A stretch of DNA of 64,000 nucleotides from Asterias rubens (GCF_902459465.1 NC_047075.1:13020001-13084000); one strand, 5' to 3'; counted from the first letter of the stretch, positions 1-64,000 are shown. The notes: a model not told the origin generated them from the letters alone. Numbers and translations are program-made.

Positions 1-1027
1 TTTCGTCAAACCACTCAGTAGAAAGTGCCTCTTTTTCACCGTTTATGACTTGTTGGAGTTACCTTGAAGTCTATCTAGTGGTAAGCATGGATTTTATTGT
101 AATGGTATTGTAGATTAATTTTCAGTAAAATGTTGTCTAATTAGCATGTATTTTTCAGTCATGTTTTCCCGCCGTATCATTTTCCGCCTTCTAGTTTTTC
201 TCTCATTTACGTAGTTTTCGTTCCTTTTGTTCCCTTGATTTATCATTTTTGTGTCAAGGCCATTGTTAAGCTGTTGGGTAGTTTAGTGAACTAGCTTGTC
301 CAGGCTCCCTTGCTTAGGGATGTTTACTCTTCAGGAAGTTCTAGGGCCTTTTATGGTTGTATAACTACGCTAGTTGTGTGAGTTTAAGACTTAGTTTTTG
401 TTTATAGCAGGGCTTGCCTAAACACTTCCACTCGCCATTTTTATTTTGGACGCTATGAATATTCATGAGCTTGTTTCCTTATTTGGGCCTTGCCTGCTTA
501 TGACTGGAGGGCTTTCACTCGCTGTGTGTATTGAGTGCATTAAATAATTTATGCATTGTTGTTTATTTTTAGGTTGAAGATGACGAGAAGAGTAGTGTTT
601 TGAGCAGAGGTTTATATTGTTGAGGACATCTTGAGCCCGAAGAGAGAACAATTCTGTAAGAGTAATTTCATGCTTGGGAAATTGTTATTTCTATAATTAA
701 GTGGTTTTTTGGTGATCTTTTTTAGTTATTTGTTATTCCGGATGTTGTTATTGTGCTATTAATCTTTATTCAGTTTGTACTGTATATTGCTCTGTACTTA
801 TAGTTGTACTTTCTGCATTAAACTTTCAGTTTTACCGTTTTGTGGTACACTACACATTGGTTATCTGTTTGGAGTAGAGGGCGCCCCGGCTCCCCAAGTC
901 CTTCACAGTATGCATATGTTGGGATACACCAAGTGAGTCTTTGACAATTACCAAACGTGTCCAGTGCCTTTATTATTATTATTATTAGTATTGTTTGGTT
1001 TATTTCAGAAATAAAAACATCACAGCC

Positions 1028-1352
1028 TTAAAGGAACATTGCAGACTTGGTTTTTGCTAACAAAACAGTTGCTGGCAGTGTAAGCACTTATAGCCCACCA
1101 TACACATAAACTGACAAACCTGTAGAAGTTTGAGATCGATCGGCCATCTGGGTCACGAGAAAATAGTGAAAAACCGATTACACATTTGCATGAATAAAAC
1201 GCATGAATAAAACGCTCACTGAGCGGAAATCGGAAAATAGTTTTATTTATTTCTCATCAAATATGGTATTTCAAACAGAAATATTTATAGGGATGTTTTC
1301 TACTATCATCATTATTAGACCGTGTGAGGTTTATGTAAATCTGTGATCTTAA
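1028..1352. mobile_element. TTAA-flanked non-autonomous DNA transposon (Kolobok/piggyBac-like MITE), degenerate right end
   Basis: Starts ttaa|aggaacattgcag and ends ...ctgtgatc|ttaa. Same terminus style (TTAA + AGG) as the elements at 22225-23092. The end of a related element (ttaccaaacgtgtccagtgccttt) lies at about 945-971. Confidence 0.4.
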
Positions 1353-1363
1353 AGAAAATTTAA

Positions 1364-1555
1364 CTCAGACATGGACAACAATCAACTCGGACGTGGACAA
1401 CAATGACAGCAACTCGGACACGGACAACAATAACAGCAACTCAGACATGGACAACAAAGACAGCAACACAGACACGGACAACAATAACAGCAACTCAGAC
1501 ACGGACAACAATGACAGCAACACAGACACGGACAACAAGGACAGCAACAAGAAGG
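1364..1555. repeat. 27-bp minisatellite (gacacggacaacaatgacagcaactca-like), about 7 copies
   Basis: Directly visible tandem units. They explain the D/N/S/T-rich and C-rich ORFs in the track. Confidence 0.85.
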
Positions 1556-1681
1556 ATGACAATGAAAGTAATAAACAAAAAACAAAGCTAAAAATACAAA
1601 AAAGGTAAAACCATGCGCAGTATAACAAAAATGGAAGCTGGAAAAACCCTTTACTCTATTAACTGTTATTTGCATTCCATA

Positions 1682-1882
1682 GGGCGTTTACGAAACGGAG
1701 GCTCAGGCTCAGGCTTAAGCTTCAGAAACGTCGGCCATATTGAAGCCTCACGAAGCCTTTGCGAATCCACCCCTTACCGAGGCTTCGTCAGGCTCCGCTT
1801 TGGGTCAAATTCCGAAGCCTGAGGCTTCAATATGGCAGACGTTTCTGAAGCCTGAGCCTGAGCCTCCATTTCATAAACGCCC
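1682..1882. mobile_element. Palindromic MITE with ~65-bp terminal inverted repeats (PIF/Harbinger-like termini)
   Basis: Left gggcgtttacgaaacggaggctcaggctcagg...ttcagaaacgtcggccatattgaagcctc is the near-reverse-complement of right gaggcttcaatatggcagacgtttctgaagcctgagcctgagcctccatttcataaacgccc. Confidence 0.8.
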
Positions 1883-2199
1883 CATGGTCTACAGAGATAG
1901 GTACAGGACTGTTTTTATACCGTTAGGTTAGTTTTGCAGCGAGGAATGGAGAGGTGCATCGCCCCTGTTTCTTAATTTAAAGACTGTTATACAGTGAGGT
2001 CCGAGTTTGGCAAAAGTGAAACTGTTCAAATAACAAAAAGTTGAACACAAAATAAAATTAAGTAGTGTTTTTACAGATTTAAACGTTGAGCTATCTTGCC
2101 ATGTGTTGTCAGTTGAAGGAAATAAAATGTTTCGTGTAAAATGAACTCCTGTATAACTTTTCCCGTACATTTTTCTTTTAGTCAATATAGACCATTAAG

Positions 2200-3116
2200 T
2201 TTGTTAGTTAACAATATTGGTACATTCCAGATAGTGCCGGGACGTTAGTTTCAAACTTTTTTGGAGGTTATGCGAACGTTATTTTTCTGTAATTGAACTT
2301 TGCCAGAATGATATTTAAGTTCAAATTGGGACGTTGCCGGAACGTTAATTTGGAACATTTTGCGACGTAATTTAGTTCAAATCGGGACGTTGTCAGAACG
2401 TTAAATTTGTTACATTTTGCGACGTTACTGGAACGTTAATTTAGTTCAAATTGGGACGTTGTCAGAACATTAAATTTGGAACATTTTGCGACGTTTCTGA
2501 AATGTTAATTTAGCAGAAATTGAGACGTTGCTGGAACGTTAGTTTATACAATTTTGCGACGTTGCTGGAACGTTAATTTCGAACATTTTGGGAGGTTGCA
2601 GGAACGTTAATTTTGCACATATTGGGACGATGCTGGAACGTTTATTTATAACATTGAGACGAAGTAGCATCGTAAGTTAACAACATATTGGGAGGTTGTC
2701 AGAAGGTTAATTTTGGATGTGGTATGGACGTTGGCTTACAACGTTAGAAACAACGTCACAACATCAAGAAAAGTCTACACAAATTCGTTAACACAACGTT
2801 ACACATCAACGTTGCAACAACAGAAAATGTACAGATGCAACAACGTTCTCGCAATGTTTTTTTTAACACGTTGCTGGAACGTTAACTTACAACATTGAGA
2901 CGTTGTAGGAACGTTAATTAATAACATATTGTGATGTTGTCAGAAAGTTAATTTTGGATGTGGTATGGACGTTGGCTCACAACGTTAGAGACAACGTTGT
3001 CAAAACATCAAGAAGAGTCCACACAAATTCGTTGCCACAACATTACACATCAACGTTGCCACAACAAAAAAGTAACGTTGTAACAACGTTCTCGCAATGT
3101 TTTTTGGTTAGCTGGG
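2200..3116. mobile_element. One end of a CACTA/EnSpm-like DNA transposon: array of short subterminal repeats ending in ...ggttagctggg
   Basis: Dozens of gggacgttg/ggaacgttaa motifs in both orientations, plus an internal ~241-bp direct duplication (2695-2760 vs 2935-3000). The terminus reads CCCAGCTAACC on the minus strand, like CCC-starting animal EnSpm elements. The partner terminus was not found in the window. Confidence 0.55.
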
Positions 3117-3290
3117 TTTTGATCTCAGCGAAGGTGCTGTTTTAGCTTGTGCTGTAATATACAAGGGGTTCAATCTATTCAGCTTTTATAAGAAGACAGC
3201 AGCAGAAATCATAATAAAACATTGTACTTTGTCACAAGTTTCCCTGTTGCTGTTGTTGAGAGATCTTTCTGAAAATATGTTTTAATGCAG

Positions 3291-6200
3291 ATGATGACAA
3301 CATAGAAATGGACGATGACATCAGCAACCTACTGCGGCAGGTTAATGCTTCCTCTAAAGATGGTATGCAGCATAAAGTTGGATCAGTTGTTGAAGGTCAG
3401 TATCATTTCAAATATCAAGCTTCACTTGAGACTACCACACTTAATTAGGCACAGATTAAGTGGTCTGTTAAGTGGGCAGGATCATATTTTATCATTCAAT
3501 TATCAAAATGCCTCTTTCTTTGCTTCCCTTGGGCTGCGTTTAGCGTGTATTACATTTTGTGGGCAAAGTAGTCAGACACATGCTCACTTTTTATTGTGTA
3601 ACAACAACTATTTAGCTTAGTATTGAATCAGACAACTAAGTTTGCCACAAAACAGAATAATCTAATCCCCTTGTTTCATAGTCTAAGCATAATGTTTGTG
3701 CCAGTGTGGATTAACCGACTGGAACAAACCTGTACTATGATACTTCGGACAGTTTATAGATTCTGATTGGTCAACACTTGATCACATGGGATCGATGTAG
3801 TTCAACATGTGATACAATGGAAATTAGCAAATGTCCCCTGAACCAGCATTATGTACAACTAGTCATGTTTGGCCTTTGTGCTGTATACCATGTTTATGCA
3901 TTGGCAGTCGCCTACGCTCTGAAAATGTATCCGTTTTGAAGTAATATAGGTGCGCGCGTATTTATAGACTCATATTTACAGATATGGTGTTGTTTACATT
4001 CAGCTGAGCTCACAGTTGACAACAAAAAAGTAAAGCCATTATAAATAAAGCGTGACCCAACAAACCTTGCATATAAACTAATGTGACAGAATTGCTTTCC
4101 TACTTTACAGCTCACAATGACGATACTCCTAGTACTTCACAGAGGAGATTCTCAGTAAGGAAAGGAAGGTGGCCCCATACATTTAAAGCTGCATTGAATG
4201 AAAACCGTAGGCCATCACCTAAAGATAGACTGTTGACACAAAAAAATCATTGTGGATGAGTTTATCCATTGCGGAGAGATACATTGTAGGTCAATTTTCA
4301 AAGCCATAGCAAACACTGTCGTTGATATGTCTCCAGCATCATTCGAAAACGATTCTGGAACGGGTGTTAAAGGGTTTGCCCGATCGCTGGAAACAACATA
4401 CTATAATCACCACTCAATTCGTCATGCAATGGCTGAAAAACGGAAGCAGCGTGCTTTGAATAGCACTACAAGTAAATGCCCCAGAAAAACTCCTGTGAAA
4501 GATTCTTATGGCTGTTCACAGTGGCAACCCACAGCATTTTCTGATGGAGAGGGCCAGGAGTCAATGGAGGAAAAGAAAACCTGGCTGCAGCATGAGTATC
4601 AGAAGAGAGACAAAAACATCTCTAGAGTTGTAGAGCACATGAAATCTACATATATCAACCAACGATATGAAATCAACAAGCAGCCAGCATCTCTGCATGA
4701 TGTAAAGCAGTCATGGCCTTTCTTATTTCAGCCTCGCCATTTGTCAGATCATTTCCAGTATCTTGTTGGACAAGAGACCAATACCGTGTTCACAAGCAAT
4801 GTAGCATCAAAGTGCAGCTCTATTCTTCAATTCATGAGTGAAAAGAAGAAAATCAGCGACCGATGGCAGTTACTCATTAAAGATGGTTCTGCTGATTCAC
4901 CCTCTCAAGCAACCGTATCGTCTTGTTCGGCTATTTGCACTTTCCCACAATATTTTAGGGAGGAGGACTTCTTCTTGTAGGGATATAAGGTACTTTAATG
5001 TTAATTGGTTTTACCCTTATGCCAATGTGTGATAAGCACTATAATCTGTTCTTTTAATCCACAGGTATGTTACCTAAGTGGGATTCAAATCCAAGGCGCT
5101 GTAATCTTGAGCAGATGTCTTACCTACTAAACCACCAGACACTGAATTTACACACAAAAATAGGTCACTTGCTACTCCCACATAAACTTGCTGACATGAG
5201 TGGAATCTGTCCGTGACATCTTCATTACATATGAACTATTCCACCAAGTATTTGTTCTGTGACAGGGTCTGCCAATTGTCAGTTTTTTTTATTTAAATTG
5301 TATGAGATATCTCCCAACTCACAAGGCCGGACGGCTATCGACCCAAATCAACTGTCACCAGGGACATGTTGCCGCCGAGAGACTTTGCAGAGATGTCAAA
5401 GGAAAGCCCGGTTTTGGTCTGTGCAGGTAACTAAGGATAGCACAAAAAGAATTGTTCACTTTTAGAAGTCACTGTCATTAAAACAAAAAGTTAATTCACA
5501 ACCTATAAAAAAATTGTAAAAATTAAATGTTGGATCAATAGGTCAGGCTTAGTGTTTGGTCTCATATTAACGAGACCTGCTAAATAATTGTAAATCAGCA
5601 TTAACAGACCCTGGATCATTTACACTTCATTATAAAGTGTTCAGAAGTGTTTGGCACATTTCCAAGGGTAAATTATTTGCTGCAAAATTATGTCACTTTG
5701 CAGGAAATATGGACTGGGCTTTGTGTGGATATATACCAACAAATTTTAGTGTCAAATTTATTAGGACGAATACAAAATTAGGGTTGGAGTTTTAGTTGGA
5801 TTCATAGTCTTGTTCCTCTTTTTGTTACGTACTTTGAATTTTGTTTACTACAGGTCCCAATCCGTTCAGTGCAACGAAGTTTGCAATTTGTATAGATGGC
5901 GAACCACAGATTAAAGCTACCTCGTTATTACAAGGTATTGAGCTTTGGTTTGTCTCATTTTATGTTTTCAACATAAAATACCCCGCAGAAATTGCTGCGA
6001 CTCTGGAATTCTTGCAGAGGTAAGTTTTTATAACAATTCTTGAAATACTCATTTAATACACTTGTTGCATTGATTCGTCCTGCCACCTTCTTAGAGGTAA
6101 AACAGTAATGAAACAATGGAAATGTAAACCTAAGCACTGGATGATCCAATAATCAACTGGTTTTCACCTCTACTTGAAGGCGATAGCAAAGGGTTGCCCT

Positions 6201-6774
6201 ACTGCAGTTTTTGTCATATTCATTATGTCTATTATTGAAGCAAAGTGTCAACTTAAGTTAACATGTGTTTCATTCCTTTTTTTAATGATCTGAATTATAG
6301 TGGAACCACCATTGCAGCTTATTAATCTTGGCTAATTAAATTTAAGTTGCTGGATAATTTGCATTATGAAAAAAACAGTTAACTGACCTAAGATTTAGAA
6401 AAGTAGGCCTCTCAAATGTTGACATCGATGGCCAGTTCCATTTTATCAGTTCAAAAAATTCAGTGTGACCTTTTGGAAGGTATAGCAATTTATATTTGTT
6501 AAAATCAAATTATGATGTTTTCTTCTGAAAGTCAAGGGGGTGGGGAGGGGATTTACGTCCACTTTTGAGGCCCCAAGAAGCAGAAACTGGGTTCATGTCT
6601 ACAAAATTACCCGTTATTGCACGTATCTTTTGTGTCAATTTACCCAGATTGTTTTTTGAGATACGACCAGACCGTGGCTCAAAAAGAGACAAGAACACAT
6701 CTGGAGGACTGAACAACAAGGTTATCAGTCTTTGTAACAAATTAAAAGACCGTGAACAGAAGTGGGCCCTGTAG
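3291..6774 (+). pseudogene. SAMD3-like (transposon-associated 'sterile alpha motif domain-containing 3-like') gene, spliced, frameshifted
   Basis: Exons with AG/GT ends at 3291-3362, 4111-4989, ~5362-5426, 5854-6019 and 6648-6774. Family motifs: DSYGCSQWQP, MKSTYINQRYEIN, WPFLF, SPVLVCA|GPNPF, YVFNIKYP..TLEFLQR|LFFEIRPDRGSK..NKVISL. There is a frameshift in the A-run near 4240 and an in-frame TAG at 4978-4980. Confidence 0.75.
5075..5140 (-). mobile_element. tRNA-derived SINE head
   Basis: The minus strand reads tggtggtttagtaggtaag (A-box-like) ... ggatttgaatccc (B-box-like). It has no cloverleaf. Confidence 0.5.
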
Positions 6775-7069
6775 AAGCAAAAATCTCACACACTTACGCT
6801 ATCAGGGTGTGTACAACATTGGTAAGGTTGAAACTATAAATGTTCACAGATTTGCACTTAACTTACATGGTATAAAGATGGTCACGGTGGAAAACTTCCA
6901 TTGGAATAGTTTTTGCTTTAAATGCCACAGTTTTTAGGAAATGAGTAAAACAACTGTCTTTATCCTGCAGGATAAAACCCGATGTTTGAAAAAAAGTTAA
7001 AATACATAATGGGGTTTTTCACTGTTTTCTCATGACTCTTAAACTTTCACAGGTTTGTTATTTCATGTA

Positions 7070-7300
7070 TACAGAGTGAGTCAGAAAAAATGTCCCACTT
7101 TTTAAAAGTTGTATTTTTTGAAGTATGAATTTTTAATCATGGGTTTCATGATATGTCTTGATAGAGTTATCCTCACAGTACATTTAGGTACCATTTTCAT
7201 TTGAATCTCTGCATGCATGACTGAACATCAGACAATCTTTACAAGACAGCCAGATCTCACTTGCGCCAAGTTACTGGGTGAGGAATAAAACAATGCATTG
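7070..7300. mobile_element. Possible Tc1/mariner-type transposon end (TA + CAGAGTG...)
   Basis: ta|cagagtgagtcagaaaaaatgtccc resembles Tc1/mariner termini. The matching other end was not found. Confidence 0.3.
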
Positions 7301-9808
7301 AACAAAGACAGCTAGACTGACAAAAACACACAAAGGGAAAGATTGTCAGTGAATTGCCACTTAAACATTCAGCGATCTTGATAAAAATCAATGCTTATAA
7401 TGAAACAATTGTTACCGTGTGTGTTGTTTGTGTGTGTGCGTCTGTTTATGGTGCACAGTGAGGACACATACATAAATACACACCCGCCAACTGTGGTCAT
7501 GCATCGAATCGAGGACGTCCTCGATTAGAAACGCCGTTGAATTATTAATAGCTCAGTATAGAAAGTTTGATGACTTATATTCCTAGCTCCAAAAATAAGA
7601 AAGTCCTCGATTCAGCGATCATATGCGACCCGTGTGTTGGCATTGGCATCTTACTGTGGACTCCTACCAGTTTGCACACCAACATTCTGTGGACAGTTGA
7701 CTTTCTGTGGACATACACCAGGTCCACAGAAGGAATAAGCTTTATTTTAATGAAAATCATGGGACAAGTCTATTTAAAAAATTTTATCAAGTCCACAGAA
7801 AACACGATTGTTACCTATAAATGCATAACTTACTGTGGACTTCTAGAAATTACATAAATGCTGCCCTCTGTTGCCCTCTGCTCTCCAGTTGAACTTTTAA
7901 CCAATCAAAGTTTGGGCATTTTATCACGTGATCTGCCTTCCATGTGTTTTGTCAGCCATTTTGATTGCATACAAGAAGAGTCATCGCCTGGATATTTGTT
8001 TTGTTTTTACAGTAAGTGTAACTTGATGCTTTTCTTTAGTTTAAAGGAAAATAAGGAAAGAACATTTAGGGGCTCAAAAGTTATGTTAGTGTTCATTTGT
8101 TTGATTTTTTTGCGTTCTAATTTGTATTTAGGCCCCATAACAAGTTACATTTACAATCAATCATGCATGCAGCATGAAGTGATGGTACAGCAGGCATCAT
8201 GGGCATATGCCTACGTACAGGCCCTAGCCCTAACCCTAGCTCTAAGTCCAATTTTGCCGGTTTTCTGGCTTCCAGTTATTCCAGGTCATGCAGGTTCTGG
8301 ATAGCTGTAACGTTAGCCTGTAGTGCAAATAGAACAATTCGTCAACTCCATTTCGATTCAGATTTAGAATTAGATAAAGCAGTGGATATTTTACCGGCAA
8401 CGGCATTAACTTACTTTTTTTGTCGATGTTAGTTTGCCGGCAGCTGTCTTTGATAGGTCAATTTTGCTGGCTTTTTGTTAGTTTGCCGGAGGTCAGTAGT
8501 CTGCTCAGTACACGCTAGCGAGCGTTCAGGCCATGTTTCCACTGACCATGCTGACTGTCAGTTTAGATGAAACCACGGTGTATTTTCAAGCACGGCTTTG
8601 AAGGCCTAAATTGGTGTACTTTGCTGAGGTCAAGAACAACTAATATAAATTGTATAATTTTTTTTTTTTTTCATTCAGTTCAGTCAGGTTTTTGCAGTAA
8701 GAAGGCCCAATTTGCACGTACTGTGAAAACTTAGCATTTTGGACCTGGGTTGGGGTTGGGCTGTTTTGGCGACAATGATGAGACTGATGTTAAAAAAGAG
8801 CCATATATTTAAACTAGTTATAATACAAGTTCAGCTTAATAACTTGTTGGGCTTGTACTATTTGAATAGTAGAGTTTGTTATTAGTTATCTCCATCTAGT
8901 AGAATCTAGACTTCATAGGCCTATCAACAATTGTACTTTGTAAGTTCTAGGCCTATAAAAAGTGTTTAGTAATAGTTTGTAGTATAATGATTCTTGGCTG
9001 TACCGAGTGATCCTTAACTGATTGAACTCAGTCATGCCAGTGATTGGCCTATTTAAAAACAAACACAAAATCAAAACAAAACACAACAAAATACTGACAA
9101 AAAGGGAAATTTCCAAAGCGAGCAGGCTTAAAACATTTCAAACTTTACTCTCATTTTGTGGGCACAGGTCAAAGAATAAAGAATGCAAAGTGACAGACCA
9201 CGAGTACCTAGAACCACTACAATTCAGGCTGTCATTGGGACTGTCACAGAAGACAGTCTGCAATATTTCATTAGGATCATACGTCGCCCGGAACAAGAAA
9301 GACAGCAATACATAATTCGGTCAATACATGTGATTATGATCTTATTACTTTTGCTTATAATCACTCTGCTGATTATTTTAATGTTTAGGCCTGCAATAGT
9401 AATTAAAGGTAAGTGTGAAATTCTGCTGTCGCATTTACACTTACAGGGATACTTTACAATCAGATTACTTATTGAAAAATAAAATAATTGGAAAAAAAAT
9501 AACAACAATCCAGAGATAAATACGGAACAACATTTTATCTGGGCTCAGTTATAAAGTCTTGTAAAAAAGCTGCATTTCTCTATGTCTTATCCAACCAGTA
9601 GGCTATTTCTAATAACAAGAGATTTCAGTATCATTAACTAAACCTTTGTAAAAGTACCATCACATTCCCATCCTGTTACAAAAAAGACAAAACAAATAAA
9701 AACAAAATTAATAAAATGCATGAAATAAGATAAAAAAGAAAAGTTCAAAATTTTGGGTCAAATTACGACTTCAAGAAATGCATTTATCTATTTTTTTTGC
9801 AGAACAAC

Positions 9809-12197
9809 ATGGCCAAGCGTAGCTTACGTCTAGCCCATCAAGCTCAACTAACGGATGCCAAGTCATACATTGCAAAACCAGATAGGGAGGGATTTGAAGT
9901 AAGACACATAAACAAATACATTGGTGAGTAATCACAAAATAAATCTGCTGATCTGGAATGTTCAAATAGTTGTTAAGTTTTAGTAATTTTATATAATTAT
10001 GCCAAGTTTTTCAACATGTTAACATTAACACCAAGCTTTTGTTTGTACTGGATTTTTTTTATACAAGTGTACCAACTCATACCTTTTCCTTTTGCTTTCA
10101 CAGCCATGTTAATTTTTAAATCTCACTTCCACAGTTTTGGTATACACCTCTTTATTCTTCAAAACATAGACTATTCACGCCAATGCATTTTGCTAGTTTT
10201 ACTCAGTGGTGTCAATTGGAATACATGTAGTTCTGATGTAACTAACATTTTAATTCCATGTTTTTGAACGTCTCAAATTTAATTTCAAACAGCTGCACTT
10301 GTTGAATATGTTTAAGTAATTCCATGAATGTCTTTGCTCTTTTCAGGGCGTGGTGTTTTTACAACCACACACTTTAACAAAGGAGACTTTTTACTAGAGT
10401 ATGTTGGGGAAAGAATTACGAAAAAAGAGGGCCTGAAAAGGGAAAAAGACTACAAGGCCTCTCAAGGGAGCTTTCTTTTTTTCTTCCACGATGGGCAAGG
10501 ACCTAAATGGTAAGAAAATAAAGACATTCTATCATGTTCTTCAACATCATCTCTTAGCTTATTAATGCCACATGTAGTTATAATCTAAGACTGATACTAC
10601 ACCAGCCACCAACTATTTCGAACATACTCTTGTGTACTGAAAGGTCATCATGGGTGCAAGTCTTGCCCATTTTTGTTTGTAGCCCCCAACTCGAAAACAC
10701 CCACAAACATAATAACTATCTCGAGCATAACATTGGTGTGGAGTATTACAAACAATTGATTAAACAACTCAAAACCCAAAGCACATGAATTACAAAGTGA
10801 TTGAACTGTTGCAGTACAATACATATGTTTCTTTCCTTCCTTCCATTTGTTTTTTAGTATTGATGCAACCAATGCAACTGGTCAGGCTCGAATGGTGAAT
10901 GATGCAGTGGGAAAAGCTGTTAACTGTAAGATGGTTCTTTTTCACGGCAGCATATGTCTCTTTGCAGTAAAAGATATCCAGCCAGGGAAAGAGTTGCGAT
11001 ATGATTATGGGGTTGTTGATTTACCATGGAGAAAGGTTTGTAACTCTTTATTTTAAATATACATTTTAAATCAGTGTTTTGCTAATGACTTCAGCAGATT
11101 AAATTCCCATGCCCAATACCAACGTTCATAACAGGTTCCTCAAAATGTCCTCTCACGCTTGAGGTGTGACATTGAAGAAAAGATGAAATATTTTGTCATC
11201 TGTTAATTTCAGTGTTTTCATTCTACATGATTTTTTTGAACATCATTTGATAACTCGTTCTCGGTCAGTGGAAACCTGCTATATCATCCAATGAGAAAAA
11301 AAACCCAAAAAAAACCCAGGTATTCAGTTGTTGATCAACAAACTAGGTATTTTATTTCAAATAGTTGAGAGGTACATGTATATATCTATTCTACAAAAAA
11401 AGAAAAGATCTCAAAGAGCTGGGGAGAAAAAATGTAGCCAAACTGCAGATGGTTCAGCTGAGGAATATCTAGAAAGTTTAACTTTTTGCGGCCTAAGGAA
11501 GGTTAGTAACTATTTACTTGTATTTTCGTTTATATCTTTGATTTTAGAACAATTGAAAAGTGGATGATGTGCAAAATGGTCTAAAAAGTACAGTTCACAT
11601 GACAATGGGTTTAGAAAGAGGGTCGTCCCTCATCTTGCCTGAAAAGATGAGCCTACTTTCAGTTTGCCTTTTTATGGAAGTTTACAGAAAATGCTGTTGC
11701 TTCAGATTTGTTAATTGAATAGTAATGTGAAATGCAGCAGCATGTATTTCACAATGTCTTAGAAGCAAATAACATATAAAAATGACTAATTATCATAGTT
11801 TTTGATTTGTCAGCAATGGAATAAAGTCGCATTAGTTTTCAGATATCATTTGTATCCAAAGGCTATAAGAAAACATCCAGTCTTGAACAGCTCCGTTATG
11901 TCTTTATTAGCTGTTTAAACACCCCCACGTGACATGCTCTCCACAAATAGAACATCGATCAAACTGGAAGGCTCATTAATTTTTGTTTTGGAAAAATAGA
12001 TTCTACTGGAGTTTATAAATTATATTTCTTGATTACATGTAAAACCTGTAATTCCTTAAAATACTTGCAGGAATCATTTGGCCGTAAACAAGGTCAGCCG
12101 ACATCTGCTACAGATTCAAGCTCTACACCGGCACACAACAACATGAGTGATGCAACAACCAATGCTGACAATGACATTGATAATGTTGAACAGGAAG
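9809..12197 (+). CDS. SET-domain lysine methyltransferase (KMT5A/PR-Set7-like, transposon-associated type), first five exons, open frame
   Basis: Exons 9809-9923, 10347-10509, 10858-11035, ~11403-11501 and 12071-12197 join in phase (1,2,0,0,1) with no stop. They read MAKRSLR..EGFEVRHINKYIG|RGVFTTTHFNKGDFLLEYVGE..FLFFF..PKC|IDAT..ARMVND..NCKM..ELRYDYG..LPWRK, followed by a low-complexity linker. The exon 4 acceptor is weak (A-rich). Confidence 0.85.
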
Positions 12198-12429
12198 GTA
12201 AGGAATCTCTCATTGTTCTATGAGTCTTATGATGAGGTGATTTCAACTGATGAAGCTTGAAAGAGTTGACAGTTATTTGGCTACAGAATCCTGCAGTCAC
12301 ACCTCTTTTTTTTAAGTAGCGTGATATATATGGCCCATAGTTACCAATCATATGGTATATCTACTGTGTTTGTCCACACCGGATTTGTCATGACCATGGA
12401 CCCTCTACCAGAGGGTCCTTGATGAAACT

Positions 12430-15077
12430 AACACATCTCCTTTCTGTTTCTATGGTATATCTACTGTGTGGGTCCACACTGCATTGGTCATGAAACTGGT
12501 CACACATCTCCTTTCTGTTTCTATGGTATATCTACTGTGTGGGTCGACACTGCATTGGTCACGAAACTGGTCACACATCTCCTTTCTGTTTCTATGGTAT
12601 ATCTACTGTGTGGGTCCACACTGCATTGGTCATGAAACTGGTCACACATCTCCTTTCTGTTTCTATGGTATATCTACTGTGTGGGTCCACACTGCATTGG
12701 TCATGAAACTGGTCACACATCTCCTATCTGTTTCTATGGTATATCTATACTGTGTGGGTCCACACTGCATTGGTCATGAAACTGGTCACACATCTCCTTT
12801 CTGTTTCTATGGTATATCTACTGTGTGGGTCCACACTGCATTGGTCATGAAACTGGTCACACATCTCCTATCTGTTTCTATGGTATATCTACTGTGTGGG
12901 TCCACACTGCATTGGTCATGAAACTGGTCACACATCTCCTATCTGTTTCTATGGTATATCTATACTGTGTGGGTCCACACTGCATTGGTCATGAAACTGG
13001 TCACACATCTCCTTTCTGTTTCTATGGTATATCTACTGTGTGGGTCCACACTGCATTGGTCATGAAACTGGTCACACATCTCCTTTCTGTTTCTATGGTA
13101 TATCTACTGTGTGGGTCCACACTGCATTGGTCATGAAACTGGTCACACATCTCCTTTCTGTTTCTATGGTATATCTACTGTGTGGGCCCACACTGCATTG
13201 GTCATGAAACTGGTCACACATCTCCTATCTGTTTCTATGGTATATCTATACTGTGTGGGTCCACACTGCATTGGTCATGAAACTGGTCACACATCTCCTT
13301 TCTGTTTCTATGGTATATCTACTGTGTGGGTCCACACTGCATTGGTCATGAAACTGGTCACACATCTCCTATCTGTTTCTATGGTATATCTACTGTGTGG
13401 GTCCACACTGCATTGGTCATGAAACTGGTCACACATCTCCTTTCTGTTTCTATGGTATATCTACTGTGTGGGTCCACACTGCATTGGTCATGAAACTGGT
13501 AACACATCTCCTTTCTGTTTCTATGGTATATCTACTGTGTGGGTCCACACTGCATTGGTCATGAAACTGGTCACACATCTCCTTTCTGTTTCTATGGTAT
13601 ATCTACTGTGTGGGTCCACACTGCATTGGTCTTGAAACTGGTCACACATCTCCTTTCGGTTTCTATGGTATATCTACTGTGTGGGTCCACACTGCATTGG
13701 TCATGAAACTGGTCACACATATCCTTTCTGTTTCTATGGTATATCTACTGTGTGGGTCCACACTGCATTGGTCATGAAACTGGTCACACATCTCCGTTTT
13801 GTTTCTATGGTATAACTACTGTGTGGGTCCACACTGCATTGGTCATGAAACTGGTCACACATCTCCTTTCTGTTTCTATGGTATATCTACTGTGTGGGTC
13901 CACACTGCATTGGTCATGAAACTGGTCACACATCTCCTATCTGTTTCTATGGTATATCTACTGTGTGGGTCCACACTGCATTGGTCATGAAACTGGTCAC
14001 ACATCTCCTTTCTGTTTCTATGGTATATCTACTGTGTGGGTCGACACTGCATTGGTCACGAAACTGGTCACACATCTCCTTTCTGTTTCTATGGTATATC
14101 TACTGTGTGGGTCCACACTGCATTGGTCATGAAACTGGTCACACATCTCCTTTCTGTTTCTATGGTATATCTACTGTGTGGGTCCACACTGCATTGGTCA
14201 TGAAACTGGTCACACATCTCCTATCTGTTTCTATGGTATATCTATACTGTGTGGGTCCACACTGCATTGGTCATGAAACTGGTCACACATCTCCTTTCTG
14301 TTTCTATGGTATATCTACTGTGTGGGTCCACACTGCATTGGTCATGAAACTGGTCACACATCTCCTATCTGTTTCTATGGTATATCTACTGTGTGGGTCC
14401 ACACTGCATTGGTCATGAAACTGGTCACACATCTCCTTTCTGTTTCAATGGTATATCTACTGTGTGGGTCCACACTGCATTGGTCATGAAACTGGTCACA
14501 CATCTCCTTTCTGTTTCTATGGTATATCTACTGTATGGGCCCACACTGCATTGGTCATGAAACTGGTCACACATCTCCTATCTGTTTCTATGGTATATCT
14601 ATACTGTGTGGGTCCATACTGCATTGGTCATGAAACTGGTCACACATCTCCTTTCTGTTTCTATGGTATATCTACTGTGTGGGTCCACACTGCATTGGTC
14701 ATGAAACTGGTCACACATCTCCTATCTGTTTCTATGGTATATCTACTGTGTGGGTCCACACTGCATTGGTCATGAAACTGGTCACACATCTCCTTTCTGT
14801 TTCTATGGTATATCTACTGTGTGGGTCCACACTGCATTGGTCATGAAACTGGTAACACATCTCCTTTCTGTTTCTATGGTATATCTACTGTGTGGGTCCA
14901 CACTGCATTGGTCTTGAAACTGGTCACACATCTCCTTTCTGTTTCTATGGTATATCTACTGTGTGGGTCCACACTGCATTGGTCATGAAACTGGTCACAC
15001 ATCTCCTTTCTGTTTCTATGGTATATCTACTGTGTGGGTCCACACTGCATTGGTCATGAAACTGGTCACACATCTCT
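12430..15077. repeat. 71-bp minisatellite array, about 37 near-identical copies (73-bp variant with an extra AT)
   Basis: Unit actgtgtgggtccacactgcattggtcatgaaactggtcacacatctcctttctgtttctatggtatatct. A degenerate precursor copy lies at about 12350-12460. Confidence 0.97.
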
Positions 15078-15280
15078 TATCTGATTGTATGGTCCATAGG
15101 TTTATCCCCCCAAGTGGTGACAAAATAAAAATTTCGGCCGATAAAATAATGACGTCATATGAGAAAGGTTTATCCTGCTGGTAAGTCTGACGTAGCCGGA
15201 AGTTCTGTAGTAAGGATGTTAATGAACATGCATCCATTAGTTTACACTGCACTTCCAGCTCCAAAACGTCATCACTTACC

Positions 15281-15996
15281 AGAGGATAACGGTACAGTAT
15301 GAAGGCAAGTTTCGATATCATTCCCCAATTTTCAACACGGATCGACGCCGTTGATGTCTTGTTTACAAAACCTTGCACTGACAGCGTCCCAGCTGCAATG
15401 CCAACGGCAATGGTGGGGTGTGTCACTCGCGCGTTTAGATTCACCTATAAGCAAAACCAGCTTCATTTCTAATTTATTGTATTGTCATATGTATGATAAT
15501 AGTTTCCTTTTAACAAAGGGATGACATTTATGATGTGCTTGGTTTTATGGTTACACCAGGATGTATTTACTCAGTGCTTCATAGAGTAAAGCAGGAAAAA
15601 TCCACAAGCTACTTAGGTGGGATTTGAATTCCTGTGTTACAATACAGCAGATGTTGTAACACTATGAGAATCTTCACTGTGAAACCACCTTGAAATCTCT
15701 TTGAAATCAGGAATTGGCTGAAGTTCACGGAATTAGCTCTCTTTCACCATGCTTTAAGGGAATTGCAATTCCCTTAAATCACCTTGAATAAAGTTAGTCT
15801 CCAGACCATTGCCTGGCCTAATGAATTTCACCATGATTTCAAGGAAGGCTTTCCATGCTAGCCCAGACCTCTTTAATTGGTGAATAATTCTCTGGAATGT
15901 CATTTTCTGACTTCCCCCACTCCATAGTCTCATGGGGGTGATTAGCCAAACAATCATTCTCTACTCAAACCTATGATAACCAGTATTGCTGACCTG
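15281..15996 (-). pseudogene. Possible decayed minus-strand coding exons, family not recognised
   Basis: Minus-strand acceptors ttgtttcag (~15990) and ttatag (~15446) and a donor ctctg|gtaagt (~15281) flank protein-like text with several stops (NHPHETMEWGKSENDIPENYSPIKEVW...; ESKRASDTPHHCRWHCSWDAVSARFCK). Confidence 0.25.
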
Positions 15997-17339
15997 AAAC
16001 AAGGTCAAAACACCAGGTTCACAAATTACCCTCATTAAACAGTAATCTAGTAAGATGTGTTTATGTCAAGGACACCTTGAATACTCGGTGAATACTCCTT
16101 GACATGAAACCACACAACACAGACAACCAAAATAGCCTTGGGCTGTTTTAGGCAGCATAGCACAGTGAAAACAACGTGAAACACTTAGGCTATGGGTAGC
16201 TACAAGAGAACTCTGTGAAAACAAGGTGAAAAGGGGATTTTACATTTTCACTGAGAAAAGTGGAAGTTCACCCCATTTTCACTGAGAAGATTTTCATGCA
16301 GGGATCATAGTGTAGATTGTCACCTGAGTAGCTTTTGGATACTTGCGGAAGTATTTACTATAAACTGCTTATCAAATACACGACAGTACAGTTTATTCAG
16401 TAGTTTTTGTGATTTGATACACAAAACAGATGACTTAGCATCAAAATAAATGTATATAAAGCAAAAATATTTCAGCTTATCCCACCCCCCCCCCAGCCCC
16501 GCCCGAGTGTTGTACACCTTTCCCTCAGCTCTGCCCTGTGAAAATACAACTGTAGGACAGAGAGTAGGTGCATCGCCTAATGCCGTAGTTTTAACGATAG
16601 CACTGGAAACAAACAGGCGATCAATTAATTGTTTATTCAGGACTGAAGGACAGGTCCTTGAAAGAGTTATGATGACGGGAATTAGGAAAACCTTTTTTGC
16701 CTAAATGGATAAAGTAAATTATATTCAGAATAGAATTAGCACTAGCTGGGCCTAATCTGAGTCTTGCTGAGCATGCTGAATCTGACTGAGTACGACCTTA
16801 GTTCATGTAGGTTAGGGTAGTACTAAAACCTAGAGTAGTACTAGTAGTATTAGAAGTTACTAGTGTAGTTACTAGTAGTACAAGTAAAAAGTGTACTAAC
16901 TTTCAGTTGGTCATGCAACGCATAATAATGGCTTTAATGCATAATGCAGTAACCACTGCTGGATATTGTTGTTGAGCAAAATGGTCAAATATTTTCGTTT
17001 TCATGTTCTTATTTCTCCATAATAAACTTGAATCTAACATTAAATTTGCCCAACAAAGCCCTGAAAAATACAATTCAGTCCCGAATTTAAACACTGCATA
17101 GGCCTACTGTCATGACTGTGTGTGTGTGTGTACACACGTATACGTGATTCCGTATCTACGTGCTTTCGAGTCAATAACTGATCAAAAAACAACAGAAATG
17201 CAACCAGTTTAGACTTTGAAACTTACCCACGGAGTGTACGATGTCTTTTTGAAACGTCCACGGAGAAAAATCGCGTTCAAGCAGGTTAAAAATCTCCCAA
17301 AAATGTTGTTTTGGGTTGAAAAATGTTCACGGTGATCAA

Positions 17340-17375
17340 GTACATGCTCGCTTACACGGCCGCCATCTTTAAAGT
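17340..17375 (-). promoter_or_regulatory. YY1-type motif (AAGATGGCGGCCG) in a locally CpG-rich promoter-like stretch
   Basis: cggccgccatctt at 17357-17369 within CpG-rich DNA (about 17130-17400). Confidence 0.3.
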
Positions 17376-17569
17376 GTCCACAAAATGTGACATGAAAGTT
17401 CTTGAAAGAGCCTGAAATAACCCCATTTACAACAAACCCCCTTTTACAGTTCTGTTAAAGTGGGTAGGCGAAAATGCACAATACCGGCATTTACAAGAAA
17501 TTTGTAAAAGGGGGAATTTTTTTTAAATGCCCTACCCCCATTTACAAAATGCACGCAGGAGGCACTGAC

Positions 17570-17670
17570 GTTCGTTCGTTCAGTCTGTTTCAGTCGTTCG
17601 TTCGTTCGTTCGTTCGTTCGTTCGTTTGTTTGTTTTTTGGGGTGTTCGATTGGTTGTTTGTTCGTTTGTT
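17570..17670. repeat. (TTCG)n/(TTTG)n microsatellite
   Basis: Directly visible. Confidence 0.9.
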
Positions 17671-17905
17671 TGTTTGTTGGGGTGTTTGTTGTGGTGTCTG
17701 TTGGCGGGGGGGGGTATGTTTGTCGGGCTGCTGTGTTTTTGTTTATCTAATTTTAGTTCTCATGACGTCTCTTTTGACTTTGCTCTTAATTTTTCAATTT
17801 TTCTTGTGTATAAATTTTCTCTCTGCTTTTTAAAATGTTTATATTCATGTAATAATGTAAATCTGTATTTTAATTCAGTCTCTGGACTGCGACAAGCAGA
17901 TTTTT

Positions 17906-19084
17906 TTACGATAAACCAGTAATAATAATAATAATAATAGGGTATGCATCTTTGCGCGTTACAGCATTCAGCCGTCGATAGTCCACGCAGAATCTTACAC
18001 TACCGTCTTTCTTCCTCACTAGAACGATGGGTGACGCCCAAGGTCCCGAAGCTGGCTTGATGACGCCTTTCTTTAGCATGTCATTTATTTCCTTCTCCGC
18101 CACTTCCCTCTGTTGGAGGGGTAATCTCCTCGGTGGCTGCTTTATAGGAGATGAACTTCCGGTTTCAATACAGTGTTTGACGTTACTTGTTTTACCAATA
18201 TCCCCGTCTCCTTTCGAGAACAGTGCTTGGTTCTTAAGCAGAAGTTTCTTTAATTTGGCTTCTTCGGTTTCATTCAGGCAAGTTGCACTTCTCTGATAAA
18301 GATCATTCAAATGTGGGGGAACTAATCCATATTCTCCTTTGTGAATCACATTACTATCGCCTGATCTTGCGATGTTGATTTGCTCTGATTTCACTTGCTC
18401 GCCTGTATGAAGGTTGGGCCCAACTGCGTCAACTGTTTGGAATGTTCCTGCCGTTGTTCCTTTGTAAAGAGTCACTTGGGTGTCGGTTGGGTTCATCAGT
18501 CTTACTGGCACTGTCCCATCCTTGGTGTTGACTAGCGAGGGTGCTAGCATAAGTTTATTCCTCTTGACAAGACCAAGGGCCGGTTCAATAATCCCATACG
18601 GCACTCCTCTTTCATCCTCGCTGAGTCTTCCTGCTATCACCATTTCTGTCTGCGCCGGCACTACCACCGTTTCAGTAACGGTCACACGACAACTCCGCTG
18701 TTGATCGGAAGTGTCCCTGAGAGGTAACTCTATTCCTCTCCACTGGAGACTATTACTGGTGATGTCAATTGAGCAATTCTCAGATTGCAAGAAGTTTAAA
18801 CCCAGAAGTACCTCATTGCTAATGTCAGCGACGATAAATTTGTGAGAGACTAGGTGACCACCCAACTTCAGATTCGCTGTTACTTCTCCTACGACCACCA
18901 AACTCATATCATTTGCGACGTTCACTTCCACGTCAGTTTTGGCAATGCTACATTGTTCCTTCTTTGACCATTTATTTATTATTCTCTCAGATATAATTGA
19001 CACCGAGGCCCCTGTGTCGACCAGAAGTATTGCCTCTACTCCATTCAAAGTAGCATCTAAAAAATAACCCATTTCCAACGGCAT
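17906..19084 (-). pseudogene. pol: Gypsy pol fragment: retropepsin plus N-terminus of reverse transcriptase
   Basis: LLVDTGASVSII protease motif; PIKQPPRRLP..M L..GVI.PASGPWASPIVLVRKKDGSVRFCVDYRRLNAVTRKDAYP. The terminal IIIII comes from the (AAT)n tract. Confidence 0.95.
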
Positions 19085-19153
19085 TAACCTCCTCCCTTTG
19101 CAGAGAGATGATAGGCCTCGTGTCTACAGCTGAGTCTTGGCCCCCAGGCTCAG

Positions 19154-20877
19154 CTACTGGCAGTTTCCCTGCTTTTCAATGTGTTGAGACTGTTGGACAT
19201 TCACTTGAGCTGGTGCAGTGTTATCACTCCTTCCCAGTAAGGGACAGTTCGGTCTGATATGGCCATACTCCTTGCAATGATAGCACTGAGGGCCCCTTCC
19301 GTCTGACCTCCGGCCCCCGCCTGAATTTCTTCTGTTCAGCTGTTCTGAAATGTTCATTATTTGTTGCTGCAAATCGGCTTGCTCTGCACGTGGTTGAATT
19401 GCCTGAATTGATTCCGTTGGAGTACATGTAACCTGTCTCACGTTGACTTTCTTCAGGTCCACCATCCGACGTTCTTTTTCTGCATTTTGAAGGGCTTCTA
19501 ATTCAACTGCTGCTGCGACGGCCCCATCAAACGTTGTTGTTCTCATTTGGATAACCCTTATTTTTATGTCTCCATCCGACAACGCATCTAGAAAGTGGTC
19601 CCGCCCCATATGATCTTTGCTCTCAGCTAGTAGGTCCACATACACTTTTTCCACCAGTCGTCGGATCTCCTCAGCCATTTCTACAAGTTTTCTGTACCTT
19701 TCTGCCGGCGGTTTCTGAGTTGGGCCCTATAGAGTTCCTTCCTTCCAAGTGGGTCGAAACGGCCCTGCAGTGCTCTCACCAAATTATTGTAGTCTCCCGT
19801 CGCATCTTGTGGCATTGTACTTAGTACCTGCTGTGCTGAACCAGTTAATAGTACGGCCAAAAACTGTAACTTGTCTCTGTCACTCCATTCGTTGAGCTGT
19901 GAGCAAAGCTCAAAATGCTTTAGGTAGGCTGGCCAGGAGGTTTTCCCATCATACCTGTCAGAATTGATTAAAGGTCTAGCTCGTTCTGTCCGCTTAGTAC
20001 TGATCCCATTTTTTTCCCATGTCTTGTCTTTCATGCTATAAAGTGCTTGATGATCATCAGAAGGTTCCGGATTAGATCTAGATCTGACATCATCATTTTG
20101 GGGCTCTTGTGGCTGACCCCCCTGGGCTGATCTCCTCCACGCAGGCATCGGTGCACTTGCTTCTGTTGGCCTATAATTTGTCTGTCCATGTCCACTCCCG
20201 GCAGACAAAACGTTTGGCGCAATGCCCATAAAGTCTGGTGAGGAAAACTCATTTATGGGGGAGCTAACTGATCCGTTCCCGTCTGTCCATGTCGGCAAAC
20301 TTTGCTTTTGCTCGTACATAATGTCACCTTCCAGCAGTCTGCGTGTTGATTCCCTCTGTGGTAGTTCGGGGTTGATGTCAAAAGAGGAAACAAATTGGTT
20401 TGTTGTCGTCCCTGTTGCCCTTTGCAAAAATTCCTGTTCTTTCCCTGAAGCCGAAGGGTACCGAGGGCTTGAGTTTCCAAATCTTCCCAACAATTCCTTT
20501 TGAACTGCCGCTGTACTTCTAGGGATCATACCCCCTGCTGTGTTTAAGTCTGTTGTGCTGCTGTTCGGCAGTCGGACACCAATGGATTCTGTTCCGCTGA
20601 ATTCAACCTGTCAGGGTGTTCGACCTATCTGACGACGCTCATCTGACTTGCTGGTTGGCTCTCCACCGGTTCTTTCTACAAACGGTACAGTCCTTTGCAG
20701 CCTACTGTTTTGTTCCTGTATGCTCTGTGAGATTAGTTCAATCTCTCTTGAAACCTCCTCACACCTCTCCTCCAGAAGGCGTTGGAACGTCAATAGATTT
20801 GGTTGTCGGGATGCCATGCTACTTCGTTGTAAGTGAATAAACAAAGTAATTCTAAAATAAATATTCGGCCGGCCCAA
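19154..20877 (-). pseudogene. gag: Gypsy gag, split by frameshifts into ORFs 20611-20877, 19681-20529 and 19154-19678
   Basis: YDGKTSWPAYLKHFELCSQLNEW..KLQFLAVLLTGSA (retrotransposon gag); zinc knuckle CYHCKEYGHIRPNC; QGNCQ* at the gag-pol junction. The ENL*/MAEEIRRL junction is a 1-nt loss from ENLVEMAEEIRRL. Confidence 0.9.
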
Positions 20878-21319
20878 CCACTCCGCGGCGGCTCCGTTTC
20901 GACTCCGGGTGGCTCTGGTTGCGTCTCCGGGCGGCTGTGCTTCTGTATCCGGGCGGCTCTACTTCTGGCTCCGGGCGGCTCCCCGGGCGTCTTTGGTTAA
21001 TTACAAGTGCCTCGGTTAACATCGCTGGCAATTTTCTAGAGACTCTCAGTCCCCGTCTTTCCCGCACGGCTCGGTATAAACCACTGCCGGTTCCTTGGTG
21101 ACTCCCCGTCTCCGTTGCTTTCTCTCCGGGCTCGGTCTACACCACTGCCGGTTTTTGGCTACTCTCTGTCCCCGTAAATTTCCCCTCTGGCTCGGTATAA
21201 ACCACTACCAGTGTATTGGTGACTCCCTGTCTTCGTTGCTTTCTCTCCGGGCTCGGTCTACACCACTGCCGTTGTTTTATTTCATCCAGTTAAAATCCTA
21301 CTGTGACCTGTGGGCTAAA

Positions 21320-21337
21320 ATCTCGCAGCTGCCACCA
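21320..21337 (-). other. Primer-binding site, tRNA-Leu-type
   Basis: The minus strand reads ...ctaca|t|TGGTGGCAGCtgcgagat, one base after the LTR end. The first 10 nt match the TGGTGGCAGC PBS of tRNA-Leu. Confidence 0.75.
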
Positions 21338-21338
21338 A

Positions 21339-21635
21339 TGTAGCGTTGACTCGAGCGGTCTAAAAGTCTTCGCTGCAGCTAAACAATAATAATAACCGAC
21401 ACAATAAAGAAAATAACTGGTGTGAAGCAATATGTCTCTGTTACTGATAATGGTTTATTCTGTTTCCTTATTCTCTCTTGTCGATTAACTTCTTTTAATG
21501 ATTATCTTTAATTCCTTCTCTTTATTTAACAATAATCTGGGTTCGCAATTACTGACCTGTTCTCTCAATCTGTTCTTTCCTCCAAGCCCGCCAAATCACA
21601 ACTGAAAACGCAGCCCCAAAATACCCACTGCTACG
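21339..21635 (-). repeat. 5' LTR of the Gypsy element (~297 bp)
   Basis: Plus strand runs tgtagcg ... ctgctacg (one terminal base mutated from the TG..CA inverted ends). It is adjacent to the PBS, and AATAAA is present on the minus strand at about 21454. Confidence 0.7.
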
Positions 21636-22224
21636 GCCTGTGGTCAGCACATGCTGTCCATGTGATCCCCACGCGGGGATCACGCGTCGTGCACACACGT
21701 CGTGCACACACAGTTGATGTGCCTGGCACCATTGATGGCTCTGGAACTAGGTCAGCAATGGCGCCCCCATGCGACTGTTTCGCCACAATATTATACTTTA
21801 ACAACATCTTTCTAACCATATCGATTGAATAACAAACGGTTTCAAACGCTTTTCATTGACAAACTAGACTGATCCAAGGCAGCGTGTCCCTTTAAAATTA
21901 ATGTGTTTCATGTTGAAAATTTTGCATGGTTCTCCAATATCGTCCCATGTTTTCACAGGAAATATTTGTTACATTATTGTTGGTGTTATTATTAACACTT
22001 TCATCTTTTGCCGCACTTTTTGTACATTGCAATTTAACAGGCCAATGGATATAAATAGGAAGTCATTGGCGGTCAGCATAACTTCCTCGCAGCCAAGTCA
22101 ATGAACCAGTTGCATCCGCAGAACGAGCTCTTTCAGAGTCACTGGTGCACAGCAAACCTTCACAATGTGATTAATGGGTACCGTCACGACATGACATTCA
22201 GAGATAAGGTACACAATAGTATTC

Positions 22225-23092
22225 TTAAAGGGAATGTACAGTGTTTTTATTTGCCAAAGACCATTGTTCTCACTTGGTGTTCCTATCATAACCATAAAAT
22301 AACAAAAAATTGGGCTCAATTGGTCATCGTAGTTGCAAGAAAATGATGAAAAAAAAACACCCTTGTTGGACGAATTTGTGTGCTTTCAGATAGACATACA
22401 GACTTCTAGCTAGAAGTCTTTTATTATTTTATCTCAAAAACTATGTGACTTCAGAGGGAGTAATTTTCCCCAATGTTTTATACTATCAACAGCTCTTCAA
22501 TGCTAGTTACCAGGTCAGTTTTTAAGTAAATATTTTTTTTAATTAGTTACCAAACGTGTACCTTCCCTTTAAAGGCAGTGGACTCTCTTGGTAATTAATC
22601 AAAATAATTATTAGCATAAAACCTTACTTGGTAACAATTAATTGGGAGAGGTTGGTAAACAAATGGTGTGAGAAATGCAAGGCCTATCACCCCTTGATCT
22701 ATTAGTTCTTAAAGGCACCGCACACTATTGGTAATTACTCAAACAAAATATTACCATAACCTTTCTTGAATACGAGTAATGGGGAGAGGTTGATCGTATA
22801 AAACATTGTGCGAAACGGTTCCCTCTGAAGTGACGTAGTTTTCGAGAATGAAGTAAATTTCCACAAATTTGATCTCGAGTCCTCATAATTAGCTTTCGAG
22901 GTCTCCAAATCAAGCATCTGAAAGCACACATTTTTTTGTGACAAGGGTGTTTTTTCTTTTATTATTATCTCACAAATTCTACGACTAAATTGAGCTCAAA
23001 TTATTACAGGCTTGTTATTTTATGCATATGTTGAGACACAAAGTGAGAAGACTGGTCTTTGACAATTTACTTATAGTGTCCAATGTTCTTAA
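22225..23092. mobile_element. Cluster of three TTAA-flanked MITEs (Kolobok/piggyBac-like)
   Basis: Element 1: ttaa|agggaatgtac ... gtaccttccct|ttaa (22225-22572). Element 2 starts from the same TTAA (aggcagtggac, truncated). Element 3: ttaa|aggcaccgcacac ... gtccaatgttc|ttaa (22709-23092). Confidence 0.65.
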
Positions 23093-23392
23093 ACCTGCTC
23101 CATTCTATCCTTAAAATTGGTGCAATTTGGCAGACAATGGCATGATGCTGGAGTATACAGTAAGCTTTCATTCATAATATTACCCATGTAATATGATGAA
23201 GAATTTTTTTCACAGGACTCGGGAAAAGTACTGAGTGTACCATATATCACATACAGTGCTAACACTTGTATGAGTAAAAAAAGTTGTATTAAGAACTTTG
23301 TTTTGTCGTTGATGCAAATTTAACATCTATACATATCTTAGTTGCAGTACCCACTGCCAAAACCTAGGACATTAACTGCCTCTAGCTACAAG

Positions 23393-23560
23393 GCAATCTC
23401 GGTGGTCTAATTGGTATGACACTGTTCTAGAATTGCAAGGGTTGTGGGTTCAAATCGCACCAGAGTAGTATGCCCATTTTTTTTTTAACCGGACTTAGGA
23501 AATTACCAAGTATACACTTATCTATTTGGTTTGCGCTAACACCATGTGTGTACCTACTTG
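23393..23560 (+). mobile_element. tRNA-derived SINE
   Basis: A-box cggtggtctaattggta and B-box gggttcaaatcgc, followed by a body similar to 23160-23280 and to reverse copies near 15550-15660. Confidence 0.55.
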
Positions 23561-26369
23561 CCAGGTAGATACACACAACTTGTGTTACCCCCATATTGAT
23601 ACCTCACAATGCAATGCCTCAAATCCTTTGAGTATACAGTTCTTACACACATCCGTGTATAGCTATAAACCAAGACTATAATTCTTTATCCCAAATGCAA
23701 ATATAAACACACAAACAATTAGATTAAATGGTAAAAACGGTTTTCAAAATGTTAGTATCACTCGCACAATGGATTAAGCCAAAATGATCCAGAAATGTAA
23801 TAATACACTTGTAAACTTTGAAGGCATCAGGAACAAATGTATTGTACACATGTGTGTGTTTTATAAAGTACATTTCTGCAACAAAAAGGATTTCAAAGTT
23901 TATCAGTCACTACAATTTTGAAGGAAAGATCAGAGAATACATGAAAAACAATAGAACTTAGCTACATGTACTTGTACAGTTAATGCACATTGAGGCTATT
24001 TTTTAAAAAAATCACCAAAAGGGTAACTAATTTTTTCAGGAATTGAAATGGTGATGTTCTCCTCTACATGTGTGTACATGTATCCATATTAGACTGAATT
24101 CATACACATTGAATAATCATGGATTTTAATTATTAAATATTGTAACATGACATTCCATTTTTCCAGGTGAAGATGTGTCATACCATGAAAGTGGAAGCCA
24201 CGGTGGTTAACACCAGTAAATGGAGAGCAGACTGTTCAGCTTTTCTGAATGAGGTAAATTTACAGGCTATTATACAAAAACACTTCAGCCTAATTTCCAA
24301 CAGCCTAATTCATTTGCATGTTTTTTTAATTTTAGGACATTAATTGTATTGTTTTTCCAATTGTTCATGTTAAAGGTGATGGGGTCATGTGTAATGTACA
24401 TGTAAAATAAATAAATGTTCCTTCTGAGAAGCAATTGTCATGCTATGTGCACACTATTTTGCAGCAGTTGCATAATCAGCAGAATGATGAATGATGGCAT
24501 GTGCATGGTGTGGGAGGGCATCCAAATTCTATGGGATGGCAGGCACATGCTAGATGGCATGCCATGTCAAGCAAGTGCCTGACATTCCATTTGCATGCTA
24601 TTGCTATGTGAATGCTGTCAGCAGGGATGTCATGTGCATTGACCTTATTGCAAATACTCATACATGTATGTGCACAAAGGACGTTGATTGAGGTGCAAGT
24701 TGGTCTACATGTGTATCTAGCTATCAAAATTGATCACTAGCTAGACCATCATGCACCTCATTGGACAGATTGCGCTTGCGCAATGGTATTTGCAAAAAGG
24801 TCTAGCTAACAGTTTGGTAAGGGATTCAAGAGAACATAGAGAGAAAATAACAAAGGAATAACAATATGAAAAAGCCTAATTCTCCAAATGAACAATTTCC
24901 TTTGAGGAATAAAAAAATGTTAACCCACCAAAAATTATGATAAGGAGGCTGAATGTACAAAAGACAAGTTGGGGCCATCTAAAGCTCAAGACTTTTGAGA
25001 TTGATCGTTACACACTTTACCTCATACACTCTGTACATTAAGTCTAGAAGAATTTTTATACTGTGACAACAATATACTTTTCCCCTCTGTTTTGCGCCTT
25101 GCTGTCTGTATTTTATACTATTTTTTCATTAACAATTTTCAAAATGATGACTAATATAAAGCATTTTGTGTAGTTTTATTTTATTTAAAAGGACCCCGAT
25201 TCTCAAACCATGAAAGTCATACAGTTTCTAGCTGATATGGATAAGACAGATTTCGAACGAGTAGATGAAGTGCTGGCAATGCATGAGGATGGAGAATTGA
25301 AGGGACAGAAGATAAAGGCCAAGGACAACCTGAGAGGTGTTGTCCAGGTACACCCCTATGTGTTCCGAGACCTCCCTCTCCTGCCACGACAGGCAACACG
25401 TGAGCTGTTCGCTCAACTAAGATCACGCAGCATCACCATCGCTGAGATGAAGTCCGAAGCTGCAGTTCTCAAGAAACTGCAGCGGATTCAGCAGATGGTG
25501 GTGGATCTCACCGACAGCTCGTCGTGGCAGGATGCTGTGGAGAGGTTCCCTGGGCACACCTCTAGAGAGGTACTATCACAATTCTTGAGCGTGTCCCTTG
25601 GCCTTCAATCCTCTGTCCCTAAATCCCTCCAGCACTTCTGACAGATGCAGCGAAAGGCTGGGGCTGGTGAAGCCGAGCTCCACCATGAGAGCCAGCATTT
25701 AGGGAACAATGGCACCATCGGTTTTCATGTAGAGGCTGCGCCTCTACATTTACTTTCGATGTGTCAGAGAAGTTGCCCCAAACTTCTGTGGATTTAACTT
25801 GGGAATCGTAAGAATGCCAAAGGTAAGACTAATTCAATGTTACGAAAAGCAAACATTTGCATCTCGGTAGCCCCCCCCCCCCCAACTCCAGAAAAAAAAC
25901 CCAACATTAATAAATAAATTTAGGGGACTGCCAAATAAAGGACGCTCCTGAGATGCAGATGTCTGATTTACATGTAGTTGACCACTTATTCACATCTTCA
26001 TTTTGATGTAAAGACACATTGTACATGTAACCATAAAGAAAACATCTGATTTTAGCCCAGAACTGATTCTGTGAAAGATTGAATCCACACCAGCCAGAGA
26101 ACTGTCTAGCCTTGCTTTACTCAAGTAGGGGTTTTATCAATAAAAATATCTGCAAACTACTCACCGAAATCATGCTCTGCTTAAGCTTTAGTAAAAGACT
26201 CTCACCAAAAGTATTGATTTAAATCAAATCGAAACAGAGAACAACTAGTTTGTTGTTAATAATTCATTTGATGGGTCAGATGTTGAACCAGACAAGATAT
26301 ATACATGAAACAACTAACGAAAAACCAGACTCCATCACTCCAACAATAAAATATAAAAAAAATAAGTAA

Positions 26370-26724
26370 AACTAGACATATGATAACATTTGTGCACAAA
26401 TGCATAGTTGTTTCGTTAATAACATTTTCAAAATCAAGTTACTCAACATAATTTGAAATTATTTTTTGTATTCCAAGCAGCTTTGACCTACTCGGCCTAT
26501 TCAAAAAAGGAATTTAGATAAACATGGATAAACCTAGCAATTTATGACTTTATAGTGTGAAAATGAAGAAAATAAAAAAAAACTTATGTGATGACGTCAT
26601 CATGATGTCATTCAACAATTTGCAAGAACTTGCAAATATCTAACCTACTAAGTTTCAACATAATCGCAACATAACCTTGGGAGTTATATGCCTTCAACGA
26701 GTGCACCTTTAACGCTGCGTCACG
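26370..26724 (-). mobile_element. Truncated copy of the HINE/DINE-1-like element found at 45941-46957
   Basis: Same start (aactagacat..catttgtgcacaaatgc..gttgtttcgttaat) and colinear similarity to 45941-46290, e.g. gatgacgtca..tgatgtcatt..aatatctaac..gagttata..gcgtcacg. Confidence 0.8.
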
Positions 26725-27263
26725 GTTTTTTTTTTTGGGGGGGGGGGCTGTTATGTTTTAAACCAGTTATCAATTATCTTATTAATGAATAATGAAAATT
26801 AAGTTGATTTTGTTTTCATTTTGTTATCAGGACTGGAATGCCGATAACCTTCGAAGTTTCCTAGCAAGTTGCTCAGCCACAAATTTGTCAGCCAACTTGA
26901 CAGAATTCAGTGTGGTAGTTATCTGTTTCAGTTTCAGCAGTTGGCATGGTTTACGAACTGATGCATGAGACTCAGCAGTTTGAACACGAATGTCGTAGCT
27001 TCTTCCATGTGCCAAAAGAAAAGTCAGGTGAGTAATTTTCAATAATTGAAACTACATAATTGCACTACTTTTCAAGATTGCAATTGATGTTGCTCAACAG
27101 TATGGTTATACACACAGCTAGTTTATACACTTATTTGCAGCATTTGTGAAATATTGTAAAAATAAGTTGCTTCGAAAATAATCAGGTATCCCTATTTGGT
27201 TTTGCAATTCACATGCTAGATCCCAAATAGGCTAATTCACAAAAGTATTCTAGTACATTAAAT

Positions 27264-27578
27264 ATATAGAAGAGTTTGCGGTAACACCATGTAATTAATA
27301 ACAATCTCTAAATGAGTTGGGGTTGTTCTGAAAAGAACCGTTGGAGTTAATCCAACGGTTCTTTTCGGAACTAATCCAACGGTTCTTTACAGAACCACCC
27401 CAACTCATTTAGAGGTTGGAGTTAATCCAACCGTTCTTTTCAGAACTAATCCAACGGTTCTTTACAGAACCACCCCAACTCATTTAGAGATTGTTATTAA
27501 CTCCAACAGTTCTTTTCAGAACCACCCCAACTCATTAGAGATAGTCATTACATGGTGTTACCGCAAACTCTTCTATAT
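27264..27578. mobile_element. Palindromic MITE with internal tandem sub-repeats
   Basis: TIR atatagaagagtttgcggtaacaccatgtaat / attacatggtgttaccgcaaactcttctatat. The interior is made of repeated aatccaacggttctt and gaaccaccccaactcatt blocks. Confidence 0.85.
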
Positions 27579-29130
27579 CTTATTTCCACCATGCAAAGTT
27601 TCAAATCCTACTTACATTAAATATGCCAAAGATTTAATTTTGAACACCTACCGTTTGCATCAAATCTTGTGAAGTCATTCAGTGTTTATATACTAGCCAT
27701 GCTAATATCTAAATTGTAATTTAGTTGTAATAGTGTTTTCATATTGTTGTATTGTAGTTTTCTGTTTTGTGATTGTATTATGAGTGGGGTCTCTAGTATA
27801 ACTCCAACAGTTCTTTTCAGAACCACCCCAACTCATTAGAGATAGTCATTACATGGTGTTACCGCAAACTCTTCTATATCTTATTTCCACCATGCAAAGT
27901 TTCAAATCCTACTTACATTAAATATGCCAATGATTTAATTTTGCACACCTACCGTTTGCATCAAATCTTGTGAAGTCATTCAGTGTTTTATGGAACCTTT
28001 CAGTTGTACACACGTGCATCTCAATACACATGTCTGACCATTTTCTTCCTCCATGGTCTGACCAGAGTAGGCATTGTAATTGTTTTGGTGCACCACAAAC
28101 GCTTGTTCATACCTCCATGGTTACAGTCATTCTTGCTCATGAAGTTTCCTCCTAGTCCTATTATTCCATCCTTGTTTGGAGCTACAGTATAATGATAAAG
28201 GATCAGCACATTTTCTCCAACTTATATCATCCAAAAAAGTGTTAGAACTAGACTTAGGTTTTTTGTTTTTTCCAAAAAAACGGTGTTCGGTTGAACGTTA
28301 CATGATGACGTAGTTCAAAAACATTGAACATAAAAAGAGTAATTTTATACAATGTGTCGTTTTTTATAGTTAAATGTGCATTACAGATTTGAGAATCCCA
28401 TTGAAATGTTTGAGAAAAGTGTGCAATAATGCGATCGTTAATGCAAAGCCACTCCGGATTTTTAGGTTTAGTTTTTCAACTGAAAATCTTATGTCACGAT
28501 AAAAAAGCCGGTTCTAAACGAAAGCAAGGTATCTGTTGAGTTTCAATGTTCAAATCAATCTCAATCTTGAGTTATTCCATAGATAAGCTCGAAAGTTGTT
28601 TTTTGATGAAAAAACACGAAGGCGAACTTTGACCCAGGGTAACGACCCGGAAGTTAAGGTCGTACGATTTTGGCGTGAACTTTTCAAATGTTGTCAAAGT
28701 CTTTATCTATTTGATGCCTAATTATGAACATCATAGTTTCTATATTCGTTGAGATACAGCAACAAGCAAATGGTAATTTTTCAACATAAAAAGCCTTGTC
28801 ATGACGTCATTGTAAAAGCTAGTGGTACTTGTAAGGATGACGATGATATAAGACGGATTATTCTCTGTTTACAATGATCTGGGTTGTATTTATTTAGCGG
28901 CCAATAAGTAAGTGCCCTATCTCAGCCTGATCGATAGAGGGCGCTAGACTAACTATCGTTACACCCTTCCTTTTATAAAAGAACTTTTGTTTATAAACTT
29001 AACATTTAACTAGAACTACAACGATAAACAACCATTATAAAACAATAACAATAACAATAACCTTGTACTGAGGTTAAACTTGAACTACAACAATAAACCA
29101 TTGTTATGATAAACAATAACAATCCTTGCA

Positions 29131-30167
29131 CTTAAGAATCTGTTGTCAAACTAAAACATAGCATCACTGCAAGTCTTATTACAAAACAAAAGTTACCACA
29201 AGATAAATTGTACAACTTACATAGCCATCATACTTCTTTCCTTTGTGCAGACCAAAGGAACACTCTGCCCATCCCCAACAATGCCAGTCAAGTCAAACAT
29301 AGTGAGTGAGGGAATGAATATGATTTTGTAAAAGACTTAAGAATCTGTTGTCAAACTAAAATATAGCATCACTGCAAGTCTTATTAAAAAACAAAAGTTA
29401 CCACAAGATAAATTGTACAACTTACATAGCCATCATACTTCTTTCCCTTGTGCAGACCAAAGGAACACTCTGCCCATCCCCAACAATGCCAGTGATCAAG
29501 TCAAACATGGTGAGTGAGGGAATGAATATGATTTTGTAAAAGACTTAAGAATCTGTTGTCAAACTAAAACATAGCATCACTGCAAGTGTTATTACAAAAC
29601 AAAAGTTACCACAAGATAAATTGTACAACTTACATAGCCATCATACTTCTTTCCCTTGTGCAGACCAAAGGAACATTCTGCCCATCCCCAACAATGCCAG
29701 TGATCAAGTCAAACATGGTGAGTGAGGGAATGAATATGATTTTGTAAAAGACTTAAGAATCTGTTGTCAAACTAAAACATAGCATCACTGCAAGTCTTAT
29801 TATAAAACAAAAGTTACCACAAGATAAATTGTACAACTTACATAGCCATCATACTTCTTTCCCTTGTGCAGACCAAAGGAACACTCTGCCCATCCCCAAC
29901 AATGCCAGTGATCAAGTCAAACATGGTGAGTGAGGGAATGAATATGTATTTGTAAAAGACTTAAGAATCTGTTGTCAAACTAAAACATAGCATCACTGCA
30001 AGTCTTATTACAAAACAAAAGTTACCACAAGATAAATTGTACAACTTACATAGCCATCATACTTCTTTCCCTTGTGCAGACCAAAGGAACACTCTGCCCA
30101 TCCCCAACGATGCCAGTGATCAAGTCAAACATGGTGAGTGAGGGAATGAATATGATTTTGTAAAAGA
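29131..30167. repeat. Five tandem copies of a 208-bp unit (first copy 205 bp)
   Basis: Units start at 29131, 29336, 29544, 29752 and 29960, and are near-identical. Confidence 0.95.
29251..30133 (+). CDS. Five tandemly duplicated 54-nt symmetric phase-1 exons, each encoding about DQRNTLPIPNNASDQVKH
   Basis: Exons 29251-29301 (51 nt), 29456-29509, 29664-29717, 29872-29925 and 30080-30133. Each is preceded by ttctttcc(c/t)ttgtgcag and followed by gtgagt. All are stop-free and have lengths divisible by 3. Confidence 0.65.
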
Positions 30168-31155
30168 TAAACCTTCAGCTCTACTTTTTTTCGCACATAT
30201 TTTGAGGTGATTCCTTGGAGACTTAACAAACTGTTGTGACAAACGTATTGGACATGCAATTGAAAGGCTTTTCTTAACGGCAAAATTGAAATTAGTTGTC
30301 AGCCTCGGACCAATGATGTATTCTGTAGCGTCTCACAGTAATTTAGGATCGATCGCAATGCGCGATTGTGAGTAGGACATAGCTTTACCCGAAAAGTATC
30401 ATTGTGAAATTTCTGACTTCTGGGTACCTGCTGCCATAGTAAATTAGTAAATGCATTGTATACAGACAATTTTCCCAATAATATATGCGGAGATGTACGT
30501 GTACGTGCTTCTCTCCCTATTGGGAATGAGACGCGTTCCAACGTTGGTGGCACTATCTCCCCAGCCCTCCCCTCCGCCCCCCCCTCCCCCGGAATTGACC
30601 TGCACTCGCTGGCTTGCTGGTATTGCAGAGGCTAAGACGAGTTGTAGGCAGTCCAGGTTGGGATGTTGTACTTTGATGTCTTGCTGCCAGATTGAGTTAC
30701 AAGTCATTTGACCTGCCATATATGACCTGCAAAGCTACCACTGCCAGGGTCTCGGGATGAACCATTGATTGTCTATAAGCCATAAACAATTATTCGCAAG
30801 CTGTTTGTTCAATTTGTATTTGACTTTTCTTACTCCTACAGGGCAGCAAAATTAACTCGTAAAATCAGTGTTTTTGCCATGTTGTTCATGTCTACGATAT
30901 CTAAATGCAATGAAACATGCACTGGGTGGTTTGGAACTGGCAAAAAAATATCATATAACCAGGGCCTTACAACTTCTGAGCTTGTAATATAACGAGAGTC
31001 TTCTGCAGTTGAAACATGCAACCATGTCAATTGCTACATTTTGATTTGGATTTACTTTATTTCCTTAGTTGTAGTTTTTATCAAGGGAGAACTTTATTCA
31101 CACTAACTTAGGCCAATTAATGTGTTACTTGAAACAAACTTTTTGCTATTTCCAG

Positions 31156-33148
31156 ATGCACGTGTGCCTGCCCAACAGAATCCAAAGAAGAAAGGTAATT
31201 ACTTCTTAGAGTTACTATTCTTCAAGAGCGAATTTGATTTCTCCTATAGAATAATCATGAGTTCCTAATGATAGTCTTTTACTAAATGGAAAGTGTGAAT
31301 TTTTGCTAGTGACCTATTGGCCAAGAAGAGTTTGATCAACATGTATACTGATCTTGATCTTTGATTAGGTATTACATTTTGTTTATGGTCTATGTGACTT
31401 TCCTTACGTATGAAGATCTAATGAAGTAAATGTTGGGTCCGAATCGAATCCAATGAAAAATACTCAATCTATAGCTTTTGACTTCTTGCTGAGATCTTGA
31501 TCACAATTTTGGTATAATCCTGCGATGCAATACTCGCGAAGTCCAGATCTAAATGCTGATGGTTTGTGCATGGCAGTCAGTTTGTGTGAATGTGCTACTG
31601 TTATGTTGTTCATGCTCTCATGATTGTTTTTTTTTTTAAATGACTCCTTTTTTCAACTGTCGCTGAATTGCAGACCAACTTGAAATTCATATACACATGT
31701 ATGCATGAAGTACGAATGTGTGTTCACGATTGGCACATTGGTCATTCCCCCAACATCACAGACTCATTGTTCATCTTGTTATTTATGGTCCAGTTTATGT
31801 TATTAATGTTTTTGTTTTGTTTGTTGCTTTACTTTATTGTGTGCACCATAGGAAGAAAGATGTATACTTCATGGAGCAAGCAAGAAGCAAAACAAGTTAG
31901 GGATTACTTCAAATCCATGATAAATGGAGAATCACAGCAGACCCTACCAAGTAAGTATTTTATCTGTGAATGGAATAAACACTTTTACCATGGTAGCAGC
32001 TGTCATGTTTTTCTTCCATTCAAAGCAGTGAAAATACATTTAAGTTTAAGTTAGTTCCCCAAAGGTCAGCAAAGTTTTCCCATGAGGTAATTAGAAAAAC
32101 TGTTCTTGAAAAAAAAATACCTGCAAAAGAAAGTGAGTGGTGTTGACTGCACAAATGCTAGGGATGAAATGACTAAGGTGCAGTCAACCAGACAAAGCAA
32201 GACTTACAAGAGTTACTTTGTCAACTTTAGTAGGTAAGGTACTGAAGGGAAATGTACAAATTGACTATGAGATGTTATTTAAAGGGAAGGTGACTGACTT
32301 CAAAGTTTTCAGAGTTATGGCGTCTTTTTGGATGTTCACTTCATGGCCGCAAATCAGGGAAGGGGTATATGCACCACTTTTTTTTTTTTTTTTTTTTTTG
32401 AGTGAGGGAGACCAATATTCACAAGCCCCAATTCAATTTTCCTAAATGGTTAAAAGAATTATTAAAAAGTAAGTGCCTCAAAATAATGTGCAATCTTTAC
32501 CCTAGGTGTGACTAGACAACAATAATGGTATGCGTATACTTTTTCACATTGGCAATTCATAATGAAATTTCAGAATCTTACCCCCCCCCCCTTTCCCACA
32601 CATACACACACTTTTGGACACGGGTTTACCTGCTCGGTACACATTTATTACCATAGCAGTAAGGCTAAACCAAACTAGAAGTTGTTTTGATAATTTTTAT
32701 GGTTAGTTTGTCCACATTGCATTATTTTTTCAAATGATTCTTGCCTTCTCACGCAAAAAAAAAATGAATGATTTAGAGCATCCTTTATTTTTAGGCAAGG
32801 TTCACAGCGCAGTGTTTATTTTATTATTTAACAAAAAAAAATTAATCTTAAAATAGGTAGAAAAGCCCTCAAAGTAAAGATTTGTTTTGAATACAAAAAA
32901 TTTAAGTTCCACTTTATTTAAACATAAAGTTCCACTTTATTTAAACATAAAGTTTCAAAAAGTTTATTACAGTTACTACATGTTTCAATTCACTGTCTAA
33001 ACCCACAGAAAAACATCAAGTTTTGAAATTCTTGGATACGCACAATATGAGGCATGATTGGTCAACCATCCGCACAAAAGTAATGAACGAGAGAGCCAAA
33101 TGGATGAAGGAAGTTAACAAGAGGATGGATGACATGAGAGATACCTGA
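31156..33148 (+). CDS. Terminal three exons encoding a Myb/SANT-like helical domain
   Basis: Exons 31156-31194, 31852-31950 and 33009-33148, all joining in phase 1, with an open frame: DARVPAQQNPKKKG|RKMYTSWSKQEAKQVRDYFKSMINGESQQTLPK|KHQVLKFLDTHNMRHDWSTIRTKVMNERAKW..RDT*. The WS..E..V..YF..I..LP..W..IRTKV.N pattern is Myb/SANT-like. Confidence 0.7.
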
Positions 33149-34429
33149 ACTTATCATTTTTGTGAAGTCGTGTTCAGTTTACTGCCCAGCAGTGTATACG
33201 TGCGAGTCATTTTGCATTAATTAGGTTAAACGGTTCAATGTCTTCTTTGTAAACCTCAGTTATTGGTAACCCATTCATCACAACCTTATTTTATCTTTAA
33301 AACCTGTCAATATCCCTTTAGTTGCTTCGAAATAGTGCCAAATCTGGCTTTACCAGTACAGTCAATACAATATCTCACTCCCTGGTCAGTGACTATCCGT
33401 CTTTGATACTTATTTGCTCTTCCTTTTTATAATGCAAAATCAACAATAATAAGTGGTGTTGAAGGAAGCTGATTTTTTAAAAGCCAATAGAGTTGTTTGT
33501 TGATGCAAATACCTCTCAAACTAAAGTTGTTGTTTCAATGACTTTGAAACTCTTGTTCGGGGGGGCGGGGTTGGACACATGGCTGCGATAGAATTGTTTT
33601 TTTTTTTTTTTATAAAAGTTCAGCTGTGTTTGTTTTTATTCACACATTTAAGTACCCTCTTGTTACATCTAGTGTATCAGACTGATGCTTTGATGCTTGC
33701 TAGGTTTGTTGTGTCTCAGTACAAGTACATGCCTTGATTGATAGTAAAGTACCACATTACATCATTTGAGTGGGGCACCCTTTGCTAGAGATCAAAAGAA
33801 GGTAGCTCATTGGTTGAATCTTATGCATTAGGTATACAAATACTTGTGCATTTATTGCTGCACCATTGGTTTACCTGTAAACTATGCATTATTAGGTCTA
33901 TTGCCTAATGTTTTTTGGGAAAAAATTTCCTTGCATGGTGTAGTTTTATGCATTGTAGGTGTGATTATGGTTATACTTATGTCATTCTGTGACATGACAT
34001 AATTAATGTCCTTCCTCACCTTGGAATGGATCTTTCCATTGGATATAACTTTGACATTTTAAATCAGTCATAAAGAGTTTGAGTAGCGAGCAGAAAAGTT
34101 TTTGTAATTGAAAATAAGTCATAGAATTAAACTGAAGGCAGGTATACTTTTTGTAATTACAGCACAAACTAAAGACTGTAGAAACTTGTCACTTGTTAAG
34201 GAGCACTTGCTGGCTCTTGAAAGATTAAAACACTGAAAATGACTCCCTTTGAAGTAGTGTAGTTTTAGAGAAAGAGGTTATTATTTTGACCCAAACTTTT
34301 GAGTCTAATTTATTTGAGTAATTTGAATATTTTGTTCAGTCAACTTGGTTGATTGAATAATCCAGATTTTGCACAGGTTTTTTATTTTAAGCATATTTTT
34401 GGACAAAACAACTGAGATCACTCGACCCA

Positions 34430-34665
34430 TTTTCAAGGCTTTGCTTCCGAAATCTGCGCTTGCGATTACTATTCGCCGTCTGCAGGGCAAGTGCAGAATT
34501 TCTGGGCTTGCCATGTAAGCAAAGAATGCATAGCAACATAAGGTATGCACGCGCACAAGTCAAAATTCCCTGCTAACCCATTAAATACGCTAACAGTAAG
34601 TGCGGAATTTCCTGCTTCTGTAAGCCTCGATTCTTTGCTTTAAGCAGAGCCATGAGATTGGGTCC
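34430..34665. mobile_element. MITE, inverted homologue of the element at 62040-62285
   Basis: Shared blocks in reverse complement, e.g. gtaagtgcggaatttcctgcttc vs gaagcagaaaattccgcacttac, and aagcagagccatga vs tcatggctctgctt. Confidence 0.7.
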
Positions 34666-35715
34666 TGGTCTTTGAAAATGATGCCCTTTGGATGAGGTAA
34701 AATGCAGTCTTAGAGAAAAAGGTTAGGGCCATGTCACACAGGGCAATTTTTACTGGCAACTTGGAGGCAACCAACTGCACCGTATGCACAAGAAATACTT
34801 TGGTAGCACAGGGGTTATTTTTCTGACAGTGTCTTTCAATTCTCAAGAAAAATTGTGTGAACATTCAAATGTGAATGCCTTTCCTTCTTGGAGATTGCCT
34901 GGAACTGGTTACCTGTAAATTGCCTCGTGTGACATGGCCCTTATTATACCATGATTATACTGACCCAAAAATTGGAGTCTGAAGGCAGTGGAGTCAAGAA
35001 TGTTGCTTTTTTTTTTTTTGCAAGGGGGGGGGGGCCTCAGTTTTTCTGAGGTGGGGTGCGAGCAGTTTGACTGAATTTTTAATGAAACACATTTTTCTTA
35101 CATTTTATATGGGGGAGGAATGTGCCCCCAGGCCCCCCCCCCCCTCAAATTACTCTGCTGTCTGAAGCATGCAGGCTTGAATTGTTTCTAAAGCTTATAA
35201 ATTCATTGCAATTCTATGCAAATTAGGGTAGATTTTTACAATGTTTTCTTTTACATGTAATTTCATTTAATTATTTTGTTCAGTCAACAAAAATCCAAAT
35301 ACAGGTTTGTTATTTTAAGCATATTTTGGGACTAAAGTGGGAATACTTGTCTTTGACAATTAACAATGGTGTACCTTGCTTTTAAAACACAGTTAAAGTA
35401 GACTAATTGTTAACTTAACTTTCAAAATATACTATTGTTCAGTGTTCAACAGTTATGGGTGATTAGCTTTTAAAGTTTACCACTGCTTAGGAAAGTTTCT
35501 TCATGTGAGTTGTATTCCAGAATACACTGTCCTCCCTCTAATATGTTTGTGGTTGCTTTTCTTATAAACAATTGATGATCAGCTATACACTGCATATTTT
35601 GTTCATTGGTGTTAACACACAAAATGCCCCGCGGCTAGTGTTGTTTGTGCACTGTATTTTGTTCTATGTTCAGTCTTTCTGATAGCAAACCGATTCAATT
35701 TGATGAGTCGATGTT

Positions 35716-35895
35716 GTTGATAAAACCATGAATCATTTTGATTGGTCAGTGTTGATAAAACCATGAATCATTTTGATGGGTCAGTGTTGATAAAACCATG
35801 AATCATTTTGATGGGTCAGTGTTGTTGAAAACACTCTTGAATCATTGTGATGGGTCAGTGTTGTCACCCTGGATCATTTGGATTGGTCTGTGTTG
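35716..35895. repeat. 35-bp minisatellite (gttgataaaaccatgaatcattttgatgggtcagt), 3 good and 2 degenerate copies
   Basis: Directly visible. Confidence 0.85.
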
Positions 35896-37597
35896 TTAGC
35901 ACTAGTGGCATAATTAAGGGACGAGACAGGAGGGGGGGGGGGTACATGCCCTAACTGCCATGCCCCCGGTTGCCCCAATTTGAAATTTGAAGCCAGTGCT
36001 GTCCTAGCAGTGCACTCCTAGGACATATGGTGCACTAGCCTAGTAATAATTAAAATTTACTGTAGTTATGCTGCATCATTAAATGCAGGGTGTCTTCTTA
36101 TAACAGCTGACAAGAAGACATGGTGAAACACTTGCGTATCTTTTATGATATTCAGATCCAACATTGGAATCGACTTAAACGTAATTTTGGTGACTTCTAA
36201 TAAAGTTGGTGTTACATAAAATTGTAGTCTTTTCTTTGTACATGTATTTGTCTCTTCGTGGCCAGATTCTTTTTGGATTATAGTCTCAATTTAAAATTCG
36301 ATTTACCCCCAAATTCTATTAAAACAGATTTTCATTCTATTTTGTTGGTCTTCAAAAACAGGATACAGACATGTTTTATCCCGTTTTCATGGAAATGCGA
36401 GGTGTTGTATTTACACCTAAACCTGTTGTATCCCCGTTATTACCTTCTATTGTTTGGGGACAGGGGGCAACTGTGTTTGTCAGTTCAGAAGTGTTTTACC
36501 TCAGAGGACACTTTTATAGTGATTTGGGTACACATTTCTAAAAATCTGTTATTGACCTACATAAGAATTTACATTGTTTATGTGTCACACGTGGGCGACT
36601 TATTGTTTTCTTCGGGCTTGCAAAGATATTTGTAAGAGAATTGTTCCATGCCTTTTCAAGCCACGGTTTCGGTCCCATTTTATTTGGTGGCGATAGTAGT
36701 ACCGAGAGTGTTCGTGAGATCAGCAGCCGGTGCCGCACAGGTTTACACGAAATTTATTAATTATGAGGCTGTGTCTCCGAATGCGCTGCGCGCGTGAAGG
36801 CGGCTTCGAGTTCATAGTTTTCCGCCAACTTCGTCCCTAGGGCCAGGGTGGGTCGAGCAGCAGTGAGGGGTTGACTGCTCTTTTCACTTTGTAAACCATG
36901 GGTACGAGGTTTAACAAGCTTATCACACACTGGAGATAAATAAAACAAACAAACAAGCCTACTGTTTGAGCATATTTAAAGAGTGCATTTCAACCACTTC
37001 AGTGTTTAGCTCATTTTTTACTTATTCTGCACGAAACGTGAAAGGAAGTCTAACATTTAATTTACCCGTGTTCTTGTCAATCGGTTTGCATTCTATGCTT
37101 GGTTTTCCGATTGATAAAATGAACCATTACTTCGTTTAAACTCTCGTTGATTGCAGTTTGCAAATTGATTTACGTGCGGTGAAATCCTCATGACTGTTGA
37201 ACACAGGTAAGATAAGCAAATTCTATTTTTAGTGACTAGTACTAGTACTAAATAGTTGTAATAATTATGTGTTCTGGGTACCCGTGTTCTGTATTTGCCC
37301 TGACATGTCAACTTACCTTGATAATGTCCACATGCGGGCCCGAAAGAGTAAAAGCCACTGACTAATTTACAACAATCAGGCTAAGCTAGCTGTCATTCAC
37401 AATCACATGGTCATGAGTGTTAACTAGTGTAGTGTATTGTTAGCAACAAAATGTGCCGGCTGAATTTGGTGAAATTCCAGTTGAAAGTGAAGAAGAATTC
37501 ATGTCTGTACTGGGTACCCCTGTACTGTCTGGCAGATTTCGCTGCAGAATTTCATGAAAATAAGCTAGCATATTTTTGCTTTTTAATGGGTTTGCCT

Positions 37598-38139
37598 TAG
37601 AGTAGACTAGTTAGACCCAGTGACTGGGGCGCAGTACTCCTTTTTGTGATTTTGACATTATCGGTCGTACTACTACAACTAGCGCCCCAGCAAGTCGTAT
37701 ATATGGAAACCGCAGGGAGCGAACAAATCAGGGCATCCAGTCTGGTATCTGACTCTGAGGCCTTGACTTTCAATTCATATTGTTTTCTGCACAGTCAACC
37801 AACGCAGGATACCAGACTGGATGCCTTGACTTCTAACGGAAAATTTGCGTGACTGATAGTGGGCTAAAAAATCATCGATTTGGAGGACAGAAAATGATCA
37901 TGAGTGCAATTAAATGCATTTTATTTCACCTTAAATACTTGGAGAAGCCAGTAGGCGATTTTCAAGCAATTCTGTCGAGTTTTTGTCTTTTTTTGACAAC
38001 TTTTAACTGATTCGGAAAAAACCTGAATTGGTAAATGTTCGGTGCGGTTTCCATATAATATACGGCTTTCTGGGGCGCTAGTACGACCGATAATGTCAAA
38101 ATCACAAAAAGGAGTACAGCGCCCCAGTCACTGGGTCTA
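37598..38139. mobile_element. Long-TIR non-autonomous element with a 10-bp target-site duplication (Mutator/MULE-like MITE)
   Basis: TIRs of about 110 bp (tagacccagtgactggggcgc..ttttgacattatcggtcgtac..atggaaaccgca and its reverse complement). An exact direct repeat gggtttgcct lies at 37588-37597 and 38140-38149. Confidence 0.75.
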
Positions 38140-38828
38140 GGGTTTGCCTGCATTGTGCTCTGCTGCAGTGCTGGCTTTATATTAAAAATGTATATATATA
38201 ATTTGCTGATTTTTTTATTGGGGGGGGGGGGGGAAGAAATCATTTGGTTCAATTTTCAGAAAATGTCACGTGTTTTGGTGCAAGTGGTAGGGCCAAGGAG
38301 CAAAGGTATTCTAATGTATTAGAAGTATTTATGGGTATAGGGTAGTCAGGTAATAATTTATGAGGCCTAGGCCCAATGCTTTAACGATAACTATGTGATG
38401 TTTTTCAGCTGTGAAGTGAGAAAATTTGCTGGTCAAAATTGTGTGTTTGACAATCACTTTATCTGCCTTAATTTTCGTTAACTCCTACCTGTTTTGAAAG
38501 GTAAAGAGATTGTACCCAGCAAGGCAAAAGTAGCAGTCAGATACAGGAATTTCCCCAATATGCTTCATGTATGAAGAGTGAACATGATGGAACACGCTAG
38601 TTTGCCAACAAAGACATTATATGTAATATTGGCTACTGCCCAAAATTTGCTTGGATCATTTCCATTTAAAAGCAGCCTTACCTTAGTGTTGCCTGGAAAC
38701 AAAGTGTTAAAAAGACTGAGCATTACTTTGTTCCTTGACTAATAATCGTCTGAAATGTCTTTTCATTAATATTGTCAAGAGAAATGTTACAACAAATATC
38801 CTTTTTATGTGTGTGAATATTTTGCAGG

Positions 38829-39985
38829 ATGGGCCATCATAAGAAACTTTGTTTAAGTTCTTACATTAAGAAAAGAAAGAGGAAGCAGTCTGCGAAGAAG
38901 CATCTACCTCCTAAGCAACAGCAGCCTCTGGAATCCACTGAAAATGAAACAGTATCTGGTTTGAGCAATTCATCATTGCCTCCATTTGCAGACACTCCAA
39001 AGCATCTATCAACTACTAGTTCTTATCCTAGAAGCGCTTGTAGTAATTCATTAATTGTCTGGCAGTACAAAAATGATCCCCTCTATATAAAGTTCTGTGA
39101 GTTTCGCCTTCTGCAATATAGACTTAAAAAGGTGAATATAATGTTTGTTGCTATGTTTAATACCAAACTAATCATGCAGTTGATAAGTGACTTCTTATTC
39201 ATTACATGGAAATTTGACTATTTTATCAATTTTGACCTCATTAATCTCGTCCCCATGGAGATGTACAGTGTACTTAATACACTGGGGGGGAGGAGAGGTT
39301 TAGATTTTATAGTCCAAGTCTGGTCTACTTAATATGAGGTCATAAAAGTGTTAGCAGGGAACCAGACCACTATTCCTTCCTCCATTGGATAGTGTAGACT
39401 TCACAATTAAAGAATATCACGGCCTCCCATGCCAGAAACACTGGGGCGAACCCCTTCTCATGGTGACAAGTGTTACCAAGTGTGCATTACACGAGACAAG
39501 GGACCTACAGCTTTTATTGACCCATCTGGAGGATAAAGCAATAATGATTAAATGTCTTGCTTAAGGGCACAAGTGTCACTACTGGGACTCAAAGCCTAAT
39601 GTGCTAATCATTCGGCCACGGCACACTATTTGTAATGTAAAAATGTTGAAATTCCAACACTGCAACTGGCGACAGGTGCTAGCCCACCACCGACCTAATT
39701 TAAACATTTTAAAAGATACATGTTTGCTGCAGCACCGTGCAGTTTAGATTTCTAGTTCTAAAAATAAAATCCTTAAGCCTATTACTTTTGTATTGTCTTC
39801 TTCACAGATTGTAGAGGAACCATTCAGATCTGCACCTAAGTAACCAGTATCCAATCTGATCATCGATCCAGCAGCCATGTTTGTGCAGCCCATGTAGTCC
39901 AGTTTAGCGATCCATACATACACCTCTCTGAGCAGCGTGTGTTTCCTGGTCATCAAGACAATGATGGTTCACCCTCGTAACAAAT
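38829..39985 (+). pseudogene. Possible N-terminal fragment of a DNA-transposon gene (P-element/THAP9-like N-terminal region), decayed
   Basis: Exon after ttttgcag starts MGHHKKLCL..WQYKNDPLYIKFCEF and ends aag|gtgaat (~39130). A second segment after ttcacag (~39807) reads IVEEPF..VSNLIID and, in a shifted frame, RVFPGHQD. It contains stops. The family call is from weak motif recall. Confidence 0.3.
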
Positions 39986-40254
39986 TTGAAATGCTGGCCA
40001 ACCACTTAAAAAAAATAATCTGTTCAGCTACTGACTAATTCAGATAGAAAAAGGTGGTTGAATTAAATGTGTTGTTGAATTAGAGTGGGTGAGCACATTG
40101 TATAAATCTGGGGTCCCTTGGATTGAGATGGGTGACTGGAATAAAACAGTTTCTTGTAATTTAATATTATTAAATTAAAAAAAACATACATTACTGAAAA
40201 TGTTAATTGTATGACCAATTTTTTTGGTCTCCTGTAGTAGGCTATGACTTACTA

Positions 40255-41660
40255 TATTGATGTCTCCTGATTGCTTGTCTTTTTCATACTGTTATAAATT
40301 GTCTCCTAAATGGAGTTACTCTGCTGCAATTTGTTATTGTCTCCTAATGGAATGTATCTGCATTTTATTATTATACAAATATTGACTGCTGCGAGTGATA
40401 TGGTGTACACTTAATATTTCATTTCAGACATTTACTATTTAGTTTTGTATTGCAAATCTGAGAACTATACAGGGCCCAAACTGACCGAGCCATGGCCACA
40501 ACCAGGAGCCTGCAAGGGTTTAAACGGTCATTTAGGATTGAGTTGCCACTCTTTCATTCCCATGTCATTTATGATGAATGTTTGTAGACAAAACATTTTT
40601 CAAGTCCTCGGGCAGCTCTTTTAAATTAGTGACCCTCAACAGTTGTGCAAAGGCACACAAACTAACAGATGGTTACACCAAAAGGCATGTATACTACTTA
40701 CTGTACTGTCTTTGGTATTTATGAATAGTTATTATGCCTCCATTACCAAGAATAAACAAAAAGAAGCTAAACAGAGATCCTCATTTGAAGCTTACTTTAT
40801 TTTCTAGTGTTTGGGTTGTTTAGTTCTGAAAATCATGGCCCTGTCTCCTGATTGCTTGTCTTTTTCATACTGTTATAAATTGTCTCCTAAATGGAGTTAC
40901 TCTGATGCAATTTGTTATTATTGTCTCCTATTGGAATGTATCTGCATTTCATTATTATACAAATATTGACTGCTGCGAGTGATATGGTGTACACTTAATG
41001 TTTCACTTCAGACATTTACTATTTAGTTTTGTATTGCAAATCTGAGAACTATACAGGGCCCAATTGTTGTTTTTTTGTCTCCTGTACCATTGCTTGTTTT
41101 TTTTCATATTGTTATAATATGTCTCCTAAATGGAGTTACTCTGATGTAATTTCTTATTATTGTCTCCTAATGGACTGTATCCCAACAAAGTTATTAAACA
41201 TTTTGCCTCAAAATTAAGAGTAGCAACGAGGTATTAAACTGCAGGTTAAAACTGGTAGGGTCATGGCCATCTCATGACCGAGCCATGGCCACAACCACGA
41301 GCCTGCAAGGGTTTAAACGGTCATTTAGGATTGAGTTGCCACTCTTTCATTCCCATTCATAAATGCCATTTATGATAAAAAGTGAAATAAGACTTATGTA
41401 TGAATGTTTGTGTTTGTAGAATTTTTTTTTCACTTCCTCCGGCAGCTCTTTCAAATTAGTGACCCTCAACAGTTGTGCGAATGCACACAAACTAACAAAT
41501 GGTTACACCAGCAGGCGCGTATCTTGGGGAATTTATGCATAGTTTTTTTAACATGCCTCCATTACCAAGAATAAACAAAAAGAAGCTAAACAGAGATCCT
41601 CATTTGAAGCTTACTTTATTTGCTAGTGTTTGGGTTGTTTAGGTCTGAAACAGGGCCAAA
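40255..41660. repeat. Local segmental duplication, A-B-A-A'-B arrangement
   Basis: Block A (tgtctcctgattgcttgtc...gaactatacagggccc) at about 40261-40480 and 40842-41062, with a partial copy at 41076-41180. Block B (tgaccgagccatggccacaacc...gggttgtttag) at about 40482-40825 and 41275-41645. Confidence 0.85.
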
Positions 41661-42652
41661 CATGTGTTATTGTTCGTATGACCATCATTGTTCACTTGCA
41701 AGGGCAAGTACCGAATTTGTTAAGTAGCTGTGTGTCTGGGGGAATCTTTGGTTGATTAGCTCTGTGAGAGGGGTACACAACGTGCTCCTTCCTCGTTATT
41801 TTGTCTTAAGTTTTAATACACTCTATTGCAACCACCATGGAGCGTTCTAAAATAATAATAAAAAATAATAAAAAAATGCCGTTTGTTTAGGGTTTCATTT
41901 TGTTCTTGTTTTTTATTAATTTTGTTTTATTTTACTTTTTAATTTCGAAAGCCCCCCCCCCCTCTTCCCTCCCCATTAATGGTAGTGATGTGTCACTTTA
42001 CACATTAACACGAATTGTTAATGTGTAAAGAATTTTTGTCTTATTTTGTTTTGTTCATCTGGTCTGTTCGAGCTTTGTTTTCCTTTGCTTTGATTTGATT
42101 TTGTTTTGTTGGTGTTGTCAATGTTGTGTGTTTTGTTTTTTTCTGCATGGTTTGTGTTGCTTTGGTGTTGTTTCTTTTCTTTTGTTTATTTACACCTTGG
42201 AGAACCAAGTCCCAAGTCTGTTTATTAAAAGTTAGTCCTGTTGCTCCTGGCATGGTCAATAGCGCAATCGGCACTATATTTAAGTCTCGACCATTACGGT
42301 TTCTATCGTTTCAAAATAGATTCTTATCTTTCTTTACAATGATATAACTACTGCAGCAATTAAAACGCTTTAGGAGACAGTCTCCTAACGCTGAATTCTC
42401 AATGTCACCTAAATGACCATCATAAAGTAAAAAAATAGTTGGGAGACAATAATTACTACATGAACGAATTATATCTTAGGAAGTGTGCTTAATTTGTTTT
42501 TTTTCTCTCTCTAACTTATTGGTATTGGATGTGTTATGAAATAAAATTTGTAAAATCTGATTTTCTACAAACAACTTACATAAAAATGCTTAACAAGTGA
42601 AATGTCTCCCAAACACTTACTTCTTACGATGTCCCCTAAATATACCATTTAC

Positions 42653-42689
<37 letters not shown>

Positions 42690-44619
42690 CATTTGTTTCT
42701 GTCAAAAACACCATAGCATTTGTACATGATTTTGTTCATTCTTAATCTCAAAATTCGCAAATATGTCAGACTTTGGTCTTATACCAATTTGAAGCTTAGT
42801 ACATGAACTTGTCACAAAAGTAAAATTTTTCAAATTCTTCATTAATTAGCTTAGTTATAATGACGTGAATATTTAATTAGGCAATCTTGTTACTACCATA
42901 TCTCAAGAAGTATACATCCGATCCTCAAACTTGTTTCAGTTATAGACTTGCCTATATTGTAGATGTGATTTCTGGTCTAACATATTTCCCGTCACGTCAT
43001 CATGACATTTATAATGCGGGTTTTAATCTATGTACAAAAGGCATGGCTCAAAAAGTGTCCAGATTTGGAAAGTTTTTAACACAATATTTTCTAAATAAGT
43101 TAATTGTTAGTTTCCTAAAACACATAATATGTTTTGAAAAGTTAAACGCTTATTATAAGAGATGTTCCAGGTCATTAAAAACTAATAAAAGTACAATATC
43201 CAGGATAATTTAACGATTAAGTGACAAATCCGACACCATGGCTAGCTGTTTTGATTGCGCAATCACGGCAATGCATTGGAGATTTCCTTGATATTTGAAT
43301 CGTAACCGAGAGAGGACCTATAGTTAGTGTATAGCCCATTCGGTATGTGTACGAACAATACTTGCAACGTGCGTTTTGATAGGGTTTTCTTTAAAAGGTA
43401 TTGAACAATCGTATTGTAAGAATTGTCAATGTGGAGTTTCAGCGCCCCAGTTTAATGCTCCATAATCAAAGTGTGGTGAATTTATTTCATAGGAATGAAC
43501 CCTCCACCACGTTGCAACAAAAAGAAGAAAAACCTTGCAGGGTTGTATGACAGTCTGAGTTAGACATGATTGAAGAAAGGATCCTTTCTGTGGCTTGAGG
43601 GTCAGTGTTGGATTTAGGGTTAAGGTAAACTCAACTCAAATCCCACTGTTTACAAATGTAGCTGAAGAACATAATGAGCAGTCCATGAGACACACATATG
43701 AAGTGAAACATTTTATTATATAAAAACAACACACAAGGCAAGCATTTATATTAACAATGTCAACATTCCAAATTACTTTACATAAATCCAAATACAGCAC
43801 AATTACATGGTTTATATTTTATAAGTATTTGAAGGACTTTTTTGAAATAATTATGTTTTTTAGGGTACTAGTATATAGTGCACTTGTTAAGGGTCTTTCT
43901 TTATTTTTCATAATAGTTAAACTCTCTTTATGGGTTACACTAGTACAATGTAGTGGACAAATGGGAGATTTTGGTGGTGCCAGATACTACATATGGGGCC
44001 CAATAACACTTCGCACTAACACTACAGATGGAAACAGGTTCCCGGATCTCAGACAGCTTGTCAAATATCAACAACATTATGCGCATGTACATGTCTGTGC
44101 TAGTACTAGTGCGGTCTGGTGTGCCGATGCAGTGATCGCATAAAGAGTACACACGTGTAGTGGAAACTTTGACTGACATCCGGGTATTTTGATGTCATTA
44201 GTGCGGAGTGCTATTTCTTAGCTCTGTCTCATGAGAATCAACACTTGCAGAAGCAGGGCGGAGAAATGACATGTTTATACTAAGCATATTTCACAGGTTG
44301 GCAAGAATTTTGCCTAGTATGCATAAATTTGGTCCATAAACCATTTTCATTGTAGACTTAATTATCACCATGCACATTATATTCAATACACGAAAAACCT
44401 GGGGCCAACTTCACAAAGAAATAAGACTAGTCTTATCTGGAGTTAGGACCAGTAACTGGTTTAACTTAGGCCCAGTTCTATCTCCCACCATTGCCTAGAC
44501 TAGTACTAAGATAATAATAGTTCTGTGAAATCGACCCCTGGTATATTTCTCTGCCATTGAGTGACCTCCAATGCCTCCTGTTTCATCATGTGCCACTTAT
44601 TGTTATAGAAGAATTGAAC

Positions 44620-44765
44620 AAAACAATTTGTCACACAGACACAATTACAGGCAACTATCTTCCACAGGGACACAAGTGTCACGACCGGAACTTGAACCCA
44701 CACTCCGCTGATCAAAAACACCAGAGCTTCAGTACAGTGTTCTTATCTGCTCAGCCACAACACCC
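44620..44765 (-). mobile_element. tRNA-derived SINE
   Basis: Minus strand reads gtggctgagcagataag (A-box) ... gtgggttcaagttcc (B-box), then gacacttgtgtccc. A related fragment lies at about 39540-39625. Confidence 0.6.
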
Positions 44766-45940
44766 AAAGTGTACCTTAACAGAGATACTTCCAATGTACA
44801 ACAGTTTGACATGATCAACTTTGCATGAGTGATGATAGATACAGTTATATTAATTATAACTGTACAATTTGTTTTTGGATCCTAATTAAATGATTCGCTT
44901 AGCAACAAAAATTACGGTGGTACAATTTTAGTTGCTCTCCATTTAACAGCACCAAACCACTAACAAAATAAAAAGAAACTTTTGATGGAAACTCATTAAT
45001 GCACAGTATGCCTTATTTCCCCAGGTCAAAAAAACCCAGGGATCATGCCTCTATGTGTAAGTGACACTATAAGTAACTACAAACATATTGCACACACACA
45101 TTATTATGTTATAAGTTGTGTTTTTCAAATTCAAACAATAAACTTGTCTGAAGTCATTTTCCTTGTTTATTTCCAAACCAAGGAAAGGAATTTAAAATGA
45201 AGCTGATGGGCAGGATTATAAATTAGGGATGAGAAAGTAGAATGTCGGTACCATAACATATGCATTTAATTAAAATCTTATGAAACAAAGATGCGCACTG
45301 AACATTATTTATGACATTGCAACTGCAATCAAAATAAGACATTTTTGTGCATGTTCCTGCTTATGAATACATGTAGCTGTATAATCAAAGTTTGGTTATA
45401 AAATTGCAAATGTGGACATGACAATAATGCATGAGTGAAATGTGTCTTTCACTCACAAGTGCTGTGTTTGCTTATAAAAATAACTGTATAAAAGTAATCT
45501 ACACAGTGAGCAACATCAGTTTCAATCATGCTATGTGTAACTTCCTTTGGTATACCGTGGTTATAGTTTTGATTGACATAATACAAAAAAATGTCATGTA
45601 ATATTATGACTGTTATCAGGGTTATTTGTCTGTCAACTATTTTTTTAAGATTATTATTATTCCTGTTGAACTTGAGGGATGCTTTAGTAACTTCTGTGCC
45701 AATGTCATTATACTTCAGTCAAAACCTTGCTTTTAAAAATTCTCAAACCTCACACCATAGTATAATGTCAAATGTGATCATATAACCAAGGGCGATAGCA
45801 TATGGTCTTTATCCTGATGAAGTCTTCAACTGAAGGAGATCGGATGACATGGTCTTTTACCTGCACAAATAAGAATGATGTCAAATCTTGTTTTAATTGT
45901 CAAATGTAGTTGTCATGCAATACGTCAAATACAACTAAAA

Positions 45941-46957
45941 AACTAGACATAATTGCATTTGTGCACAAATGCAGAGCTGTTTCGTTAATGACATTTTAAA
46001 TTTTGTCAACTGAATTTGAAATTTATTCATTTTTTTTACAGCAGTCACGACCAATCCAGGCTATTTAAAAAAATAATTTGGATTATACCATGTTCGGATA
46101 GTCATTTATGTGTTAAAGGTGCAAAAATAGAAAAAATCATAAAAAATCTTGTGATGACGTCAATATGACGTCATTTCACAATTCACGAGAACCTGCCAAT
46201 ATCTAACAATCTACAAAGTTTCGAAAAAATCGCGTCATTACTTCGAGAGTTATACGACTTCAAAAAGTGCCCCTTTAAGGCCGCGTCACGTGAATCCCGA
46301 TGACGTCATTGATCTGAAACTTCACACATATGATGGCTGCCTGACAGTTAACGTGTGTGTAAAATTTGAAGTGATTACAAAAAACTTCACCACACACATC
46401 TTCAAAAAGTCCATTTTGACGAATTTTCAACCTGCCGCTAGAGGGCGCTGTTGCAATTTGTGACGTCATCAATATTTTTTTGAACTGCCCACCCTTGCTA
46501 GACACTTACGTCCTTGGAAAGCAACTTCATAACTTTTACCGATTTTGAGTTACAGGGCACTTCCGTTTTTTGCCCGTTTCAACCAGAAGTAGAGGTCATG
46601 TGAGGTCACGCACACGAAACAAAATGAAGACCTAATTTATCCCTACCACATCCCGCAAACAGAAACCTACGGTCTCGTTTGGCTGATTTGATATAGATTT
46701 TCAAACATTTAACATAAAACACCTTTAAGATGACGTCACGTGACCAGTGATGAGGTCATCATGACATCCTTGCTTTAGGATCATTATTGCACCATAACCT
46801 TCAATCCCTGAAAGTTTCATTGCAATTGCTCTTTGGGAACTATGCAAAAAATTGCGAGTACTGAATCAGACAAATAAAAAGAAAAAATAAATAAATAATA
46901 AAAAAAACTTTAACAAAAACAAGAGCTGTTTCGCTGCGCTTCGCTACGAAACAGCAA
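45941..46957 (-). mobile_element. Non-autonomous Helentron-associated element (HINE/DINE-1-like), structurally complete
   Basis: On the plus strand: AACTAG terminus (45941), perfect hairpin gcatttgtgcacaaatgc (45955-45972), subTIR gctgtttcgt (45976-45985). The other end has the inner IR gctgtttcg (46925-46933), the subTIR acgaaacagc (46946-46955) and an A-rich flank. This is the established DINE-1 layout. Confidence 0.8.
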
Positions 46958-47840
46958 ATAAATACTGTGTCTTTCAAAAGAAATTTACATTACTGATCAA
47001 TTTAAGCAAACTTTAAATAAGCAATACAGAAATGCTCATGTTGTTCACAAACTCAGGGTTTTCCAAATACCCTATTTTGCTAGTACATATAAATCCATAA
47101 TTTTGTTTGCAACTGTACATTAAAGAACGGTTTTTGTGATGAGTTAACAGTATTTTTAAAGAATACATGAAGTTGCAGAGCACCCATGTATTTGTATACG
47201 TATGACTCTAAGATATCATGAAAAACATTACCAAAACCTTGATTTTTACAACATATGCAACTGTCACAGCACAAGTAACTGTTCCTCATGATGACATTCC
47301 AGCAATGATGTTCTGATGTACACTCGGCATTACAATTCTATAATGAAATTAAATGTTGATAAATTTAGCAAATTGTCAATGGTAAAAAATCAAAACAAGT
47401 GTTTATCAAAGAGAAAACATTCAATATAGGTCCAAACAGTTTGGTTTGATGTCATAAAGGACAAGAAGATATTGAGTATTAGATCATACACTGGCCAAAC
47501 CTCTTAGTTTGTAAGAGTTTTGTAATGCATGATAACACAATGACTCATTTAATTATTCTCTAAAGATCTTGATATTGTATTTGGCAAAATAATTTGACCA
47601 ACATTTACAACTCACTTAGTCAACATTCTCTTAAACAGTGAGGAGAGTCCTGAGAGACGTTCCACACAGGCAAACAATGCAAACATATACATATACATGT
47701 TTTAAAATGCATGGCAGTATTGCAATTTGAAAATGTGTACCTGGACATGAGTTTCCGAACAGTTCCATTGTTTACTTCAGTGGAGTGAAGCTATGGAATG
47801 TACTATAACTCTTAAGTTTAGACTTTTAGTTGGACAGCGT

Positions 47841-48702
47841 TATGACTTCACCCAACTAAAGTACATCAGACTCAGTAGGTGAAGAAGACTCCCACGTGAG
47901 CAGGGTCATGATGTGATCCAACTTCAAAACATCTGACTCAGTAAGTGAAGAAGACTCTCAAGTGAGCAGGGTCATGATGTCACCCCACTTCAGTACATCA
48001 GACTCAGTAAGTGAAGAAGACTCTCAAGTGAGCAGGGTCATGATGTCACCCCACTTCAGTACATCAGACTCAGTAAGTGAAAAAGACTCTCAAGTGAGCA
48101 GGGTCATGATGTCACCCCACTTCAGTACATCAGACTCAGTAAGTGAAGAAGACTCCCAGGTAAGCAAGGGGTCATGATGGCACCCCAATCCAGTACATCA
48201 GACTCAGTAGGTGAAGAAGACTCTCAAGTGAGCAGGGTCATGATGGCACCCCACTCCAGTACACCAGACTCAGTAAATGAAGAAGACTCCCAGGTGAGCA
48301 GGGTCATGATGTCACCCCAATCCAGTACATCAGACTCAGTAGGTGAAGAAGACTCTCAAGTGAGCAGGGACATGATGGCACCCCACTCCAGTACACCAGA
48401 CTCAGTAAATGAAGAAGACTCCCAGGTGAGCAGGGTCATGATGTCACCCCAATCCAGTACATCAGACTCAGTAGGTGAAGAAGACTCTCAAGTGAGCAGG
48501 GTCATGATGTCACCCCAATCCAGTACATCAGACTCAGTAGGTGAAGAAGACTCTCAAGTGAGCAGGGTCATGATGGCACCCCACTCCAGTACACCAGACT
48601 CAGTAAATGAAGAAGACTCCCAGGTGAGCAGGGTCATGATGTCACCCCACTTCAGTACATCAGACTCAGTAAGTGCAGAAGACTCCCAGGTGAGCAGGGT
48701 TA
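47841..48702. repeat. 66-bp minisatellite, about 13 copies
   Basis: Unit agtacatcagactcagtaagtgaagaagactctcaagtgagcagggtcatgatgtcaccccacttc, with two alternating variants in the right half. Confidence 0.95.
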
Positions 48703-49426
48703 CTATGGCTACTCATTTATGTAGAAAGAACATTGTTTGTGACAAAGATTTACAGTTTCATAGTGATTTAGTGATGATTACAATTACAATATTGTTATTG
48801 TGTCAAATTTTTCAACAAGATCTGTACTTGAATGTTTTGAATTTTAATCAATACTTACAGGATATTGTGTATGGCTTGACCAGAAATTCCAACTGTTACA
48901 AAGATTCATTATGGAGTACATCTTTTGCATAGCTCTTGTATTGTGATACTCTATCTGTTCATCAAAAAAGAACAAATATTATAATACTTCCTTCAGTTTA
49001 CTTAAGGGTTGTCGAACTACATGCATTACTAATTTTTTTAATTCGTTAAACAAATTGAAAATTCATAATAAACTATTAATGGAAAATACATGTCTTGGAT
49101 AAAAAAAAATAAACAATTCACACACTGACTCCGCTATTTTAGTTTAACTTTGATGACTCTTATTGATGTTTTCTCATTGATGATACATTTTTGTACACTC
49201 ATTGTAAGTGAGCTTATGCAATCTGTTTTCTTTCAAGTTTGCAATATTAATTGCTATTACTCCTTTGTTCTGAATAACTTTACCAATGATACAATCTGTG
49301 CTTTCACCTGTTTTTCCTTTCTGTATCATTACTTTTGCGTAAATTGTGTAAACATAAAATATTTTCATTTCACTTATTTGTTGCATTTTATTAGTGTTTC
49401 TTTAAATAAGCTACCTTTCACATGTC

Positions 49427-50098
49427 TCACACTTGCTCACACTGAATACGTACAGCCTCATGATAACTGTAATATGTGGGAATGACATCACACTCAACTG
49501 ATTCTATCCCTCTGACATAAACATGATCAATCAATGTTCCCTTCTCAGTAGTAGCATCCACAACACACTGCTTATAACCATGCTCTCTCATCATATTCAC
49601 AATACTTGATGACTGTGTACTTTTGACTTTCAGAATATCTTCATTGAAATCTTCCATTATGATACATCTGTTGGATACTTTGTGAAGTTCATCTAAAAGA
49701 TTTTTCAGACTGGACATGAATTCCCGAAACACATATGAAACTGGTCGATAGATAACAACAACTGTGAATGACACATTGGAAATGATATGAAATGCAATAT
49801 ACTCAATGTTTTGTACTGGCAATGTGAGTTTCATGGTTGCTTTGTCTCTTCTACTGTATACTGCTATACCACCATGACATTGCTGTTGTAATGTTTCAGT
49901 CAGCTGAGTGGAGTTATCATAAGAAAGACATCTTGGCTGATGGTAGCTTTTGAAGTTATCTAAGTGCAAGTCATACTGCTGTTGATCTTCAGTCCAGGTT
50001 TCTGTCAGACAAATGACATCTGATTTCATTATTTCACTGTTGCATTTCAAGTCCATATAATGAGCTCTCAAACCCTGGATGTTATGCAAAATGATGCT
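49427..50098 (-). pseudogene. Helentron C-terminal apurinic/apyrimidinic (EEP) endonuclease domain
   Basis: [32 protein letters not shown] (GDFN variant), [16 protein letters not shown] (SDH variant). It is in frame with the helicase C-terminus. Confidence 0.9.
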
Positions 50099-50149
50099 TA
50101 CAATAGCAGGTGTGTTTGTACAGCCAATACTTTGTTTATCAATAAATGA

Positions 50150-51530
50150 TGGCATATGCTTCAAAGAATCAGCAACAGCTTCATTACAGTATATGAATTT
50201 CTCATGAAAACCTTCAATGACCAGACCATTCAGTGATGTGACACGACTCAGACTAACATAAGCTTGCCCTGCAGTAAACGTTTTATCAAGACACACTACG
50301 GCTTTGTCTGTTGTCATTCCTTGTACCTTATGAGCTGTGCATGCCCAACTTAACTTCAATGGAAACTGATGACGTACCCATTTTTTTACCAATACTTTCT
50401 TCCTGAATCTCTATTGGTACACTATAACCTTCATTTGAAGATGATGCAAATTGTTTCCTCAACTTCATTCCAACCTTGTTGTTATCAAACTTAACATAGA
50501 TACATTTTACTTCATCAGATTTATTGTGTGACATTACTAATTGTGATACGGTACCAAACACTCCATTAACAAGGCCATCAGATACATCAATGTTCTTCGT
50601 TAGCATAACTCGAGCACCAACACCAAGCAACAGTGACAGTGGCAAGCTTCCAGACTTCTTTAAATTTGTTCCTTGTCTGAGCTTCTTAGCATTGTGTGAA
50701 TCTGTCTCATAATCCTTTGCTTCAATAAAAACACAATCTCAACACTGTGAATGCAGAATCTTCATGTTTTGTTTATCCACTTGTTTGTTACATGGGAGTA
50801 TATGGCAAGCCTCATTCCACTCTTCACCTGTCTCACGTTCTTTCAAAATTGTTACATCATCATCCTGTAAGGCTTCATCTTTCTTTCTAACTCTAAGTCT
50901 ATTGAGTATCTCTGCAAATTTTGCATCTTCCTTTTGCCTCATGATCTCATTCAGTTCAACTAACTTGAAATTGTCATTCCACAAATCACATGTTGCAGTT
51001 CTGTCATACAAAGGTTTTGCTTTCACTGGAGGTAACTGATAAAAATCTCCAACAGCTAAAATGCTGACATTGCCAAAAGGATTATGATTCCTGGATTGCT
51101 TAATCTGTCTTAGACGTCCATGGATGTAATACAATAATTTCTGACTAACCATTGAAACTTCATCTATAATCAAAATCTGCAGCTGACTGAGCTTACTACG
51201 AAGTGTACTGATCTTCTCTTCACCAAGTGGTTGATATGGTAGTCTCACATCTATTGGTATAGACAATGCATTATGATTGTAGCACCATGTACATAAAATG
51301 CAGCCACACCTGTAGGAGCAGTTAGCATTACAGACACATCGTCAGGATTTCTCATCATTGATCCCAGTATTCTGGTTGCTTCATAATCAATACACTTTAT
51401 TAACTGAGATTTCCCTGTACCTGCACCACCAGTAACAAACACTTGAAATGCTTCAGGGTTTGTACCATTAGTCTTGTCTATGCACCATTGCCGAATGTTG
51501 TAAAACACCTCTCTCTGTTTGGCATTTAAT
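50150..51530 (-). pseudogene. PIF1-family SF1B helicase domain
   Basis: [11 protein letters not shown] (Walker A), [18 protein letters not shown] (Walker B), [70 protein letters not shown]. Confidence 0.97.
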
Positions 51531-52347
51531 GACCTCATCATATTGAACGCATCTGACTTTGCTACTCTGGAGGTGTGAGCTTCAATGTCACAGACTCTCT
51601 CCTCTTTCTTATCACCTTTCAAGTCTGGAATACTCAACTCATCTTCACCTTCATCTATGACAGGCTGCATTTGCTCTTCACATTCATCTCTCTGCTGTTC
51701 AGTTTCTGGACTGCTTAATGCCCAAGCATCTTCCTGTACACCAAACTTCTCAAGGTGTAGCTCTGCATTTTCAAATGATTCAAGATCAACTTCAAATATG
51801 CAACGATTACTATCAACAATCTTTTTAACAGACTCTAATTTTTCAAGTAAATTGACAAACCCATTCTCATAAAAGTCACAATATGTTTCAAATGTTGGTG
51901 GTCTCAAATGGGCATTAATACGGTATGGGAGAAATAGCTGTAGAATACTTTGATAATACTTCTCAGGACATTTGGTGACTGAAAATCTTGGATATCTTAT
52001 GACAGCTGGATCAGTTCTGGAGCGTTTCATTACATGTCCCAAGTCATTCTTCAATGCATACACTGGTGACTGTCTCTTATTACTGGGTACTTTATAATTG
52101 TTGTACAGCACTCTGTACTCTGAATAAAATTTAGATAGACACATTGATTCAAATGTATCAATATCTGGCCTTGCTTTATAACGATCTATTCTGCTAATCA
52201 TCCACACGTTGTCTTCATTACTATCATCATCATCATTATCATCATGATTCCTTGCATTGTTCTGAATAACACTCAAGGGCAAGGTCATTCGTACTGAATT
52301 TTCTCCTAATGGTATGAACTCAACCTTTCTAGAACACTCTTGAAGTC

Positions 52348-54138
52348 TCAATGAACAACAGCGATAAACTGCTTCTTGGGCTGACACTTCCAATTTTGTA
52401 GATAAACACTCCCAATCTGTTTCATACTCTGTTTAGCATCTTGGTTACCTTCTTCAGCCTCACTCTGTGCATGCTTCAGTAATTGTCCCATCTCACGTTC
52501 TGCTTTGCTCATGTAACTGATAACATAACATACACACGCATAAACATCAGTGATAAATTGAATATCCATATTGGCATTCCAGCATCTTAACAAGTCAGGA
52601 TTGTAATGAGTAACCCAAGCATCTTGTGGCTCTCTTTTCAACACAATGTTCACTTTTTTAGTGAGCACATTATTGGCTTCTTCAAAATCATCCTGTGTTA
52701 TACCAATTGTTCTGAACAGTTCATCAGTTGTCATGTGTTGATTTTCCTCCTCATTAACAGCATTCCACACCGATTTCAACAATTCCTTAGCATCATGTTC
52801 AATTAGTGCATTATCAGAATTATCTTCACAATTATCCACGTCCATTGGCTCAGGATTGGCAATAAATGTTCTCATTGATGGCGGCCTTGGGAAATTGAAT
52901 CTACACTGTGTTCCTTTCTTCTTACATGACTTAGAATGTCTCTTACTATGTTGCTGTACACTGCTTACAATCTCATTCAACTCTTCATCTTCTTTCTTTG
53001 TTGGCAATGCACAACTTACATACCTATCAACAAACTGTGCCACTTCATCATCACTCTCTGTACTCAACTTAGGTGCATCTTCAATCCAAAATATACAATG
53101 AGTGTGCGGTGAGCCTCTTTGCTGGAATTCTACTCGATAAAAATAATTTTTCACTTTCCCAATTGGTGCTGCCTTTGACATGATCACATCTTTCAAAAAT
53201 GTATGAAATCGTTTATCAAACATTCTCGCGACAGTTACAGGATTACTCCTCAATAACAGACATTTGTCATTCCAATCTAATTCTTCAATACTCCTTGAGT
53301 CACCTTGTTGTATGAGTAGTGTATTGATTAATTCAGGCCATCTCATATCAGCTGCAGAAAATGAACAGAACCATGTTGGTATACCAAGCTGTCTTACCAT
53401 TGCTAATATATTCTTCTGACACGATTGCCAATACGGAGGAGTTCCTCTGATAGGTTTCAAGAACTTGTATCCCTGATCTGATTTCAACATGTCTTTCAAC
53501 TTGACTTTATCATTAAGCATTTTAGCAGTGACATTCTCACCATCATTCATTTTACCTGAGCCTTTTCTTAATGCAATAGAAACACTTGAAATGACTTGAT
53601 TTAATTCAGACAGATATTGAGCATAAAAGATGTACTGTGTACTCTTTGCAAATCTATTATCCACATTCATCAGTCTGTTGTTAAAATATCTACTAAGTGT
53701 TATCTCCACATCACGCTTATCACTAAATACTGGCCCACCTTTAGGGAACAAGACTGGAAAACATTTGCACTCATTAGATGGGTCCATAAGCACTCTGATT
53801 GGATTATTTCCTTCACATGGTGCTACACAATACACATCATCAAAATACTGATCCAAAACCTCTTGTCCAATATTTGCAGTCTGTAAACATGTATCTAAAG
53901 GTATTCCTCTCAAACGTTCTTCATCTGTTTCTATCTCATTAGCATTGTCATCATCAATATTGTCTCCAACATTCTCTGTAACTTCACTTCCATTATCTTC
54001 CTCTTCCAAATCATTATTCCAGTCTGCGTCTATTTCAATCTCATGGTACCACTTGTTATTGTGTTTCAGGTACTGTAAAGCAGTTTGTATGTGCTCCTTA
54101 TTCACAAATTGATACTGATAGTATCCTTTAAAAGTCAA
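52348..54138 (-). pseudogene. Helitron Rep (HUH endonuclease) domain
   Basis: [51 protein letters not shown] (HUH), [51 protein letters not shown] (Y..Y motif 3). Confidence 0.96.
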
Positions 54139-54869
54139 TTTCCGCTTGAGCTTGACACGTATTATTTGATCAACATTTTGAGATCTCGGTTAACATTTCA
54201 CTGTTTCAGACACATCTGATGGTACACATACTACAGGTCCATGTACACCATGCTGTCCACCTTTAGGTAATGCCATCAACTTTAGAAATGGAACATTCAG
54301 GGCAATTAGATGCTCTTCTAACTTATTCAAACATGCAAACTCTTCAGGAATGTCTACTACATGCAAATTATTACAAGAAGCTTCAGCAGGTATCTTATCA
54401 TTCAATAACTTGCGATGACATGTATAACATATCCACAAACAGGACCTGCTTGACTCACGCACAGTACACTGCAATCTACAATTATGATCACAATTGTGTA
54501 GATATTGTTCACTGATACAATCACTATTCTCATATTTATTCTTGTTACATTTGATGACTTGCTTACGAAACAACAGTCTCAAACACACTGCGCACACATA
54601 CTCTGGTCCATTCGATATTTCCATGTTAAACTCAGATATCACATGCTTTATATCACGTTTCTTCACTTTCTTAAGCATTGATCGACTCTTATTCTTTCTT
54701 TTAATACTCTTCCTGAATTCTTCATTTTTCTGATACTTGGATGTTGAAGCCTTCTTCACTTTATTTCTATAAAAAACATCAACATTATACATGTGAGCTG
54801 TTCTCTCAATTGTTCTTTTCTTGTATTGTGGGTTATGGCAATATTTCAATTTGATCCCATTAATAACTT

Positions 54870-55560
54870 TGTTCCTGAAAGTCTCATTTTCATGGTACTT
54901 TACTTTGCTTGCATTTTTCACATCACTCCTAAATTCATCATTTTCTTGATACTTCACTTTGCTTGCATTCTTCACATCACTCCTAAATTCATCATTTTCT
55001 TGGTACTTCACTTTGCTTGCATTCCTTACATCACTCCTAAATTTATCATTTTTTTGGTACTTTACTTTGCTTACGTTCTTCACATCACTCCTAAATTCTT
55101 AATTTTCTTGATACTTCACTCTGCTTGCATTTTTCAAATCACTCCTAAATTCATCATTTTCTTGGTACTTCACTTTGCTTGCATTCTTCACATTACTTCT
55201 AAATTCTTCATTTTCTTGATACTTCACTTTGGTTCCTTTCTTCACATCACTCCTAAATTCTTCATTTTCTTGATACTTCACTTTGCTTGCATTCTTCACA
55301 TCACTCCTAAATTCATCATTTTCTTGGTACTTCACTTTGCTTGCATTCTTCACATTACTTCTAAATTCTTCATTTTCTTTATACTTCACTTTGCTTCCTT
55401 TCTTCACATCACTCCTAAATTCTTCATTTTCTTGGTACTTCACTTTGCTTGCAGTCTTTACATCACTCCTAAATTCATCATTTTCTTGGTACTTCACTTT
55501 GCTTGCATTCTTCACTTTATTCCTCTAATTTTCCTTTTCTTTATACTTCATTTACTTGCA
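54870..55560 (-). repeat. Coding 54-bp tandem repeat (about 13 copies of KNASKVKYQENDEFRSDV) inside the Helentron ORF
   Basis: Visible in both DNA and translation. It is followed by a Cys-rich region CAVCLRLLFRKQV..WICYTCH..LPKGGQHGVHGPVVCVP. Confidence 0.92.
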
Positions 55561-56120
55561 TTTTTTACTTCTTCTTGAAACTTTAAATTAGTCTTGTACT
55601 TTCTTTGACTTTGATCAATTTCCATAGCCCTTTGTTTCTCACTGATATGATATTTTTCTTTATTTTGAACTTTCACTGACCCAATAAACTTTTCTCTGTA
55701 TTTCTCATCAAACTTGTATTTCTTTTTTTTGTGCTCTCTAATCTTTGCTTTCTTTGTCTCTCTAAAAACAACATCATTCTTGTATTTATCACTCTCATGT
55801 TTCCTTTTTCGACGTTTAGTCACTTCACTTTGACTAGTACTTGTACTTCCTCTACGTTTTTCTATCATCCGTTCTTTTGCTAATTGTCTGACTTTCACTA
55901 CATTTAGACGTTTTCTTTTGTTTGGAGTACTTCTTTTCACGGATTCTTTCCTTACTGTAGTCTTATCATTAGTACTCTTATTTGTAACCTGCTTCTCACA
56001 TTGTTCAGACTGTTTGTCATCACTCTGTTCAGTGTTTTCTGCACAGCCATCAAATGTTTTATAACAATCTTCTTGTTTTTTGTGAATATCACTTACTTGT
56101 GGCACCAACTCATTTACTGA

Positions 56121-56507
56121 TGTGACAACATCATAATGCACTCTGTGTTTGTGATCCAGATAAATTCCTATTTCAGATGTGTCAGCACTTCCCTCAACAT
56201 TCTTTGCAGAAAATTGACACCAGTTATATACTTCATCAAATGTGTATATATCAATACAAAGCATGTGGCTCATTGCCATAATTTCAACTTCTGTTGCCCA
56301 TGTACCAGTATCAAACATTCTCTGTCTAATTACATAATCCTCCACATCAGCATATCCATCTCGCAAAAAACATGTCAATTTATCAGCATTCCTCAACAGA
56401 TGATTGACACAAGCAACTCTCAATTGAACATGGTTACCTTCAGTTCCTGACATGGCAAATGATATAGCTCTGAAGAAACAATTACCATCACCGCTTATAC
56501 ATCTTAC
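56121..56507 (-). pseudogene. OTU-family cysteine protease domain
   Basis: ISGDGNCFFRAISF (catalytic Cys), GTWATEVEIMAMSHML, IYLDHKHRVHYDVV (catalytic His). Confidence 0.93.
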
Positions 56508-56960
56508 AGATCTGGGTTTACCTATGACTTGGCATTGTACATTAACTGTGTTGGACTTCAAGTGTGATACATCAAAACCATATGCATTACAAAGAGTGAC
56601 CTTAGCATCGAAGGTTAACGGAGAGAATTTCATAAGACCAGGTCCACTTACTTCAACTACTTCCACTTCATTACTGGATTCACTGTCTGCACTGTCACTA
56701 CAATATATATCTCTTCTAATCGGATTACTTGGCTTATCAAAATCATCTTCAACATTACAATATTCCTTATTTAAACTCTCTGTATCTTGATGACCAATAT
56801 TTACATCTTTTTTTGTGTTTGTGTCATCTGTCATCTGTGGTACTTCAAACAAGTCACACTCCTCCATATTAAAACACAACTCTATGGGTTCTACTATGCC
56901 CTGTTGATCACTTGAAATTTCATCATCTGTACATGTACACGTTACAGCCTCACCATTGAT

Positions 56961-57568
56961 ACAAAGAGATACACCAGTTAATTCATACTGCTCATTATCA
57001 GACAGATTCATGGAATGAGCTAAATTTTTACAATAGGTGTATACCTGTTCAAATGCATTCGCTTGCATCAGAATACTTGTTCCATCTTCAACCATACAGC
57101 CGTGGATACTTCTGGAATGGGAATCAAATACAAAATACATGCCATCTTGAGCAATTACAGCAAATGTGTTTCCATGGAAACTTATGAAGCATGCATGATA
57201 TTTCTGAAGATTTTGTTCAAGTGCAGTTTTCAATGGCATCATATTAAATTCAATCAAGTGACAAGCATTTTCAACAAATGTACCCGATACAGACACATGA
57301 TACTTCATACTATACTGTGTGTCAAACACATCCAAGTCAGTTGGCAATTCATTAATCAATAAGTAATGTTCAATGTTGAGCTTTCTTGTAAGAAACTATA
57401 CAATTCATTCCCAGTCTTGAGAATATTATCCAGATCACTACACATCCAATTCCTCAAATGTTTTTTCTTGCTATACATCATTGGCACTAGACAATTAGCA
57501 ACACACTGTTTACCACGATTTACTCCAAATCCTTCATCTCCTTGATGAAAACTTCCTTGTGCAAGTAT
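56961..57568 (-). pseudogene. Herpesvirus large-tegument-type (peptidase C76-like) deubiquitinase domain
   Basis: QGSFHQGD..FG.NRGKQCVANCL, W..SDLDNIL..GNELY, then across a 1-nt frameshift at ~57360 LLINELP..FAVI...YFVFDSHSR. The Cys and D-x-H catalytic pattern is present. Confidence 0.8.
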
Positions 57569-58208
57569 TGATCCATGTAATTGTCTTAATTGAGCATTTG
57601 CATCCAACATTTCATTACTGTTATCAACAACCACTTCGTCATGTTTATTTTTCACATTTCCTTTTAATTCAATATTCTTACACTTCCTTGGTTTGATTTT
57701 CATACGCCTTTTCTTAGTTACATGTACTGTGCCTTCATTCAAGCTTTCAACATATACTTCAGATTTTCTCTTACTTAACTTCTTGACATCATTGTCTATT
57801 TGACTGACCACTGGTAAACACACATGAGATTCAACAGTGCCTCCAGACTTTGACTCACTGATTTGTGTCCCTTTGCTCTTGGCTCTGCTTCAAATCATTT
57901 CCTTCACATTTATTTTTATTTTTCTTGTTCCTTAAATTATATCCTCCAGTTTGATGAACAGTATTTTGTTTCTTACCTGCAACATGAAATGCATACCTGT
58001 TCAGCACTTTATCAACAATTACATAATCCATAACGACATTATCAATTTGTAGCTCACCTTCAGTTACTTTGATTTTCGAATCGTCACTACAAGAATCACT
58101 GTCAGCAAACGACTCAACTACTTCTTCTTCCATGTTGCTCTCATATATGTTCTCATCTGTAGAAATTGCAAAATCATAAAACAAAGACATTGTGTAATTA
58201 CATCGTCC

Positions 58209-58358
58209 ACATTTGGAACACATCCATAATACTGGCTTGTTTACTACACAAAGTTGCACATTCGAAAATCCCATACAATGTACATGATATGCTACATCAC
58301 AGCTATTACATTCCATTGTTCTTACTGATGGACTCAATTTTTCATCACATATCCAACA
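58209..58358 (-). pseudogene. PHD finger (C4HC3)
   Basis: CWIC..MECNSCDVAYHVHC..WMCSKC. Confidence 0.88.
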
Positions 58359-59882
58359 CTGACTAACTTCCCTTTTCTTTTGAACCTCAATGCTTTGTTT
58401 CTTACAGAAAATCCTTGCTTTTTGATTCTCCTTTACTACCTTTGTACACACACTCTTCTTATTGAAGCTTTCTCTGTCATTATGCTTCCTTCTGTGCAAT
58501 ACCGTCTCAGCAAGCATGTTATTCAGAACAAAACTCAAACTTCTTCTTGTATGACTTTCAATATTCTTCCGTGCCTTGTCATATTTCTCTCCCTCTTCTT
58601 TGGACATACAAACTTCCACCACCTTGCCATTCTTATGCCTTCGTAGCATCTTCTTCCGCTCATTTCTTCTGATCTTCTTTGTGTTGGGTTTTGAAACTTT
58701 CTTCTCATGACAATACTCTATTACACATTCCAGTACCTGACTCCTGCTACAACAAGTTTGTTTCCTTGCCTGCAACTCACCCAATGCTTTCCAATTACTT
58801 ACTCTTTGTCTGGTCATTCTCTTCACTCTGAAATTCTTCAACTTCATCACTTTCCTTTCCAGCTCATGGCAACCACTTTGACACATTTTACTAATCCAGC
58901 CTCTTTGTCATGCCTTACTTTATTGCCCTTTTTCCTATCTCTCAACTTACTATCCTCTGTTACCTTCTTTATCTCTCTCGTTACTTCCACAATTTTTCTC
59001 ATACCTTCCTTCTTGTGTGCCACCATCTTCAACTCCAAGCTTGCCTTCAGCACTTCCACCACATTTTCTTTCAGCAGATGTCACAGATTTCATTTGAGCT
59101 TCATAGTCAGACTTTATTAACGCTTTGTATTCATAGCTTGATTCATAGTTTGTTGCACCTTTTCGACTGCTCACACTGCCCCGAGGAGGTGCCAACCTCA
59201 AGTCAGGTACATCTTTTAGACTGTCCTTACTGACTTCAGGAGATGTCAACCTTAAGTCAGATCTATGTACATCTTTTAGACTGTCTTTAATGTCTTGAGG
59301 AGATGTACAAAATCCCAAACCATTACAAGTAGGAAGGGAAATGTCACATGGACAGTGAGAGACATCAGTCCATGGACAGGACAATCTCTTTTCAGCCATC
59401 TGCTTTGCTCGAAACTGACACACTGCCTCTCTCTTTGCTTGCAGTTTAGCCCGGTACTTTGGCATAATCTATTGAAAAGTAAATGATACAACATTAAAAA
59501 GAAAACCAAGAAGCAAAAGTTTCAATAACCACAACAAAATATTACAAGCTAAGGCCTGAAAAATCATTTTGACACAGGCACTTTCACCTCAAAAGAATAA
59601 AAAAAGATCACATTCCATATCAACAACATAAAATCTCTAAGTCTCACTCATGACTATTTAAACTGACATAACCCCCCAAGCAAGAACAGTGGAGTGGCTG
59701 TCACAGTTATGTCATACTAATCCCTCCAATCAGTGTAAATGGCATGGACGGTTACCATTGCATTTACATGACAATATTGTTCATCCCCCCCCCCCCCCCA
59801 TCATGCCTAGGCTACAAGAATGAAAACATATGAGTCTTTTTTTCATTTTTCATTATTCATTATTTTCTTATTGATCATTCTG

Positions 59883-60107
59883 TTGTTGATGCAGCCATCG
59901 GTCAATTGCGCAGCCATTGACCAAACACGCAAAGATCGACTGATTGCGCAAAACCATTCCTGCACAATCAACTGACCATGCAAAACCATTCCTGCACGAT
60001 CAACTGATCGAGCAAAACCATTCCTCCATGATCAGTCTGTTCTAAAAAACATGTCCGTTGCACAATTGATCAATGGCTGTGCAATTCACTGATGGCTGTG
60101 TCAACAA
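59883..60107. mobile_element. MITE with ~40-bp imperfect TIRs and internal ~32-bp repeats
   Basis: ttgttgatgcagccatcggtcaattgcgcagccattga vs tcaatggctgtgcaattcactgatggctgtgtcaacaa; aaaaccattcct occurs three times inside. Confidence 0.7.
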
Positions 60108-62039
60108 TAGATCTTCAAATAGCACAGTGCATTCAGTCAATCACTCAAATTGAGCAATCGTGCACAACTCACAACATGCAGATTGAGCAATGACAGGGAC
60201 ACCGTGGATGGCAATGATCACTTTATAGCTCACCACTGAATAATATAACGGTTTGCAGCATGGTGTAGGTTTTAATATGTCATTATGATCGTTTACCACC
60301 AAGTGTTTAGATAATTTGAAACTTCAAATCTATGATGAAGCTGTGCCCTTTTTCCAATAATGATTGAAAACAAATAAAAATAATAACAATTTTCAGTGGT
60401 AGTCTTTTGGACTTGCAGGCATTACACGCAAATCTACAACTTTTGTTCTCATAGCCTTGTCATCTCTCCATACTCTCCTCTCCCCCTAGCCCTGCAGCCC
60501 TGTTTTTCTCTAGAGCTCTTATTTTAATTGTTCGTAAACTATTTTTGTTTAATACTACTTACTACGCCTAACACTACACAACAAAAAAAAACAACAAAGA
60601 ACCACATCTATAATTATTATTTAATCATCTAAAATAGTCAAACATCTCACAAATCATTCATGACCAACCTCCATGCAATAACTAACTACTTCATTCTCAA
60701 GTACACAGGAGACCGAACCCCCCCCCCCAAAAAAAAAAAAAAAAAAAACAACAACAAAAACAAACAAACAAACATAAGAAACTCATGTCAAATTCACAGT
60801 ACAGTCACGTAGTAGTAGTACAGGCTTATCAATCAGCCAACTGGTATGGTTGCCACACACATTTTAAATTCATAATAAGCTACACACTATTGATTTCACG
60901 TTTCCAAGTCGCTTTATATTTATGATTTATTTTAGCTATTGTCATTCTTACAACTTACACTCTAGCAGCCATCTTCCATAACTGTAGCCGAAGTCGCTTC
61001 GGACAAGGTATCCCACCATGCACTTGGCAAGTTCATGACATCACGCATACAAAAATTGAGCAGCTCGCAGTTCATGTCATGAATATAAACATGTAGGTCA
61101 CGAACATTGTTTTATACAACAATGCAATGTCAATCCCGTTACATACACAACAAAAGGTCTCAAACAAAAAAGGATCATAAAACAGATACTTTCACCAAAC
61201 TGATACCAGCATGTAGTAGTATTACTGCAACCGAAATAATTATAGCCAGCCCACTGATATTATTAGAGAGTGATGAGCCACCCGCGTATTTCCGGAAACT
61301 TTTTTTTTTTTCTGCAGTCCAAATTGCCACTGTCGTAGTGCTTTTGAATGAGCAATTTTTTTTTCCAAATCGATTCAAAAAAGGGAATCCTTAAACAGAA
61401 TTAGCAAAATTTTTGAAGATGGCAATTTTAAACTGCAGAAAAAAAACGCTTTCCAGAAATGACAGCCGTGTATTCCGTGAATTAGAACGCATGCAGTACA
61501 GGGAGGTGGAAAATGGCTCATTTCATTTCTGTACATGAGTCCGTCTACTATCAGACACAACTTTCACATTTTTATTAAAAGATAATATTGACATTTATAA
61601 AACAAACATTAACCACGTACAAAAAATGTTAGTCAATATCACAAAATGAGCAGCAAACACAGTCACACAGTGTGTGTATGCAATTTGGCATGTGTATACG
61701 CTGTTTATATACTAAATGTTCTTAAACTGTTACTCTGAACATCATGTTTATCTTCAATGCAATGTAAGAGTCATGTGAACTAGGAGAAGTAATTGAACCT
61801 CGTTCTCATCGTCGGTTTCAATCACGCACCACATTTTCGATTGCTGCATGCCCCAATAAAAGGAAGTTAAATAAACTCCACGAAACGTATACTGCATGTT
61901 AAAAAGGCACTGCACATATTATGCAAGACGCATCCATCATTTTTAATTGTGATATTATCTTGTGCAAGTTCGCGTGGCCAACTAGAGTGACTACACAGCA
62001 CTCGAGTTGAGTAGATCGACCATGCGCGCCTCAGTGTGC

Positions 62040-62285
62040 TCATGGCTCTGCTTACCGTAAGCAAAAAATCTGCGCTTGTGGAAGCAGAAAATTCCGCACT
62101 TACTTAAGCGTGTTTTCCCGGGTTAGCAAGGACTTTTTGCTTGTGCGCGTGCGTAGTTCACGTAACTAAAGATTTCTCGCTTATACAGCTAGCGCAGAAA
62201 TTCGGCGCTAACCTCGTAAGCGGCGAATGGTCTTCGTAAGCGCAGAATGATGTAGTAAGCAGAGCTATGAAAATGAAATTGGGCC
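62040..62285. mobile_element. MITE (ctcatggctctgctta ... taagcagagctatga..ttgggccc)
   Basis: Terminal inverted repeats; homologous to 34430-34665. Confidence 0.7.
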
Positions 62286-64000
62286 CTAGTCAATTTCCCT
62301 GTGCCCTATGGTTTCTGCCATTCACTCTACTCGCCCACTTACTACAGTATTTAAGAAGTAACCAAAACTGCAACAACAGCAAGGAACGAAGTACTACCAT
62401 TCCAACACTACCATTTCATTCCAGATCAACAACGGTAAGAAAAATTCAGTTTTACCAATTCAGTTAGCTCTACCTCCATGGTTAACCAAAGTAAAACCCC
62501 TACCGTTACTCTTAAGTCTGAAAACTACACTCTTTTGCTCTTTACATTCCCTTTCTCGAACAAATGTCCGAGTCCATCCATGCTTTAATTTTTAGAATTT
62601 GCAAAACACAACACATACGTCAGGGCCGCGCCCCCACTCTTTATCATGTTTCTTATACTTATAGTCCTGTCCAGTATCAACAAATCAGGCCACAGTCAAC
62701 CTCAAAGTGTCAGTCACTGTTGCAGCTCTCAATGGTTTGTTTACACAATGAAATAATTTTACAAATGCAATAGCCATTGATAGAGTGATAATTTTATGAA
62801 TTGACAGACTATAAAAAGTTCACATTATTAATAAATTAAAATAAAGTAACTTCAAATGGATGTGTATACATTTCAATACTGTCTAGGCCTATCGAATATC
62901 CAACAAACCAATCTTATTGCTAGGAAAAAACCTACAATAATAATGTTTCAAACTTTCTCAACTTAAGTCCTGATCCTGTAAACATGTTATTTAATTAATA
63001 ATCTGATCACAAAATAAACTAAATTAGAACTTCCATACATGTTTTTATTCTGTGCAATGTTGCTTTAACTTGCATATCTAAGTGTTTATTCTAAGTAATA
63101 GTAATAACAATGTTGTAGTAATAATTTTCAACTGTCACTAAAAAGTATAAGTAAAATATGAATATCCAAGCTAAACTTTATCAACCATATCCAACAACAA
63201 AAATATTCCCTTTAAGATTCTGCTGCAACAGTACCTGTCCCCCAAATTGTTCATAATTGTACAAAATTAATGCCAATTGTAATTAAACCTATAAGCTATA
63301 AATATGCATTCATTTCCCCAACTATTAATTAACCATATAAAAGTTTGTACAACATGTTCTATATGAGATAACACACCCTGCCCCTTCCCTCCAAAAGAAC
63401 AACTAATTGTAATGCAAAAACAAACTAACTAACAAAAACAAAAACACAAGCAAAACTCACTTCTTTCACACAGTTTCTAAAACTTTATGTTATATTCTTT
63501 TTCTCACAAATGCAGATGGCTGATGTTAATATCAAGGTCCTGTCAAGAGAAAAATACAAAACAAAATATGCCTAGGCAATCCAAGTTCTAACAGACAAAA
63601 ATGAGATCAAGGAGTGGTTCCTTTCTGACAGACTGCTGGAACATTTTTAACAAGGTCATTTCTACGAACTTGTGGCATGTAATAGCTTCATTGTTTCATC
63701 CACAAACAAACCAGCATTGAGAGCAACACCTAAAACTAGAGTAAGTATATCATTGCTACCATTAAACAAAACATGACATTGCTTCGCTGGTGCCACCTCC
63801 AGAGCTGCAACAAAGACGCTGCATATCTCCACCCCCGCCCTGGTGTACTCCTAGGCTGAATATTGCGCTGCAGTCTGGTGCCAAAGCCCACACTTCAAGA
63901 AGCTCCCCTCAACAGAGCTGCAAGTCTAAGGACATACAACAAGTCAAGACATAACACATACTCAACATTAAACCATTCTCAACTTAGTTCCTGACCACCA

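What the first reader, a model, noticed from the sequence alone, without database searches (positions are those of the whole stretch)
49427..59468. Very long Helentron polyprotein carrying two unrelated deubiquitinase-type proteases plus a PHD reader
Seen in sequence: the fragments stitch into one ~3,300-aa frame ordered basic N-terminus, PHD finger, C76-like protease, OTU protease, 18-aa repeats, Cys-rich region, HUH Rep, PIF1, APE endonuclease. Established: Helentrons carry Rep-Hel plus an APE domain and often OTU or zinc fingers. Inference: a herpes-tegument-type protease, an OTU and a histone-reader-type PHD together suggest a module for chromatin targeting, ubiquitin/SUMO removal, or self-cleavage of the polyprotein. 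I cannot tell whether this exact architecture has been described.
Basis: partly seen in the sequence, partly recalled or inferred. Interest (0 to 1): 0.72.

Follow-up and report, generated by a model that had tools for sequence, protein, structure and literature searches.

The report
Decayed starfish Helentron with PHD and deubiquitinases
This is a broken copy of a rolling-circle jumping gene (a Helentron) whose giant protein carries two different ubiquitin-removing protease domains, a pairing already published for such elements. Only the extra PHD-type zinc finger in front of them appears undescribed.

Summary
On the minus strand, 49427-59468 is one colinear reading frame of about 3,300 codons. 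It is broken by six frameshifts, three isolated in-frame stops and one stop-rich patch. The domain order is basic N-terminus, PHD finger, tegument-type (VTD/C76) protease, OTU protease, 18-aa repeats, DUF6570, HUH Rep, PIF1 helicase, APE endonuclease.

About ten paralogues in the same genome keep this order. Their long open frames overlap and together bridge every domain junction, so the 5' part is not a separate gene. The PHD, VTD and OTU domains evolved under purifying selection (dN/dS 0.09-0.25), about as strong as on Rep and the helicase.

The main novelty claim fails. Erven et al. 2022 (PMC9741609) described VTD domains in Helentrons, 121 of them also carrying OTU. They showed ubiquitin/NEDD8 cleavage but no reaction with SUMO probes, and solved a structure (8ADD). 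HELIANO (PMC11417382) lists Herpes_teg_N, OTU and DUF6570 in these elements.

What is left is modest:
- a conserved C4HC3 PHD finger
- an invariant Q-x-G-G-Y-x-L-R motif
- both seen only in echinoderm-type relatives
- nearest kin in this genome are PHD fingers of LINE retrotransposons

The scan already reached the same verdict on a sibling copy 98 kb away (s1-150699).

The parts
58953..59468 (-). Basic N-terminal piece, ATG at 59465, with a 20-aa (60-bp) repeat x 2.2 at 59184-59306. Homology to other copies begins near 59350.
58908..58952 (-). Stop-rich patch: five stops in the incoming frame within 45 nt. This is a lesion, possibly two close frameshifts.
   Evidence: a relative in run X5 differs in length next to it
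58146..58388 (-). PHD-type zinc finger (C4HC3 with W-x-C-x2-C) plus a conserved N-Y-x3-L-F extension. The Pfam PHD core is 58209-58358.
57921..57947 (-). Invariant short motif Q-x-G-G-Y-x-L-R followed by a basic run (H-Q-T-G-G-Y-N-L-R in the window). It lies between the PHD finger and the VTD.
56961..57568 (-). Tegument-type (VTD / peptidase C76) cysteine protease domain, split by a frameshift near 57365. The catalytic Cys (G-K-Q-C) and the F-D-S-H motif are kept.
   Evidence: paralogue tested
56120..56492 (-). OTU cysteine protease domain with D-G-N-C and H-Y-D motifs. The closest solved structures are OTUD3, OTUD1, OTUD5 and nairovirus OTUs.
54884..55562 (-). 54-bp (18-aa) tandem repeat, 12.6 copies, Lys-rich. 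It contains one frameshift (near 55540) and one in-frame stop (55099-55101).
54022..54399 (-). DUF6570 (the Cys-rich region before Rep), interrupted by the in-frame stop at 54190-54192.
53092..53688 (-). HUH Rep domain (Helitron_like_N). The H-T-H motif and the Y-x3-Y pair are present.
50538..51529 (-). PIF1-type SF1 helicase with Walker A G-A-G-T-G-K-S, Walker B D-E and the 2B domain. Broken by a frameshift near 51275 and a stop at 50739-50741. A further frameshift lies near 52391 upstream.
49427..50038 (-). C-terminal APE-type (EEP) endonuclease and the stop codon (49427-49429). A frameshift near 50386 lies just upstream.
47848..48700 (-). 66-bp tandem array, 12.9 copies, in the 3' non-coding part of the element. 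Arrays of the same 66-bp unit follow the ORF in the Asterias amurensis copy, and a short match to the unit follows the APE end in a C21 fragment. The + strand 'ORF' 48174-48932 is read through this array.
47210..47347 (-). Last block of homology to the A. amurensis copy (70% over 141 nt). Similarity ends after ...GATATCTT, a tentative 3' boundary.
   Evidence: no significant hairpin

Best explanation
The stretch is an old, inactivated insertion of an autonomous Helentron (HLE2-group rolling-circle transposon) in an echinoderm genome, most likely a sea star.

Its ancestor encoded one protein of about 3,000-3,300 aa. The domain order was PHD finger, VTD (herpes-tegument-like, C76) deubiquitinase, OTU deubiquitinase, Lys-rich repeats, DUF6570, HUH Rep nuclease, PIF1 helicase, APE endonuclease.

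Shown here:
- the architecture
- its unity as one ORF
- its conservation across about ten paralogues
- purifying selection on every domain
- the decay of this copy

Taken from published work on homologues: Rep and helicase carry out rolling-circle transposition, and Helentron VTD domains are active ubiquitin/NEDD8 isopeptidases that prefer K48, K63 and K11 chains.

Inferred: the two DUB domains protect the transposase, or host factors it needs, from ubiquitin-dependent degradation or signalling. The PHD finger, whose nearest kin in this genome sit at the N-terminus of LINE retrotransposon proteins, helps to bring the protein to chromatin. This copy makes no functional protein.
For: Architecture and lesions are shown.

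Linkage. VTD and PHD copies lie at a constant distance upstream of Rep in every family copy. Open frames of 1141 aa (PHD+VTD+OTU), 1405 aa (OTU+DUF6570+Rep) and 1921 aa (DUF6570+Rep+PIF1+APE) overlap in domain content. The same order is found on an unrelated ENA contig and in Asterias amurensis.

VTD membership.
- Pfam scores of 40-46 bits in paralogues, above the gathering score of 25.
- phmmer E 5.8e-9 to 8ADD, with Cys and F-D-S-H aligned.
- AF2 model with pLDDT 86. All six significant Foldseek hits are VTD structures: 8ADD at TM 0.81, M48 2J7Q at TM 0.69-0.75 (two chains), 8ADC (two chains) and 8ADB.

PHD membership.
- C4HC3 and the W-x-C are invariant in 10 sequences.
- The profile hits solved PHD fingers with E down to 1.2e-7.
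- 9 of 10 members match PF00628 at E up to 1 (best 1.3e-5).

Selection. dN/dS is 0.09-0.19 for PHD, 0.12-0.25 for VTD, 0.21 for OTU, 0.11 for Rep, 0.13 for the helicase and 0.18 for APE. Linkers give 0.24-0.94. Window against its nearest copies gives 0.12-0.55.

Published biochemistry and architecture: PMC9741609 and PMC11417382.
Against: The element's termini were not found. There are no subterminal inverted repeats above chance and no significant 3' hairpin. Homology to other copies fades at about 59350 and about 47210. The Helentron assignment therefore rests on the protein, not on the ends.

No enzymatic activity was tested for this family's VTD, OTU or PHD.

The window's PHD lineage lacks the cage Trp of H3K4me3 readers.

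The Foldseek search with the PHD model gave no significant hit. PHD fingers were most of the top rows, but with E > 0.05.

The host's identity is inferred from the nearest relatives and from earlier notes. It was not given.
Confidence: 0.9

Rival explanations
1. The 5' pieces (57356-59465: PHD and the first half of the tegument-type protease) belong to a separate host gene that merely lies next to a Helentron.
For: The frame is broken between the pieces in the window. A gene model in A. amurensis covers only the 5' part (P0006, 881 aa).
Against: The PHD-VTD-OTU-Rep order and spacing recur in all family copies. Single open frames span PHD+VTD+OTU and OTU+DUF6570+Rep. The frame breaks lie at different places in different copies. 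The VTD itself is split by one of the window's frameshifts, so the two sides are one coding unit.
Confidence: 0.03
2. The protease domains act mainly in cis. The giant protein is a true polyprotein that cuts itself at di-glycine sites, for instance at the invariant Q-x-G-G-Y-x-L-R motif between the PHD finger and the VTD. This would release a PHD module from the transposase, as viral DUB-like proteases do.
For: An invariant Q-x-G-G-Y-x-L-R island sits in an otherwise fast-evolving, length-variable linker in all nine PHD-bearing sequences aligned; it is absent from the Lytechinus PHD-bearing relative P0004. In several sequences it reads Q-(Q)-T-G-G, like a SUMO tail (a resemblance recalled from my own knowledge). 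PMC9741609 notes that viral DUBs often process polyproteins at di-glycine sites.
Against: No cleavage data exist. The motif is followed by a basic run and could equally be a nuclear-import or binding motif. P4 is Gln, not the Leu of ubiquitin-like tails. No second conserved di-glycine site was seen between OTU and Rep. VTDs were shown to act on ubiquitin and NEDD8 adducts.
Confidence: 0.12
3. The accessory domains are passengers: host gene fragments captured by a Helitron-like element, with no role in transposition.
For: Helitron-like elements are known for gene capture. HELIANO treats such domains as ancient captures. A second Helentron lineage in the same genome (C2, C6) has no Pfam-detectable PHD, VTD or OTU, though it keeps Rep and DUF6570, and the C6 copy also keeps PIF1 and APE. 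The module is therefore not essential to all Helentrons.
Against: The domains are in frame with Rep, at fixed positions. Their catalytic and zinc ligands are kept. Their dN/dS of 0.09-0.25 across lineages with saturated or near-saturated dS equals that of Rep and the helicase. VTD plus OTU recurs in Helentrons of molluscs and fish, and VTD in those of cnidarians.
Confidence: 0.07
4. The stretch is a remnant of an endogenous herpes-like virus rather than a transposon.
For: Pfam's name for the protease family (Herpes_teg_N), and weak similarity to the large tegument protein of a herpesvirus (6PPB, E 0.35).
Against: Only the roughly 200-aa protease domain resembles herpesvirus proteins. Everything else is Helentron. 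The best structural and sequence match is the zebrafish Helitron VTD, not a viral one. No capsid, terminase or polymerase genes were seen in the ORFs next to it.
Confidence: 0.01

Closest known systems
VTD- and OTU-bearing Helentrons of Erven et al. 2022 (for example zebrafish DrT2; structure of DrT1-VTD2, PDB 8ADD), PMC9741609
   Same: RepHel with a C-terminal APE endonuclease. A tegument-like cysteine protease upstream of Rep in the same ORF, together with an OTU domain. The same catalytic Cys and D-x-H motifs. Fold match at TM 0.81.
   Different: That paper lists vertebrates, insects, cnidarians and molluscs but not echinoderms, and mentions no PHD finger. The copies here add an N-terminal PHD finger plus the Q-x-G-G-Y-x-L-R motif. 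The window copy is a pseudogene.
HLE2 (Helentron/Helitron2) elements as catalogued by HELIANO, PMC11417382
   Same: Herpes_teg_N, DUF6570, EN (Exo_endo_phos) and OTU are reported as stably included domains. Herpes_teg_N and DUF6570 are judged to share the RepHel ORF.
   Different: PHD is not named among the stably included domains quoted in the main text. The supplementary table could not be read.
Herpesvirus large tegument protein N-terminal deubiquitinase (UL36USP / M48USP, peptidase C76)
   Same: Same fold and catalytic arrangement (2J7Q, TM 0.69-0.75). Pfam Herpes_teg_N is above the gathering score in the paralogues.
   Different: About 13-14% identity. The domain here is embedded in a transposase, not a capsid-associated tegument protein.
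PHD fingers of CR1/L2-type LINE retrotransposons (Metcalfe and Casane 2014, PMC4120745)
   Same: In this genome the best non-Helentron matches to the Helentron PHD profile sit N-terminal to APE (and RT) domains of LINEs. They share the W-I-C-C-x-C...N-(Y/F)-x2-S-(L/M)-F extension. Identity is 38% over 65 aa, pairwise E 1e-11. The paper proposes PHD shuffling among TE lineages and a role in targeting the genome.
   Different: A different class of element. The APE domains of the two are not close (E 0.15), so there is no sign that PHD and APE came together.

Membership tests
Helentron (HLE2 rolling-circle transposons) | HUH Rep nuclease fused to a PIF1-type SF1 helicase | tested here: met
   Helitron_like_N 124 bits, PIF1 60 bits. 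H-T-H, Y-x3-Y and Walker A/B motifs are present.
Helentron (HLE2 rolling-circle transposons) | APE-type endonuclease fused to the C-terminus of RepHel | tested here: met
   Exo_endo_phos 38.3 bits in the last open piece. It is in one 1921-aa open frame with Rep and PIF1 in a paralogue.
Helentron (HLE2 rolling-circle transposons) | Subterminal inverted repeats of about 12-15 bp at both ends | tested here: not met
   Only three 12-mers were shared between the two flanks, which is chance level. The ends may be lost or too diverged. The 5' boundary is unknown.
Helentron (HLE2 rolling-circle transposons) | Short 3' stem-loop, and insertion within T-T with T runs at the boundary | tested here: inconclusive
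   Homology with the A. amurensis copy ends after ...GATATCTT / ...GATATGTTTT. Folding of the last 90 nt is no better than shuffles, z 0.29 and 1.26.
Helentron (HLE2 rolling-circle transposons) | Internal or 3' tandem ('central') repeats | tested here: met
   A 66-bp array lies 3' of the ORF in the window and in the A. amurensis copy, and a short match to the unit follows the APE end in a C21 fragment.
VTD / peptidase C76 deubiquitinases | Sequence match to the family profile | tested here: met
   Window halves score 24.2 and 14.6 bits on complementary profile parts. Five paralogues score 40-46 bits against a gathering score of 25. E 5.8e-9 to 8ADD.
VTD / peptidase C76 deubiquitinases | Catalytic Cys and the Asp-x-His pair | tested here: met
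   G-K-Q-C and F-D-S-H are present in the window. Q36, C37, D164, S165 and H166 are invariant in 17 homologues.
VTD / peptidase C76 deubiquitinases | Papain-like VTD fold | tested here: met
   The model of the paralogue's domain (pLDDT 86) matches 8ADD at TM 0.81, 2J7Q at 0.69-0.75, and 8ADC and 8ADB. No other family gave a significant hit. The window's own broken domain was not folded.
VTD / peptidase C76 deubiquitinases | Isopeptidase activity on ubiquitin or NEDD8 | not testable with these tools
   Shown only for zebrafish Helitron VTDs in PMC9741609.
OTU deubiquitinases | Profile match and the catalytic Asp/Cys/His | tested here: met
   OTU 41.9 bits. D-G-N-C and H-Y-D motifs are present. 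OTUD3 E 8.6e-8.
PHD finger | C4HC3 ligand pattern with Trp two residues before the seventh ligand | tested here: met
   Invariant in 10 sequences.
PHD finger | Profile similarity to known PHD fingers | tested here: met
   PF00628 at 24.1 bits (gathering score 24) for the window finger alone. 9 of 10 members match at E up to 1, best 1.3e-5. The profile against PDB gives E 1.2e-7 to 1e-5 to INTS12-like, BPTF, PHF1, MTF2, TAF3, Pygopus and MLL1 fingers.
PHD finger | Cross-brace PHD fold | tested here: inconclusive
   The model (pLDDT 77) gave no Foldseek hit at E <= 0.001. The top rows are mostly PHD fingers, with RING and LIM among them.
PHD finger | Histone-tail reading (aromatic cage or H3 N-terminus pocket) | tested here: inconclusive
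   The position of the BPTF cage Trp is W in five of ten sequences, but A or V in the window and its A. amurensis relative, F in P0001 and H in P0004. By my own reading of the alignments, the other cage positions do not align with aromatics. Binding cannot be tested here.

The most novel reading that the evidence does not exclude
Echinoderm Helentrons acquired a two-part N-terminal module: a LINE-type PHD finger plus an invariant Q-x-G-G-Y-x-L-R motif. In this reading the PHD steers the transposase to particular chromatin, and the element's own deubiquitinase cuts at the di-glycine to release or activate it. That would make this a transposase that is both chromatin-guided and self-processing.
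Probability: 0.08. Interest if true: 0.6.

Novelty: new variant of a known kind. Interest (0 to 1): 0.27.

Why it matters
It matters little for the headline claim, because Helentrons with a tegument-like and an OTU deubiquitinase are published, with enzyme assays and a crystal structure.

Three modest points remain:
- These elements also occur in echinoderms.
- One lineage carries a selected PHD finger related to those of LINE retrotransposons. This is another example of domain shuffling between unrelated classes of mobile elements, and a candidate for chromatin-guided integration.
- A conserved di-glycine motif gives a concrete, testable site for the long-standing idea that transposon-borne DUB-like proteases might process their own protein.

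The window copy itself is dead and has no functional consequence.

Tried and rejected
Lesions. I did not repair or join the broken pieces. Every open piece was searched apart, and intact paralogues were used for the domain tests.

Termini.
- An inverted-repeat search between the flanks gave chance-level 12-mers only.
- Own-genome searches with both flanks found only short unrelated repeats upstream and the 66-bp array downstream.
- Sensitive alignments with five paralogues and the A. amurensis copy found no homology upstream of about 59350.
- Folding of the presumed 3' end was not better than shuffles.
- End-like repeats taken from the nested Helentron region 80-110 kb away match the window only at 28244-28810. 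That is unrelated to this element and in the opposite orientation.

Orthology. The A. amurensis copy is 73-80% identical with different flanks, so it is a family member and not an orthologous insertion.

PHD distribution.
- A word search with the PHD region alone gave nothing, which is uninformative.
- The Atlas search returned only generic PHD clusters at scores below 0.9.
- The statement 'PHD only in echinoderm-type relatives' therefore rests on 44 proteins.

Origin of PHD and APE. The Helentron APE and the APE of a PHD-bearing LINE are not close, so I dropped the idea that the two came in together.

Docking test. Docking of the di-glycine linker into the VTD with complex prediction came back not folded under a rule of the tool. 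It gives no evidence either way, and I did not try it by another route.

Reads. No listed run is on record as RNA, so expression was not assessed.

Full report
**What is in the sequence**

On the minus strand, 49427-59468 can be read as one colinear coding region of about 3,300 codons that has decayed. Frame tracing gives eleven open pieces. They are separated by six frameshifts (near 57870, 57365, 55540, 52391, 51275 and 50386) and three single in-frame stops (55099-55101, 54190-54192, 50739-50741). There is also a 45-nt patch with five stops (58908-58952).

Each was searched on its own. Pfam finds these domains, in order:
- a PHD finger (24.1 bits when scanned alone, gathering score 24)
- Herpes_teg_N in two halves on either side of the frameshift near 57365 (24.2 bits for profile positions 1-63, 14.6 bits for 124-162)
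- OTU (41.9)
- DUF6570 (40.1 and 24.8, on either side of a stop)
- Helitron_like_N (124.4)
- PIF1 (60) plus its 2B domain (36.3)
- Exo_endo_phos (38.3)

The catalytic and binding motifs are still readable in the pieces:
- G-K-Q-C and F-D-S-H in the tegument-type domain
- D-G-N-C and H-Y-D in OTU
- H-T-H and the tyrosine pair in Rep
- Walker A and B in the helicase
- the E, D-x-N and D-H motifs of the endonuclease

Contigs from an independent marine metagenome run reproduce the sequence across the break inside the protease domain without a gap, and 58947-59230, which takes in the first two stops of the stop-rich patch, likewise. Only one of the six frameshift sites lies in a homopolymer. The lesions are therefore real, at least where they could be checked.

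**One ORF, not two genes**

The window's genome (417.6 Mb, 150 contigs; the window is C15:13020001-13084000) holds about ten copies of this family. In every one the PHD finger lies about 1 kb upstream of the tegument-type domain, which lies about 3 kb upstream of Rep, on the same strand.

The frame breaks lie at different places in different copies. The long open frames overlap in content:
- 1141 aa with PHD, tegument-type protease and OTU
- 1405 aa with OTU, DUF6570 and Rep
- 1921 aa with DUF6570, Rep, PIF1 and APE

tblastn of these frames is colinear with the whole window stretch. The same layout is seen on an unrelated ENA contig and in Asterias amurensis (GCA_032118995.1, CP134961.1). There a colinear copy is 73-80% identical in DNA but has different flanks. 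The ancestral element thus encoded a single protein of roughly 3,000-3,300 aa. The idea that the 5' pieces belong to a separate gene is rejected.

**Selection**

Codon comparisons between paralogues give these dN/dS values:

| Region | dN/dS |
|---|---|
| PHD finger | 0.09-0.19 |
| Tegument-type domain | 0.12-0.25 |
| OTU | 0.21 |
| DUF6570 | 0.10 |
| Rep | 0.11 |
| Helicase | 0.13 |
| APE | 0.18 |
| Linkers | 0.24-0.94 |

Window against its nearest copies gives 0.12-0.55, with dS 0.4-0.8 where it is not saturated. The family diversified as working elements, and the accessory domains were as constrained as the transposition core. The window copy decayed after insertion.

**The tegument-type protease**

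The paralogue's domain matches PDB 8ADD by sequence (E 5.8e-9), with the catalytic Cys and F-D-S-H aligned. 8ADD is deposited under the title 'Viral tegument-like DUBs'. I take it to be the zebrafish Helitron VTD structure reported in PMC9741609.

An AlphaFold model built from 17 homologues (pLDDT 86) finds only VTD structures at significant level. These are 8ADD (TM 0.81), murine cytomegalovirus M48 (2J7Q, TM 0.69-0.75), 8ADC and 8ADB. Membership in the VTD / peptidase C76 family is met by profile, catalytic residues and fold. I did not fold the window's own domain, which is split by a frameshift.

**The PHD finger**

The eight zinc ligands (C4HC3) and the Trp two residues before the seventh ligand are invariant in ten sequences. 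A profile of these sequences hits solved PHD fingers with E down to 1.2e-7, including an INTS12-like finger, BPTF, PHF1/MTF2, TAF3, Pygopus and MLL1 PHD3. Nine of ten match PF00628. The fold search with a model of the window's finger was not significant, although PHD fingers fill most of the top rows.

It is a PHD finger. Whether it reads histones is open. The position of BPTF's cage tryptophan is Trp in five of the ten sequences, but Ala or Val in the window's lineage and its A. amurensis relative.

The finger was found only in the five echinoderm-type relatives among 44 homologues. It was absent from the molluscan, fish, hemichordate and cnidarian ones. A second Helentron lineage in this genome has none of the three accessory domains.

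The best non-Helentron matches to the finger's profile in this genome sit at the N-terminus of LINE retrotransposon proteins of the PHD-APE-RT type. Identity is 38% over 65 aa, and the matches include a shared extension after the finger. PHD fingers and their shuffling among CR1/L2 LINEs are described in PMC4120745. The APE domains of the two element types are not close.

**A conserved di-glycine motif**

An invariant island, Q-x-G-G-Y-x-L-R followed by a basic run, lies between the finger and the protease. The surrounding linker is otherwise variable in length and sequence. The island occurs in all nine PHD-bearing sequences aligned, but not in the Lytechinus PHD-bearing relative P0004 and in none of the relatives that lack the finger. 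In the window it reads H-Q-T-G-G-Y-N-L-R.

It could be a DUB-type cleavage site. PMC9741609 notes that viral DUBs often process polyproteins at di-glycine sites. It could also be part of a nuclear-import or binding motif. The one test I could think of, docking the linker into the protease, was not run by the tool under one of its rules. I did not seek another route. This remains an idea.

**Extent of the element**

3' of the stop codon lies a 66-bp tandem array (47848-48700, 12.9 copies). An array of the same 66-bp unit follows the ORF in the A. amurensis copy (26.1 copies), and a short match to the unit follows the APE end in a C21 fragment. The + strand 'ORF' 48174-48932 is simply read through this array.

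A last block of homology (47347-47210) ends after ...GATATCTT. This fits the T-rich ends and T-T target described for Helentrons in PMC4067079. However, no significant hairpin and no subterminal inverted repeats were found, and the 5' boundary is unknown. The Helentron assignment therefore rests on the protein architecture and the internal repeats, not on the ends.

**Comparison with what is known**

Erven et al. 2022 (PMC9741609) reported the following:
- Most non-viral homologues of the herpesvirus tegument deubiquitinase lie inside Helitron ORFs of the Helentron subclass (with APE).
- 121 of these also carry OTU.
- Three zebrafish domains react with ubiquitin (two also with NEDD8) but not with SUMO1, SUMO3 or ISG15 probes.
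- They prefer K48 and K63 chains (two also K11).
- One was crystallised.

HELIANO (PMC11417382) lists Herpes_teg_N, DUF6570, OTU and EN among domains stably included in HLE2 elements. It judges Herpes_teg_N and DUF6570 to share the RepHel ORF. SUMO removal is not what the published assays show.

No paper in the held library links a PHD finger to a Helitron or Helentron protein. Echinoderms are not mentioned in Erven et al.. Repbase and Dfam could not be searched.

**Host**

The nearest named relatives are from Asterias amurensis, Lytechinus variegatus and Patiria miniata. Holders of the DNA include marine and macroalgal metagenomes. Earlier notes of this scan call the genome a sea star. That is memory, not a test.

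**Earlier work of the scan**

A sibling copy 98 kb upstream of the window (my L017) was followed up before (s1-150699). The verdict was the same: the protease pair is published and only the PHD finger is mildly new. I reached this independently before reading that note, and I tested its claims on both copies.

**Verdict**

- This is an ordinary, dead copy of a known kind of element, in a lineage that adds a conserved PHD finger and a di-glycine motif.
- Interest is low to modest.

Noticed in passing
G000 C15:12.46-14.00 Mb (window = C15:13.02-13.08 Mb): Eight of about ten copies of this PHD-VTD-OTU Helentron family lie within the last 2.2 Mb of the 14.67-Mb contig C15. The others are at a contig end (C24) or on small unplaced contigs (C92, C58). 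This could reflect local hopping, segmental duplication or a repeat-rich chromosome end.
   Followed up: partly
L017:6146-6207 and L014:6684-6729: Two paralogues about 90% identical both change frame at the same A-rich run (A7-G-A...A9) after the OTU domain, yet differ there by 2 nt. Possible causes are a homopolymer length error in the assembly, slippage, or independent indels. Apart from this break, L017 would be one open frame of about 3,040 aa.
   Followed up: partly
L026 (C2:143001-153000) and L027 (C6:9934001-9944000): A second Helentron lineage (Rep about 44% identical). L027 has DUF6570-Rep and PIF1-APE in two open frames of 1311 and 791 aa; in L026 only a 1468-aa DUF6570-Rep frame was scanned. 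No Pfam-detectable PHD, VTD or OTU in the 450-475 aa before DUF6570.
   Followed up: partly
L028:2317-4977 (C21), L031:2626-3756 (C4), L029:3720-4418 (C16), L030:3941-4525 (C1): LINE-type open frames with an N-terminal PHD finger followed by APE, and by RT in L028. Their fingers are the closest non-Helentron kin of the Helentron finger in this genome.
   Followed up: partly
window 59934-60034 and 61300-61400: Two 100-bp stretches upstream of the ORF, the first a 32-bp unit x 3.2. Together they drew over 500 candidate loci in the genome's first look (40 of them scored), about 80-87% identical and often in small arrays on both strands. This is an abundant short interspersed or minisatellite repeat of unknown type.
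   Followed up: no
window 45931-46962: A repeat 95-97% identical to C15:13983888-13986000, next to another Helentron copy and arranged there in tandem. Not characterised.
   Followed up: no
window 28244-28810: Matches at 78-96% to repeated end-like sequences of the nested Helentron region at C15:12906890-12935601 described in note s1-150698. This is a different, non-coding Helentron-type element in the opposite orientation to the ORF studied here.
   Followed up: partly
window 55551-59468, runs X4 and X5: Runs of two other coded organisms hold hundreds of short contigs 90-99% identical to this stretch at high word depth. They carry length differences at or next to three of the window's frame breaks (near 57365, 57860, 58959). 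Closer and probably more numerous relatives of this copy exist in related samples.
   Followed up: partly
G000 C6:16881141, C7:10227412, C11:20225880, C7:12895969, C17:6561397 and others: A repeated family of open frames of about 1,220-1,230 aa, each with a PHD finger scoring about 28-32 bits (several at exactly 32.3) against the Helentron finger profile. Probably another PHD-bearing mobile element. Not examined.
   Followed up: no
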